Source: Rhizodiscina lignyota (Eukaryota). Taken from it: a stretch of DNA of 64,000 nt. Where the stretch lies: the NCBI GenBank assembly GCA_010015805.1, contig ML978135.1, positions 496,001 through 560,000 of the forward strand. The letters run 5' to 3'. Numbering within the stretch: position 1 is the first letter of the stretch; every line of letters starts with the position of its first letter. The position numbers were made by a program, and so were the translations under genes. Below, piece by piece: positions 1-64,000 of the stretch. The notes beneath the pieces were generated by a model. That model did no database searches, was not told the DNA's origin, and saw only the letters and a program-made list of their open reading frames with translations.

Positions 1-1577
1 AACGAGCGGTGCGGAGGTTGGTTTGTTGTTGGTGGTGGTGTCGCGGCGGACTCGAGAAATTCACGTGTGTGTGCAGGAGATTGCAGCTGGCAGCGCAGAA
101 GAAAAGAGAAGGCGGGCCACGAAATTAATGCAAATTGCACCCCCCACCAAGTGAATTGTTTCGTTTCAATGCATTAACTCGCAACTCATCTACACTATTC
201 TGCCTATTCCCTCTCGCTTTCAAAGCGCCCTCCTCCCATCTCTGCCCGTCCGCTCCCTGAAAGAGAGTACAGCTGTAGGGCTGCGAGCCTGCATGGCCTC
301 ATCCCAGCGCCCAACATGCCATTTGAGATCAGCCATCGCCGACTTCTGCCAGCTGCGTCCCAATTGGCGTCGCTCCACGGCCTCGTGATCGCTCTGCAGC
401 CGGAATAGGCACGTCGAGGGCAGTGGCGGCATCGTCATAGGGTACGTTCTGCTCAGCCTTAGACGCCCAGCAGAGATGCACCCGCCAGCCGAGGCCAATC
501 AATGCGTGGGCATGTCACTTTACCATGTCATTGGTCTTATGCGGGTCGCGCCGCAGCGTGTGCCTGCCATGCAAATAGCCATCTCGTGAGGTCAATGGCC
601 GAGTTTATTGCTATGCCTGATGCTAAAGTATCGATCATCGCCACAGCCAATGCACACTGAGCCCGACCGCAAAACCCAAAATGCAACGCTCCGTCCTTGG
701 AACTCCATCGTAGCCTTGGACGTCAAACTCCACCTAGAACGCCGGAATGAAATCCCCTCACGCAATTGTGAGAGTGAAAGCTAGCTAGGTATCCTCCTCT
801 GCCTGGCCACTTTCCACGTGCTCGCGGCACGACGTTGGGTAACACGTGCAAAGCTGAAACGTCGGAACCCAGCGCAGCCGAAAGGACCACGCACTTGCGA
901 CACCGAAATCGCAAGTTGCACCGGTAAGCGACAATGCCGTACGAGTGAAAACCCAGGAAAGGAAAAGTCTTTTGACATTCAGCTGAGCGGCATAAAGTGA
1001 CAAATCTTGACTGATGGGTGCTGCACAACATGGTTGTGGCCGCAGCTGCTGATCATGGAACCTTCGATAGCTCCCGAGAAGTTAATGCCCCCCACAGATG
1101 TGAGGGAAAATCGCTCCAGTGGATTGGTGCGCATGACGCGACCATCTTATCCAGCCATTCCACGCATTCGGATCGAAGAAGCACAGAGGCCCGCTACGTC
1201 GGAGAGAGAAAGACAAGAAGGCAGCACGCACGAGGTGAGGCAAGTGAAACGAGATAGAATGTTAGAAGTCATGAGGGGATCGCGCGTGAGAAGGATCGCA
1301 GGGGTGTCGACGAGGTCTGCATGAGGGAAAGAAACCGACGGTGGGGAATTAGGAACTGCTAGGGGAGGGTGAGTGTCGACGTCGCTCTCGCCATCTGCGT
1401 GGGGAGAGGCCTTCGGTCGTCGAGAGCTACGGTCGTCGAGAGCTACAGTGTGGATCGAGTCGCTCCGTGCTGCATGTTAACTGACCGTGGAGGTCCCTGG
1501 AGTAACTATAAAACCTTCGCAGACACTAATTCTTGTCTAGCGGGAACTTGCCAGGCAGCTGGATGGAGCGGGGACTC

Positions 1578-3244
1578 TCATATCTGGCCCTTGATGTCTA
1601 CTTTTCGGAATGCCGTAGCTTTGGCTAGTTCGAACAGACTGCCAGCTTTCGCAGTGAGGATTTTAAGGACGCCGTCCTTCTCTGAGATCAAGTGTTGGGC
1701 ATTGGCATCGATCAAGAACTGTACGCAGTCCTCATCCGACTCGAAGCCCAGCTCTTCCGTGAGGAATCTCAAGTTGACGTCTGGCTTGTACCTGCATATC
1801 TGTGAGCTAAAGGCAGTTCAGATGATGGGTAGAGGGAATCTTACGCTTTGCAAATGTTAGCAAGAGCAGCTAGCCGCTCTCGACCAACAAACATATCCAT
1901 CAGATATGCGCCCATGTTTGGCGTGTCGAGATAGAGCCGGAAAAACTTGTGATAGTTGCCCAATGCCAGAGCGTTGCGCACTTGGAGTGCGTGTCGGACG
2001 GCAGGCTGCTGTTTGTCTGTGATGGTTAGGTGTGTGAGGACATCGTTCATGTCCACGCGATTGCACGTGTAAATGAAATAGAGGATGCGATAGGCCACGA
2101 ATTCCGGAGGATGCCCGCCGAGACTCTCCTTATACAGCGCCCGCAGTTGCGTCTGGCACTGATTGAACTCACCCAAGTCCCCCTTCTCGAGTGCGATACG
2201 TGCATGGATCTCATAGACGTTCACGGTGAATTCGTTCTTGATATGTTGCACGGTGAGATCCTGGCGGAGGGACTTGAACTGATCACAAATGTACGTGTAG
2301 TCGTTCTCCTGGCGCCACTTCTTCTTAAGATGCTCAAGGGTCTTCTCCAGTACGGACAATGGGCGCACTATCTCTGGCTTGGGCGCGGCGGTGAGACGCA
2401 GATATCGCTTCTCGATAGTCTGGCACGTTCCGATGACTGGTCCGCGAGATCCGCCAACGTTGTCATCATCCCGATATGAATGATGCAGGTTTTGCCACGG
2501 CCGGGGTGACTCGTTTCCAGGCTTGCCGATGTCAAAGCGCTTCTTGCGCTTCTCCAGATCCGCGTTATACTTACTTTCATTGCCGGCCTTTAGTTCCTCC
2601 TGTCGCTTACGAGCTCGCTTGTCAATCTTGCTCTCCTGGCTTTTGCTGGCGTAGGAAATGCGATCTCCAAAGTCTTTGGATCGGCCATTAAGCTTTTTCC
2701 ATGGAGGGGAAGTCTCATCTGCTGGTTCAGCCACGTCTACGTCCATCTTGCGTTTCAGCGATCCATTAGCCCAGTTTGGTGACATATCTGATGCTTCCAG
2801 TGGCCCGCCTGGTTGTTGAGTGCCTAGCTCCTGCTGGATGTAGTACTGTGGCAGAGGCAGCTTTGTCCAGTCTATCGATTCTAAAGTGCCGCACTCAGCA
2901 GCTTGAGTGATGATCTGTTTCAGCTTTGTCTCCATTTCCGTTCGCTCAATGCCGGGGATGGCGGCTTCTGGGGCAAATGATCTTTGTACATATTCGCGCA
3001 CTTCAGGTGACCAGTTGACCTTCTTAGCAGGTTTCGGGGCCGCTTGAGTATGCTCCACCATGTTGTGCTGAGGTGCTAATGTCCGACGGGCGGGCACGGT
3101 GTTATATGCCGGCGTATCTAAAGTACGGTGAGTAGGCCTATGTCCCCGACTGATGAGTGACGCGGATCTGGACATACGCGAGTAGTCCATGGCGTGCGCG
3201 AATGGCGGCGCAGGCTGGTGCCAGGGAGGTGCAGGTGCAGACAT
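1578..3244 (-). CDS. THP3: SAC3/GANP/THP3 (LENG8-like) PCI-domain mRNA export/processing protein; 2 exons
   Basis: ORF 1841-3244 contains 'GTCQTIEKRYLRLTAAP...VRPLSVL...YICDQFKSLRQDLTVQHIKNEFTVNVYEIHARIALEKGDLGEFNQCQTQL', typical of Thp3/LENG8. An intron near 1794-1844 joins it to a last exon ending 'KVDIKGQI'. Confidence 0.88.
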
Positions 3245-3576
3245 TTAGAAGAGGGAGAATAAAAGTCCTCGTAGCTGTGAGGTAAGTAATCGTGGTGGTG
3301 GTGAAGAGGTGTCGTTGACAAAGAGTGATGTAGGAGTGAGGAAGGGAGAGTTTGGGTGGCGGGAGAGATAAGTTCCGTTTTTGCAAGCGCGACTCACGCT
3401 AACCACACTAAGCGAGCCTTGGCATCTGTCTTGGCATTGCATTCCGATAGCACAGGAACCCTCAAAGATGTGTCCGTAGAGCCATATCACGATCGACCTT
3501 GTCCTGTTCTCCCTGACACAGTCTTGCCATTGACTGATCAGGCCGTACACCCTTAGTCCTACCCCAAATGTCCTGA

Positions 3577-5477
3577 ATGTTTCTAAAGCAACTTGATCTA
3601 ACAACTGCGCTCCGGCCAAGCTTGCTACCTGATGAGACGCTCCTCTTCGTTCAGGATGCTGTGGGGCTCTACGACGGGTATGCTATGCAATCCCAAGACG
3701 TTCCAATGCTTTAACCATAGCTCAGGAAGTTTAAGATCCCCGAGTATCAAAACGGCCATGCCTACCTGACGTCGCATCGAGCATGCTATGTGGACAACGA
3801 AGAGCCCAGGAAGTATGCAGTGGCAATAGACCTGAAGGATGTGGATAGGTCCGAATTCTATGTACGCGTTAGCAGACCTCAATTTATCGCTATTAAGCTC
3901 TTATAGTAACAGATACGTAGGCAGGTTTCCTGAAGTCTTCACCAAAAGTTACGCTGTATCCGAAGCCTTTGAAGCGCACATCGCTTTCAACTCGAGGCCC
4001 GCCATGGACGCCTTCACCAGCGCCAACAGGTGGAACTCAGAGTAGCCCACAGCGATCGCTTACTGCCTCTCCCGCGCCTCTCCCAGCCTCGGCGACCTGG
4101 GTTTGTCCGATATGCTCGTTCTCGAATCCAATTCCATCGAACTTCGATCCTGCCACGGCAAATAATAGAACTCCGATACCACCTTGTTTGGCATGTGGCA
4201 TCAAGCCTCCGCTTGTACATGTAGTCAAGGCGGCAATCAATGCTATGGGCAAGCGGCAAGCGGTGCAACAACCTATTACATCGCAACAAGCTACGACTCC
4301 CACAATCCCGAGTAACGATTACGGTACATTCCGTTGTCCTCGATGCACGTTTGAGAATCATCCATCCCTCATCAACTGTGAGATGTGTGGTGCTTCGCTT
4401 GTATCTGCCCCAGATCGCCGCCTTGATCTTGGCCCTAACCCCGTCGAAAGATCAGAATCTCCTGCACCGATGTTTACTGGCCTTGCAATTCAGGACGATG
4501 CAATTGAATCTGTAAAATTCTCATTTCGCAATGGTGGAGATAAGATATTCCATGAGCGCCTGAAGGGCGCTTTGGTACAGCGGAAATGGCTTCTCCAGAG
4601 TGCACCACCTGTGCCACAGCCGATGAGGACTGAGAACGGCAATAATCCTATCGAGCCTCCAAGCACGATCGGTGGGTCCATCTTGGATAGGAACAAGGTG
4701 GTTGGCATTGCTGGACTCGAGAGAAGAGGCCAGGAGCAGCGCAAGAACAATGAGCTCGTTCTCGGAAATGCCTTTGAGGATCTGGAGGCACTCATGACGT
4801 CGGCAAAAGAAGTCATTGCACTGGCGGAAAAATTCTCTTCCCAGGCAAACCCAAATGGAACTGGCTCAGAAGCCGATGCAGTCCTTTCACAGTCGGCTTC
4901 GGCCCTTGGGCTCGTCACGACCAAGGATATGCTGAGCAGCGGTTCAGACTCACTCTACATCTCAGAGCTGTCGCGCAACCTCGCAGAGTTTCTTACCGAC
5001 GATAGCAAAGGCGTACTGAAAAGAGAGGGCGGCATCATCAGTCTCGTCGATCTATGGGCCGTCTTCAATCGTTCTCGCGGAGGTGTCGAGTTGATTAGCC
5101 CTAACGACTTCGAGAAAGCTGCACAACTATGGGACAAGCTCAAACTGCCCGTCAGACTGCGCAGATTCAAAAGCGGGCTACTTGTGGTACAAGGATATGA
5201 TAGAACAGACGAGAAAACCATCGCGGGTTTATTATCATGGTTGGGTACCTTGCATTCTCTAAGCCCCGGCGAGGCATTAACATGGGACTCCCAAGCATAC
5301 GGGCGCGGTGTTACGGCTCAAGAGGTCGCTGAGCATTTCGGATGGAGTTTGGGCGTTGCTACTGAGGAACTCGATATGGCGGAGGAGCAGGGAGCGTTGT
5401 GTAGAGAACAGGGTCTGGATGGGATACGATTCTGGGAGAACTGGCTGATGAAACTGCCGCCGGTGCAGATGACTTGA
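3577..5477 (+). CDS. VPS36: ESCRT-II subunit Vps36 (split GLUE domain, two NZF zinc fingers, EAP30 winged-helix domain)
   Basis: Exon 1 from ATG 3577 reads MFLKQLDLTTALRPSLLPDETLLFVQDAVGLYDG. Later exons read 'HAYLTSHRACYVDNEEP', then the NZF fingers WVCPICSFSN and CPRCTFENHPSLINCEMC, then 'AFEDLEALM...GGIISLVDLWAVFNRSRGGVELISP'. Confidence 0.93.
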
Positions 5478-5753
5478 GGGATGGTGTATTTGTACGAATG
5501 AGTAAATGAAGCATTAGACACTTGAATTCGAGTCCTGAGCGGCATGCTTTGGATTGAAAGTCACAGCTCCTCCAATGATCTGCACGGATTCACATGTCCC
5601 TTAAACTTGCAGAGCCGACATCGGCCAATTTTTCCAGCCCGCGCTTCCGCACATTTTGACCCCGGCTGGGCATATGTCAAGCTCCCTCTGCACCAGTGAC
5701 TCCCTCGACAACCTCATTTCGAGGTTCAATGCCCCACCCCTTCTCGCACACCA

Positions 5754-6826
5754 ATGGGGGAATCCGGAGGAGCAGCGGAGGCGCGCGAATGCGCAGGCGC
5801 AGATAGGGGACGAGCCGTCAAGCCTCCTCGCGTCGCGTCGCCAGTCTCGATTGACGTCGACGGCTGGAGGAGCGCGAAGCTCGTCAATGGCGCGGAAAGA
5901 GCTTGGAATACGCGCAATTTGGGGTGGAGGGTGGGCGCCGATGCGGCGGCGGCGTTGAGCGCGGGCGCGTTGGTCGCGCCGATTATAACGATCATTGATC
6001 GGTGAGTCCAATCCGTTAATGGAGGATGTAGATGGACAGGGGGATAGATGCTAATTAGGATAATACAGAGGGATAATGGAGAATGCGTCTGGGAGGAATA
6101 CGCTAGGTGCGAGTATTAAAGCCTCGCTGGGACGGCTGCTGTTCCAGCCTCATCGATTTGTTTTCTCGAAGCCATTTGCGTTGGTTATTGTACGTTGCTT
6201 TTTATCCAAGCTCATTGCTTGTGAGAGAATATGATCACTGATATCAAAGCCAGGCTTTATACTCGGGCACCTACTTCACAGCAAATTCCGTCGACACCGT
6301 CTCATCCACGCTACGCAACCAACCCTCCGATAAGGTGACAGCCGGTGTAGCCAAGTTCACCGCTCCCTGCACCACAAACCTCGTCCTCTGCCTCTACAAA
6401 GATAGCAAATACACACAGATGTTCGGCGTCCGCACTAGCGTTCCTCGTCCAGTCCCCCTAGCCACCTACGGGCTCTACACGATTCGCGACTGCCTTACAA
6501 TCTTCGCGTCCTTCAACCTCCCTGCCTTAATCGCGCCGAGGTTACCGATGGATGCCATACCGTTGATAGAGAGGAATATAAGCAGTATGAGTGCGGCCCA
6601 GGTCCTCGCTCCGGCCGGCATACAATTATTCAGTACGCCTCTGCATTTGCTTGGTTTAGACTTGTATAATCGGACACATGTGACCTGGGCCGAGAGGTGG
6701 AGCAAGGTCAAGAGCGAGTGGGGAATGAGTACGTTTGCGCGGATGGGTAGGATTATTCCTGCTTTTGGGTTTGGTGGTGTGGTTAATGCGGCTGTGAGGA
6801 GGAAGCTCATCAACGCTGTTGATTAG
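5754..6826 (+). CDS. Conserved fungal uncharacterised membrane protein (possibly mitochondrial); multi-exon
   Basis: Exons 'WNTRNLGWRVGADAAAALSAGALVAPIITIIDR' and 'YGLYTIRDCLTIFASFNLP...FSTPLHLLGLDLYNR...RIIPAFGFGGVVN' are separated by GT-AG introns. The start is approximate. Confidence 0.7.
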
Positions 6827-7103
6827 AGCTCTTCATACTTCTCGGCATTCGGTTTGGGTCAATTTCTCTCTGGCGTTCGAGCGTTGATGATCTCCGCTCA
6901 GCATTGTATTTCGGCATTTCGGCGGCTCACGACTGGATCTGGCGCATCATGGATACCACTAGAATACGATGCATGTCAGACGGATGCATTGTAGCATTAG
7001 CATTTACACGATAGATGCATTTAAACGGCCTGTCAACTTGAACCTCTAATCCATTCTACCAATTTGCCCTTTGGCCAGTGACCCAGTGTGCAGAGCTTGC
7101 CAA

Positions 7104-8817
7104 TCAAACTTTTTGCTCTCCCGTGACGGGTGTCTCCTCGAAGTGAGTGACGCCACTCTTATTGATCTCATTGGCATCAGTCGCCGCTGCCAGTCTCTTA
7201 TCGAGCTCGGCTCTGTCAGCCTCGCTCATGTCGTTAATGTCCAGCGCGACTTTGTCTCCGAACTTGCCAGCGATCTGGTCAACGTCAGTACTATTCTCCT
7301 TCAGCATACCATATCAGGACAACTTACCTCTTCAAGAGTTAGACCCTTCGTTTCCGGGAGATATCTAATTAGGATGAAAACGCAGGCCAGCGGGATGAAT
7401 ATGAACACCAAGTAGTACTTCCAACCAATATTGTTGAACGCAATCGGAGCCGACTGCGTGTACACCAGCGCCGTGAGGAAGAGACCGCTGATTGAGAAGC
7501 CGACGCCCTGTGCTCTTACCCTCGTGGGGAAGATCTCCGAACAGTATACATAGGTCGAGACGTCCATACAGCCGCCATAGAACGTGACGTACAGGTAGAT
7601 AAAGAACACGCCAAACCCGTTGCCGATTTTGTTGTTCGTACCTGCGTACTTTGCTACCATGGCCGCTTCTAACACGATTGATATAGCGCAACCAATGACG
7701 CCAATCGCGAGGATCCGAATACGGCCAAAGCGATCGAGAATGAGCGTGTTGACGTAGTTCATGACCGAAGCCCAGGTGTCGAAGCAAGCGTACAGGAGAA
7801 GCGGGAGAGCGCCGTAGAGTCCCAGACTGTTGTACAGCAAGACTTGGTAGTTGTTGACGACCAGTACGCCTGTGCTCTGGGCGATGAAGAGAACGAAGAA
7901 GCCAGAGAGGAGACGCTTGCGATAAGTCGGTTTGCGAAGGAGAGAGAAAATGTTGCCGAGGTTCTCGTGGCGCTCAAGTTCAATCTGTGCCTGGATTTGG
8001 ATAAACTCCTCACGAGCGGAGACGTGGCCTGGGTCATCTGGGTTGGCGTGGAGATCTTCAAGGATACGGAGACCTGTTCATGGTGGTCAGTATGCGGAGT
8101 GATCCTGCTTTCGGCGTAGTCGTACCTTCTGCATCGCGGCCACGCTCGATGAGCCAACGTGGAGATTCTGGCATCCAGAATGAGCCGACAAAGAGCAATA
8201 TCGGAGACACCATTTGCAAAGCCAAACACAGACGCCATTGAATAGCCGGATTGCTCTCGTAGAAGGTGCCGTATCCCGTCCACCCTGCTAGAGCCTGTGC
8301 ATAGCATCAGTTGTAATGATCAGTTGAGTTTCAGTGAACTCACATAGCCAATGCAGATGATGAATCCATGAGTTCCCACTAGAAGACCTCTCTGCGAGGC
8401 AGGACTGATTTCGGCCTGGTAAGTTGGAACGATGCAGTTGATCCAAGCTACGGAAATTCCATTGATGACGCGGCCAACCAAGAACATTGCAATATGCACC
8501 GCACCAGCTTGCAAAATCCCAGCAATGACGCATACTACGCAAATGATCTGGATTGACTTCTTTCTGCCAAGGTTGTCTGCCAGGTACGCGATGGTCCAGC
8601 ATCCGATGGCCCCTCCGCCTTGGAAGACTCCATTGGTAGCACCAGTTATACTCGCACCGCTTGAGCTGGATATGTCGATATTAAAGTACTGGAAGAATGA
8701 AGGAAGGCCGAGGACAGAGCCAATGAGAGCAGCATCGTAGCCATACGTGAATGAGCCCAATGTGACGAGATACGCAATCAGAAAATTGTAGCGGTTGGCC
8801 TTAGCTCCAATCGCCAT
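7104..8817 (-). CDS. MFS sugar porter family transporter; 4 exons
   Basis: Contains 'GSFTYGYD', 'ADNLGRK', 'PTYQAEISPASQRG', 'MPESPRWL', 'DRFGR', 'SEIFPTRVRAQG' and 'PETKGLTLEE'. Splicing gives a continuous frame. Confidence 0.92.
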
Positions 8818-9899
8818 TTTGAGACGGTTGAGGATCTAAGAGATGCTTGACCGAAGCTGGAACGCCTACGAGGACAGAAGGACATTAAAGAACGCCGTCG
8901 GCAGGATTGGATATGCGTCCATCCTTACCGTATTGCCCCGTGAATACTTCGAATCTGGACTGGACTTCCGAGTATCACTCAACCCAGGAAGATGGTTCCC
9001 CGCATCGATATCCTCTCGACATCCACTCCGCATTGCTTTCTGGCCCGGGGTTTTATTCGTGCTCTCCACTCTCCGTTCACATTGGCCAAGCACTGGGGTA
9101 TCACCCTTGCCTACGGTGATCATCGGGGACAATACCGAGGGCATATCGTTCGTTTCTCCCCTTCCAGCACGCTGTACCTGGCATGGCGGCTCACGTGGAG
9201 ATGTTTTCTCGTCAGATATTAAACAGAGCTCAATCCTATCGAGGAAATAATCGGGGAATAAACAGGTGGTGGTATCGGAAGATTGCTTCCTTTCGATGAG
9301 GTGCTACAAGGCTACTCGGCAATTGCAGCGTTTGGAATTGCCCTCAGGAGGTGGCATATGCCATGGAACCGCACGAGAAGAGACTTCAATGAAGGAAAAT
9401 GATTACGAAACATGGGAGAAAGGATGAACAGAGGTCCATTGAATTTCTTGTGGATGGACGGGAGCTTCCCGCTTGACGAGTCAGTCGGTCCGATTTTCTC
9501 ACCACCACCAACGTCCACTCTTGCGACTTGACTTTGGGGTTGTAGCAATGTAGCAGATAGTGGCTTGAATAAGAAATCGACTTCATCTTCTCATGTATCC
9601 GGAATCGCAGAATGGTTCTGGAAAAGCAATCGTAGTCAAATGCTTAAATAATGACACTGATTCAATCATCTGCACACATGTGGGCACAAAATGTTGATCG
9701 AAATGGGTTGAGTCACCCTTTTTATTCACTAGCTAAAGAGTACAAGACTTCTGGGACTTTATCAATTGCGACACCAGCGCCAGCGCCAATCAACCTGCTT
9801 GGTGTCGCACCACCATGTTCCAAAGGGTGACTCAAATCCTCCGCAGATACAACTTCCACACCCACGCGCACGTCTCCAGCGCCCAGATCGTCAAGTTCC

Positions 9900-11850
9900 T
9901 CCGCGACCCAGCCCACCCAAGTCCTCCCCGACCCAGCCCACCCTCTCATCCACAAACCGAAGAAGAAAGACGTCGAACCTCGCCCAGCGTCACCAAGCCC
10001 AAGTCGAGGGTGCATCCGCGCACGGAACGACAGGGCATGGAGACGGCTGTGTGCCAACAAACCACCAAGCGCCGACCAGTAAGCCGAAAACTTGACAGCT
10101 TGAAGGCGCAAAACTCCCAAGGCAAATGACCTCCATGTGAGTCGCATAGGTAACAAAGACCCTAACCCTTTAAGGTATAACGAAACCGACTTCGGTTAGA
10201 TGCCGTGGGAGCTTTGCGTTGTACGATCCACCAGAGGCTTCGGAATCAATCCTCACCAGCCAGAACAGCTTCAGCATCAAGCTTCATGAGCAAACAGGTT
10301 TCAACAGGCAGATTTTCCCACACCAAGCACGCAACCAACGGAGCGGCGGTTGCCAGTGACACTCGAACACCCATTGTGCTGTGGGCGTCCAAACTCCCGG
10401 CAAGGCCGTAGGAGTTTCCGCTGGGCTCCAGTCCAAAACCAACTTTTGTTGGTTGGCGATGATGGCTGGTGTCGACAAGCCCCTTCCGTGCCACTCTGTC
10501 GCCAGATAGCATGGAGCTATCTGCCTTTACGACAGCCAGTTGGAGCTGACATGCCGACAGCTAACCGTGACCACCCCTCCGCGCGGGTCCGTCCGGCGCC
10601 ATCGACATGCGCTTGTGTAGGTATGTGCCAGGCCGCTCACACGGCATACGAGAGACGAGGTTCGAACCACCGAACGAGGTGAGAAGCCCACGGAGTATAC
10701 CAGCCAGGGGGGAGCAGGGCGATGAAGTCGACGACAACGCAGCCGGAGCTGGCACTGACGAGGCACCCGGTGCCTGTCAGCCTCGTCGTTTCTATCGCCC
10801 GACCAAGGTGCTCGCGCAAAGACTCGTAGAGTTACTGTTGCGACGCTCACTAGACGCGCTTCGTCCAGGCAACGGGGGTCAACCGTAAGCCTAAGCGAAA
10901 AGAGCCGTCGAGCTGACTCTCCGGTGTGAAGTGTGTACCGACGCGCTGCGGGATGGGTGATGTCGTCCGCATATCCGAGTGAGTGTGGACCCCTGTTCAT
11001 GATGTGAGTGAGTGCTCGAAGCTCAAGTGACGTCACGCGTTGAAGGTAAACACCGTACCTGTACAGAAAACATGACTGCGCATGGGTTTCGGCAGGATCC
11101 ATTGATCCATACCCCCACAAGTCAAGTTTCCGGAAGGCAATTGACGACCTTCTCTTGGCTGGCTGCTCTCGAACGATGGTGGTCGATCAATCCGCTTGTA
11201 GTGGTGTGTGGTGAGTCCGCCATCCAACCTTCCATCTCGAGAGAAAAGGAAAAAAAAAGCAGAGATCACTGATTAAACCAGGGCTCCAAGCCCAGTCCCA
11301 GACAAAATCCTCCACGTGGCTTGAAGCTAGTCTTCAGCCTGCTCCCCACCGGCCTCGTTAAAACCTCAGCCTTTTTTGGTGCTTGAGGGGAAAGAGTACC
11401 CTTCGCTGCCAAAGCAGCAGGAGCCTATAAATCAGTGATCAAAACAAGTACGAAATGACTGAAGAAAAAGGCACTATCGTCCTCAGCGCAAGGAGAAAAG
11501 AAAAGAGAGAGAGAACGTTTGGAGAGAGAAGTATTTATCACCTCGCGGCTCCTGCCGCCGGGCTGCGGCCCGTGGGTTCGTGGGAGCTATGGCCTCCTCA
11601 TTTCCAGCTGCCTTGAAGCTTGAGCTAGCTCTCAAGCTGTTGTTTGATTGGTCGAGAGGTGAAGTGTCTGGGGAGCAACACCGGCGCCCGAACTTTCTGA
11701 TTGATTAAACTTTTGCAAAGTGTACTCCATGGGTAGCCGCTTGCTTCACTTGAGTCTGCTCTTGTAGCAATGCTTCGCAAGCCCACGTCTTTGTAGAAAT
11801 ATGAGAGGCTAGGACAAGGGGGAGCAAATACATTTGTTCATGGGCTGAGA
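9900..11850 (+). ncRNA. TER: Candidate telomerase RNA (TER/TR), ~2 kb; exact ends uncertain
   Basis: Template-like ACCCTAACCCT at 10159-10169 (complement of TTAGGG repeats) with a hairpin at 10129-10151 just 5' of it. H-type pseudoknot at 11364-11400. At least 8 nested long-range helices pair 9909-10129 with 11598-11847. Branched arm at 11711-11798. No recognisable protein-coding gene in the interval. Confidence 0.72.
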
Positions 11851-11945
11851 AGAATATAATTGAAAGGAGCAGACGCAAAGCTTCGGTGATTCACTCTGAG
11901 CTTCACTTCATACCAAGTGTTTGTCCATACTCATACCCATCACAT

Positions 11946-12839
11946 TCACTTGAATGCTCTCATGCCCCAATCAAAGCCATATCGATCCCATTCAGCTGGA
12001 ATACATCCACCTTCCTGGTGTACCACCTCCCACTCTTTCACAGTCTCTTCCTCGCTGGAGAGCTGAAATCTATCTACGTTGCCGAATACGATTCCGGCAC
12101 CCACAATCATCGTAATCAGACTACGAAGCTCCGCAAATGGGTTACGGAGCCACCTTATAGGTGCTCCGGGGTTCCGTCGAGGGAACCTCTTGGGTCGACG
12201 CCTGCGAGACTGCTCGGCCTTTTCTGGATTGTTCGCATCAATGTCATCGTTCTCGTTGGCATCTTCTCGGATGAGATGGACATTCACATGGATTTCTCGC
12301 AGATGCATCTTCTGCGGGAGTGGCCTCTGTGCGTCGAAGCGTGGGCCGCAATGGATGAAATGGTTCAAAGTCTGGTACAGCTTTCGAACGACTGGCATCG
12401 GACCGCCGTCTCCCCAGAATTGTCCATCTCTCATGTCATCGAAGACGACATTTGCCACCAGATACCGAGCGTCACTTGGAGGACATGGGATCCTTTCCCA
12501 CGTTGCCCTTAGTCCGAGAGACGGGTCGAGTTCCAGAACGTATGTTGCATTTTCTTCACTCTGGAGAAATGACGCTTCACTCGTCAGAGCTTTCATTTCA
12601 GCCGCTATTTCCTTGCAGGTGAAAAGGAGATTCAACCAGGGAAGTTGGAGAGGTCCCTTGAGCTGTGGGGTGCATCGAAAACCAGTTTGTGAGAAATGGC
12701 CGTCTTTCCAGTACTCTACAGTCGTACAGTTGATCTCAGTTCCGATGACCTCACGGTAAATCTGGCGTCGAAGTTCTCGCGGTAGGCCAAGAAGGCTGGC
12801 TCGATTGTCGGACGACATTCTCTTCGTGAACGACGCCAT
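11946..12839 (-). CDS. Hypothetical protein with N-terminal F-box-like motif
   Basis: 297-aa intronless ORF with 'SLLGLPRELRRQIYREVI' at the N-terminus and 'LLFTCKEIAAEM', a common fungal F-box-like pattern. Confidence 0.75.
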   Translation of the reverse strand: MASFTKRMSSDNRASLLGLPRELRRQIYREVIGTEINCTTVEYWKDGHFSQTGFRCTPQLKGPLQLPWLNLLFTCKEIAAEMKALTSEASFLQSEENATYVLELDPSLGLRATWERIPCPPSDARYLVANVVFDDMRDGQFWGDGGPMPVVRKLYQTLNHFIHCGPRFDAQRPLPQKMHLREIHVNVHLIREDANENDDIDANNPEKAEQSRRRRPKRFPRRNPGAPIRWLRNPFAELRSLITMIVGAGIVFGNVDRFQLSSEEETVKEWEVVHQEGGCIPAEWDRYGFDWGMRAFK

Positions 12840-13835
12840 CCCTGAAGAAGAAAAGCACTGCTCGGGTGAAATGGAATAGCTGCTTGCTAAGCGCTATTGG
12901 AGAGTGAAACTGATTGAAACTGAGACTGGACGCTGAAAAAGAAACAGACAGGTGAAGTGGCAGCCTGCCATGCTCTGAGGCTCCCGTCCCTGGCCCGGTT
13001 GTCGAGCTAACGTGCCTTCCCGACTCATTTGCAGGAGGAGCCAATGAGATCCAACTTGATGAAATACAAAGGTACTGTGACCGAGAGTCGCGTTGAACTC
13101 TCACCGTCTTACATCCGAACAAAGACACCGCTCTATAGGTGTATAAAAACGTCTTTGACTCTCTGTTCACCCTTCGAACATCATTGCCCGTCGTCTCAGG
13201 GGTTTGAATGTCCGAGATCGTAACGCGCCGTCGCGCCCAAATGGCCACGGTGGCACGCACCTCTCGGCCTTCGAAAGACCGTGCCGCACGCGACGCATCA
13301 CTCATCGCCATCGAGCAATCGCATCGTATTCAGTATTGTCCATGTCATCGCAGGGCATCGTTCATGCCACTGTTTTAAAAGAAGGAAGCATGGCGTTGGG
13401 TCGTCATTCTACATACATCAGAAGCCGAAAGTCCTCCGGCTCATTTCCGGTCGCGCATGTCATCGTGCGCAGATCTAAGCGTTTCTTTACAGTCCTTGTC
13501 TTGCGCCAACGCCCTTTTTGGAGCATCGGTTAGTATGTGTAATCCTGTCGTATTGGCCTCTGCTCCTCCATTCCGGGATCTCGGATGCCGCATGCCGCAG
13601 TAGTTTGTCTCCCGTTGCTTCAAGCCGCAGAATTGGTAACCCAGCACTTTGCTTTAGAAATCTTCACGGGAACTTCGCCGGGGAAGAGATGGCAACGTCA
13701 CTTGCTCAATTTATTCAAGTGGCATGAATATTTTTACAGCAGAGAAACAGCATTAATTCGAATCGCCATCGACACAGCAGCACTCCCCCACGGCGACTCA
13801 TTCTCCGCGACCCCCGCCCCATTTGGACGACGCTG

Positions 13836-15186
13836 ATGACAGAGATGGTAAACAACGAAAACGGAGATTTATCCAACGTGACATTGGGCGAGTCTGGAGA
13901 TTTTGAGAAATTCGAGAAAGGAAAAGACGATGTCATAGCCAACAATGATTCCGACGTCGAGAGCGGCACACCTCCTCAGAGAAGTCGATGGTCATCCGCC
14001 ATTGAAACATTCTCCCCCAACTGGTGAGAAGAATCGTGCGACATCTCCAATAAATGGCAGCGATACTAATATCCTATCTAGGTTCGCATTATGCATGAAC
14101 ACAGGTCTCTTGGGAATACAACTCCACCAGTTCCCGTACAAATTCCGTGGATCAAATGTGATAGCAACATGTTTCTTCATCAGCGAGGTCGTCCTCTTCT
14201 TCCTCTTCATTATCATCCAGATCATCCGTTTCTGTCTTTTCCCCCGCGCCGCCTGGAAACAGACTATTGCCACTATGGACGAGCTGTGTTTCTGGGGCTG
14301 CGTACCAATCGCGCTAGTCACCATTGTCGCGCAAATTGGAATCATTGGTTCCACGGCGAATTCATGGAGCGATTCAGCGCAGCATGGTATCACAGTGTTT
14401 GCCGTCGTGCTGTGGTGGATTGATACCGCCTTGATGCTTGTGACGGCCTACGTCGTGTACTACCTCATCGCGAGGTGGCGAATGGCCGAGAAGGCGCCCA
14501 TTCCATCAGGCATCTTCCTCCCTGCTGTTGGAACGACGACCGTTGGACTAGTCGGCGGCATTATGGTGAACGGCTCTTTCGGTCTATCGGCACGCCTTGC
14601 AGTACCTATAATTTTCGTGAGCTTTCTCCTTGAGGGCTTCGGCTGGTGGATCGCCATGCTCGTGTATCCGGTGTTCCTCGCCGAAATTTGGACCAAAGGA
14701 CTACCACCACCGTTCAAGCTCCCAACGATGATGATGCTTGTCGGTCCCGCAGGGCAAGTGGGAGCCGCACTTCACTCGCTCGGCACATCTGCAGCGACCT
14801 ATTTCGGGCCGTACAACAGAGGCACCTTTTTCACGGCAGAATTCGGCTTTGCCTTCGGCGCCGCGAGCAAAATGCTAGCTGTTATGTTCCTCGGTTTCGA
14901 CGTTTTTTGGGGCATTTTTGTCATTTACACTCTCGCCCATCACCTCATCTCAGGGAAGGCAAAGCCCGGCATGCCATGGTGGAGCACTATTTTCCCGCTC
15001 GGCACAATGAACTCCACGTTCCTCCTCCTCAGCCAAGAACTCGATAGCCCGACCTTCCGCGTGCTCGCAGCAGGCTTGTATCTTCTATTACTGATCGATT
15101 ATATTTGTTGCTGGATCATGACGATCTATCTTGTTTGGCGTGGCGACCTCTTGGACGGGCGGCCAAAGACTGAGAAGATTGCCTGA
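13836..15186 (+). CDS. SLAC1/TDT family anion efflux channel (Ssu1 sulfite pump / Mae1 malate transporter-like)
   Basis: 'FSPNW|FALCMNTG' is joined across intron 14024-14081. About 10 hydrophobic segments; contains 'MLVGPAGQ' and 'WWSTIFPLG'. Confidence 0.88.
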
Positions 15187-15484
15187 CGTTGGCTTTGGCA
15201 TCTCATAGACGAGAAGAATGAGAAACATGCATGGCGATTTGTCTTTGGTCTTCATAGAAAGCGTTAAAGCGATTAACGGATTTACATACATCTGATTGAA
15301 GAGATTGCAAATATCTCCTTGCCGCCTCTACTCATCTAATCAGTAAAGAAGATTCGTCCTCATCGTAAAACGCTGGACTCGGATCCCAACTTTCAACCTT
15401 CAAGCTGACTGCAAGCCGAAGCAGGTTGAACCATTAAAATCAGAGCACTTCATTATCCAGCATCAACATATCCGACTCGAGCTA

Positions 15485-16366
15485 CTACGAAAAGAATTTC
15501 GTGAACCATGAAATAGCCTGATCTTCTGCCTCAATGCCTTGCTCGTTCTCCTTGGGAACTTTGGGATTCGCCCGCACAGCGAAACCTGAGAAGGTCAGTA
15601 CATTCTGCATTCAGAGTGGCGATGACTGCGTACCATGTGTTGCCCCTTCGTACGTTTTGACTTCACACTCTGCTGGGCATTGCTTCAACCCGGCCTCAAC
15701 CTCCAGAATCTTGTCCCCGCGTATGTGATGGTCTTCCGACGGACATGCTACGCTCACTGGGAGTTTGACCGCATCAATATCGGCCGGGAGTTTGAGGGAG
15801 CTCGGATGCGCCGTAAAGCCCGCATTGATTAGGCTCTTTCCGCTAGCAGACTTTTCGGTGTCGCGAGCCAGCAAAAAGACGTGCTTGCCACCCCAGCAGA
15901 AGCCTGCGGCGCCGATGGGCTGGCTCTCGTCCTCGCTGCGCAGCTTCTTGAAGTACCCCAAGACGCCGGGCCAGGTCGCGCTGTGGCGGGCGCCGTACAG
16001 CCAGGACACGAACATGGGGATTCCTCGCACAACGTAGACAGCTTTCCAGAATGTGTGCACCCCCAAACTCTCATGCTTCTCCGTGACGTAGTCCATGATG
16101 TTCAGGAGCTCGGGATTCAGATCCCAGCCGCCCATGAAGTCGGGGAGCAGAACTCTGAAGCTGCCCTTCTTTGCATAGTTGTCTGCAAGAATGCGATTGT
16201 TGTTGAATTTCCAGCCAAAGGCGTCCGGTATAATCACTACTGTTCCCTTTGGAGCAGTACCGGATGGAGGTGATGCAACATAAGTCGCGAGGCCATAGAG
16301 CGTCTCAACGGTACCAGTGGGAGTACCTTCATGCAGTGTGCCGCTAACACAACCAGAGCAGGCCAT
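15485..16366 (-). CDS. Dienelactone hydrolase family alpha/beta hydrolase (Aim2-like)
   Basis: 'MACSGCVSGTLHEGTPTG', 'IIPDAFG', nucleophile motif GFCWGG and 'AHPS'. 'YEGATH|GFAVR' spans the last intron. Confidence 0.9.
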
Positions 16367-16986
16367 TATTTCGGGAGGCTAACGAACTGTAGAGAAGATA
16401 TGGACTGCAATTAGACAATTCAAAGAAAGTAACTGAGTTGATTTCTAGCTAATCTCTATTGACGGTAGAAGTTGGACAGTTTTTATAACAAAGCCAGCTG
16501 ATAACAGGGCATCTGTCAGCAGGCAGATTTCATGAATACGGTTGAGACGAGAGAGATTTCAATTTCGCGGCGGTGATGGAGCTGAGGCCCTTCGTCCGAC
16601 GGCAAAAGTCACGATTTCTGATAACTCCGTAGGATCTAACCGAACATAGTTACCACGGCTTCCAATTGGGCCTGGCGTGAGGATATCTCTAAAATTAAAC
16701 TTCACATCGCCAGCCCATCACGTTCTGGCATCACTACACGAGCTCTCTCTTTCTGGGCTGCATCAGTACGGCACCAAGTGATGATAACCAAATAATGGCT
16801 ACTCAACCAACTCTCTAAAAAGTTGTTGACAGATATAGTTTAATAGGTGTATTCTTGAACAAGAGACCTGCAATCATGAAATTGCATAGTGTTTGATGTA
16901 GGGAACCAAAGTAGTATGTAGCGCTCAACCCTCTTTTAATATTCGATGCAAATGGTTCGCACTTCACTGTCTCCAGCATATTCCAG

Positions 16987-19029
<2,043 letters not shown>

Positions 19030-19562
19030 TTCGAAAACGGAGAGAACTTAATAAATACTTATCAACCACTAATCATTTCCGTTCATATACTAAACTATTG
19101 GCTCATGATATACAGGGCACTGCGAGTCATATTCTCGGCTTGAGTTCACCCGCAATACATCAGTGCTCTCGACACGCATGCCGGTCAGAAGGAACCTTAA
19201 TCTATCGGAATTATTCAGGACAGAAGCGGAGACTCTCAAAAAGCCGGAGAAGAGTAAACGGCGAGAGGGGAAGTTGCCGTAGCTTGAGAGAGTGCAGACA
19301 ATTAGTAAGAGATCCTGGATTCTTGTATGGCAAATCATCTATTGCCGGCCATTTATGGAAACTCATGGGTCAATATCGTGAATCTTGCAGCATAGCCGTA
19401 GATAGTGGAGATCGAGCGCATGAACGAGTGTGACTGCAGATAATTGGTGGAAATCAAGATGTCGAGATGATCGGCTTTGTGTCAGGAGGTGCCCAATATG
19501 TGCTAGCGCGTAAGCACGTGCGCAGATGTAAATATCGCTCCTTAAGCTTCAGGATTTTCTCC

Positions 19563-19608
19563 CTTCAATCAACCCACGGTATTCGCCACTTCGTGCTCGC
19601 TGTGTGCT
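19563..19608. repeat. Copy 1 of a 46-bp direct repeat (43/46 identical to 22476-22521), upstream of the carboxylesterase
   Basis: cttcaatcaacccacggtattcgccacttcgtgctcgctgtgtgct; weaker similarity extends left through CACGTG at 19515-19520. Confidence 0.85.
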
Positions 19609-20013
19609 TCCAACCCCTCTGCCGATGGCCATTGAGCCTCATCATAATAGCACCATTCCCCTTGATAGGGAGGATGACATTACGCGTTCGACTAGGCGGA
19701 AGGAACCACTGAAGCCGGAAAGGACTCGCGCCTGTTACGTTTTCGCTATGCAGTTCTCCTAGTCCATGCCGATAGAATAGAAGGTTGTTGGGGCCTGCTA
19801 CGGCGGCTGGATCGACAGCGCAGGAAGCAATAATTCTGGCATATACTACAATTGCGGCTTCAGTCCTACATATCGAGTGTAGTGAAAATGATATTCGGAT
19901 AACTTTCTGTTTCAGATAGATAACCCGTTCTTCGCCGGAAGATGCTGGTGAGCGCGGAGGCATAGTAGAGCGCGGACTTTGAAGGCATCAGACAACATAG
20001 ATTCAACATAAGG

Positions 20014-22083
20014 TCATTCCATTTCTACAGGTTGGCTACTGGGCCTCAAATAAGGGAATCCATCTAAAACTGTTCCACCACTACTATACTCAGGCTGATA
20101 CATATCGATTCCATCCGGCTGGGCTGTCAACGCTGACGGTGCACTTCTTTCCGATTCCCAGGCCTTGGCCGAATCTCTGGAATTTCGAGAGCGCCGGTGG
20201 CGGAGACAGAATAATGTGATGCAGGCACCGCTAATGGCAATACCGGCGACTGCTCCAATCACAATTCCTGCAATTTCTCCGCCGGAGAGAGTCTTAGCCC
20301 TACTGGAGCTACTCTCACCAGAACTGGAAGAATTGGCCGATCCGAACAACGACGAGAGCCCAGCTTCCGTCCAGCCGTTTGAAGGCTCGGTCATGGTAGC
20401 ATTCCCGGATGGCCTGCAAAGAGTACATCAGCGAACTAGTATTGTCAATTGGTCTCTCGTGCGGCAATCCGAGTTCAGATCCCGTCACATGTCGAGAGAC
20501 ATGACGTTCTGTCTGGAATGATTGGATATGAAGAGACCAAGGCACCCAGATAGATAGCTGACTGGATAACGCCCGTTTATCTTTCGACCTGGTTGAAGGG
20601 AAAAATGACTCACCCTCCTCCAATCACGGACACTAATGCATCTGGTACTTGGTAAGGTGGCGCTTCTGCGTCATATACAGAGCCCCAGCTCAGGGCGCTG
20701 AGGTCGAAGACGGACAGGCCGTTTGGGTCCGGGTCACAGTCTGTAGTGATATTTGTTGAATTTCCGCCACCTCCAATAGTGACCATCTGTCTGGACCCAG
20801 CTTGATGGCAAGTGGCTCCCCACCTTGTAGTGGCTCCATTGTACGCGGCGGTCCAGGTGAAGGACGGTAGGCTCAGAATCGCCACATCGTCAAAGCTTTC
20901 TGCATGGTTCGTCCCACCATGCATATATATGTTTATGCTGCTATTGTCTGGTGCATATGCCACAACCAGGCAGAAGTCGGTGCGAGGATCCGGAATCTGT
21001 CCTGTGGCAGTCTGCTGGTACCATACATTGTTATCGGCCAGGGATGAATTGGATGTGTAGTCCAGCGTATTCAGGTCGAAGACTGCAATGTCAGTCATGG
21101 GAAGACAGCCATCTTCTTCGGTCCGACCCCCTAGCAGCACAAGTATTCCAGCCTCGCCCACGCCTTCCACATACACCATACCTCCCCCTTGGCGGTTGCT
21201 TTTGATTGAATCTTTCACAGTGACGTTATACATCCCGTGCGCACGGAGGGTTAGGACGATCAATCCGCCCGTGCCAACGGTGCTGTCGTTTAGAGATTGT
21301 GTGCTCTTCGCAGTCCCGTTGTCCAGTTGGCCGCCTACCCAGAAACCGAGACTCTTGTGGTCTTCCGCAAAGGCACCCCACGAGGGCGTGGTAGAGACCC
21401 AGAATGAAGTATCCACTCCAATCCATAGCTTCGAGACCCCATCCAAGTACCATAGCCCATTTCTGGTTGTGGGTGCTATTTCATAGCCGGGGAAGGATTC
21501 GTTGAAGCCGGATGTGGTCCCACCATACATGTACAAATCGCTACTGCCAGGCCATCCACTGAAGAGGGCCCCCTTTTGCACGTTCAGAGGAAATGACAGG
21601 CCGGAGACACTGCCTCCCATAGTGTGGTTCTGTTGAGTGATCGAAACGTTTGTCTTCGAGTCCCAAGAGCTGTTCATGTCAACAAGAATAAGAAACTCAT
21701 CTTCCGAGGGCACATGGGGATTAGCTTTGAAGACATCAAAAGCAAGAGGCGTTAGAGAGGGGTCTTACTTATTCCTGAAGTGATTGTGTCCAATTCTTGG
21801 TGCCCGCCCTCGTTGACACCCACAAACGTTTCTATCCCTCCATTTATGTAAAGCGTGCCATCTCTGAGAGTTGCTGGGTAGGGTGCTGTGAGCTTACGGC
21901 CAAATCTAACAGTTGATTATCGGGAAAACTTACAGCCATGGCCAACTCTTCTGCAAAAGCTCGTCACCGGGTTAAGGGAATTCCCAGCTCGAACGACCGT
22001 GACTTGAGCCAGAGCAAAGAAGAGGGAAAGTAAGCGTTTGCTCTGACCTGAGGCTTCGACGGCCAGCCTATTCGATGCCACAT
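20014..22083 (-). CDS. Kelch/galactose-oxidase-like beta-propeller single-pass membrane protein; 4 exons; start codon appears out of frame
   Basis: Signal-like 'LLSLFFALAQVTVVRA', 'FCRRVGHG', Kelch repeats (LYMYGG, FWVGG, LVLLGG, IYMHGG, MVTIGG), a Ser-rich linker and TM 'IAGIVIGAVAGIAISGACITLFCL' followed by a basic stop-transfer segment. Confidence 0.8.
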
Positions 22084-22475
22084 GTGGCCTAAGGATTGAG
22101 GGGATGTGTGAATAGACAAAGGAAGCACAGAGCTTGGTATGATCCTACTCTGAACAGTGGCCGGCCGATTAATAGCTCGGAAAAGGTCCTTCATGGACTC
22201 AAAGTCAGGACCATCGGTTGCTTCGCATACCGCTCGCTCCCAACCTCTTTTTGGGCTGGTCATCCGTTTACGTGTCCGCCTATGCGGCCGCACAGTGTAG
22301 TGGAAGGATCACACTTGTGGCACTCAAGGAGTGGAAAACGGTGCCACTGAGTTAGCGTCTCTATGACCTTAGCTTTCTTGGAGCTGGCAGGGGTGCCCAC
22401 TACCCAGAGCGTCCTAGTGTGCAGGCACGTGCGCTGATGTAGCTTAGCATCGCTCTCTCCTGCAGAGATTCCTCT

Positions 22476-22521
22476 CTTCAATCAATCCACGATATTCGCC
22501 ACTTCGTGCTCGCTGCGTGCT
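22476..22521. repeat. Copy 2 of the 46-bp direct repeat, upstream of the Kelch gene
   Basis: cttcaatcaatccacgatattcgccacttcgtgctcgctgcgtgct; CACGTG at 22426-22431. Confidence 0.85.
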
Positions 22522-22629
22522 CTGGCAGGAACATGTCAGAATTTCGGGGTCGAAAACATAGATGTGAGATGACACGTACTAATACGGGTGGGGGCAAAGG
22601 GATCGACGATTTGTAGGAAAAGTAGACTA

Positions 22630-22990
22630 AAAGATTTGAAAAAGTCAGAGTAGAGCCTTAGAGCCGCTACTAAGGTTGGCTAGTTACACCGTAGTTAGTA
22701 TCATTTACCCCAGCCTTCTATCTGACTTGGATCTTCGATCACATGATAGATTCACTACTGAAGTTATAGTAGTATGGCATTACTCTCTGTCATATACAAG
22801 TTTATTCCACCTTTTAAATATCTTTATTTTTTGTTCATCTTCCTTATGCTCCGTATTTAATCGTTTACAACAAGTATCTCAATGCAATTACTCTAGTTCT
22901 ATATTAGGCTTAGCGCACCAAGCTCTACCTCGCCATAGTCACAGTTATAAGAGACTGTTACTTTTCTCCGCTGAAACCCTGATTTAGGAC
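22630..22990. mobile_element. AT-rich, TpA-rich degenerate segment, probably a RIP-mutated repeat relic
   Basis: Abrupt drop in GC with many TA/TAG words (tagttagta, ctctagttctatattagg) and no credible ORF. The element family is not recognisable. Confidence 0.35.
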
Positions 22991-23482
22991 TTCCTTCCAC
23001 ACCCTCACAACTTAATGAACAACATATCCTCTTCGAGAAGCTCTCAATGTCGGCCATATGAAGTAATGGGCGGCAAGTCTCAGGAACTTCACGATACCGT
23101 GGAATCGAAAATCTGTCAATGCCTCAGCAGCATTCCTGCTCTGTACCGCGACTCAACTTCATCGGAAGCCTCGGGTTCTCTCACATTGGAAGAGCTTCTC
23201 AAGTTGGAGTTCATCGGACAACGTTCCTACTGTTGGGCTGTTCATCGCGATTGGCAGCTCGGTGCTTTGATGAACCGCTGGGCTCTGCCAGGCACGACGC
23301 ACGTCTGTCGATCCTCGTGTCGATATGCGAAACCCCGCAAACGACCATGGAGCTATCCAAGATTTTGACTAGAGTTGTGGAGCCTTCGGGCACAATTTGC
23401 TTATATGTACGGGGTCGATTTTCTGGTCAAGTATGCTCCAGTTCCACTTTCGTGAACGCCAGCTTGTCCTCTCAGTCGCAAT

Positions 23483-25618
23483 ATGGGGCTGCTCCCAGTC
23501 GTGTTGGTAGCTTTCTCTTCCTTCATTTACATTGCTCAAGCCGCTGCCACTACCTCTCCATCCTGGCATAAATATGTTCGTGCTCCGAAGTCACAGATTG
23601 TGTATCCTGCGAAAGTATTCAATGTTACAGGAGATGTCACAAATGCAGATGCACTACTAAATCATAAAGGCAAAACTGCCTTCACTCGAAAAGCAACTTC
23701 AGATACCGTCCCTTCTGTCACTCTCGACTTTGGCCAGAACATTGTTGGATATCCGCAGATATCTTTCTCTGGAACGTCTGCTAACCACCCGGGCATTCGC
23801 TTGGTGTTCTCTGAGAGCACGCAATATTTGACAAATGTATCTGATTTCAGTCGATCGGATAATGAGGGTTCTACTCCATTGACCCCTGGGACTGATCAAA
23901 TTGCACCTCCCACCACATCTTGGAAATGGCAAGACAGCTATGGCTGTCAGTACAATGGGACTCAGGTCTGCGCCGATGGCCTGCATGGATTCCGCTACAT
24001 GAGGATCGAATTGGATGCGTCGGACGCAGATGCGCCGTATACCTCAAAGAATGGATCTGTTAGCATCAGCTCAGTATCATTGAACTTTACGGCGCTTCTC
24101 GGCACGCCTGCTACTTATACCGGTTGGTTCGAGTGCTCAGACGAAACCCTTACGCAGTACTGGTTCGATGGCACATACACAACGGAAATGGTCACGGACC
24201 ACTTCCGCCAGACCGACTGTGATCCGCGTAACGCATGGTCGCCCACCCTGGAAGGAAAGCTCGTATTGCATGATGGTGCCAAAAGAGATCGAGACCCGTA
24301 CGTGGGCGACATTGCTGTCTCTGGAAGGACTTCGTACCTCTCCCACAACGTCCCTGAAGCGGCGAAGAATGTAATCGCTGATCTAGCTGATCACCAGCGC
24401 GCAGATGGCTGGATCCCACCTGCGAGCATCAACAACTATACGCTTCCGCTCTTTGACTATCCGCTTTGGTGGGTTGTGACATCTTGGGACTACATCCTCT
24501 ATACCGGAGATATGGACTATGCCAATACGTACTATCCACATCTGCTCTCTGTCCTCGACAAATGGTATCCTACCGTAACCGACAGCAACGGTCTCCTTTC
24601 CAAAGGCCTCAACAACACATCCGGCTACGGGGACTATTTCTTTTCTCCCCGCAACGCAGAAGTGACATACTACAATGGCTTATACGCCCTGGCCCTTAAA
24701 GCAGCCTCGTCATACGCTAGTTCACTTAAACACACCGCCGACGCGTCCCGCTGGTCTGGTCGCGCAACGACTGTCTCTAATGCAATAAACGCACACCTCT
24801 GGGACTCCAAAACCGGCGCATACTATGACACATCCAACTTGACGACTGGCGTCCGGCATTCGCAAGACGGTAACTCACTCGCCATCCTCTCCGGCGCAGC
24901 GCCGCTCCCTCGCGCGCAATCAGCGCTCAATTACCTCTCCAAGGCAACTCATCAGCCATACGGCAATGCCTTCTTCGATGCCGAGTTCCCGCTCTCGGAT
25001 GGAGTGTATAATGCTACGCGTCGTGTGTACGCGTTCATATCGTACTTCGACATCTCAGCGCGCTTTGAGTCTGGACTCGCGGAGTCGGCGCACGATATCA
25101 TTAATCGGATGTACGGCTGGATGGCAGCGAATGATCCGGGCATCACAATGTGGGAGGGAATCGGTCCGCCAGATCCTGGCGATGGTGGAGGCTCGGGGAC
25201 GAAGTATGAGGCCGGATACACGAGTCTGGCTCATGGCTGGAGCACCGGCGTTGTGTCTGCGTTAAGCAATTATGTGCTGGGTGTCATCCCGACAGGAGCT
25301 GGGTTTGAGACATGGAGTTTGAAGCCGTATATGCTAGAGAGCGTAAGCTGGGCAAGAGGTGTGGTGCCAACACCGAAGGGCGGGCTGGGGGTTAGCTGGG
25401 ACAAGGGGAGTAATGGGAAGTTTGAGATGAGGGTCGAGGTACCGAAGGGAACTACCGGGACAGTAAGCGTACCAAATGAAGGAGGGAAAGGGAAGGTGTA
25501 CGTGAATGGGAAAGCCATCTTCCCACCAGGGAAAGGTAAGGGTGCAAAGTATGAAGACGGTTATGTTGTAATGACCGGCATCGGCGCGGGCACGCACAGC
25601 TTTACCGTATCTGCATGA
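23483..25618 (+). CDS. Secreted alpha-L-rhamnosidase (GH78, six-hairpin glycosidase)
   Basis: 711-aa intronless ORF with signal peptide, 'LDFGQNIVG', 'HGFRYM', 'DGAKRDRDPYVGD', 'TMWEGI', 'SLAHGWS' and 'GVVPTPKG'. Confidence 0.92.
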   Translation: MGLLPVVLVAFSSFIYIAQAAATTSPSWHKYVRAPKSQIVYPAKVFNVTGDVTNADALLNHKGKTAFTRKATSDTVPSVTLDFGQNIVGYPQISFSGTSANHPGIRLVFSESTQYLTNVSDFSRSDNEGSTPLTPGTDQIAPPTTSWKWQDSYGCQYNGTQVCADGLHGFRYMRIELDASDADAPYTSKNGSVSISSVSLNFTALLGTPATYTGWFECSDETLTQYWFDGTYTTEMVTDHFRQTDCDPRNAWSPTLEGKLVLHDGAKRDRDPYVGDIAVSGRTSYLSHNVPEAAKNVIADLADHQRADGWIPPASINNYTLPLFDYPLWWVVTSWDYILYTGDMDYANTYYPHLLSVLDKWYPTVTDSNGLLSKGLNNTSGYGDYFFSPRNAEVTYYNGLYALALKAASSYASSLKHTADASRWSGRATTVSNAINAHLWDSKTGAYYDTSNLTTGVRHSQDGNSLAILSGAAPLPRAQSALNYLSKATHQPYGNAFFDAEFPLSDGVYNATRRVYAFISYFDISARFESGLAESAHDIINRMYGWMAANDPGITMWEGIGPPDPGDGGGSGTKYEAGYTSLAHGWSTGVVSALSNYVLGVIPTGAGFETWSLKPYMLESVSWARGVVPTPKGGLGVSWDKGSNGKFEMRVEVPKGTTGTVSVPNEGGKGKVYVNGKAIFPPGKGKGAKYEDGYVVMTGIGAGTHSFTVSA

Positions 25619-25737
25619 TAGTTATGTGAGCATTCAAAACACTTTTGGTCCCATTTTGTGGCCGTGGTATCTATGTGTACCGATACATACTCGTGAGAGG
25701 CATCGACAGATCATGATGACATCTACATTCGTCGACT

Positions 25738-28223
25738 TTACCAATCCAGAGGCTCTTTACTGACCTCGCCCCTGTTCGTTTTCGGTACCGCTACCGCTTC
25801 GACGACCATACTGCTGCCGTCCTTCCTCCATCGGCCCTTCAAGTAGCCGCTGCCGTCCAGCCAAGGCGTATCCCTGGTCCGCTTCTCCTCAAACTTCTTG
25901 ATCTTATCGTCCAACTTCAATGTGAGGCCGATATCATCCAAGCCGTTAACTAAGCAGTATTTTCTAAACTCCTCGACATCAAACTTCGCGAGCTCCTTGC
26001 CATCTGCGTCCTTGATGACCTGGGCCGGAAGGTCGACTTCAATCTCCTTTCCGGCGCGCGCCTCAATAGCAATGCGCTCAAGGGCCTCCTGGTCAGGAAT
26101 TCTAATGGGCAGCATGCCATTCTTGAAGCAGTTGTTGAAGAAGATATCGCCGTAGCTAGGTGCGATGACGCTCTTGATGCCGAAATCGAGGAGTGCCCAT
26201 GGTGCGTGCTCTCTGCTGGAACCACAGCCAAAGTTAACTCCGGTCGACACAAGGATCTTTGAGTGACGATATGGCTCTTTGTTAAGGATGAAGTCAGGGA
26301 TCTCCTTGCCAGTCTTAGGATCGTGTCGCCAGGGGAAGAAGAGTGCAGAGCCAAGGCCGGAGCGCTTGATAGTCTTGAGGAATTGCTTGGGAATGATGGC
26401 GTCGGTGTCAATATTTGCGATTTCAAATGGAGCCGCGATGCCCTTGAGCTGTGTGAACGCAGGCATGCCGCCGACGCTCGGAGCGCCGCTCTGTACAGTG
26501 TTGCCTTGCGAATCCTCCGGGTCGTCGAGAAGCTTGTCGAGGTCTTCATCGCTTATGATATCAGCCATGTGAGCCTCCTCAGTCTCGACCGGCACAGGAG
26601 CGCTGGCTTTGCCATGTGACCACCCGGCGTAGTTGCGAACGTCAGCAAGCTTTCCTGAAAGCGCGGAAGCTGCTGCTGATGCGGGAGACATAAGATGGGT
26701 ACGGCCACCAGCGCCTTGGCGACCTTCGAAGTTGCGGTTCGAAGTGCTGGCGCAACGCTCTTGAGGCGCGAGAATGTCCGGATTCATGCCAAGGCACATG
26801 CTGCACCCAGCCTCCCGCCATTCGAAGCCTGCATCGAGGAAGATCTTGTCAAGGCCCTCATCTTCAGCCTGCTTCTTGACAAGACCTGAGCCCGGAACGA
26901 TCAAAGCACGTTTCAAGTTGCTCGCAACCTTCTTGCCTTCAACGATTCGAGCTGCAATTCGGAGGTCTTCAATGCGAGAGTTCGTGCAAGATCCGATAAA
27001 GACTTTGTCGAGAACGACTTCCTGCATTGGTGTACCCGGCTCAAGGCCCATGTACTTTAAAGATTTGATGCATGCCTGCTTTTTTGCTTCGTCAGTGAAG
27101 TCATCGGGGCCAGGAACCTTGCCGGTAATAGGCACCACGTCCTGAGGTGAGGTTCCCCATGAAACTGTCGGTGCGATGTCTTTGGCGTCCACGAAGATGT
27201 CCTTATCATACGTCGCTTCTGGATCCGACCGCAGAGACAACCAGTACGCGACAGCTTTGTTCCATTCGTCGCCCTTTGGTGATAGCGGACGACCCTTGAG
27301 ATATTCAAAGGTGATCTCATCGGGAGCCACCATACCGGCACGGGCACCGGCCTCAATGCTCATGTTGCACATTGACATGCGAGCCTCCATGCTGAGACCT
27401 CGAATGGCGCTGCCGCAGTACTCGATGACATGACCGGTACCACCAGCCGTACCGATGATACCAATACAGTGTAAGATTATGTCCTTGCTGCTGACGCCTG
27501 GTGCAAGCTCGCCTTCCACCTGAATCCTCATGTTCTTGCTTCTCTTTGTGATCAAACATTGTGTTGCGAATACGTGCTCGACCTCGCTGGTACCAATCCC
27601 AAAGGCAAGAGCGCCGAATGCGCCATGCGTCGAGGTGTGGCTGTCGCCGCACACTACGGTGGTGGCGGGGAGGGTGAAGCCCTGCTCAGGACCGATGACA
27701 TGGACAATGCCCTGGCGCTTGTCGTCCATGCCAAAGTATGTGATTCCAAAGTCCTTGACATTTTCTTCGAGGGTCACGGATTGTAGTCGGGAGTCTTCCT
27801 CCTCGATGAATGAGGCGACGGACTTGAAGTTCTTGCGGGGAGTGGTCGGGATATTCTGTGCTGGGCTGTTAACGTCTTTGAAGCAGAAGGTATGCGAGGA
27901 CGTACATGATCAAGGGTCGCTAGAGTGCAATCAGGTCGCCGCACTCTTCGACCGGCGTTCTTGAGTCCCTCGAAAGCTTGCTGGAAATATTGTCAGTGAC
28001 ATCATTATTATGAGAATATTTGTGGGAGTACGCACAGGCGTGGTGACTTCGTGGATTAAATGCCTGTCTGCATGTCGGACCAGTTAATAGGTGCTCTCTT
28101 CGATGTCCCTGCATGATGCATACCGATATACAGCACCACGGTCCCATCTTCCTTCTGGTCAACGATATGCGCGTCGAAGACTTTGTCGTACAAGGTCTGA
28201 GGTGGCTTGACAGCAGAAGGCAT
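25738..28223 (-). CDS. LEU1: 3-isopropylmalate dehydratase (fused large and small subunits)
   Basis: '[21 protein letters not shown]', '[13 protein letters not shown]', '[14 protein letters not shown]', '[11 protein letters not shown]', '[13 protein letters not shown]' and '[11 protein letters not shown]'. Confidence 0.98.
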
Positions 28224-28370
28224 TGTGGCGGTTTTTGCTAAGGAGCAATCTGACAGCCAGCTAGCACAATACGAATTGGGAATTCGGGAGATATGATGGG
28301 ATTGCGAGGAGGTGATTTACCGCCCTCTATATGCTTGCCATTGTGATAGCTCCTCCGAAATCGCTGTCTG

Positions 28371-28380
28371 CCGATGTCGG
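28371..28380. promoter_or_regulatory. Putative Leu3/LeuB binding site CCG-N4-CGG
   Basis: CCGATGTCGG lies ~150 bp upstream of the LEU1 ATG and matches the everted-repeat consensus bound by Leu3-type Zn2Cys6 factors. Confidence 0.6.
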
Positions 28381-29272
28381 ACGGGGATTTCAGAGGCAAA
28401 AAGCTGGGGAACCGGCCTGCCGACAGCCAATAGGAATTAAGCTAATATAAGCAATCACATGACAACATGAACGCCTTCTTTTCGTGCACTTCCCGCGGAG
28501 GAGGATCAGATACCAATTGGACATTTTACCGATTCTCTATATTATAGTCATCACGAATGGGGCTGGATGAGTGTTAGTCGCATCAAGCTTCCTCGCATGA
28601 ATTCCTGGATAGGCATGATTCGGCCGTGATGGACAGTAGGCGCAGCTTTTCGCCTGCTTGTGATCAGAACACTCGAAGCTTACTACTGTGCCCTTCAAGG
28701 TGCTCTCGGTTGCTGCCGGTTATGGTATTGCTTATTGACAGTTATATTCACCGTCGGCATGCCCGGGATGGACGTGTACATTATGGTCAGCGGGTGAAGT
28801 TTGATGGCACTTCAACATCGTATCCGATTGGCAGAAGACGCCCTACCACGTATACATCAATATTCACACCATCGCAGTGCAAGAACAAACAGCGCTTTCG
28901 CCTTGTTGCGACTAATGATGTGGTGGCAGAGGACCGCGGCTTCAATCCAACAGAGTTTAAAGATTAGAGTTCGTCAAAGAATGTGAATACGAAGTATAGG
29001 AGAACTTCACACGTTCTATTTGGTATCCTGAATACACTTGGTATCAGCTCCGGGGGAATGTGCTGATACAAATGAGCTTCTACCCTCGACGGAGTTGGAG
29101 CTAAGCACCGTATCAACTCCGCACTATCCAGTCTTAATGTTGTCCATGTCATGGTCTCAGTAGCGGATGATAACCTCGTGCTTTTGAGACCCTGCTCATC
29201 AATCACGAGGATCCAGGTCGTCTTCTCGACGGCCTTTATGATGCCAATATCCGAAGAATCTCGCCAAGAGAC

Positions 29273-30560
29273 TTAGAACTTCGCCATTGCTAGCTCATAA
29301 GCCAAGCCAAGCGTCAATTTAGCGTGCTGGAGCATGTGGTCGAAGCTCAGATACTCGATCTTGTCCTCGCTCGTGTGGATTTTCGTGTCGCTGTACTTGA
29401 AGTCGCTCTCGATGACAAAGGCAGACGGGTAGCCTGCCTTCGAAGCGCTGGCGTGGTCACTGCACGCGTATCCGCACTATTTTTCACGTTATCAGCTACC
29501 ACAACTGCGTATTCATGCCCTAACAAGCGACTCACCTTGGTCTCGATATACGGAATATCGCAATATTCCGTAATGACCTCTTTGATGAACGTTGTCAATC
29601 CCGGATCGACATAGTCCGTAATGACGCCCACGCTCTCCGGTTCGCCCGCGTCAAGCGTCTTCTGCACATAACCAGTCATGTCTTGCTGAAGCATCGCCTT
29701 GACCTTCTTTCCCGCCTTTTCATAGCTTTGGAAGATCGCCTGCGATCCTAACAGTCCACCCTCTTCAGCAGAGTACCAGTGGAACTCGACCGTGTTCGTC
29801 GCGTTTCCTGCCACGATATCCTCGCTCGTCAAAAGAACTCTCAGCGCTTCCAATATGGTCACAGTTCCGCTACCGTCATCGTCCGCACCCGGTGCAGAGA
29901 GCAGGGACGGCAGGAACAGATTGATGCTATCCTGATGCGCGCCAATCACTACCGTATGGTCGCTCTTGCCCGGGATCGTCGCAATAACGCTCGCTTGTCC
30001 CCAACTGTGCGGGAATGCACTCACAGAAGCGCCGTGCTCCAACGCACCAGCATCTGCGAGAGTTGCGTTGACTTGCGCGAGGAGCCAGGCAGATGACTGT
30101 GCGCCGTACTCGGACCTGTAGTAGCGTGTATGGAAGGCTGTGAAGGTCTCGAGATGCTGATGCATCTGCTTCTTCGAGAGCGACTCGAGCAGAGGGGTAA
30201 CAGTTTTATTGTAGGCGGGTTTGGAGGGATATGTTACAGATTCGATGGCGTTCGTCGCGGAGAGGATGGAGCCCAAGTCTTCAGTCTCAGTTATATCCAT
30301 GAAATTTAGACCTTGCTGTAAAGACACCATTAACTATTTGGATCTTGTCGATGGATAAGAGGCTGGAGTACTCTTCTAAGCTCCCACTTCTGGTCCTCCG
30401 TTACCCATTGCGTCTTGCCAGGCTCGAGCTCGATGAGGAACTGCTCCGCCGGCTGACGCCATGGACGCTGGTCGAGGATTTCTTGGAATGAATGTGGTAC
30501 GGATAGTGCTGAAGCTGTAGCTACAGCTGTAGCCACTGTGACTGCCGTGGAGAGCTTCAT
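29273..30560 (-). CDS. LAP1: Secreted leucine aminopeptidase, peptidase family M28; 3 exons
   Basis: Signal peptide MKLSTAV..., 'GAHQDSIN', '[10 protein letters not shown]', '[12 protein letters not shown]', 'MLQQDMTGY' and '[10 protein letters not shown]'. Confidence 0.95.
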
Positions 30561-31190
30561 GTTGATGTGGTATGATGATGTTTGAGAGCTGTCGCGAGAC
30601 GTCCGCTGGAGCTCCATGCAGGAGCTCGATAGGCGGCACAGCCATTGCGTCTTCCATCTTGGCGCTTCCTAATACGTCAGATTCTAGTCCCTATGCATGG
30701 AATTGTGTAAATTCTCTTGGGCCTGCGCAGAAAGACTGCTCAGATGGCTGTAGGAAGCATTCTCTCAGTTCTCAAGTTATGAAGTATAAGAATATATATT
30801 TGCAATTCAATCAATCCTAAAAAGGGAATGCCCATTAATGTCCTCTCTTTGATGATTACTCAGCTGCCACAAAAATATCCAGATACACGACACAATGGAG
30901 ATTTTGTTGCGTTCTTCTCTTGTGTATGGAGTAACTGGAATTTTTTATTCTCTCTATCAAATTTAAGATGTATGAAGTTGAGTCAAGGTTTTGTCGCATT
31001 TTCCTTTCGTCATAGAATAAAAAAAAGGGCAACTGGGCACAGAAAATGCGCCATTGAGGTCATACGTGCTACGAGAACACTGACGCCGAGCGAGCACCAA
31101 GACAAGGATGCGCTCCTTAAGGCTATCGATTTTTGCCAGTGCAGACGGTGTCTTGCATGAAGTTGGTCTGTCGTGGCCAAACGCAGGGCG

Positions 31191-34100
31191 ATGGCATATC
31201 TGGCTGCTTGTTACTGCAGGGAGGCCTCCGTAACATTCCAGCCTCGTTGCCTTTCAGCTCCGCTGTCACTTCTTAACGCGTGGCTGGTAATGGAACACAT
31301 ATCTCTGTCCAATCGAGACGCTGTGGCGACTTGAATTCGCCTACGGCCTGCAGAGTTACCCCCCAGAACTCAAGGGAATCTGAGCTATTGAAGGCGTGGG
31401 CTGTGCATATCGTTCGCGACCTGCCGCCCAGCATCAGGAGAATTGCCTTGAACTCATGTGGGGAAGCTTTCGATGATGAAGCTCTCTGTATGACCGCTAC
31501 TACCATGCGGCCGTCTTCGTCACCGATGTGGAAAGCCTTGCTACGAATACAGTTTACTTCATTCCTTCCACGCGGACTGATTCTCACTCAAGAATTCGTA
31601 GCTCCATACATTCGGCGACCTTGCGCGTGACATCACTGGGACAGACAAATCTGTTTCGACCATGTCCATGCAGAAGCTCGCCGACGTGTGGGGCGAGCTT
31701 CTTGAAAGGCGGGACAGTGACAACCTCGTTCGAGAAATATTCGGTCACTTCGACATCTACTCCAGACATGCTCAACATGACTCTCAAACGTTCTGCCGCT
31801 GGCCGAGGCTCCTTCTGGTGCGACTACGAATATTCTTTGACATCCAACGTACCTATTCACAATGTCGCCCAAGCCAGCCTCCGGACGCAAGAATTCCATC
31901 CCCCTTGATTTCCTCAAGGTTGCACTATATTCTCGTCTTTCGACTTATGCAGTTTGGAACGGATATTTCCAAGGAACCGAACTTCTCTGGACCGGAGTAT
32001 AGCCTCCAGCGTCTACTCATAATCCAGACATTGCTGTCCAGCATCCGCGCTCTCATCCTGCGGCAAGACTTCCGTGATACCAAAGACCTTTTGCAGCAAC
32101 TAAGAAGTCTTGTCAATGCATGGTCTGGCAATACCGGTCGACGCCTTTCTGATGTGGAAAGCTTTGTGCTGGAATGGTTGCTCCCAGATACACTGTCAAC
32201 TGTTCAGGACCAGGCAAAGAGTAGGACTATCAGATCTCTAGCATGTGGAAGATTCGACTTGCCGGACTACGCTTCTGGCCTCTATCCGATCGAAATTCAT
32301 TCTTCAGTGGACCGCGGGCAATCGTATCAGTCTGCTTTGAGGGATACCATTCGACAGTTGGATTCAACCGAGTGGCTCGAGGCGTATTGGTCGCTGAGTG
32401 ATGTAGTATGGGCTGTTAAGGCTGCTAAGATGAAGTGTTACGCCCCCAGGAGCACGGCCGACGAAAATGATAAGGTCCATACCCACGACGTTATGGATGA
32501 AGTTCTATCTGTCGTATTTGCAAAAGATAATCCGCCAACGCATGCCAATCCTAACCCGCCAGTCAGGTCTCTGTCTGATGCGCTTCTGGATTGCTATTGC
32601 ACGACTGCCAGACCCGCCCTGGAGGCGCACTATGCGGATTTCAAACAAATCAATTCCGGTTCCCATTGGCTAAAGAGCACCATAGACAGGGAGCTGGATG
32701 AGTTCTTGGATTTTCTCACTCGGCGAAAGCTGCACCTTCGCGACTCTAATGGGGATTTTGAGACTGTTTTCGACAATATGGGAATGTATACAAGAGACTG
32801 GTACCGCACAGCAACAGGTGATGCAGCCGCCATGAGCCTTGAAGAGGAAAGCCGTCCTGGCACAAGCGAAGAATGTACGCGAATATACTTTGTCAATTGT
32901 AGAAGGACACATCCAGTCACGAGTGTCTGCCTACAAGAATTACTGAAAGGCAACGATAAATTACGGTTTCAGGCGTATTCTCTCTCTATTCCGGGATTGA
33001 TAATGGAAAAGAAACACTCCGACCCTGCCGAACAATTCGAGATCAATGGGGATGTCGAAGATGTTCTATGTCCCTACTGCCCTGAAGGGGTTCGAATCAC
33101 CAGCGCCAGATTAGCATCACCGCTTTCTTTCGTCAGCACTACCCTTCAGTCGTTAGTGTCACAAGCTGCTATAGACTCCGAGACACTAAGGCCGCACTAC
33201 GCAGAAGACGTCCACTCCGCTCCAGAAATCCTACCGTCGCGAGCATCCTCGGTAATAACGCGATAAAGCCAGGATCCATCTCGCTCTGGGAGTAATACAT
33301 CCAGTTCTTCTTCAGGGCCGCGACTGAACGGTCGGGGCGGTAAACCATATCAAGTTCCGCAAAGTCCGACAAGTCCAATCAGGAATGGCAGAGGCAGAGG
33401 CCTGGACGATAGCATCTCTTCGTCCAGCAAGGGCGGAAACTTCTTCCACAGAATCACAAAACGACCCAGCGCATCTTCCTCGCAGTCCATCTCACCACTC
33501 CCGAACACCCTTGCGTATTGTTTCTCCAGTTCCGCCGACAGAATCTTCCTGTGGCACACAAAGGACAGCGTTGACCTCGTCAGAATCGATGCGCCTTTCC
33601 AAAGTGCAAAGAGCTTCTCGCTTTTGAGAGGCGACGGCTCCCGAGACGCTGGAGCAGATGTTTTGGATGTTGCAGCAGGAGATCGAAACGTTGCCGTACT
33701 ATCGCGGTATTCCGGAAAGGTACAAACTAAAGTTTGCCACTGCAATTTAACGACGCATCTGCTGACATGACATAGAGTGAGATCCTATTCCTTTTCGACG
33801 AGCATGGAGGCCGTCACGAAGCTCAGCCCAATGCCATTCTTGGGACCGGTGAATCTAAATGCTACTCGATGTCCATGTCACCTAAATCAACCCTGATTGC
33901 CATCGGTTGGGGCTCTGTGGTACAGGTATACAAGTTCAGCGCCGGCGCTCTTGTACTTCAAGACGTAGTAAGGATCCATGAAAGTTACTCAGGAGGCAGT
34001 TTGAAATACCAGACCTTGAACTTCTCACTTGACTCAAGAAAGCTTATCGTCGCAACTCAAGAAGACGTCGGAAACCCGGAATTGAAGGACAATTGCCACG

Positions 34101-34695
34101 TTCGAATATGGGAATGTGATTCAGCTCAACTCAGGATAAAGTTCCGTCCCAAGGCATTCCGCATGTCATCGGTGCGTTGGCTCCACCTTTTCTCATGCTA
34201 ATTTCTAATTACCTCGCGTAGCGCCAAGCAGATGAAACCGGTATCACGTCAGTGTTTCTCAACAATGAAGGAGATGAAGCATTCCTCGCTGCAAACTTAT
34301 CCAAGGCATACTCTTCTATACTGAAGATGAGCAGTGAAGGGGAGATGAACCGGTCAGGACTCAAGAAGCTCATATCCCACAACATGGACGTTGCAGCGCA
34401 AGCCCCATCTGGCACTCGCTTTGTATTCAAAAACGGGAAACACAACAAAATATACATGATAAATCTGGCTGAACGCGGAGCAGAAGTTGTGAAGGACTTT
34501 GAATCTGAGCGGAGGAGTTGCCGGGACAATTTGATGGCACTAGCTATGCCCAAGGTGCCGCAAGAGAACATCATCCACGTCTTGTGGCAAGATCACGGGA
34601 AACTGATATTCAAGTCGATCAAATTGACTGATAGCAATGCCGAGATCGATGGAAAGGATCTGAGAACTGTATATGATGCGGCTACCCCGGTATGA
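31191..34695 (+). pseudogene. Large uncharacterised protein with C-terminal WD40-like beta-propeller; interrupted by in-frame TAA at 33264-33266
   Basis: The frame of ORF 31662-33266 continues open after the TAA up to the donor at 33720. It then splices into 'SMSMSPKSTLIAIG...LNFSLDSRKLIVAT...VRIWE' and 'AAQAPSGTRFVF'. The start is approximate. Confidence 0.6.
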
Positions 34696-35031
34696 TATCC
34701 ACATGACATAGAGTAATGTAGCTTGTCACCGCGCATGTCGAAATAGTTGAGTCCGCTTAACTGAACGGCTATATTATGAACCAGTTTTATTCTTCAGCAC
34801 GAGCGAGAGCATCTCTGAAAGCTCCATGAAATATACAGTAGAGTATACTTATCCAAGACACATAGCTGCAGTGTGTATAATTTATATTTACTACTGGCGA
34901 TATACATCTTCACGTTGAAACATTGCGCAGCCATGACTCAACTATTTTGTCACCCACTTGTTTGTCTCAACACGACTGCTGTAAATTTTCTGTCTGTGTA
35001 ATGTAATTATTGTAGCACAAAGATGGATAGA

Positions 35032-37247
35032 TCACCAAAGTACATTTGCTAACCACTCCATAAACGCCTTGATATTCTGCGATGTGAACCGATCCTTGTC
35101 TGGTAGATTCAGTTGGCCTCTTCGATGTCTCGCCCCGCAGAATCCGCATGGCTCCCTCTCCGTTCCACTGTCAATGTAAACGGGGGTCAGGCCTCTCAAA
35201 TAACTCGCATTCCGTCTCCAATTTCGATAATCGAGGCCGTTGAGTTTAATAAAGTAGAGAATTGTGAGAATCACGAAGATCAGCACCTGAGCAGAACCTG
35301 TCAGTTGGGGGCTACGTCAAATGTGAGCGAACTCAAGCTCTTACACTGATGTACGATGCAATAAAATCTTTGCCACTGAATGGTTGCGCAAAAGAGCGCC
35401 ACCCGTTGAAGATGAGGAAAAGCACTGTCGCGGTTAGAGCGTACGCCGCTCGGAGCCACTGTATGTGCGACTTGTAGGCCCAATTTGGACTTCTACGATC
35501 GTAAAGACGAGTCATCGCAGAGTCCTTGCCGACTGCCCGATCCTCTCCGCGAGCTGCAGCGTTTACGCAACGATAGAATTGCAAGTACGCTGCGTTTATC
35601 GCGATATAGACAATGAGCATGCTCACGACGCTGTTGGTAGCGAGCCGGCCGAGGACCTTTTTGGAGGGATGTCAGCGGGGATTTATAGGCAATGCAGAGA
35701 AATTGCGAGAAAGAGCGACTCACCTGAGATGGGCCATTTTCCGTCGACAAAAAAGCTAGCAGTCCAAACAACCAACTTACGAAGAGAGCGACGTACGGAA
35801 CGCCATACTTGGTCCTCTCAAGACGTGATCGTAAACTCTCGATCGGTCCCCATTCAGGCCATGCCTCACGTAGGCAAGCAAGAGCATGTAAGCTTCTGGA
35901 AGCAATGTACAGCGAGTTGATGGCAGAAGTCGTAGCCGAGAAGACGAAAAACCCAGTGAAGAATTGTGGCTAAGTCCTCACGTGCTCTCGGACTGCGGCT
36001 AGAACGAAAGCACTAGTGGTACTTCCACTGACGCTGTTGATTGTGAGTTGTTGGAGCTGAGAATCAGTGTATGGTACATTCAGGCCGACCACGAAGACCG
36101 ATAAAGAGTAGAAGAGTATGATCCGGAGAGAGATCTTTCGCGAGGCAAGCTTGATTGTCTCTTCTCTCCTCAGGTCGTGGTTCTCCGCTGCGGTGATAGC
36201 GACTACCTCGAAACCAATCATGGAGAAGATGATGTAAGTCATACCAGACCACATGGCTGTAAATGTGCCGAGGGAGCCCTCATACACTATGGGAGGATCC
36301 GCTCGGACGGTCATGTTATGTGAGGCGAAGCTGTAGGGGGACTTGTAAGTCCAGAAACGAGAATCGTGAAACCTGCCAGCGATTATCAGTGCTTGTCATT
36401 TCTGATAATCATTCGCGACTTCCAATTACCTTTTCCGAGCATTTACAATGACGTTGAAGAAGATCAGACCACTAAGAAATGTGATTTTGATACAGCCGAA
36501 AACATATTCCAGCCTACCGAACCATCGAACTGGTAAGAGGTTGACGAGACCGACGATGAGCAGGAATATGAAAACCCAGACCGCTGGGCTGGTATTCTGT
36601 CCTACGGGCCATCGCAGAGTTTCGTCGGGATAGCCTTGCTCTTTGAGATATTCAGTCGGGAATTCGAAATTTATAATCTGTGTGATGGCGAGCAGTTCTG
36701 CGGCATTGATGACGACCCAAGAAAACCTGCACAAGAATTAGCGAGATATCGGCGCCATTGTAATGTAGAGCCCAGGTGTACGAACCAGAAGAGCCAAGCA
36801 ACTGCGAACCCGATAGAGTTATCTAGAAAGCGACGAGGGAACTCGAACACTGCGCCTTTGACGGGAAACACTGCTGTCATCTCTCCAAGTGAGGCCATCG
36901 TAGACCACATTACAGTGCCAGTAACAATGTATGCTATCACGGCAAGCCCTGGGCCACAAAGGAAAATGACCCTCCCGCTCTGGAGGAACAAGCCTCTAAA
37001 CGATGATTAGGCACGGTCGGGAGTCAGTGTGGTATCTACCTACACCCCCAGGACAGCGGAGAAGGTCATCATGTTTACATGACCCTCACTCAGCTTCGGC
37101 CTGGGACAATCGCTTAGCATAAGATCGACTAAACAAGGCAGAGCATCTTTACCTCAATTCTGTAGCATGATCGGGTGAGCCACTGGACTGAACAGACAGA
37201 ACCGACGGTGGCGGCTCTGGAGAATGATCACGCTCCGGGGCGTCCAT
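35032..37247 (-). pseudogene. APC-family amino-acid permease (atypical); in-frame TAG at 35970-35972
   Basis: 'GLFLQSG', 'SLGEMTAVFPVKG', 'FGRLEYVFGCIK', 'FSMIGFEVVAITAAE' and 'INSLYIASRSLHALA'. The frame reads through VRT*PQFFTGFFVFSA. Confidence 0.75.
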
Positions 37248-38394
37248 TATTGTAGAATGTATGCTGGAGAGCTCAACAATGAGTGTAAGGCAGTAAAGGC
37301 TCAAGAGCTCTTGGAGAATGTTATCGATGATCAGATTTTGAGTTTTCAGATGACACAAGATGACACAAGGTATGAATACTTGTGATCGCAAGACTCTCCA
37401 AATACGAAGATGTCTCACTCGCGCTACCCCACAGGCAAGGCAACTGTTGAGAAAGGCAGCTGAAACGAAAGGAAACTAAAGGAAAGGCAAATGGGCGTTC
37501 GAGGCTGCATACAGACTTCCCTTGAGGAGCTTTGAGGCTTCATGAGGCGGCGGCTATGTGCGTGCAGTAGAGCGTCTAGGCGAGGCGAAGGCTTCAAGCC
37601 ATCGGCCTCCGTGGAGCACAGTCCGGATTTTCTTGAAAATAGGGCAAAAACAGGAGTGTTACAGCAAGTTCACACTCCGCGTGTCGAACGAGTCGTTCTC
37701 TGAAGCTCTTCTCATGCCTCAATTTTCCTCACCATTGCTTTGAAGGAGATGTGGAGAGTGACAGATGCGCTCGCGGACAGTAGCAATGGAGGACGGCCTT
37801 ACCACATCAATTAACAGTCATATTGACTTGATATACAGAGTACATAGGACTCGAGATAATATTGCGACAAGCGAGTGTTAGGTTGCAAAATTGCTAAGAC
37901 ATTCGGCGCAAGCAGAGTCCCGTGCTTCCAAAAGGGTGTTCCTTAACAACTGCAAGGGTTACCTGATTGGCCGCTGGATATCTCAACTTCGTCCACGCAA
38001 CCGCAAGGCAAAGGTATCAAGACTCATGCAGTCCACGACAGTCTCAGCCTTGCCATGGAGGAAAAGTTGGCCGTCCAACAGAAATCGATGTTGTTATCCA
38101 GGCGAGAATCAGCCTCGCCCGAGTCTCTGGAACGGCTGCTCTCATCCTCATCGATGCCACCCCTCCGAGATAAATATCCATTACGCGAGGAAAGCCGTCA
38201 TACTGTGCGTATATGCATGAGTTTGCTGCTGCCTGTGTGCATCTCTCGCTGAGATCAAACCCTGGACAAGTCATCTGGTGGTTAACCACACCGGACGAAG
38301 GCTATCCGGATCGGGGATCGAGAATATCCGCGTTGGGCATTGAAGTCCTGACATGGTGACTGCCTTACACGTTGATCACTCTTCCAAATGGTAA

Positions 38395-41300
38395 ATGGGA
38401 ATTCTAAAACGAGATCATTTGATTCATACACTAACGGTAGGAAAGGACATGCTTGCGCCTCGTCGGTGCTCAGTATGTGAGCAGTGGATGCAATTCCACG
38501 AAGTCCGCCAGTGTACCAACTGTGGCAAGGGAAATCAGGAAGATCACTACTACTGCATTCTTTGTTCGGAGCCGGGCTGTAAAACGATCAATTGTTCAAA
38601 CCACACGACATGCTGGTTGGACCATCTTCCTGCGTTGAAGCGGATTCGAGAATGGCATCAAATGGTCGACCCCCTGCCGCAGTTATATGTGGACGCCGTT
38701 ACATACTCAGAGGAAAACGAGGCCAAGCAGGAAGAACTACACTACGATGACCGCCTGGCGTCTTGGTTCACCATACGGCCAGATCTAGAAGACAAGGATC
38801 TCTTGCGTCTTATCGTCACAGATCGGTTTCGCCAGCTATGTAATCCTGGAATTGCTGAAAACAAATGGATCGTGAATCAGTACCCCAGCTTCGTGTCGTT
38901 GATAGGCAACACTGGGGTTGGGAAGTCTACTCTTCTGCGCGCAATGTTGCTTCTGGGCCAGCTTCGTGCGACAGGCTACGATGCCGCGGACAAGAACCGA
39001 GAGATGGTTGGGTTAAGAAATATTGTTGCCGCTCGTGCCCAAGGACCTGTCACTAGGTCTGCAAATCTGCTTCATCTTACGAACCCTACCAGTCTTGGTG
39101 TACATCTCTACAAAGATGCGCCACTAGCGCCTGACGACCAAACATTCACAGAAAGCATACCCGGTCAACATATCCGTTATCCGATCCTGTTCGCCGATTG
39201 TGAGGGATTCGGCGCTGGAAATGCCTCGTTGACCTCGGAACGGATCAGCCGACAAGATTCTCCCAGCACGCTCCGCAAAGACCGAGATCGTAGTGCCGCT
39301 CGCAGTGAGCGATCATCCATGAGGAGGAGGGCGTCCGGTGAGACAAACTCTGCCTTTACACGGAGCAGACCTTTCAAAAACGCGATATCAGACTCTCCTA
39401 TCCTCGCAGAAAGTTATAAGCATGGAAGAGGCCCCGAGCTATTCTATGCGCGCTTCCTTTACGCTATGAGTGACGTTCTCGTGTTTGTCACAAAGGATGA
39501 CCAGACCTTTCAGGCCGACATGCAACGATTGATGGAGTGGTCAGCTGCTGCAATCTATAATTCAGTCAACCATGTCGCGCATAAGACACTCATCATCGTT
39601 CGAAATATGCCTGTCCTCCATAACGCGGATTTATTCGAACCACAGATACTTAAATCCACTTTGTTCAGGAACTTGAAGCCGCTTTGGGAAGCATCAGTGC
39701 CCCTTACTGAATTTGTCAAGAATTACAACAGCGGACAAATCCAGCGAGCGGAGAAGATAGAGGTCAACGAGGATCTCTTCCGTGTCTTTTTCCAGAATAT
39801 CAATGCTTGCTATATTCCAGACAAGAGAGGCAGGCCTGCGGCAGAGCTTTTCAAGCAATATGGACTGCTGAGAGACCAGATCACGCGTGCGTCGTTCGAA
39901 GGTAAGTGTAACAGGCTGTCTCATTCCAGTGCAATAATTATCAAGTCACGTAAAACCACCATAAGATGCTCTGCTAATTTTTCAATAGGTCAGAAGAATC
40001 GCCGGAAATGCTGGATCCAATACAATGTTCCTGCGTTATCACATATACTGAACAGAGCATTCGAGCACTTCAGAACGTGAGCTTGTCAAATCCCTTCTTA
40101 CTCTGATAGATTATTTTATTTTATTTTATTTGCCCAGTCAGCTTATGATTAGCAGATCCGACAAGCCCTTCGACTTCTATGTCGCAGCCCGTAACGATAA
40201 CCCCAACCCCGTATCTATGGGAGAACATATAGCAAATCTATTGCGCCACTTGCACGAACTCAGGAGCGAGAACCCGTTGATTCGCGCCCGCATCATCGCA
40301 ATCTGTTTGGTATGCTGGGCAATGAGATACATGGGCCAAGGTGAGCTTCATCTATCAAGTATCAACCTTGACGCGCTTATGTGCTTACAGAGACAGTATA
40401 CAACCCAGACGATATATGGGATCGACATATCAAGGGTGATTGTGAAACCGCTCTCCGCATTTTCGCAAACAGGTATCAAAGATGCAGTTTTACCTTCGCC
40501 GACGGAACACCTTGCATAGTGCGAAGGACCACGCATGACCAGCACTGTAACGAAAGAGGCACGAGACAGCCAGGTGTCTTCACCGAATCATATTTGAAGA
40601 AAGACCTTCAAAATGATCCACTTCTTCAGATTCGAAAAGAGTTTGTCGCTCTCTACGAGACAACCTGCGGCAGCACTTCGCACAGTGGCCCAATTCTCCC
40701 TTCTTTGTCAAGCTTCCGGCAAATAAGAGAGAACACCTTTCGAGAGTTTATCTCCATCTGGAAGCATATCAGGAGCAACAAAACTTGTTTTACATGTTTA
40801 CAAATTGTTCCGGATCATGTGCTGCCTTACGGTCATGTCTACTGTATTGAATGCGTCAAGGAGTTTGGCAAGCCGTCAGAGTACTTTGAGTCCGCTTGGG
40901 AAATGCTTGACTGTGCGCTCTGTGGGACCCGTTGGTATCAGTCTCCGCAGCTGATACGGCTCAAACCTCGCTGTGCAGGCGTCCGCATACTCTCCCTTGA
41001 CGGTGGTGGTGTTCGAGGGATTGTCGAACTTGCGGTTCTCGAGCAGCTCCTCGCAAAAGTTGATCTGGGATTGCCGAATCCCGTTCCGGAACTCTTTGAC
41101 CTTGTAATGGGCACAAGTACAGGTATGCCATGTACTCACATAAAAATATAAGAGACTGGCCAGTGCTAATGTTCGGCTGGAACACAGGAGGCATCATCTC
41201 CCTCTGTCTCGTTCATAAGGTGTATATGCCTATTGCTACTATGAAGGAGAAATTCTTAGAGCTTGCGAAGCGAACATTCGAGAAAGACCGCAGCGGATTT

Positions 41301-42581
41301 ATTGGCAGATTCGACCCACTTCAACTCTTCGTCAAAGCACTCATGCTCATGCGGGTTACCGATAGCATATATTCACCGGATCCGCTACGGGAATGCCTAG
41401 TCGAATTATTTGAACCAGATGTTCGTCTCTTCTCATCTCCGACAAGAACTCACTTCCAGAGGTCAACGAGAGTTGCTGTGACTTCGACAAAAGACAGAGC
41501 TGCAAACAGATGTCTCATTACGAATTACAATCGTCAAAGATACTCCAGTGATCAAAGCCCTGACCTGATAGCCCCATGTGAAGATGACTTTGAGAGAGAA
41601 GATGAAGACAAGCTTGAGATGAAGATCTGGGAGGCCGGGATTGCAACAGCTGCAGCGCCCTTCTATTTTCCTGCATTCTATAAACCGGAGACGAAGAAAG
41701 ACTATGTGGATGGCGCACTGCATGCAAACTTTCCCGGGTCATATGCACTCGAAGAGATGGATAATATTTGGTCGACGTACGGTGTTGACGCTGCTCTCGA
41801 TATTATGGTCTCCATTGGAACAGGTCGACAGACTCGAGATGTTGCCCTGCCAGCGGCATTGAAGATCGGAGGATTCGACGCCATCTGTACAAACTTCCAT
41901 AAGAATATCGAGAGTGAGAGACTCTTCAGAGACTTTGTCAACGGGCCCGGATCCAAACCCGGACTACAGGGCAAGATCCATCGGCTTAATGCAGAAATAT
42001 TTGGCGACTACGTTGCGCTGTATGAGTACAAGAAGATGAGGGACCTTAATGCCATGGTGTCGGAGCAAACAAAGAACACCGTGGACGGATCTCCATCTCT
42101 CAGCAGCAGCATTTCAAGTCTCGCAAACATACTGCTTGCAAACCTCTTTTTCTTCGAACCAGACGAGAACTTCGCCGAAGGAATGGAGATTGTCACACTC
42201 TCCCCGTACCAAAAATCCCACCACGTCAAGCAATTCAAGGGCTCTATTCGTTGTCGGCTAGCATACGACAGCGCCGAGTTGAAATCGCTTGTTCATCGAA
42301 TCGAGGGCTTCCACCACGCCGAGCTATGGCTTGGGCGCACTACTAGCGTCGAAGAACCGCGCTGGACGGTCATACCATTCTCAGACAATCAGCGTAACGC
42401 AATCCGAACCAAACGAGAGCGATTCAGAGTCAACTTCACAATGAAGACGGAAGACGAGGTCCAAAAGCAGCAGGTGATTGTGGTTTCCTTTAGGAATGAA
42501 AGCTTGGATGTGAAGAATTCTATTAGCGGATTTCCGGTGACCTTGATGGAGCTGAAGAAGCGAGCAGGAATAAGACCGTGA
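38395..42581 (+). CDS. Multidomain patatin-like phospholipase with Cys/His-rich N-terminus, GBP/atlastin-like P-loop domain and RING-like finger; 5' exons uncertain
   Basis: CSVC..CTNC..CILC..H..CW; P-loop 'SLIGNTGVGKST' and 'LFADCEG'; RING-like 'CFTCL..PDHVLPYGHVYCIEC..CALC'; patatin motifs DGGGVRG, GTSTGG (across an intron) and DGA. Confidence 0.85.
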
Positions 42582-43223
42582 GCGATAGATTTGTCTCTCC
42601 AATAGCACGTGTGAAGAAGCGACGGCCCTTCTAAGACCGTGCGGCGTTGCGGGTATTTTGGAGGCTATCAGAAGCAACATGTATGTTGTTCGGGATATCG
42701 ATGACACCCAAAAAGGGGCAATGTCTGGACATGAAGCAAAAATTCCGACTAAGCGTGTCACGTGACCCCGACTACATAAAGCGAAGCGCATGGGCATTAG
42801 GACTCTTTTACCTATAAATAAGCTTTAAATAAAAAACATTCTAAAGCATTTTTGACTACACTAGCTGCTAGTTAGTAAATAAGGCTTAGAAGTCAAACCC
42901 GTGCGTATCGGCCCGGCCCGCTAAGCATTTTATTTCGAGCTTTAGCCTGGACTGTCATCCACGGCAATTTGAAGGGCAGAGTGTCCCCAAGGCACTTGAA
43001 ATTTCATAGCTCAATAATGCATTCCTTCTACGACTACATTTTTCAACGTCACACATGTTCTGCAGCACCTCCTGTAACTGTAACCCTCTGGTTTACATTC
43101 TCTCCATCGTCTTTCCAATTCTGCCACCTATTCAGTGGAAGACCTTCGTCAAATTCTTAATGCCCGAACGTTAGCTCAAACTTTTAGATGATGTTGAGAT
43201 TTCTATTGCACTTACCGGCTGTA

Positions 43224-43535
43224 TCATAGCTTGAGCGGGCCATCCTCATCCTGACGGCGTTTGAGGGGACCGTCCTCGTCCTGGCGACGTCTAAGAGGAC
43301 TGTCGTCATCCTGGCGACGTCTAAGAGGACCATCTTCATCCTGACGACGCTTGAGCGGATCGTCTTCATCCTGGCGGCGTTGGAGAGGGAAATCCTCCTG
43401 ACGCTTAGCCTGAATGCGTCCCAGAAGGTCGAACTGGGCAGCTTCCGCCTCACGAGCAGACATTCGCGATGCAATGCCTGCCGGTAATGCAGCTGCGGCC
43501 GCAACAATGGACAAAATGACAATGGAGTACTTCAT
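43224..43535 (-). CDS. Secreted Kex2-processed repeat protein (KEP) / RiPP precursor, 103 aa
   Basis: MKYSIVILSIVAAAAA-LPAGIASRMSAREAEAAQFDLLGRIQAKR-QEDFPLQRR-QDEDDPLKRR-QDEDGPLRRR-QDDDSPLRRR-QDEDGPLKRR-QDEDGPLKL. A TATATAA box lies on the minus strand ~95 nt upstream (~43630-43636). Confidence 0.9.
   Translation of the reverse strand: MKYSIVILSIVAAAAALPAGIASRMSAREAEAAQFDLLGRIQAKRQEDFPLQRRQDEDDPLKRRQDEDGPLRRRQDDDSPLRRRQDEDGPLKRRQDEDGPLKL
43230..43405 (-). repeat. Tandem 30-nt coding repeats (5 full copies plus one shorter 27-nt unit) of the KEP core peptides
   Basis: Repeated 'cgtcgccaggacgaggacggtcccctcaaa'-like units with mostly synonymous variation. Confidence 0.9.
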
Positions 43536-44095
43536 ATTTACTCTCAGGATATCGTAGAAAGATGATGTATGTTGTTGAGGGGTGATCCGCGAATTGTTGT
43601 GCACCAGAGAGCTCGGGAATCGATGAGCCTTATATACACCTGTTGAGAGGCCTCGAGCACCTCCCGTGTTATCCGGATTCCTCGGTAGTACCACAATCTT
43701 CCGATCTGAAAAGTAAACAGTATTCTCAAATCAAAGCCAACAAGCTGATTTGGATCCGTGCTATCGCTCTCCTTCACAGCAGCATTGTCCTCAATGGCAC
43801 CGACTGGGATCTTGCAAGGAGGCGCTGGCACTCGCTGCATATAAGATTCAAGAACAGGTCTCGACTTCTTATATGTCTTAAATTGATTAATTCCCCACCT
43901 CTGTTTAAAGCCACGGCATTTCGACATAAGCCATAAGTCATACCTTATCTGGACGTTGAGCAATACTCCCAAGATCGGTCAATGTAAGAGTAATAAACGT
44001 TCGATCGACCAGACAGGTTTCCCTCTGCCGCACACTTTCCTCATCCTTCCCGTCTCAGGATTCCCACCCTTCCTTCGTTTCTAGTATCTTCAGAA

Positions 44096-45042
44096 ATGTC
44101 GCATCGATATGAGAAACTGGAAACCGCTGAGTATACAGAAGACTTCATTGATCGGCGTTCATGGCCCTACAATGTGGTCACCACGTTGCTCGGGTTAAAT
44201 GCTCTTCTGCTCTTCGCTCTTGTCTCTGCAATTGCTCTTTACCACGACCGGTCCGTATCAGCTCCGTACGAGGGAGGGTCCGCCATTGATCGAGGCAAGT
44301 AAGTCCCATTCGAGATATTGATCATTTGCTCACTCAAACTGCAGGTCTTGGAATACCGATACAACTCCAGCATGTGCAATTCACTGGAAGTCCCGTTTTT
44401 GACGAAAACGGGGTCAGCTCCATTCCTCCGAGGGACCCTAAGAGCCGCTGGCCAGAAAATGCGACATATTTTGGAGAAGCGAGCAAATCCATGGATGAGG
44501 TCTGGCATAAATTGACGAAGCCTTTCGAGTTTGCCCTATCCGAAGCGGAAGCAAAGTCGATATGGGGTGATAGATACACCACACACCGAGATCCTCGTGA
44601 CGGAAGGTATATGGCAGGGTAAGTTCCCTTGTTCTTCGCTTCGCGACAGCTTCTTAACTCTCAATAGTCTAGATGTCTTTCACAATTTACATTGTCTAGA
44701 CTACGTTCGTCGAGCATTCGATCCGCAGCAGTACCCTTTAACGCCGTACCATGGCAAAGTCCATTTAGGTAAGGAATTCATCGTATTCTAAGACATTCTC
44801 TAGTCAGTTCGCTAAACAGATGGCCTTGATTTAATCCAGAACATTGCCTGGACAACCTTCGTCAGACAATTCAATGCTATGGAAGCACGACCATCATACC
44901 AATATCGTACAGAAAAGGATTGGGCCATGGGTATATTGACGCGGACCAATCACATACCTGTCGGGATATTCGACAGCTACGAAGTTGGGTTGATGAGCGA
45001 ATACAAAGATCAAGGGCTGATCGCGGGCGGCGAGATGTGTGA
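44096..45042 (+). CDS. DUF3328 / UstYa-family (HxxHC) oxidative tailoring enzyme; 4 exons
   Basis: N-terminal TM 'VVTTLLGLNALLLFALVSAIALY'. Exons 44096-44294, 44345-44618, 44668-44768 and 44840-45042 give 'GLDVFHNLHCLDYVRR', 'VHLEHCLDNLRQTIQCYGSTT' and 'HTCRD...W', i.e. two HxxHC motifs. Confidence 0.92.
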
Positions 45043-48000
45043 CCCGTAATGATACTGTGTATGACCTGTCTCGTGATCATTGTGCTTGCTCGGAACTACA
45101 CGTATATTAAAAATGGAGCACTATCCCAGTTAAGAAGCAGCAGCAGAAGCAGAGAGGCGGTGGACAATCTATCGAGTGACAAACTACATGTGCATGAGAA
45201 TGAGCCGGGGGAGATAATGCGAAGGTCCGCAGCTCTCGCCGCCTTGAGCAATCTCAATCCTGCAGAGTGCTGGAGATCCTTGCGTTCTTTTAGACCTACC
45301 AAGACCTACTCTGAACCACCTACCGTAAATGCAATATCAGAATACTCTGGAGCTTGGCGAAATACCCTGATATCATATTTAAAGCTCCTCGCTAAACTAT
45401 CCTAGGTAGGTAGGTAGCTGATAGAGTACGCTCGGGCTTTCTTCTATATCGAGCGATATTCGCCTTCATATACTGAAGATCCTAGTATAAGGAACAGGAA
45501 CAGAATGGCTCCCAACAAACCATTGCAACCCCTCTTTCTCACCTGTTATAATCTTGCTAGCCCGCGTTGTCGTAACCGCTGTCACGTCAGCCTTATAGAT
45601 ATTGAAAAGTCATTTTCGCCTCTCGTGACTCGTCAGCCTCCATCTCCAACGACACGCTAATGTACCCCATCCAGTCATGATTGGTCCAAAGGGCCTCAGC
45701 AATGTGCTCACGACGTACCAGAATCGTAAACGTCAGTTCCCTAAGATGTTCATGGTTAGTATGTCGTATGGGACTGTGCCGCCGATATAACCTGTGGCGC
45801 CCGCCAGACGAATCCTGAGGCTAGTCTTCACTTGCGTCCACAATTCCTATTCGAGCAAAAGTCATTTCAGAAAGCAAAATATACGTAGGATAACATTTTG
45901 TCAATGCTCAGCAAGCTTCAAGTATGAATAGATATGCATGTTGATCAAGGGACCGGAAACCATTCTGTATATACAAATCTTACCTAATGCCAGAAGCCTA
46001 CCAAATTACTAGCAAAGGTTTGATGCATGTCAGACTAGCACTTTCCAAATAAGAATCTGGCGCCCATTCAATTGATCCCTCTCCGAAGAGGAAGGATGTA
46101 ACCATTGGGAAGGCTTGAGCATTCCACTGATACAAATCTTCATCAAGATTACATACTATTTTCGCATCAATGGAATACTCAATCTGTACTGTGCAGCAAC
46201 TCGGTTTATTTTCTGGCTTTGGCCGCATGAACTCGGAAACTCTCGACCTCGAGGAAGTTGATACGTTATTGACAGAGCCAGATCAGCCAGAATAGCAAGG
46301 CACTTGCTAGTTGGCGAATAAGTTCCCATCAATATTTTGCTCAACCCTTACAACCCGACTAGTGGGACTCAGCTCGGTAACATCGAGTCGGAAAAGCTCC
46401 AGTTATGCAGGATCTGCCTTTATCCTTTGTTTCTTATCGCCATGAGACGGACATCGCAATCAAACGGTAGCGCTAGGAACAAGGCCCTTTGTTGTCTCTA
46501 ACGACATCAGAAATTCGGTGCTCGTAAAGGCCATCCTCAGTGGAAAGATGAGTGCAAAGACGCTCCATCGTGCTCGCCATACAGGCTGATGTATCCATCA
46601 AGCGGTCAATTTTGTGCACGGCTCTCGATAGTTGCTTTCAGGTCTCTGTTGAATGTTTCAAATCCCTCTACAGTCTGCTTCCGCATACCCCAGCCGGGCC
46701 TGAAAAGAAAAGCGAGAAGCCCATTGAGGTCTTCTTTTTGGACTAGTATCGTTTTCTTGGGGCTCTCCAGATCGGGAGAGAAGTAGAATTGGTGTTCTCC
46801 GGTCAATAGCCCAAGGAAATTTCCACGTCACCTAAAGGATTCTGGAGAATTTTCCTGATAGACGATGTTAAACGGACATCGGCGATAGGTACAGTGTTCA
46901 GCCACCTACCAGGACGACAGGCTTGATCGTAGTTCCTTTCAGATCAATTTTCAATCGGTCTTCGGGCATTAAATCGGCGGGCTGTACGTTAGGATTAAGG
47001 GATTCGAAAGTCCAATCCTGATGCCACTCCTTGTATCGCTGGAAATCCAAGAACTGCTAATTGTAAGTATTATATGTACGTCGGTCAAGTACCGCGCCAT
47101 ACCACTGCTCGAACGGTTTTTGGTGAAGCCGCGATCTCGATCTGAGTGACTATGCTTTGAGATTGTCCCATGATTTAATGTACCGAGAGAAAGTGGCGCC
47201 TGATAAGTGGTTGTTTCAAAACCGGCAAGTTGATAGCGTTAACTGCGTTTGGTGTGTTGGCACTGCTGCCGAAACTCGTGCGTAAGCGTCTCTGTGGAAC
47301 TCGAGATACAAACGATTCCGCCCGAACGGCACTCGGTACCTTTATAAGCGTCACCCTCGACTACACCGCCGAGACGAGGAAACGACGTAGCCGCCAGCCA
47401 CATCCTTCGTCTCGGTGCCGACCGAAGCCAACCAATATCGTGGTGCATGTCATGCTTGAAGCCACATATCCCGAGGTTACGCCGATCAGAGTGAGTGGAC
47501 AGTTTGACAGCATGATTCTCCTTCGAAATTGTGCACAGGGTGTCCTCAGAGACCTAGGGCATCGTGTACGGTAAAGTTATGGGAGAAATGGTATTGCCTC
47601 TGTAAGCGATCTAACGCGGCGCTAAATGATACCATTCAGCCTTTCACTGTCCCAAACCCTCTGCAAAGGCTACCATGTGTGAGCATGTCGCCTGGCACGC
47701 CAGAGATAATAAAATCCTCTACATCGTGATCTCGAACGGGTTTTAATACTGCACCGCGCCCCACATCCAATGAGAGGTCCACAAATGTCTTCGAGAAGCT
47801 CCATGTGGATGGATCGGCTGTCTCGGTGCCGACGATCGATTTGGTTGATTTTAATTCGCCGGGAGAACGAGCCATCGAATATGGCCAGCCAATATTTCGC
47901 GTTTTGGTCTCAAATGAATAATCCACGGACTAGAAGAGAGCTCATGCGAGAACTCCTCTGTATAGAATTGTAAGTAAACAGACGACAAGGCCAGATTGAA

Positions 48001-48365
48001 AGTTCGATTCAATGATAGAGAAAACACCACAGCATGGCCATGGGATGACTTCTAACTTGTCTAACTCAGAGTGCGCATTGCAGAATGGAAATCTGAGGCA
48101 TTGCATAAAATCTGCTAATTTCGCGATTTGGAGGCAACTGATAAAGTGACTTTTTGAACGTCATAACATACCTTGGACTAATCGTACACTTACTGAACGG
48201 AGGCCTCCCCAAATATGTGGACGAGGCTGGTTAATATCCCAATCATTGAAGAATTGCAACAACTTGGCGAGTCCAGAGAGAGCTCTTACAGGCAGTAGCG
48301 ATGAATTTATCACGAACTGCAATGGCGGGGAGAAAGTCGGAATAAAATTGGCGTACGGTTGGATG

Positions 48366-49272
<907 letters not shown>

Positions 49273-49545
49273 GATTTAAGGTACTGTGATGGAGAGTCCG
49301 GAGCTCATGCGAGCAAAGGGAGGAGACGTGGACAGGAGCTGTCACTGGGAGATCTTCGGCAAAAGTGCGTCACCGCTGTGGGACTTTTCTGTGCGGAGCG
49401 AAATGGAGATATCGAAATTCTCCAATTCAATCACAACCAAGCTGGCTCATCTTCTTGTCTATTTATCTACGACCGGATGACGCTGCGCTCTAATCAGAAA
49501 GTCCTTTTTTCCTTTTTATGAGAGAAATTATTCTGGTGCTGCACA

Positions 49546-50589
49546 ATGTCTCGACCTGAAGATACCCTCCCTCCCGACCTCTACTGTAAGCTGTATGTGG
49601 ATACCACGATGATGTGACCTGATTAAATTACAGACAATGACCCAGTCTCGCGCCAATACACGACCTCCTCTCGCATACAGAAAATCCAGGCGCAAATGAC
49701 ACACCGAGCCCTGCAAATCCTCAATCTCCCTCCCAGTCAATCTTCGCATATCTTGGATGTCGGCAGCGGAAGCGGACTCAGCGGCGCGATTCTCACACAG
49801 CGCGGACATACATGGGTGGGCATGGATATTAGCGCGAGCATGTTGGCGATTGCGTTGCAAAGAGGAACCGGGGCATTGCCGAGGAAGAGAAGGAAATTGG
49901 CGCAGGATATGGAGATGGATGTTGAAGATGGGATTGATGACAAGCAATCCAATGATGAGGATGCTGGAGATGAGGAGGTGGAGGATGAAGGAGAGGAAGA
50001 TGAGATAGGTGATGATGCACCATGCGAAGGCGACCTCCTCCTCGCCGATATAGGCCAAGCACTGCCCTTCCGCCCCGGCACGTTTGACGCTGCAATTTCA
50101 ATATCTGCAGTCCAATGGCTCTGTCAAGCGGAGTCCAGCGACGAGAATGACGCGCCAACACGTCGACTGAAACGATTCTTTGAAGCATTATATGTGTGTC
50201 TGAAAAGAGGCGGAAAGGCGGTGATGCAATTCTATCCAAGAAACCAGAAAGAACGGGACATGGTTGGTACAGCGGCACGGAGAGCTGGCTTTGGAGCGGG
50301 CTTTTTGGTCGATGCGGAGGGCACGAAGGCTGAAAAGGTGTATCTGGTGTGTTCGGTTGGCGGGGAGGACGTCACTGCGACAATTGAGGCAATGGAAGAT
50401 GTCGAGATTGAGGGCGGAGCCGTCGGTGCGGGAAGAGGAAGAGAACAAAAAGGGAAGTTTGGTAAAGGAGAGTATAAGAAAGGAAGCAAGGAGTGGATCA
50501 TGCGGAAGAAAGAGAGGATGGAGCGGAAGGGCATGGTGGTCAAAAAGAACAGCAAATACACTGGTCGAAAGAGAAAGGTCGCTTTCTAG
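49546..50589 (+). CDS. BUD23: 18S rRNA guanine-N7 methyltransferase (Bud23/WBSCR22)
   Basis: 'MSRPEDTLPPDLY|Y' across intron 49586-49633, 'ILDVGSGSGLSG', 'FDAAISISAVQWLC', 'QFYP' and C-terminal 'SKYTGRKRK'. Confidence 0.95.
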
Positions 50590-50757
50590 ACATAGCAACG
50601 TGGATGTTGCATGTTTGCCGATTCACGAAGCATGGCGCCGGACGAAGGTTGATAAACCAATGGTATCGTATCTATGCATTTAATGGTACAGGAAAATGTA
50701 CAAGCATCAAGCATATCAGCATTTCGCCTCATAGATTGCAGCCACCAACCCAAGGTA

Positions 50758-52241
50758 TTAGACAACCTCCATCTTGTCCAAAACAGCCCTGGTGAACTCG
50801 TGAGTTGTTGCAGTGCCACCCATATCCCTCGTTCGTGTCTTGCCATCACCGATCACGCCATATACAGCCTTCGCGATGCGGTTCGCATGATCGTCGAGTC
50901 CAATATGTCTCAGCAACATACTGCCGCTCAGAATCAACGCGCTTGGGTTCGCCTGGTCCTTTCCCTTGATGTCAAGACCCACGTGACGACAGCCTGGCTC
51001 GAAGACAGAGACGTCGCGGCCCATGTTGCAGCCGGGGACGATACCGGGTCCACCAACGAGGCCAGCTCCAATGTTGGACAAGATACCGCCGTACAAGTTT
51101 GGCATGACCATCACGTCGAACTGCTGTGGTCTTGAGACACACTGCATCGAGGCGTTATCGACAATCATGTCATTAGTCTCCAGAGTCGGATAATCTTCTG
51201 CGACCTTCTTGAACGTGTTGCGGAAGAGACCATCGGCAAGCTTCATAATGTTTGCCTTGTGGATGCAAGTGACCTTCTTCCTGTTGTTGGCCAGGGCAAA
51301 TGCAAATGCAAACTTGGCGATACGCTCGCTCTTGGCACGTGTGATGATCTTCAGAGACTCGACGACACCAGCGACTGATTGATGTTCTAGGCCAGAGTAC
51401 TCTCCTTCGGTATTCTCACGGATAATGCAGATATCAATGTTCTTGTGGCGGGTCTCATATCCTGGGATGTTCTTGATGAGGACGATGGAGGCATAGATGT
51501 CGAGCTCCTGACGTAGAGCCACATTGAAGGACTGGTGACCAGAGCGCTCGACAGGCGTGTGGAGGATACCTAAGGCAGAATGTCAGTATTTGTTTATGAA
51601 GCATAACGTAAGCGTCTGAGCTTCGACTTCCATTCGGCCGATCCCGGAATCGATTTCGAGGAGTGCAGAATGAGTAGCAAAGCTTCCTCTTACCTTTCAG
51701 ACCAAGCTTATTGCGCTTAAGAGAAGCTATCGACTCGCGGAAGAGCTCTTCAGAGTGCTTGTCGCCAGTTTCCATACCGGAGACGTCGACTTGTTCCCAC
51801 TCAATGGGCACATTGTCTGCCTTGAAGATTTCCTTGACCGACTCGGACACTTCTGCACCAATACCATCACCTAGCATAATCTGTCAAAACTGTATTCTGA
51901 GACGCGAGATCGGACAATGTGAAGGTCGTACCAGGAATTAGAGTGACCGTGTATTTGCCGCCGAACTTCGTAGGTTTGAAGATGTCGGATTGTATGGTAG
52001 CGTACGCTGTCTCAGTAGTTAGTACGATGCTTCCTTTCTAAGATCCTTCTCAAGACAATGAACTCATACATCTGGCGGCAATCGAGGGGTTCGCTATGCA
52101 TCGCGATAGTGGCTTCGCGCCCCGCAGCAGGCTCTGATTATAGTGTCAGCGTAATGCTCCCACAGCTCAATTGACGATTCGCATAAGACGCAATTGAAAG
52201 AGACTGACCTTGGCCGCCATCCTAGAGCTGACTGGCAGCAT
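50758..52241 (-). CDS. IDH1: Mitochondrial NAD-dependent isocitrate dehydrogenase subunit 1; multi-exon
   Basis: 'FGGKYTVTLIP|GDGIG', 'SFNVALRQELDIYAS', 'IIRENTEGEYSGLEH', 'CIHKANIMKLADGLF', 'MPNLYGGILSN' and 'FEPGCRHVG'. Confidence 0.96.
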
Positions 52242-53651
52242 GTCGAGAGCTTGCGCGGCAAGAGGTTGGTGAAGTTGAGATGAAAAGGCGGGATGGGAGC
52301 TGCAGGAAGCTTCGCTTTGATGCAATTGCTTTTTGCGTGTCAGGGATGCGTTCAAAATGTCCGAATTTTAGCCGACATTCGACAGCGTCATCTTGCATAT
52401 CCACTTTTCAACAACATCTCTTGCGAGAGATTAGTAGGATTGCGCTTCTCCGCCCGACTTTTGTATGCTGCAAGTGATAATCGGATAGCACTATCAATCG
52501 AGGCGGAGTAGTCGTTTCATACCTCTCTATTCGCAATACAGCTTCCGATTAGGACCCGCAAGAGCTGCGAAAAATATTCAACTTGTTTCGCTCTATTCGT
52601 GAGCTGCTGCCTACGTTTAATATGGTTTTTCTTCTCATTGTTGGACATTTCTATTTGCCTTGTTTCTGATACGTGTATTCAAGGATCTTATTTCTCATCA
52701 TGGCCATGCGTAAATGCCTCAACCGTTCCGCTGCGTAACATTTGCTTGCAGGGCGTTTGTGTGGAAGATATTGAACGCACTGGGCATCTCTCACAACCTT
52801 TCTGTTTGTGTAAAGAAGCAAACAGCATTTTCCTATGAAATCAGCTACCATGGCTCCAATATTTTAGAGGCGGCGCGCTGGGGCTTGGAAAAGCTCTGCG
52901 TGGTGCAGGCGGATGATAATGAGGACCACTCCGCGCTCACCCCTCTCGCAAGGAGCGGTACATTATGCAACTAAGAAACGCTCCTGATCCCTTTTCTGCC
53001 AATTGAAACTAATTGCTTATTCCGCTGGTCACTAAAACCTTCACAGTTTGTTATGCGAGTGTCCCCAGGCCCTGGGAATAGGCGCCTGAGCGTTGAATGT
53101 GTCGTACCACAACGGCAATGGCTCATAGTCGTTGAAACTTCACCACGAGGGAGGACATCCACCGCCTCCGTAGCGAATGAGTTTCTTCGAATGGCCATTG
53201 CGGGTGATGTGCATGGTTGTGTGTCGTCTCCAGCGTTTCTTCACCTCAGCACCGACACTGCATTTTGGTGATGAGCATCATGTATAAATTCTTGATTACT
53301 CTTGACTTCCTCTTTTCCTTTTCCTTCTTCTCTACAGCTTCTACCCCGGACAAGCACTTTCGACTCCGACTTTCCAACGCCGTTTCGATCTCGCAGCCGG
53401 CACCGCAGCCACCGACTTTGAGAATAAGTTTGTCTAAGATCCATTCGCCAACCTGAAAGCTTTGCAGTCGTCAGATACAAACATCCTGCAACGTCTAGCA
53501 TTTCCGACACAGATTTTTAAGCCCATTTCGATCCCGCCGCCAGGACTCCTAGCAGCATCGGCCCATCAAGAGCCTTCGCTGGGCACTTCATACAAGCATT
53601 CGAGCCTTCAGCCAGTACTTCCCAACATTATCGAACATATAAGCACCGACC

Positions 53652-55001
53652 ATGGCCAATATCGAGTCCCTGTCGTCGCTATCTGACTTGGAGGTGATCC
53701 AGCACGCTCTAGGTCTCTCTGTGTCGAACGTTAACGTTCCAAGCACCCCACTCGATTGTGTTATCGTAGTGGCAGATGTGGAATCTAACGAACGCAATCA
53801 TGAGCAGCTCCTCGAATGGGGCCAATTCGTGATAGATTCGTCGAACATCGATGATGTTCATCTCGACCAGGCCGATGCGGAACTTCTCCGTTGCGGAGAG
53901 GCTCGTCATTATCGAATTAAGGAGAATGCGCACATCACCAACCGCAGATATGTGCAGGGCTGCCCAGAGAAGTACCTCTTCGGTAAGACGGAGTGGGTAT
54001 CCAACGAAGAGTTAGCTGTGATGCTCCAGGAGCTGCTTGGCCAAAAGGACTCGAAGGGGAATCCGCGTCTAGTTCTTTTTGTTGCCCACGACACCAACCA
54101 TGAGGTAAGGATGCTGAAGCAGGTGCTTGGAGACAAGTTTGCACAGTACCAGGAGAACATGCGCATCTTGGATACACAGAAAATGGCATCGTCATTGGGG
54201 TATGGACACCAAGTCGGTTTACAGAACTTACTGGGATATCTTGATATACCCTTTAGCAATCTCCATAACGGTGGAAACGACGCCTTCTACGAAGCTGTTG
54301 CTGCAATCACGATGGCTGTTTTCTCTTCACAGCTGGATTGTCGTTCTCCCACGGATTCCGCGTCCGAACACACTACGGGAAACACGAATAGCAGCTCTGA
54401 AGAGAATACCTCTTCTTCATCTTCTGATGACAGCCCTGGTGGGGTTTCTGTCACAACATTGACGACTTCCGTTTCCGCCATTACGACCGGATCGATGACA
54501 TTGACAATCACAATCGATGAAGCGATCAAGATGAAGATCGCGAATGCTGCCGCCAGCCCGTTACCAGCGACCCATGGCAGCTTCGTCTACTGCAGCCGCT
54601 GCGCATCGGCGGAGCACAGCGCTGGTGAGTGTCCCTGCAAATCACACCAATGTAGCAATTGCTACAGCAAGGGTCACACCGCGAAGGTCTGCGGTATCCC
54701 GGAAGCGGTCGTCGGAAAGGTCCGCGCCACCAACATCGAGAAATTTGGTGCACCGCGGAAGTGCAATGGGTGCGGCGAGTTGGGTCACGCTGCTCGGAAC
54801 TGCATAGACTCAGAGTACATCCTCAAAGAGCCTTTCCGTCGCGGTACTTATGGAGGGGCGCCAAAGCCGACCTCTCACCGCCCTCGCTACAATGGTGGTG
54901 CAGCTCAGCAGCAGCCGCAAGGCCACCCTACTGGTATCGTTGGTCGTGGTGGTCGGGTTTACGATACTAATCGAGTCTTCAATGTTGGCAAGACCCTATA
55001 G
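53652..55001 (+). CDS. DEDDh 3'-5' exonuclease (QIP/Gfd2-like) fused to three CCHC zinc knuckles
   Basis: 'VVADVESNE', 'HYRIKEN..ITNRRYVQGCPEKYLFG.TEWV', 'FVAHD', 'ILDTQ' and 'LHNGGNDA'. CX2CX4HX4C knuckles: CSRCASAEHSAGEC, CSNCYSKGHTAKVC and CNGCGELGHAARNC. Confidence 0.85.
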   Translation: MANIESLSSLSDLEVIQHALGLSVSNVNVPSTPLDCVIVVADVESNERNHEQLLEWGQFVIDSSNIDDVHLDQADAELLRCGEARHYRIKENAHITNRRYVQGCPEKYLFGKTEWVSNEELAVMLQELLGQKDSKGNPRLVLFVAHDTNHEVRMLKQVLGDKFAQYQENMRILDTQKMASSLGYGHQVGLQNLLGYLDIPFSNLHNGGNDAFYEAVAAITMAVFSSQLDCRSPTDSASEHTTGNTNSSSEENTSSSSSDDSPGGVSVTTLTTSVSAITTGSMTLTITIDEAIKMKIANAAASPLPATHGSFVYCSRCASAEHSAGECPCKSHQCSNCYSKGHTAKVCGIPEAVVGKVRATNIEKFGAPRKCNGCGELGHAARNCIDSEYILKEPFRRGTYGGAPKPTSHRPRYNGGAAQQQPQGHPTGIVGRGGRVYDTNRVFNVGKTL

Positions 55002-56418
55002 AGAGTGTGGCAGAGTGAGCATTTTAGTGGAATTGCAGTGTTTTCTTTTCATTGTGTTGGACATGTTCTCTGTTTCCTTTGTCTGTTTGCGCGTCGGCAG
55101 GGACTACTACCGCGCGAGAGAATGAAATACAAAGGCCTCAATCACTTGAGAGCTTTCTTGAATCAAGCCTCCAAACTACTCAATGTTTATCATTACGAAC
55201 AAATGAGTCTAAACATCGATGCGTAACAATGAACGGGTTTTCAATGATAGTTGTACATGTCGCTCAGGTACATTGCAGATTTTGGTGCCACGATAAGGAT
55301 ATTTTACAGTTGTTTCTCGAAACTATCATCATTACACTTGCTGTACATAAACGCCTTCTAGATAGACCAATGCTTCTTAACCGTAACATCGTACTGTTGA
55401 CACCAATTGTCATCATATCACGGCCATGACAAGGTGCATGGGCTCAACTCCTGCAAAAGAATTGCCAACGTCCGGAGGGTCATCGAGGTCTTCCCAAAAG
55501 GTTCGTTTCTCGCGGTCAAAAAGGTGCGCGAGGAGTTCGATGGCCTTTCCAGAAAGTCCCTTCACTCTTTTAAACCCGCACCAACCGGCTTCGGTGGACG
55601 TCTCGTTGCAGAAAGGTACGGCTGCCTCCTCATCCAACATCGACCGACGATCACTAGAATATATAATAACACACTCTCACAGTTCACAGCCCTTTCTAAG
55701 CGTGACGCGTGTAATAAAGAAATGAGGCAGTGCAGAGATTGTGGATCAGATTATGGTATCAAGAAATTTCCCCTTTCGGCGTGTCGGCCATTTTCCGCAC
55801 TCGTTTCATCGCGTCACATTTGCTGATTCCCCTTTCCACATTCCACAGCTTCCTCAACCCACTTCATCATTTAAAGATTGTTCTTTCTCTCTTCTTCAGT
55901 TCTATATGAATTAGAATGTCTGCTCATTGCCTTCACAATGGGGGTGGAAAAGTGACCGTACACTTTCGAATGCAAACCCGATCAGCGGATGACAAACAAT
56001 CGTATTCTCAATCGATCATCAGTACCTTGAAATAGGCATCCCTGAAACGCCTATTTCGTCGCCAAGGGAAACAGATCATCGAGGAAGGATCGAGTTCCCG
56101 AGCGCCGCGCGTCTACTCCGTCGGACCGTTCTCCACTATCCACTGCAAGGCAGCTTTTGCCCAGTACTTCGTATCCTGAGACACGACATTGGTTTGCCAG
56201 GCCCGATTCCACGATCTGCATATAAGAGCCAGGCACCAGCTTTCTCTCAGCTCTTATTGGCTGACAGATCTGGGGAGGGTAAGACTAAACGCTGTTTCTA
56301 CATTGTACCACTACTTTTAGAGTACATGTCCCGCACACCTTTTGTTTACTTCCTCTCACTTCCAGTTCCCATGAAACTTGAACCTCTGTCACGCTCATAA
56401 TAAAGAAATTCAACCAAG

Positions 56419-57717
56419 ATGCTCTCGAATGCACCCGCTCGCTTTCTGCGCGGCTTGAATTGCGTCCTCTTTCTCATCTCCGTCGCCTTGCTTGTGCCCT
56501 ATGGCGTCGTGTCCGCTAAGGAGTACTCTTGGTACTACCACTCTTCTGCCAACTTGTTCCCGACTCTTGGTGTGATACCATCATTCGTCTCGGCTATCTC
56601 ATCCTCTTTCATTCTCACGCAAGGCGGAGATCCAGCATTATGGCCAAATTGGTGGTTGATGCTCAGCTTTGTTGCGGACTTTATCCTATCTGGAGGATTT
56701 TTGGGAATCATCATCGCGTCGTATGCCCTGCTAAGGCAGAATCGCAGCGAGGACTTGATCATCCTCGGTGTCCATGGAACTGTTCTTCTCTTAATTCAAC
56801 TGTACCGCCCCTCAAGAGCTTCTATTCTACCCCACTAGCTAATCTCCGTGTAGCCTTATACACGTCTACCTTGCGGGCACCACACTCTTCCAACTCGGTA
56901 GCCGAAGCGGCCCTTGCCCTCACTGCGGTCACGAAACCTCATGCAATGCGGCTATCACCAGCTTCAAATGTTTCTATAATCCTCTCCGACGCGATCGTGG
57001 TGACGATCCCGAGGCTTGCAGGAATATCAGGGGATCACCGTCTCGAATCGGACTGCCTCTGACCCCTCCGGCTCTAGAGGACTTCCAGCTTTCGAAAGCT
57101 GTCAAGAAACTTCGCTTGTACACTTGCATCATTGCATTTGCCTTCTCACCGACATTCATCATACCACGGGTGCTGGTATTTCTCGCTACGCTTGCGCCAT
57201 TACTCACGTCGGCATTCTTCTGCCTAATCATGACGACGAATCCGGCCAAGAAAGCCGTGGCTAAGAACCCGGCGCTGTACTGGTCCGTCGTTGTTGCGGA
57301 TCTGCTTATCGGGCTAGGCAATATCGCAATGACAGTGATCTTAATCATCGCCGCAAGAAATGCCCACCCGGGAAGCTTTGGCGTCATGTTTGTTGGGTAA
57401 GCGGTTACCCATGCTGCGATTCTGAAGCGAGGATACAGGAGCTGATATAGATAACCTGCAGATTTTGTCATCTTTTCCTTGCTGGAAAGGCAACCAAAGA
57501 CGCAGTGCAAGCCAAACGACGCCAACAGTCCGGCTCGCCATCAATGAGTCTGTATGAAGAGCCACCCGCAATCAACTACACCGATAATGAAACTTCAGGC
57601 AATAAAAGCCCTCCCATGCAGGGTGCATCACCGAAACCAATAGAGACTCCTGCGGAGATTCCGGAAGAGAGACCGTCAATGGAGGCTACGGAGGATCAGA
57701 GGCTGCTGGATTCGTAG
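56419..57717 (+). CDS. Hypothetical multi-pass membrane protein with two similar hydrophobic halves
   Basis: The exon from 56419 splices near 56802-56853 into a frame (LIHVYLAG...CPHCG...) continuous with ORF 57116. Both halves contain a 'PAL.W...VAD' motif. The 3' exon is uncertain. Confidence 0.6.
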
Positions 57718-58009
57718 ACAATGAATGGCCCTCGAGTGGGCTAACGTAACGATGTGGAATGAGTGGCAAAGGGCACCTTGATGACACATCATAGAATTGG
57801 ACACGGGTTTGATGTAAACTGAGAATTTGTTCTCTTTTACTGGAGACACACTCCTCCTGCTGTCACTCAACCTTAAAGCTGTAAGCGGCGTCCGATTGTC
57901 GCTGCTCTTCAGAACGAGATTGTATACATCTGTAAATTGGTGTCTTCCTTGGGGTCGGAACGGAACTATGTAGCGCTTTATATAGCATATATTCACTCTT
58001 TTGAACATC

Positions 58010-59096
58010 TTACAGCTTGCCACTGTTGGCCTTTCTCCTTGACCTCCACCCGGTCAAAGTCGCACCACCATCGATCTCGAAGACCCCACCGGTCATGTGC
58101 GCGGCCCCATAGCTGCTAAGGAAAAGAACCAAGCCGGCAAAGTCTGACGGTTTGCCGATGCGGCCAGTGGGCTGGCCTGCAACAAGAGTGTCCAGGTATT
58201 TCTGGACGCCGAATCGTGTCATGCGGGACGGGAAAACACCACTGTGACAGCTGAGCGATAGTGCATAGACTGTGTGCAGGAGATACTTACGGGCAGATAC
58301 AGTTGACCATGACATTGAGAGGAGCGAGTTTCGAAGCCTGCATCTTGGAGAGGTGGATACATGCCGCCTTGGAAGGGCCGTAGCTGAAGGTACCGTGGCC
58401 AGGAGCTGACAGACCTCCCTCATCGCCGGTAGTAACATCGGTCGTCTGGATGCCAGCCATGGATGCGATGTTGATAACTCGGGATGGCATATCGGGGCTT
58501 GTGCCCTTCACGAGGAGAGGGTGGAGACCAACGGTCACTGGTCGAGCTGTTAGATACGCATTCCAGAATACATAAGCGGATCTTACTGTAGAAGATCGAC
58601 TTGACGTTCAACGCCATGAGTTTGTCCCAGCCCATCTCTGGGAAGTCATCGTAGGGTCCACCCCTGCAAATCTGGTCAGCAAGCTGCGTGAAGAGTCTGA
58701 AGCAGTAACATACCAAGTCGCGCCAGTGTTGTTTATTAAAACCGTCAACCGGTCTGTCCTCTTCTTCACCTCAGCCACCAGAGCATCACATCCTGCCTTA
58801 TCCTTTAGATCCCCGACTATATACTCGCACGTGCCCGGGCCGAGCTTGTTGATGCGCTCCGAAGTCTGACGCGAATCTGTTAGAAGAGCCGCGATGTAAG
58901 ACGGTCGCACCTCAGTTCATACCTTCTTGAGTTCTGACTCCTTCCGACTCGCGATGTATACCTTTGCTCCATTCTGAACGAATGCTTGCGCCGCCATCTC
59001 TCCTAAGCCGGTAGCCCCACCAGTAACGAGACAGACATGGTTCTTGAAGTCGAACAGGGAGGAGACACTGAGATCTTGCTCTGCGGGGGAAGTCAT
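58010..59096 (-). CDS. Short-chain dehydrogenase/reductase (RhlG/FabG-like); multi-exon
   Basis: 'VTGGATGLG', 'LINNTG', 'VINIAS', catalytic YGPSK, 'VNCICP|GVFPSRMT' and 'IDGG'. Confidence 0.92.
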
Positions 59097-59746
59097 GATG
59101 GCGGAAGATATGCTCTGGTCTATTACCTCTGTTCAATCGGTCATGTAAAGTATATGCGGAAAAATTTCACGAGTTTTGTGGTCTTGATATCAGAGAAGCC
59201 ACAAAGCGGAGGTGCTGTCCCATTTCGGTAGGCCTCGGCTCTCTGCGGTGTTCTGCTGGGTAAACTCCACACACAAACATGCACGACAAATCAATTTGCC
59301 TTTTCCCATAGATACAACTCTGATCAAGTAGAAAGTAACTCCCCGATCTTCAAGCCAAACTGATGCCTCGAACTCCATGGAAATAAGACTTCTCCGGAGT
59401 CATCGCAGCTAATGTGTCTTTTAGAAAGCAGCCAAATCGACGCTCAACATGACGTACCGAAGCAAGCCAAACGTCTTGAGAACCGCTAAAGCCTCCCTGG
59501 TGCACATTTCTTGCAAAACAGCAGTTCTGCAATAGGAAGAGAATGACGGTCGATCCTTAACGAATTGCACCGAATTACGAGAGTGTTTCGAGGTTTGGCG
59601 GAGTTAAGAAAAAATATCCTCGTCGTCAGAGTCTTGTCGCTGACAAAGTTTTCGTGTTACATCAAGTACTTATACGACTCCAAGGCAAGGAGGTTTGAGC
59701 ATTGCATTCCAGCAGTTCTTTTATTCTAATTGCGTTGGATCTCAAA

Positions 59747-60739
59747 ATGCCTTCCAAAGTTTCTATTCTGATATTGGGCGCCGGCGAGCTAGGGATGGCC
59801 ATGCTCCGTGCCTTCAGCATGCGAAACGAGCCGAGCTGGGAGATCACTGTGCTTCTGCGCCCAGAGACGGCAAATCTTCCGCAGCAGGCTCCAAAGATTG
59901 CACCAATATATGCACTGCCCGGAGATGTCAAAATCTTGCCGTGTGACCTCCTCGAATCGTCACAATCGGAACTAGCTTCAGAGTTTAAGCGTTTCGACGT
60001 CATCGTGGGTTGCACAGGGTACGATCAGAACAGTGCAGGGACCGGTGCAGGCCTCCAAAGAAAGATTGCAAATGCAGTTCTCGAAGCCGAAACAGTGAAG
60101 CTTTACCTACCATGGCAGTTTGGTGTTGAGTACGACCTCTTTGGTCATGGAGATGCCGGCGGCCTATTCGACGAACAGAAAGATATCAGGAAGCTGCTCC
60201 GTGAAGCAGTAGCAAGCGGGCGGACGAAGACTGAGTGGATCATTGTGAGCACGGGTATCTTCATGAGCTACCTCTTCTCTTCGTTTTGGGGAGTTGTAAC
60301 GAGGTCGGACAATGGAGATGGGTGGGTAGTCAATGCCCTCGGCTCGTGGGATGTCTCAACAACGGTGACCACTCCAGAAGACATCGGCACTGCAACAGCG
60401 GAGATCGTTTACACTGCATTGACCGACACACCAGAAGGGAATGAATTGAAGAACCGGGCTGTGTACATTGCTGGAGACACCGTCTCATACGCTCAGCTCA
60501 TTAACATTGTTCGGGACGCGACAGGCCAGCCGACACGAAAGGGAGAAGAGCTGAAAATCCCGCTACTGGAAGAACGCATGAAGCAAAAACCAGAAGACAT
60601 TCTTAACAAATATCGAGTTGCATTTGGACGAGGAAAAGGAGTTTCGTGGGATAAGGCGTCAACGTTTACGCATAAGCACGGGATCAGCGTTCAGGATGCC
60701 AGGAGCTGGGCGGCAGATCACCTGCGCGCTGACATGTAG
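59747..60739 (+). CDS. NmrA/isoflavone-reductase-like NAD(P)-binding protein
   Basis: 'ILILGAGELG', 'YLPWQFGVEYD', 'LFDEQ..IR', 'WIIVSTGIFMSYLF' and 'KYRVAFGRGKGVSW'. Confidence 0.88.
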   Translation: MPSKVSILILGAGELGMAMLRAFSMRNEPSWEITVLLRPETANLPQQAPKIAPIYALPGDVKILPCDLLESSQSELASEFKRFDVIVGCTGYDQNSAGTGAGLQRKIANAVLEAETVKLYLPWQFGVEYDLFGHGDAGGLFDEQKDIRKLLREAVASGRTKTEWIIVSTGIFMSYLFSSFWGVVTRSDNGDGWVVNALGSWDVSTTVTTPEDIGTATAEIVYTALTDTPEGNELKNRAVYIAGDTVSYAQLINIVRDATGQPTRKGEELKIPLLEERMKQKPEDILNKYRVAFGRGKGVSWDKASTFTHKHGISVQDARSWAADHLRADM

Positions 60740-61038
60740 TCTAAATCTGATTTTCTGGGCGAACGGCGTAAGCAAGTTACTGAGGCTCGAGCGATCGCTG
60801 TATGAAGCTCTGAAGTTCTCCTTTTCTTGGATGGAGTCCGCCAGAAATTCGAGTGGCTGGCAGGAGAGATCATCGTCGGCAAATCATTTGCGGCTTAGCG
60901 CCCGTGCCCAATTAAAGCCACACTCCTCAAGCGTGACCTCCAGTTCTGAAGATACCTCCTCCGTATTCATATCCTCTTCCCATCGCAATTGTTCTTCGTG
61001 ATCTGAGACCTTCTAATGCATATCGGACCAACGGGACC

Positions 61039-62723
61039 ATGACCTCTTGGATGAGCCGCGCGCGCGGCACGGGACGGGATGCAGGCCAGGGTCAGAGCTT
61101 AATGGACAGTCAGACGCTGCCAACTCCGGCATCATCGAATTACTATCCGTACTATCCACCGCGACCTCGGGACCCAAACGCGCCGGACCATCGCCTGCAG
61201 CTAAACAGCAAATGCATCTATGAGAGGAGCTTGCCGGGAGGGGCATACATCACCTGTCACATTGATCGACTCCAATGCGGATACTACGACTCTCCGAGTA
61301 TCCATGAAGACTTGATTGACCATGTCCGATTTCTCACGCTACACTTTGTTTTCCATCCGGCTTCGACAATCCATCGCTTTGTGAGTGCAACAATCCGGGC
61401 GTCAGTCCACAACAGCGAGGATTCAATTTCAAATGGCAGTCATGCAGGGGATGGGAGCCAGCACAACCGGCCTGAGTCTGCTCAAAAGAAGAAGCACAGT
61501 GGCCAGAATCCTTCTATCCTTCGCCATGCGCCACATCTGCTTTACGGGTCCATATCCCCGGAAACGCTTCAGTGGAATTTTAACCTTGCCGGGTCTCTGG
61601 GTGTGTCAGAAGGACCAGCAAATGCAAGTTTTAACCCCTCTGGAGGCTACAAAGGCAGCTATAAACTATACGAGATGATGCGCATCCAAGGCTCCTCACG
61701 CACTTGGACGGGTCGGGCCGGCCCGGAGGACGACGTGGAGGATGGAGAGGTTGTCTGGACTCTTGAGGAGAATAGACTTCAAAAGTCGGGGCTACCGCGA
61801 GAGTTCACATTTATCATACTCCTGAAGAAAGGCGAACCGGAGACAGACACGGTCTTCGACATACAGGTTGACCCAGTTATAAGTAACTGGGTTGGCAACT
61901 ATCCGATGTGGTATGTGAATTTGCTGCCTTATCAGCCATTGAGGAAGCCTCCTATAGACCTGGAGACTGAAATTGGACAAACATTCCAACCATGCCTTCC
62001 CGGAAGAGGATATAATTTTGCGAACCTCGCATCTTCGTTTGAAGATTTTGTTGCGCTCCCCGGCACAACGTACTCTTCGAGTGTGAGTGGGACTTTTGAT
62101 TAGACTCGGGCAGATCTAACAAGGAATAGGATAATCCCTCTGCGCTGCCTCAGAATGATAGTACCAAAACGCCGACAGCTGGTTCCTTGCAAAACAGCTT
62201 GGTCTTGGGACAAGCAACGAAGCAGCCCGGTCCGCAAGGCCAACAGCAAGGTCAAAGTAAGCCACAGGCTCAAGCGCAACAAGGCCAGTCTCAAGGACAG
62301 CAACCTCCAGCTCAGACACATACTCCAGAACAGCATCCACAAACAGCGCCTCCTCTATTTCCAAACAACACGCTCAACGTTCGGGTGACCATTGAGAAAC
62401 CAAGCTCGCCTCTCTACTCTCCAATCGAAGGCCTCCGCAGCCTTTCCGGTCGTAGTCCGGGAAGGACACATTCTCTTCGTCGCTCGAGGTCTCGAAATGG
62501 ATTGATGAAAGAATACGGCGCTGCCCAAGATGACGCGCTGTCGCATATTGCCCAAACAAACGCCACTGTCGGCGCCCGCGGCCCATTGCGAAGATCGTAC
62601 GCTGAGAAAATGAAAGACATGGAAATCTCGACGAAGGACGGGTATCGCGAGAAATACGGGCGACGAGCGACGCCGGAAAATCGCAAGTCGTATCCTTCAG
62701 GAAGGCCATTTAGCTCCGTGTGA
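61039..62723 (+). CDS. Conserved fungal hypothetical protein with Gln/Pro-rich C-terminal exon
   Basis: A 354-aa ORF ends at a GTGAGT donor near 62084, followed by a 178-aa low-complexity exon. Confidence 0.7.
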
Positions 62724-62732
62724 GCTCCGCAA

Positions 62733-63080
62733 CTAGAGATCGACGAGGAACTCACATGGCGGCCCGCGAGGAGCAAAAGTATCTGCCACCATCGCCATGG
62801 AAACTGGGTGCTCGAGACTCTCCGGAGGTTCTGCAGCAGCCCGGCATGCACATTTTTGGCATTCGCAAGTCCAAATATGATGCTGTCCCGAAGCATATTT
62901 TAGCGCTGCATCGGGATCTCCACTCGGACCTGTGCAGATAAGGCAAGACAGGCTCGAAAATGCCTCTTTCTTGACGACGTACGCTCCAGTTCGGTAGCAT
63001 TCAGGCCAGGATTTACATTGAACATTGGTCCGTGCGATGTGGATGCACGGGTGGTATACTCTTATGACTTCGAAGCACAT
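62733..63080 (-). CDS. Small Cys/His-rich hypothetical protein
   Basis: AACCATG start context; 'MCFEVIRVYHPCIH...C...C...CLIC' resembles a common fungal small Zn-binding N-terminal pattern. Confidence 0.4.
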   Translation of the reverse strand: MCFEVIRVYHPCIHIARTNVQCKSWPECYRTGAYVVKKEAFSSLSCLICTGPSGDPDAALKYASGQHHIWTCECQKCACRAAAEPPESLEHPVSMAMVADTFAPRGPPCEFLVDL

Positions 63081-63384
63081 GGTTTGATACCCTAGCGTTG
63101 GAGCTTTGCTGATCGATGTATAACAGGCGATGGCGTTTTCTGTACGGCACTCCGCAGAAGTTGAAATATTGTTAATTATTAGTCGGCGTGTACTTATAGC
63201 TTTTCTTCGAATACAAGCGCCTGTCGATCGTGACAGAGTAGAGTGACAAACTGTTGGAATTTTTTCTGAGTCCTTGTGACACCAAATCTACGGCGCTTAA
63301 AGGTACACTTGCGCAATGCTATGACTGTCCCATAAATACGAATGACAAATTGGCAAACCTTACAAGGGAAACTTCCTAAATCCT

Positions 63385-64000
63385 TCAAAGGGCGCTGAGC
63401 ACCCTTGGGTCGCGGGGCTTGGTGGCAATACCAGCCCAGATACCGCCATCCATGATCTGGGTCGTACCATTTGTGTACGCCGACTCGTGGGAAATCAGGA
63501 ACAGTGCCGTGTATCCCGTTTCCCAGCTGGCAGACGTTAGCATATGTGACACATCTAAATGGGTTCACGAAGCAACTTACCCGGTCGCTTGCCTTCCGAA
63601 TGCTACTGTGGCAGCTCGGTTCTTTACCTTCCTGCCTGATGAACGACCCATGGGAGTCTCGACGTAGCCCTGGTTTGATGTTAGCATATTTGTTCTTCTA
63701 AAGCAGGATTTCTAACTTACCATGCAAATAGCATTGCACCTGATTGCTTTGTCCTCGCCGGCTCTCGCGGTCGCCCTGCTAAGGGCCAACAGTGCGGCCT
63801 TGCTGGCCTCGTAGACCGGGTTGTTGTCGAGGGCTCTGATTGCGCTGGCGGAGCTGATGAGGACGATGCTGGCACCTGGGTCCATGACCTCAATTCCATG
63901 CTTGCAGAACATGAAGTGGCTTCTCGTGTTGATGGCAAAGTCCTCATCCCACGCTTCCATCGACGTCTCGGCCATCGGGATACGTCTTGACGTGCCAACA
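63385..64000 (-). CDS. Short-chain dehydrogenase/reductase, 5'-truncated by the window end
   Basis: 'SIVLISSAS', catalytic YEASK, 'IRCNAICM|GYVETPMG' and 'G|WETGYTALFLISHESAYTNG..QIMDGG'. Confidence 0.88.

Follow-up and report, generated by a model that had tools for sequence, protein, structure and literature searches.

Does the long gap between two minus-strand genes in this 64-kb window (by which we mean the whole stretch of DNA analyzed) encode a telomerase RNA, as an earlier note proposed from an 11-nt complement of the TTAGGG repeat lying behind a hairpin and within a ladder of long-range pairings? Most likely it does not, and a chance motif has fallen in an unusual spacer, a reading to which we give a probability of about 0.45. 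In that case the locus would be a long spacer, in a Dothideomycete-like ascomycete, with a sugar-transporter gene on one side and an F-box-like gene on the other. The 11-mer ACCCTAACCCT would match by chance, and its CUAACC core would pair with GGUUAG as an arm of a small local fold; we infer that the 11-mer does not serve as a template. This reading is given less than half of the probability because the composition and foldability of the spacer stay unexplained. The features concerned are collected in Table 1.

Table 1. Positions of the features discussed, numbered from the first letter of the window
Feature	Positions	Strand	Details
Left neighbor, N terminus of an MFS sugar transporter	ORF 8320-8817	-	Sugar_tr, E 1.3e-29, profile positions 2-152
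Gap without recognizable coding sequence	8818-11945	.	flanked by two minus-strand genes
Right neighbor, 297-aa gene	11946-12839	-	relatives, from Mycosphaerellaceae, are named as hypothetical or F-box-domain proteins
GC-richest part of the 64-kb window	10001-11200	.	800-nt windows
Long hairpin	9708-9835	+	14-bp perfect inverted repeat 9708-9721/9822-9835; nested 10-bp perfect repeat 9767-9776/9800-9809
5' strands of the favored long-range helices	9909-9949	+	CAGCCCA 9909-15 and CCUCUCAU 9942-49; ensemble and minimum-energy fold
Local three-way junction	10114-10211	+	closing helix CUCCCA.GGCA (10114-10124) with UGCC.UGGGAG (10201-10211)
Branches of the three-way junction		+	branch 1, hairpin 10129-10151; branch 2, CUAACC 10162-10167 with GGUUAG 10194-10199
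Hairpin, boundary-element candidate	10129-10151	+	ACCU-CC-AUGUG-AGU-CGCAU-AGGU; pair probabilities 0.59-0.82
Candidate template, 11-nt complement of the TTAGGG repeat	10159-10169	+	ACCCTAACCCT
Branched domain	11264-11440	+	11-bp perfect closing helix GAUCACUGAUU / AAUCAGUGAUC
Hairpin with 4-bp stem and 5-nt loop fitting NUNGN	11757-11769	+	UGCU-CUUGU-AGCA; pair probability 0.07-0.08
3' strands of the favored long-range helices	11801-11847	+	AUGAGAGG 11801-08 and UGGGCUG 11841-47; ensemble and minimum-energy fold

The identity of the right-hand neighbor comes from a protein homology search that gave 15 proteins with E ≤ 0.001, the named matches (33-41% identity) belonging to Zasmidium, Dothistroma, Fulvia, Pseudocercospora, Lecanosticta, and Meristemomyces. 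Within the gap itself, no Pfam family reached its cut-off in any of the 35 stop-to-stop ORFs, and no homologues were found for the ORFs of 157 and 104 aa or, against 1.84 billion representatives, for that of 219 aa. Codon log-odds were about 0 or negative in all frames, compared with 0.06-0.25 for real genes, and the best-frame sliding codon score from 8800 to 11800 always lay between -0.12 and +0.05. Although the gap contains ORFs of 104-219 aa, three of them with weakly positive codon log-odds (0.064-0.086), these searches and scores argue against an unrecognized protein-coding gene or pseudogene, which we hold to be extremely improbable. A repeat or transposon relic was also considered and rejected, as 8800-12000 shows no similarity to the remainder of the 64-kb window, and the chain test of end-to-end stems (below) argues against diverged terminal inverted repeats. 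A genomic sequencing contig spans 4000-18000 with 0 differences and is possibly the source of the same DNA.

Non-coding and rich in GC, the spacer is also self-complementary to an exceptional degree. Its GC content is 0.591 in 10201-11000 and 10301-11100, set against a window mean of 0.505 (S.D. 0.028); all four 800-nt windows with a GC content of at least 0.575 lie in 10001-11200, and four other non-coding gaps have values of 0.52 or less. Ten perfect inverted repeats of at least 10 nt occur in 9500-12000, the most of any 2.5-kb stretch, compared with 3.49 ± 1.65 in natural 2.5-kb stretches (0 of 115 reach 10) and 2.66 in shuffles (0 of 300), whereas direct repeats are not enriched there (4 versus a mean of 4.12). 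The plus strand of 9577-11882 has a folding energy of -795.6 kcal/mol, which improves on 44 of 44 shuffles by about 30-40 kcal/mol; energies as low were found in 0 of 8, 0 of 16, and 0 of 20 (block-wise) shuffles, with z-scores of -3.3, -2.6, and -2.85. The minus strand of the locus gave a z-score of -1.2, and two control gaps gave +0.38 and +0.31. Local folding z-scores over 160-nt windows fail to separate the locus from two other gaps, values below -2.5 being found on the plus/minus strands in 3/2 of 45 windows here and 3/3 of 61 there. A plain spacer does not predict the outlying GC content, inverted repeats, and plus-strand folding, which therefore count against a chance origin of the motif, as does the coincidence of the only non-coding telomere-like run in the window with a structurally outlying locus.

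The same outliers favor a different explanation, in which the plus strand encodes another long structured RNA, non-coding and of an undescribed kind, and the 11-mer is a segment of a three-way junction and not a template. Three domains are separately stable, each more so than any of 200 shuffles: 9700-9845 (z-score of -4.48, with pair probabilities up to 0.99), 10060-10215 (-44.0 kcal/mol, z-score of -3.09), and 11255-11450 (z-score of -3.32). The last has a closing helix with a probability of 0.53-0.64, a hairpin at 11323-11335 with the loop CUAGU (0.86-0.88), and the only U6 tract of the locus, at 11372-11377 (CU6GG). In the arms of the long hairpin at 9708-9835 we also observed the sequences TGAGTCA/TGACTCA. 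The pairing of CUAACC with GGUUAG in the ensemble agrees with such an RNA, but no Rfam family was matched, a metagenome scan found no homologous DNA, and two other gaps are equally frequent in locally stable 160-nt windows. We know of no class of ~2-kb structured RNA described in filamentous fungi besides telomerase RNA, and another long folded RNA here would be a new class; we consider it decidedly unlikely.

The 11-nt perfect telomeric complement that prompted the telomerase proposal lies exactly where it was reported and is unique in the window: CCCTAACCCT occurs once against 0.02 expected, with matches in 2 of 100 shuffles. Four telomere-like runs of at least 8 nt are present in the 64-kb window, and as the other three all fall within long ORFs, ACCCTAACCCT is the only one outside a long ORF. 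It covers about 1.8 repeats, where a template would need at least ~1.5 repeats complementary to TTAGGG, and it sits in the 5' quarter of the locus, on the better-folding strand and just 3' of a hairpin. By our own arithmetic (six phases, two strands), a genome of ~34 Mb should hold about 100 11-mers of this kind by chance, a caution that applies to this one if it is indeed a chance match. Scanning metagenomes with the pattern GACCCTAACCCTTTAAGG gave seven loci, all of which we judged to be chance matches because none is similar beyond the 18-22 nt around the pattern.

We examined the predicted structure around the 11-mer in the ensemble of a 2201-nt RNA. From 5' to 3', the unpaired probabilities of its nucleotides are 0.76, 0.76, 0.69, 0.25, 0.12, 0.15, 0.13, 0.19, 0.17, 0.96, and 0.96, so that in this thermodynamic prediction 6 of 11 nt are unpaired at only 0.12-0.25, unlike a single-stranded template. 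The pairing of CUAACC with GGUUAG has a probability of 0.67 and recurs in the local fold. The 23-nt hairpin reported alongside the 11-mer stands at its given place and does form in the ensemble; its 3' end is 7 nt upstream of the 11-mer. The closing helix of the junction (10114-10124/10201-10211) reaches 0.85-1.0; it is the helix closest to the candidate template, and the 98-nt domain within it holds no pseudoknot. Core-enclosing helices of telomerase RNA bring its template and pseudoknot together. According to PMC3603654, the template boundary helix of Aspergilli is separated from the template by "mostly two nucleotides," and 15 of 17 template nucleotides of Aspergillus oryzae, all but 2, are single-stranded in the predicted fold.

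The hairpin contains the sequence GUGAGU at 10137-10142, and on another reading the 11-mer would supply the branch site for a spliceosomal intron of a UTR or a non-coding transcript, with a 5' splice site at 10137, a branch site CUAAC at 10162-10166, and a 3' splice site UAG at 10197-10199. The resulting 63-nt unit, GUGAGU...CUAAC...UAG, resembles an ordinary filamentous-fungal intron in having three canonical signals, of which just 10 such strict triples exist in the whole window on both strands, and GTGAGT occurs four times on the plus strand and never on the minus strand of 9000-12600. It differs from an ordinary intron in its distance from branch to 3' splice site, 34 nt versus 10-11 nt in the five short (47-57 nt) canonical triples of the window, which we take as real introns from their position only, and in having coding exons on neither side: each of the three forward frames closes before 10137, and no coding signal is seen in the flanks. 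The three signals are moreover buried in the predicted local fold, and we regard this explanation as very improbable.

The ends of the locus were said to be joined by a strictly nested ladder of eight helices. All 18 strings quoted in its support (16 ladder strings, the 23-nt hairpin, and the 11-mer) are found at their places, but the ladder itself did not survive comparison with natural controls. The best nested chain of stems of at least 5 bp between 9900-10130 and 11595-11850 has 102 bp, above 300 of 300 shuffles (mean of 83), whereas natural controls of the same geometry have a mean of 92.4 bp, and 45 of 230 reach 102 bp. With minimum stems of 6, 7, and 8 bp, the observed value was reached by 184, 64, and 116 of 458 controls. 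Of the 8 helices, the ensemble favors just 2, 9942-49/11801-08 at 0.48-0.88 and 9909-15/11841-47 at 0.70-0.92; of the remaining six, three lie at 0.06-0.10 and three at 0.00 in the 2201-nt ensemble. A weaker version of the claim stands: cofolding the two end segments gained -28.6 kcal/mol, compared with -11.1 ± 4.8 for 116 controls (none as low, the best being -28.4), a gain that is biased because the segments were picked after their pairings had been seen. Any two 250-nt stretches of natural DNA will show long nested ladders of short pairings.

We also searched the locus for the hallmarks of telomerase RNA. Rfam probably includes an ascomycete telomerase family, RF02462. A search with the Rfam covariance models on 3601, 801, and 701 bases returned no telomerase family at the gathering score or at E ≤ 10. 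The terminal half-intron of these RNAs combines an Sm-like site, the 5' splice site AUA(A/C)GU, and a branch site, and Qi et al. are said to have found in 2015 that it is conserved across all Pezizomycotina. ATAAGT is absent from the plus strand of 7922-16280 and ATACGT from that of 9000-12600, and one-mismatch variants of AUA(A/C)GU lack a CTRAY branch site in the 160 nt downstream of them; in PMC3603654, the non-canonical AUAAGU/AUACGU terminal 5' splice site with its branch site is reported for 13 of 13 Aspergilli. The published form of P6/P6.1 is a short P6 hairpin, a junction A, and then an adjoining stem of 4 bp whose 5-nt loop fits NUNGN, and the pseudoknot of these RNAs is vertebrate-like, with 4-5 loop uridines and U-A pairs that form U-A.U triples (PMC3592445). 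With descriptors of our own, uncalibrated on real fungal telomerase RNA, we found no tandem P6 plus P6.1 arrangement on either strand of 9700-12100 (0.30 expected), no strict match to a U-tract triple-helix pseudoknot, and six start sites for a relaxed pseudoknot, against 4.7 expected per 2.25-kb strand. Just one run of at least five T, at 11372-11377, lies on the plus strand 3' of the 11-mer. Isolated NUNGN hairpins on the plus strand number five against about two expected at the window's own rate. Just one P6.1-like hairpin, that at 11757-11769, is spaced from the 11-mer much as in Neurospora, but it has no adjoining P6, and the fold of 11695-11800 has a z-score of only -1.34. The motif GAGNUNGNCUC, inferred from vertebrate P6.1, was not found with up to one mismatch on the plus strand of 9000-12000.

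That the plus strand encodes a divergent telomerase RNA is, in our judgment, unlikely but still to be taken seriously. It would be a Pol II RNA of about 2.1-2.3 kb running from about 9700 to 11850-11950, in which ACCCUAACCCU templates TTAGGG, the hairpin at 10129-10151 sets the boundary, the helices 9909-15/11841-47 and 9942-49/11801-08 join the 5' and 3' regions, and the pseudoknot and CR4/5 elements have diverged beyond the descriptors used. The unique non-coding 11-mer on a strand that folds better than chance, the hairpin just 5' of it, the end-joining helices, the exceptional inverted-repeat and GC content, and an Sm-like CU6GG at 11371-11379 all speak for it. The ORF-free locus is also similar in size to known filamentous-fungal telomerase RNAs, namely those of Neurospora crassa (2049 nt), M. 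graminicola (2425 nt), and A. nidulans (1584 nt), all from PMC3592445, and that of A. oryzae (2035 nt), from PMC3603654. With an RNA start near 9700, the 11-mer would lie about 460 nt in, and the minimal core of the N. crassa RNA retains nucleotides 434-462, according to PMC3592445. Against it stand the missing half-intron, Rfam match, P6/P6.1, and triple-helix pseudoknot, the predicted pairing of the template core, and the 7-nt hairpin-template distance, together with the statement in PMC3592445 and PMC6115765 that the cores of telomerase RNAs are well enough conserved to be found by BLAST throughout Pezizomycotina.

Of the earlier telomerase proposal, what stands is a GC-rich, ORF-free locus whose plus strand folds beyond chance and carries the 11-mer behind a hairpin in its 5' quarter; its more specific identification as the gene is not supported by the family-specific tests run here, on Rfam, AUA(A/C)GU, P6/P6.1, the pseudoknot, and template pairing. 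Because hallmarks common to related fungal telomerase RNAs are lacking, we treat the locus as a candidate and not as an identified gene. It is improbable, in our view, that an isolated Dothideomycete lineage has a strongly divergent telomerase RNA here, one that has lost both the AUAAGU half-intron and the recognizable P6/P6.1 of its relatives and whose template is masked by GGUUAG in a closed three-way junction. If the locus were the telomerase RNA, it would supply the telomerase template of this lineage and show that two elements regarded as universal among filamentous ascomycetes, P6/P6.1 and the AUAAGU half-intron, can be lost or remodeled. A chance motif in an unusual spacer, our preferred reading, fits the absence of all these hallmarks (splice site, P6/P6.1, pseudoknot, Rfam), the predicted pairing of the template core, a ladder at chance level, and 160-nt folding z-scores like those of two other gaps.

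Comparison with known systems places the locus as follows. The telomerase RNA of Ustilago maydis is processed from the 3' UTR of the Emi1 mRNA (PMC9564094), and here too an ORF that begins with ATG (9815-10129) stops 30 nt short of the 11-mer, with an intron-like unit after it. We rejected an Emi1-like origin, since that ORF has no homologue, no Pfam family, and a non-coding codon usage (-0.023), and its single cysteine means that it cannot hold the twin Cx9C motif of Emi1. In Schizosaccharomyces pombe, the 3' end of TER1 is formed at an Sm site that overlaps with a canonical 5' splice site (PMC4299874). The locus has the Sm-like CU6GG at 11371-11379 and plus-strand GUGAGU at 10979, 11004, 11008, and 11211, but its U tract is followed by GUGCUU and not by a 5' splice site, and the GUGAGU sites have no U-rich site upstream. 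From the telomerase RNAs of N. crassa and Aspergillus, as described in PMC3592445 and PMC3603654, the locus differs in lacking the AUAAGU/AUACGU half-intron, P6/P6.1, the U-tract pseudoknot, and an Rfam match, in its predicted paired template core, and in a helix 7 nt rather than ~2 nt from the template. It resembles them in being an ORF-free intergenic locus of ~2 kb with a perfect candidate template for TTAGGG in its 5' quarter, a predicted helix a short way 5' of it, and predicted long-range helices that may join its 5' and 3' parts.

All 18 sequence strings quoted in the earlier note, which had proposed a plus-strand telomerase RNA gene at 9900–11850, were recovered at their positions in the sequence. 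The candidate template for the TTAGGG repeat is the 11-mer ACCCTAACCCT, and the CCCTAACCCT within it is unique in the window, with an expected count of 0.02 and an occurrence in 2 of 100 shuffles. Four telomere-like runs of at least 8 nt, this one included, occur in the 64 kb. By simple arithmetic over six phases and two strands, ~100 chance 11-mers of this kind are expected in a genome of ~34 Mb, a size taken from the contigs of one sequencing run (34.2 million letters in total), so the motif by itself carries little weight as evidence.

The 11-mer of this ascomycete lies in a 3.1-kb spacer (8818–11945) between a sugar transporter gene and an ORF whose named relatives belong to the Mycosphaerellaceae and allied Dothideomycetes (33–41% identity). 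The size of the spacer is not rare here, as the same window holds two more gaps of at least 2.3 kb. Its composition and self-complementarity mark it as a structural outlier in GC, inverted repeats, and plus-strand folding. GC reaches 0.591 in the 800-nt windows 10201–11000 and 10301–11100, against an overall mean of 0.505 (s.d. 0.028) and a maximum of 0.52 in four other gaps, and all four 800-nt windows with a GC of at least 0.575 fall within 10001–11200. Ten perfect inverted repeats of at least 10 nt were counted in 9500–12000, a number reached by none of 115 natural 2.5-kb stretches (3.49 ± 1.65) and none of 300 shuffles (2.66 ± 1.61); of the 615 overlapping stretches, a count of at least 9 is confined to those that begin at 8301 and at 9201–9701. 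Direct repeats showed no enrichment at 9500–12000. The plus strand of 9577–11882 folds at −795.6 kcal/mol, lower than every dinucleotide shuffle in sets of 8, 16, and 20, the last of them block-wise (z of −3.3, −2.6, and −2.85); z was −1.2 for the minus strand and +0.38 and +0.31 for two control gaps. This folding excess is long-range, and 160-nt window z-scores at the locus are no better than in control gaps. For each of three chosen domains, none of 200 shuffles was as stable.

The hairpin at 10129–10151, put forward as a template boundary element, gained support from ensemble pair probabilities of 0.59–0.82. The proposed ladder of eight nested helices joining 9909–10129 to 11598–11847 is not supported: 45 of 230 natural controls of the same geometry reach the observed 102 bp, so that chains of this size are ordinary, longer minimum stems gave the same outcome, and the folding ensemble favors two of the helices but not the other six. 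Thermodynamic prediction instead closes a 98-nt three-way junction by pairing 10114–10124 with 10201–10211 (probability 0.85–1.0), inside which the template core CUAACC would pair with GGUUAG at 10194–10199 (0.67), leaving 6 of the 11 template positions mostly paired. CGTGGGAGCTTTG (10204–10216) and CGTGGGAGCTATG (11579–11591) are identical at 12 of 13 positions, which we estimate to be at chance level; CUCCCA (10114–10119) could therefore pair locally or 1.4 kb downstream.

Other repeats were seen at the locus. Two perfect 14-nt copies of GACCCAGCCCACCC, 25 nt apart (9905–9918 and 9930–9943), lie in a stretch very rich in C and A (over 9600–10200, GC skew is about −0.25 and AT skew up to +0.33). 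With them, the ladder strand TGGGCTG has a choice of two pairing partners, and the repeat may act as a promoter element for the divergent sugar transporter gene. The arms of a 14-bp perfect inverted repeat (9708–9721 and 9822–9835) contain TGAGTCA/TGACTCA, the AP-1/Gcn4-type site, and the 9708–9835 hairpin may therefore be a DNA-level binding-site pair rather than an RNA stem. The self-complementary locus lies roughly between the two copies of a 25-nt direct repeat of 80% identity (9526–9550 and 11748–11772, spaced by 2222 nt), which is borderline against chance by rough estimate.

Features in the window
Feature	Coordinates	Strand	Remark
Candidate template 11-mer	10159–10169	+	
Telomere-like run, ≥8 nt	4433–4441		inside long ORF
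Telomere-like run, ≥8 nt	21247–21255		inside long ORF
Telomere-like run, ≥8 nt	32550–32557		inside long ORF
Left-hand neighbor	8320–8817	-	MFS sugar transporter, N-terminal exon
Right-hand neighbor	11946–12839	-	ORF, 297 aa
Short canonical unit	7275–7327	-	GTRAGT...CTRAC...YAG
Short canonical unit	18467–18523	-	same
Short canonical unit	62083–62129	+	same
Short canonical unit	63527–63580	-	same
Short canonical unit	63670–63720	-	same

A hidden coding gene filling the spacer is scarcely plausible, as no coding signal was seen in 8818–11945 by Pfam, codon log-odds, or homologue searches: none of its 35 stop-to-stop ORFs reached the Pfam cut-off, codon log-odds were ~0 or negative in all frames (0.06–0.25 in real genes), and searches with three spacer ORFs found no homologues. 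It is very unlikely that the 11-mer is the branch site of a 63-nt intron (GUGAGU at 10137, CUAAC at 10162, and UAG at 10197–10199); all three signals are canonical, and the whole window has just 10 strict triples, this one included, but the branch-to-acceptor distance is 34 nt and neither flank carries coding exons. The five short units (47–57 nt) are probably real introns of neighboring genes that set the local intron geometry, and in each the distance is 10–11 nt. Clusters of GTGAGT/GTGTGT occur on the plus strand only (10975–11015 and 11204–11216), partly within a (GAGT)n-like low-complexity run; GTGAGT is found at 10979, 11004, 11008, and 11211 and nowhere on the minus strand in 9000–12600, and 11211–11282 resembles an intron of 72 nt whose branch site, CACTGAT, is weak.

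The odds of all these readings are a judgement rather than a computation, with a prior that sets one true gene against a few 11-mers occurring by chance in large gaps. The telomerase reading rose to about even odds through the structural outliers, the strand, and the position, and was lowered about tenfold because the half-intron, P6/P6.1, the pseudoknot, and a model match are jointly absent and the template is predicted to be paired. We thus consider a telomerase RNA gene doubtful and another structured RNA at the locus unlikely, and tentatively favor a chance motif in an unusual spacer, with a probability of about 0.45.

Rfam should hold an ascomycete telomerase model, and a search of Rfam returned no telomerase family at E ≤ 10. 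Published descriptions (PMC3592445, PMC3603654, PMC4299874, PMC4993307, and PMC9564094) ascribe to filamentous-ascomycete telomerase RNAs a template that has a helix beside it, core-enclosing helices, a pseudoknot of vertebrate type whose loop contains uridines, a P6/P6.1 element with a 4-bp stem and the loop NUNGN, and a terminal half-intron bearing either AUAAGU or AUACGU. On the plus strand, ATAAGT is absent from 7922–16280 and ATACGT from 9000–12600. Our own uncalibrated descriptors found no P6 plus P6.1 tandem arrangement (0.30 expected) and no strict triple-helix pseudoknot, with relaxed matches at the background rate. According to PMC3592445 and PMC6115765, conservation of the cores of filamentous-ascomycete telomerase RNAs is sufficient for BLAST to work throughout the subphylum.

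Follow-up and report, generated by a model that had tools for sequence, protein, structure and literature searches.

A candidate two-gene dikaritin-type RiPP-like locus in Rhizodiscina lignyota, pairing an acidic repeat precursor with a single UstYa (DUF3328) enzyme

Can one repeat-peptide precursor and one UstYa (DUF3328) oxidase, with no other cluster gene beside them, constitute a fungal peptide natural-product locus? The question is raised by two genes of Rhizodiscina lignyota that lie head to head in a 64-kb stretch of DNA, referred to below as the window. Exactly 560 bp separate the ATG of the precursor gene (43535) from the ATG of the UstYa gene (44096), the divergent arrangement that the initial annotation of this DNA had described. 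The coordinates define the shared intergenic region (43536..44095), which is a putative bidirectional promoter. We consider the locus to be a two-gene dikaritin-type RiPP-like unit with a probability of about 0.58; judged from the sequence, it plausibly belongs to a known type of fungal locus for peptide natural products, of which it would be an unusually small version. We infer co-expression of the pair, processing of the precursor, action of the enzyme on the peptide and the chemistry of that action.

The precursor gene (43224..43535, minus strand) is a single exon of 103 codons plus a stop (TGA at 43224-43226), and its 103-aa translation divides, as had been claimed, into a probable signal peptide, a pro-region and six units delimited by di- or tribasic sites. 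Residues 1-22 (43470..43535, minus strand), MKYSIVILSIVAAAAALPAGIA, are a probable signal peptide, cut before SR; read by eye from the translation, this hydrophobic N-terminus (MK, then YSIVILSIVAAAAAL, then PAGIA with the cut before the following S) has n, h and c regions and small residues at -3 and -1. The pro-region (residues 23-45, 23 aa; 43401..43469, minus strand) closes on the first dibasic site, AKR. The remaining residues, 46-103 (43227..43400, minus strand), are six acidic units with QRR, KRR or RRR between them, in the order QEDFPLQ-RR, QDEDDPL-KRR, QDEDGPL-RRR, QDDDSPL-RRR, QDEDGPL-KRR and QDEDGPL-KL-stop. Each unit starts with Gln, [KR]R precedes that Gln at all six junctions, the Pro-Leu ends are conserved, and the residue just before Pro varies (F, D, G, S, G, G); five of the six have the form Q[DE][DE]D.PL. 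The composition of this 58-residue repeat region is D13 R12 Q7 L7 P6 E5 K3 G3 F1 S1; a count of it finds no Y, W or H.

The array is more than a chance run of codons. A codon comparison of the three identical QDEDGPL units finds 13 synonymous and no non-synonymous differences, the copies differing from one another at 4-5 of their 7 codons, whereas the five 10-codon units compared pairwise have 39 synonymous and 25 non-synonymous differences, the latter clustering at the variable position and at the K/R sites. The same peptide is thus kept by different codons, and its sequence is therefore under selection. A scan for repeat-containing, dibasic ORFs over the window and 14 other loci (described below) returned the precursor ORF as its sole find.

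The small protein might function intact, as a secreted, disordered repeat polyampholyte of alternating charge that is no peptide precursor at all, and the 18 acidic and 15 basic residues among the 58 of the repeat region, together with an ESM Atlas model that is unstructured (mean pLDDT 0.42), are what such a protein would be expected to offer. We regard this as very improbable: the strict [KR]R-Gln register at six junctions and the Pro-Leu ends look cleavage-defined, and exposed [KR]R sites in disordered secreted proteins are cut by Kex2. The yeast alpha-factor precursor, an unmodified KEP, has a comparable plan, in which a pro-region follows the signal peptide and Kex2 frees the tandem peptides for trimming by Kex1. 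Mating-factor peptides, however, exceed the predicted acidic heptapeptides in length and are hydrophobic or aromatic. A further difference, according to PMC7329392, is that mating-factor KEPs are almost never beside DUF3328 genes. The Atlas contains the precursor sequence, letter for letter identical; a feature search of it gives an MF_alpha cluster at 0.81, all matches being below 0.9 and leads only.

The precursor is a marginal case for the way in which such proteins have been catalogued. The Methods of Umemura 2020 (PMC7329392) define a KEP by a SignalP signal peptide and at least three tandem repeats between KR, KK, RK or RR sites, the repeats being at least 8 aa long. The six units here exceed the required number of repeats; their site-to-site length, at 7 aa, is one residue short of the floor unless the first basic residue of KRR or RRR is counted in. 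The precursor thus sits at the edge of that published screen, with its 8-aa floor, and the screen may have missed the locus. Neither Rhizodiscina nor the precursor motifs occur in the Umemura supplements, and the motif strings were not found in print. Relatives of the precursor were detected neither among proteins of 56-181 aa nor among those of 182-2000 aa in the protein collection searched, from which the precursor itself is absent (no self-match).

The enzyme gene is read from the plus strand in four exons. Exon 1 (44096..44294) encodes a short, presumably cytosolic N-terminus, a putative hydrophobic anchor (~44174-44242) and a YEGG motif, and its translation can be aligned with the N-terminal regions of full-length homologues; exon 2 (44345..44618) has 56 relatives at E<=0.001, the closest, at 45-48% identity over this exon, coming from other classes of fungi; exon 3 (44668..44768) carries HNLHC (44681-44695) and, by Pfam and alignment, the start of the second motif (HL, 44762-44767); exon 4 (44840..45042) finishes that motif, HLEHC (to 44847), which straddles the junction as 44762-44768 + 44840-44847, and continues through the conserved QCYGST and HTCRD to the stop (45040-45042). 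Introns 2 (44619..44667, 49 nt) and 3 (44769..44839, 71 nt) are both GT-AG and are placed by homologue alignment. The profile search that the initial annotation had proposed bears out the family assignment: exons 2, 3 and 4, scored singly, match Pfam PF11807 (UstYa) in order at positions 59-126, 128-153 and 168-220 of 220, with 14.6, 26.0 and 43.8 bits, and exon 3 alone and exon 4 alone exceed the gathering score of 25 bits. The spliced protein of 258 aa can be aligned over its whole length with 11 homologues, and the two HxxHC motifs as well as the conserved Cys fall in register; its residues ~27-49 are a 23-residue hydrophobic stretch aligned with hydrophobic stretches of the homologues. [quoted passage not shown]

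Both motifs of the enzyme are thus where they had been claimed to be; that the gene is intact is true only given a GC-AG first intron (44295..44344, plus strand, 50 nt; gag/GCAAGT...TGCAG/gt). The obvious GT donor, at 44299, disrupts the reading frame. When 23 in-frame, stop-free choices of intron 1 were scored with an HMM built from 10 full-length homologues, the GC-AG intron came out best at 253.3 bits, the best GT choice reaching 250.0 and the public model 86.4; by eye, its position and phase match those of GT introns in eight relatives (L001-L008). Since it stands only 3 bits above the best GT-AG choice, homology alone would not settle the splice site. A first intron from GT44299 to AG44390 was rejected, as it would remove residues kept in the 56 relatives; one from GT44251 to AG44294 (44 nt, with a weak donor) is less likely, scoring 3 bits lower and losing the conserved YE.G motif.

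The public model of the enzyme (NA57DRAFT_60885, 189 aa) takes the GT donor at 44299 and an intron 2 acceptor 5 nt further on, with loss of frame and of both HxxHC motifs; it carries no UstYa signature because the GC-AG intron is mis-spliced there. That model, and the narrowness of the 3-bit difference, could be taken to mean that this copy of the enzyme gene is decaying or has lost its function, frameshifted by splicing at GT 44299, and that the precursor acts alone. This is improbable on several counts: the GC donor matches the consensus in full and sits at the intron position and phase of the relatives, the remaining exons are all open with every conserved motif retained, and the public model falls far below the GC-AG model in score. 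Nor is there a sequence error to invoke: an independent assembly of a DNA run, which may be the source data of the sequence, is identical over 43000-45300 at a depth of ~157.

A six-frame HMM scan finds exactly one UstYa gene in the window. Pfam scans of 16 + 33 ORFs, which with that scan define the gene content of the window, show neighbours (a patatin/NTPase, Erv26, a Bud23-type methyltransferase, isocitrate dehydrogenase, aconitase and Vps36) that are housekeeping or unrelated; the pair therefore stands alone and is not part of a secondary-metabolite island. Neither beside the pair nor among the scanned ORFs of the window is there a tyrosinase, a further UstYa gene, or a peptidase or transporter dedicated to the pair, so that the earlier statement that no other tailoring gene or dedicated transporter adjoins it holds for the ORFs scanned. 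The sole methyltransferase among them is the Bud23-type protein (WBS_methylT), an M28 peptidase is 13 kb from the pair and an amino-acid permease 7 kb.

Is the association of the two genes, then, a functional one? Surveyed genomes offer encouragement and caution. In the figures given in PMC7329392, a DUF3328 gene lies within 15 genes of 22% of 7878 KEPs, the count of DUF3328 genes peaks at the position adjacent to the KEP, and 31.8% of all DUF3328 matches are near KEPs, as against 0.7% for MFS_1. That adjacency peak supports the reading of a KEP with a DUF3328 gene as a dikaritin signature, on which the initial annotation had relied. By the same figures, 78% of KEPs lack a DUF3328 gene in their vicinity and ~68% of DUF3328 genes occur away from any KEP (PMC7329392), as would be expected if the precursor were an ordinary, unmodified Kex2 repeat protein, the enzyme worked on some other substrate and their adjacency had no functional meaning; the acidic peptides would then be secreted unmodified, for example to act as a signal or to bind metals or calcium, or simply as a by-product of processing. 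The lack of Tyr, Trp and His in the cores points the same way, and DUF3328 enzymes do act in non-ribosomal pathways, cyclochlorotine being an example (PMC12048977). Yet chance is unlikely to have placed the only UstYa gene of the 64 kb, otherwise made up of housekeeping genes, 560 bp from a divergent repeat precursor, and no NRPS, PKS or second precursor that might serve as another substrate gene was found among the window ORFs scanned. We therefore hold functionally meaningless adjacency to be unlikely, while taking it seriously.

Related loci elsewhere do little to move this balance. A search from a 6-sequence alignment yielded 14 metagenome loci whose enzymes are relatives at 32-56% identity, and the repeat/dibasic scan found a KEP-like ORF beside none of the 14. 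Linkage of the pair elsewhere, a check that the initial annotation had proposed, gained no support from these loci, and the protein collection searched has no relatives of the precursor either. Two of these loci have other company, M3 peptidase and tyrosinase in one (L008), HR-PKS and a second UstYa in the other (L012); the absence of KEPs from all 14, and a PKS or tyrosinase adjoining in these two, fit an enzyme that works on something other than a KEP. At least 1.2 kb of upstream sequence, room for a precursor placed as in the window, is available at 7 of the 14, though three loci (L004-L006) look like one organism. No orthologue was found, and the lack of pairing at these metagenome loci is weak evidence either way.

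To our knowledge, the characterised DUF3328/UstYa peptide pathways all build on an aromatic residue, and the residues on which every characterised DUF3328 cross-link depends are missing from the window cores. The asperipin-2a cluster has a reductase and a transporter, neither of which accompanies the pair. Its locus in Aspergillus flavus resembles the pair in having a repeat precursor with Kex2 sites and a signal peptide, a probable one in the window, and a single DUF3328 oxidase, one such gene being sufficient for the pathway (PMC7329392); the asperipin core is Tyr-rich, with ether bonds to the Tyr ring, whereas the window cores are acidic. The epichloecyclin cluster of Epichloe festucae (gigA-gigB-gigC-kexB) likewise combines a dibasic repeat precursor with one DUF3328 protein needed for maturation, but it also has a methyltransferase, a dedicated kexin and 27-mer units with a core cyclised via a conserved Tyr (PMC10540207); the window pair includes no gene beyond the two, and its units are 7 residues long and contain no Tyr. 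The ustiloxin and phomopsin systems, the dikaritins, share with the window a KEP-type precursor and UstYa-family proteins with two HxxHC motifs; their clusters are reported to hold between 2 and 5 DUF3328 genes along with a tyrosinase and with methyltransferases, peptidases or transporters, and to make a macrocycle based on Tyr (PMC7329392, PMC12048977), and nothing of this was found in the window ORFs scanned. Measured against what makes a dikaritin locus, the divergent pair does have a DUF3328 gene beside a leader-plus-repeat precursor. It lacks a core Tyr for oxidative cross-linking, there being no Y, W or H in the repeat region. An older definition of the class by five genes also asks for a tyrosinase, a methyltransferase, more than one DUF3328 gene and a transporter or peptidase (PMC12048977); of these, the scans of the 64-kb window turned up nothing beyond the Bud23-type methyltransferase, the M28 peptidase and the amino-acid permease mentioned above.

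How would the pair work as a two-gene dikaritin-type unit? Both genes would be transcribed from the common 560-bp divergent region. The signal peptide would bring the 103-aa prepropeptide into the ER, and in the secretory pathway it would meet the UstYa oxidase, facing the lumen and anchored by its N-terminal hydrophobic segment. The cores being without Tyr, Trp and His, the enzyme could not make a Tyr-ether macrocycle of the ustiloxin or asperipin type. It would instead most likely hydroxylate, desaturate or halogenate an invariant residue (Asp/Glu, Pro or Leu), by analogy with the DUF3328 enzymes of phomopsin and cyclochlorotine; phomopsin PhomYc, PhomYd and PhomYe have been assigned to dehydro-Ile, dehydro-Asp and dehydro-Pro, and the residues so modified (Ile, Asp, Pro) are of the kind present in the window cores (PMC10880069). 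Kex2 would then cut on the C-terminal side of every [KR]R, in each case with Gln immediately following, a Kex1-type carboxypeptidase would trim the trailing basic residues, and the N-terminal Gln would cyclise to pyroglutamate. Each precursor would give six acidic peptides, three of them (p)QDEDGPL (the last keeping its C-terminal KL), the others QEDFPLQ, QDEDDPL and QDDDSPL. The released peptides predicted earlier are consistent with these canonical rules, [KR]R standing directly before Gln at every site.

The initial annotation went further, from cores without Tyr or Trp, which is correct, to a different chemistry and peptide class, which is overstated. In the repeat sequences of DUF3328-linked KEPs tabulated in PMC7329392, Tyr is present in 65.6%, so that about one third are Tyr-free, and DUF3328 enzymes have already been assigned to Asp, Pro and Ile in the phomopsin pathway (PMC10880069); a different chemistry and class are therefore an extrapolation. 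A tentative view, which we put somewhat short of even odds, is that the enzyme modifies aromatic-free acidic heptapeptides, for example by beta-hydroxylation or desaturation, to give a linear, non-macrocyclic, pyroglutamyl two-gene fungal RiPP. More speculatively, and at rather long odds, hydroxy- or dehydro-Asp-rich peptides might serve this wood-dwelling fungus as ribosomally made chelators of metals or calcium.

The pair is a real and good lead for genome mining, and no demonstrated new class. It also marks a double blind spot: the public enzyme model, mis-spliced at the GC-AG intron, carries no UstYa signature, and the precursor is missing from the protein collection, its 7-residue units falling under the length floor of the KEP screen. 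A system of this type could hardly be smaller, consisting of a precursor and an enzyme with no further cluster gene, and it therefore offers a clean setting in which to ask how a single UstYa enzyme acts on a simple acidic peptide.

On the minus strand of the wood-inhabiting dothideomycete Rhizodiscina lignyota, at 43224-43535, lies an ORF of 103 residues whose hydrophobic N-terminus looks like a signal peptide, with the cut probably following residue 22, and whose 23-residue pro-region (43401-43469, minus strand) ends in AKR. Six units follow: QEDFPLQ-RR, QDEDDPL-KRR, QDEDGPL-RRR, QDDDSPL-RRR, QDEDGPL-KRR and QDEDGPL-KL-stop. The basic sites are all [KR]R with Gln directly after; a Pro-Leu end is common to all six units, and the position immediately before the Pro varies (F, D, G, S, G, G). 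The 58 residues of the repeat region (D13 R12 Q7 L7 P6 E5 K3 G3 F1 S1) include no Tyr, Trp or His. The pro-region also contains REAEAA (43401-43469, minus strand), which we take to recall the KR-EAEA spacer of the yeast alpha-factor precursor, a spacer that is taken off by dipeptidyl aminopeptidase.

The codon pattern of this precursor is a signature of selection on the peptide. Between any two of its three identical QDEDGPL units 4-5 of the 7 codons are different, with all 13 differences synonymous, and the five 10-codon units, compared in all pairs, show 39 synonymous against 25 non-synonymous codon differences; selection on the peptide explains this pattern, not an ORF arisen by chance or a recent duplication at the DNA level. 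A scan for ORFs with at least three similar segments between dibasic sites, run over the window and 14 other loci, picked this ORF and no other. Pfam gave it no match, and a collection of 5.8 billion proteins (searched among those of 56-181 and of 182-2000 aa) yielded no relatives and did not return the precursor itself as a self-hit. The ESM Atlas contains it letter for letter, with an unstructured model (pLDDT 0.42); the nearest feature clusters there, one of ascomycete hypothetical proteins (0.84) and one of alpha-factor precursors (0.81), are leads only, since both fall below the bar of 0.9. Its motif strings brought up nothing relevant in an open-access literature library. An unstructured chain so rich in Asp and Arg might conceivably serve whole, as an intact polyampholyte protein; with every basic site set directly before a Gln, we consider this very improbable.

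Divergent from the precursor (44096-45042, plus strand) is a gene of the UstYa (DUF3328) family. Pfam PF11807 (cut-off 25 bits) matches its exons 2, 3 and 4 in order, with 14.6, 26.0 and 43.8 bits, and exon 2 is 100% identical to part of the existing public model, NCBI protein NA57DRAFT_60885 (189 aa). That model is mis-spliced. It takes as its start an ATG further on, in another frame, uses a GT donor 4 nt past a GC donor and places the intron 2 acceptor 5 nt too far; exons 1, 3 and 4 are consequently read in wrong frames, and the HxxHC motif and the UstYa signature are absent. The initial annotation had described an intact four-exon gene: it is open with the GC donor at 44295, but the obvious GT donor at 44299 breaks the frame, so that exon 1, which encodes MSHRYEKLE... 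and the membrane anchor, no longer reads on into exon 2. When all GT or GC donors and AG acceptors that leave the frame open (23 choices for intron 1) were scored against an HMM of 10 full-length homologues, GC44295-AG44344 (donor gag/GCAAGT, 50 nt) came out on top at 253.3 bits, a small margin above the best GT choice (250.0 bits); the public model scored 86.4 bits against the same HMM. Read by eye, metagenome relatives (loci L001-L008) carry a GT intron in precisely this position and phase, with the split codon 12 residues ahead of the Phe in the conserved FTGSP motif. The resulting CDS of 777 nt encodes 258 residues that align end to end with 11 homologues, including HNLHC, HLEHC, QCYGST and HTCRD; the double HxxHC motif has been named a mark of RiPP-related DUF3328 proteins (PMC12048977). 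A sequencing error does not explain the broken frame: a DNA run assembled independently, though this run may itself be the source of the assembly, is identical over 43000-45300 (depth ~157). That the gene is non-functional, as the break at its GT donor might suggest, is very unlikely for a reading frame that opens through a GC donor and aligns over its whole length.

A full HMMER search with exon 2 (1.84 billion representatives, E<=0.001) returned 56 relatives, the best 45-48% identical and none a close orthologue; the named hits are hypothetical proteins from Thozetella, Scytalidium, Xylogone, Penicillium, Trichoderma, Cercophora and Lasiosphaeria. Metagenome contigs supplied 14 loci at 32-56% identity to the enzyme. 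Gene callers on these contigs run through or halt at the conserved introns (L001-L008), about 100-150 nt before the exon-2 match, so that many database 'proteins' of the family end at GGYTAG (the end of exon 2) or include translated intron. By three different scans, none of the 14 has an ORF resembling a Kex2-processed repeat protein (KEP); seven have at least 1.2 kb upstream, room for a precursor placed as here, and L004-L006 are apparently from the same organism. The pairing was thus not seen at these metagenome loci, and this counts against its conservation, though weakly, because the loci are not orthologues and the search covered metagenome contigs rather than a collection of fungal genomes. 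At L008:2988-9235 a UstYa relative (44% identity over exon 2) is flanked by an M3 peptidase and a tyrosinase, a set that looks ustiloxin-like, with no repeat precursor in the 12 kb examined. At L012:28-6240 two UstYa-family genes adjoin a highly reducing polyketide synthase (AT, KR and ACP domains), which is a non-RiPP context for the enzyme's branch of the family. An unmodified KEP adjoining an unrelated UstYa gene, a reading with which these loci are consistent, is a possibility that we take seriously while holding it doubtful, given the arrangement in R. lignyota itself.

There the UstYa gene is the only one within 64 kb. The initial impression that no other tailoring gene or dedicated transporter is recognisable next to the pair held up: 49 larger ORFs scanned in the window include no tyrosinase, second precursor, subtilase, or ABC or MFS drug-type exporter. 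Upstream (38395-42581, plus strand), one or more large genes encode a P-loop NTPase motif and then a patatin-like phospholipase domain, possibly an NLR-like protein; they are unrelated to the pair. The ~3.2 kb that follow the UstYa gene (45043-48300; ORFs of at least 70 aa listed, two scanned against Pfam) hold no ORF of recognisable family. Past them come Erv26, a Bud23-type methyltransferase and isocitrate dehydrogenase, with aconitase, Vps36, Sac3 and a sugar transporter more distant; an amino-acid permease is 7 kb and an M28 peptidase 13 kb off. By its neighbours, then, the pair is an island among housekeeping genes.

We put at roughly 0.58 the probability that the pair is a minimal dikaritin-type unit, its precursor modified by the UstYa oxidase and then processed. 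The precursor would pass into the secretory pathway, where a lumen-facing oxidase would modify an aliphatic or acidic residue, not by way of a Tyr cross-link; Kex2 would cut before each Gln, a Kex1-type carboxypeptidase would trim the peptides, and their N-terminal Gln would become pyroglutamate, these last steps resting on established Kex2/Kex1 processing. The functional link is argued from adjacency, the one shared 560-bp region, the lack of another candidate substrate and published enrichment, and the case, leaning on the last, is a statistical one. Of the 7878 KEPs of Umemura 2020, 22% lie no more than 15 genes from a DUF3328 gene, and the DUF3328 count is highest at the adjacent position (PMC7329392). 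In that screen a repeat lying between KR/KK/RK/RR sites had to span 8 aa or more, a floor under which the 7-aa units of R. lignyota fall; Tyr is in 65.6% of the repeat sequences of its DUF3328-linked KEPs, against 38.2% in the rest (PMC7329392).

Like the asperipin-2a and epichloecyclin systems, the pair combines a repeat precursor with one DUF3328 enzyme; the epichloecyclin cluster has four genes, one a DUF3328 cyclase (PMC10540207). Dikaritin clusters have been given two definitions (PMC12048977). The characterised dikaritins have an aromatic residue in the core as a defining feature, which the R. lignyota core lacks, and no dikaritin accessory gene turned up among the ORFs scanned. We therefore count the pair neither as a member of a characterised family nor as a new class. 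The initial proposal of a different chemistry and peptide class keeps its starting point, a core without Tyr, but not its conclusion: Tyr-free DUF3328-linked KEPs are already common, and DUF3328 enzymes are already known to act on Asp and Pro. Activities of the family include ether-bond formation, hydroxylation, chlorination and transacylation (PMC12048977), and the dehydro-Ile, dehydro-Asp and dehydro-Pro of phomopsin are assigned to PhomYc, PhomYd and PhomYe, respectively (PMC10880069). The mis-annotation of the enzyme gene is worth correcting, and the R. lignyota pair is a clean, cheap experimental target.
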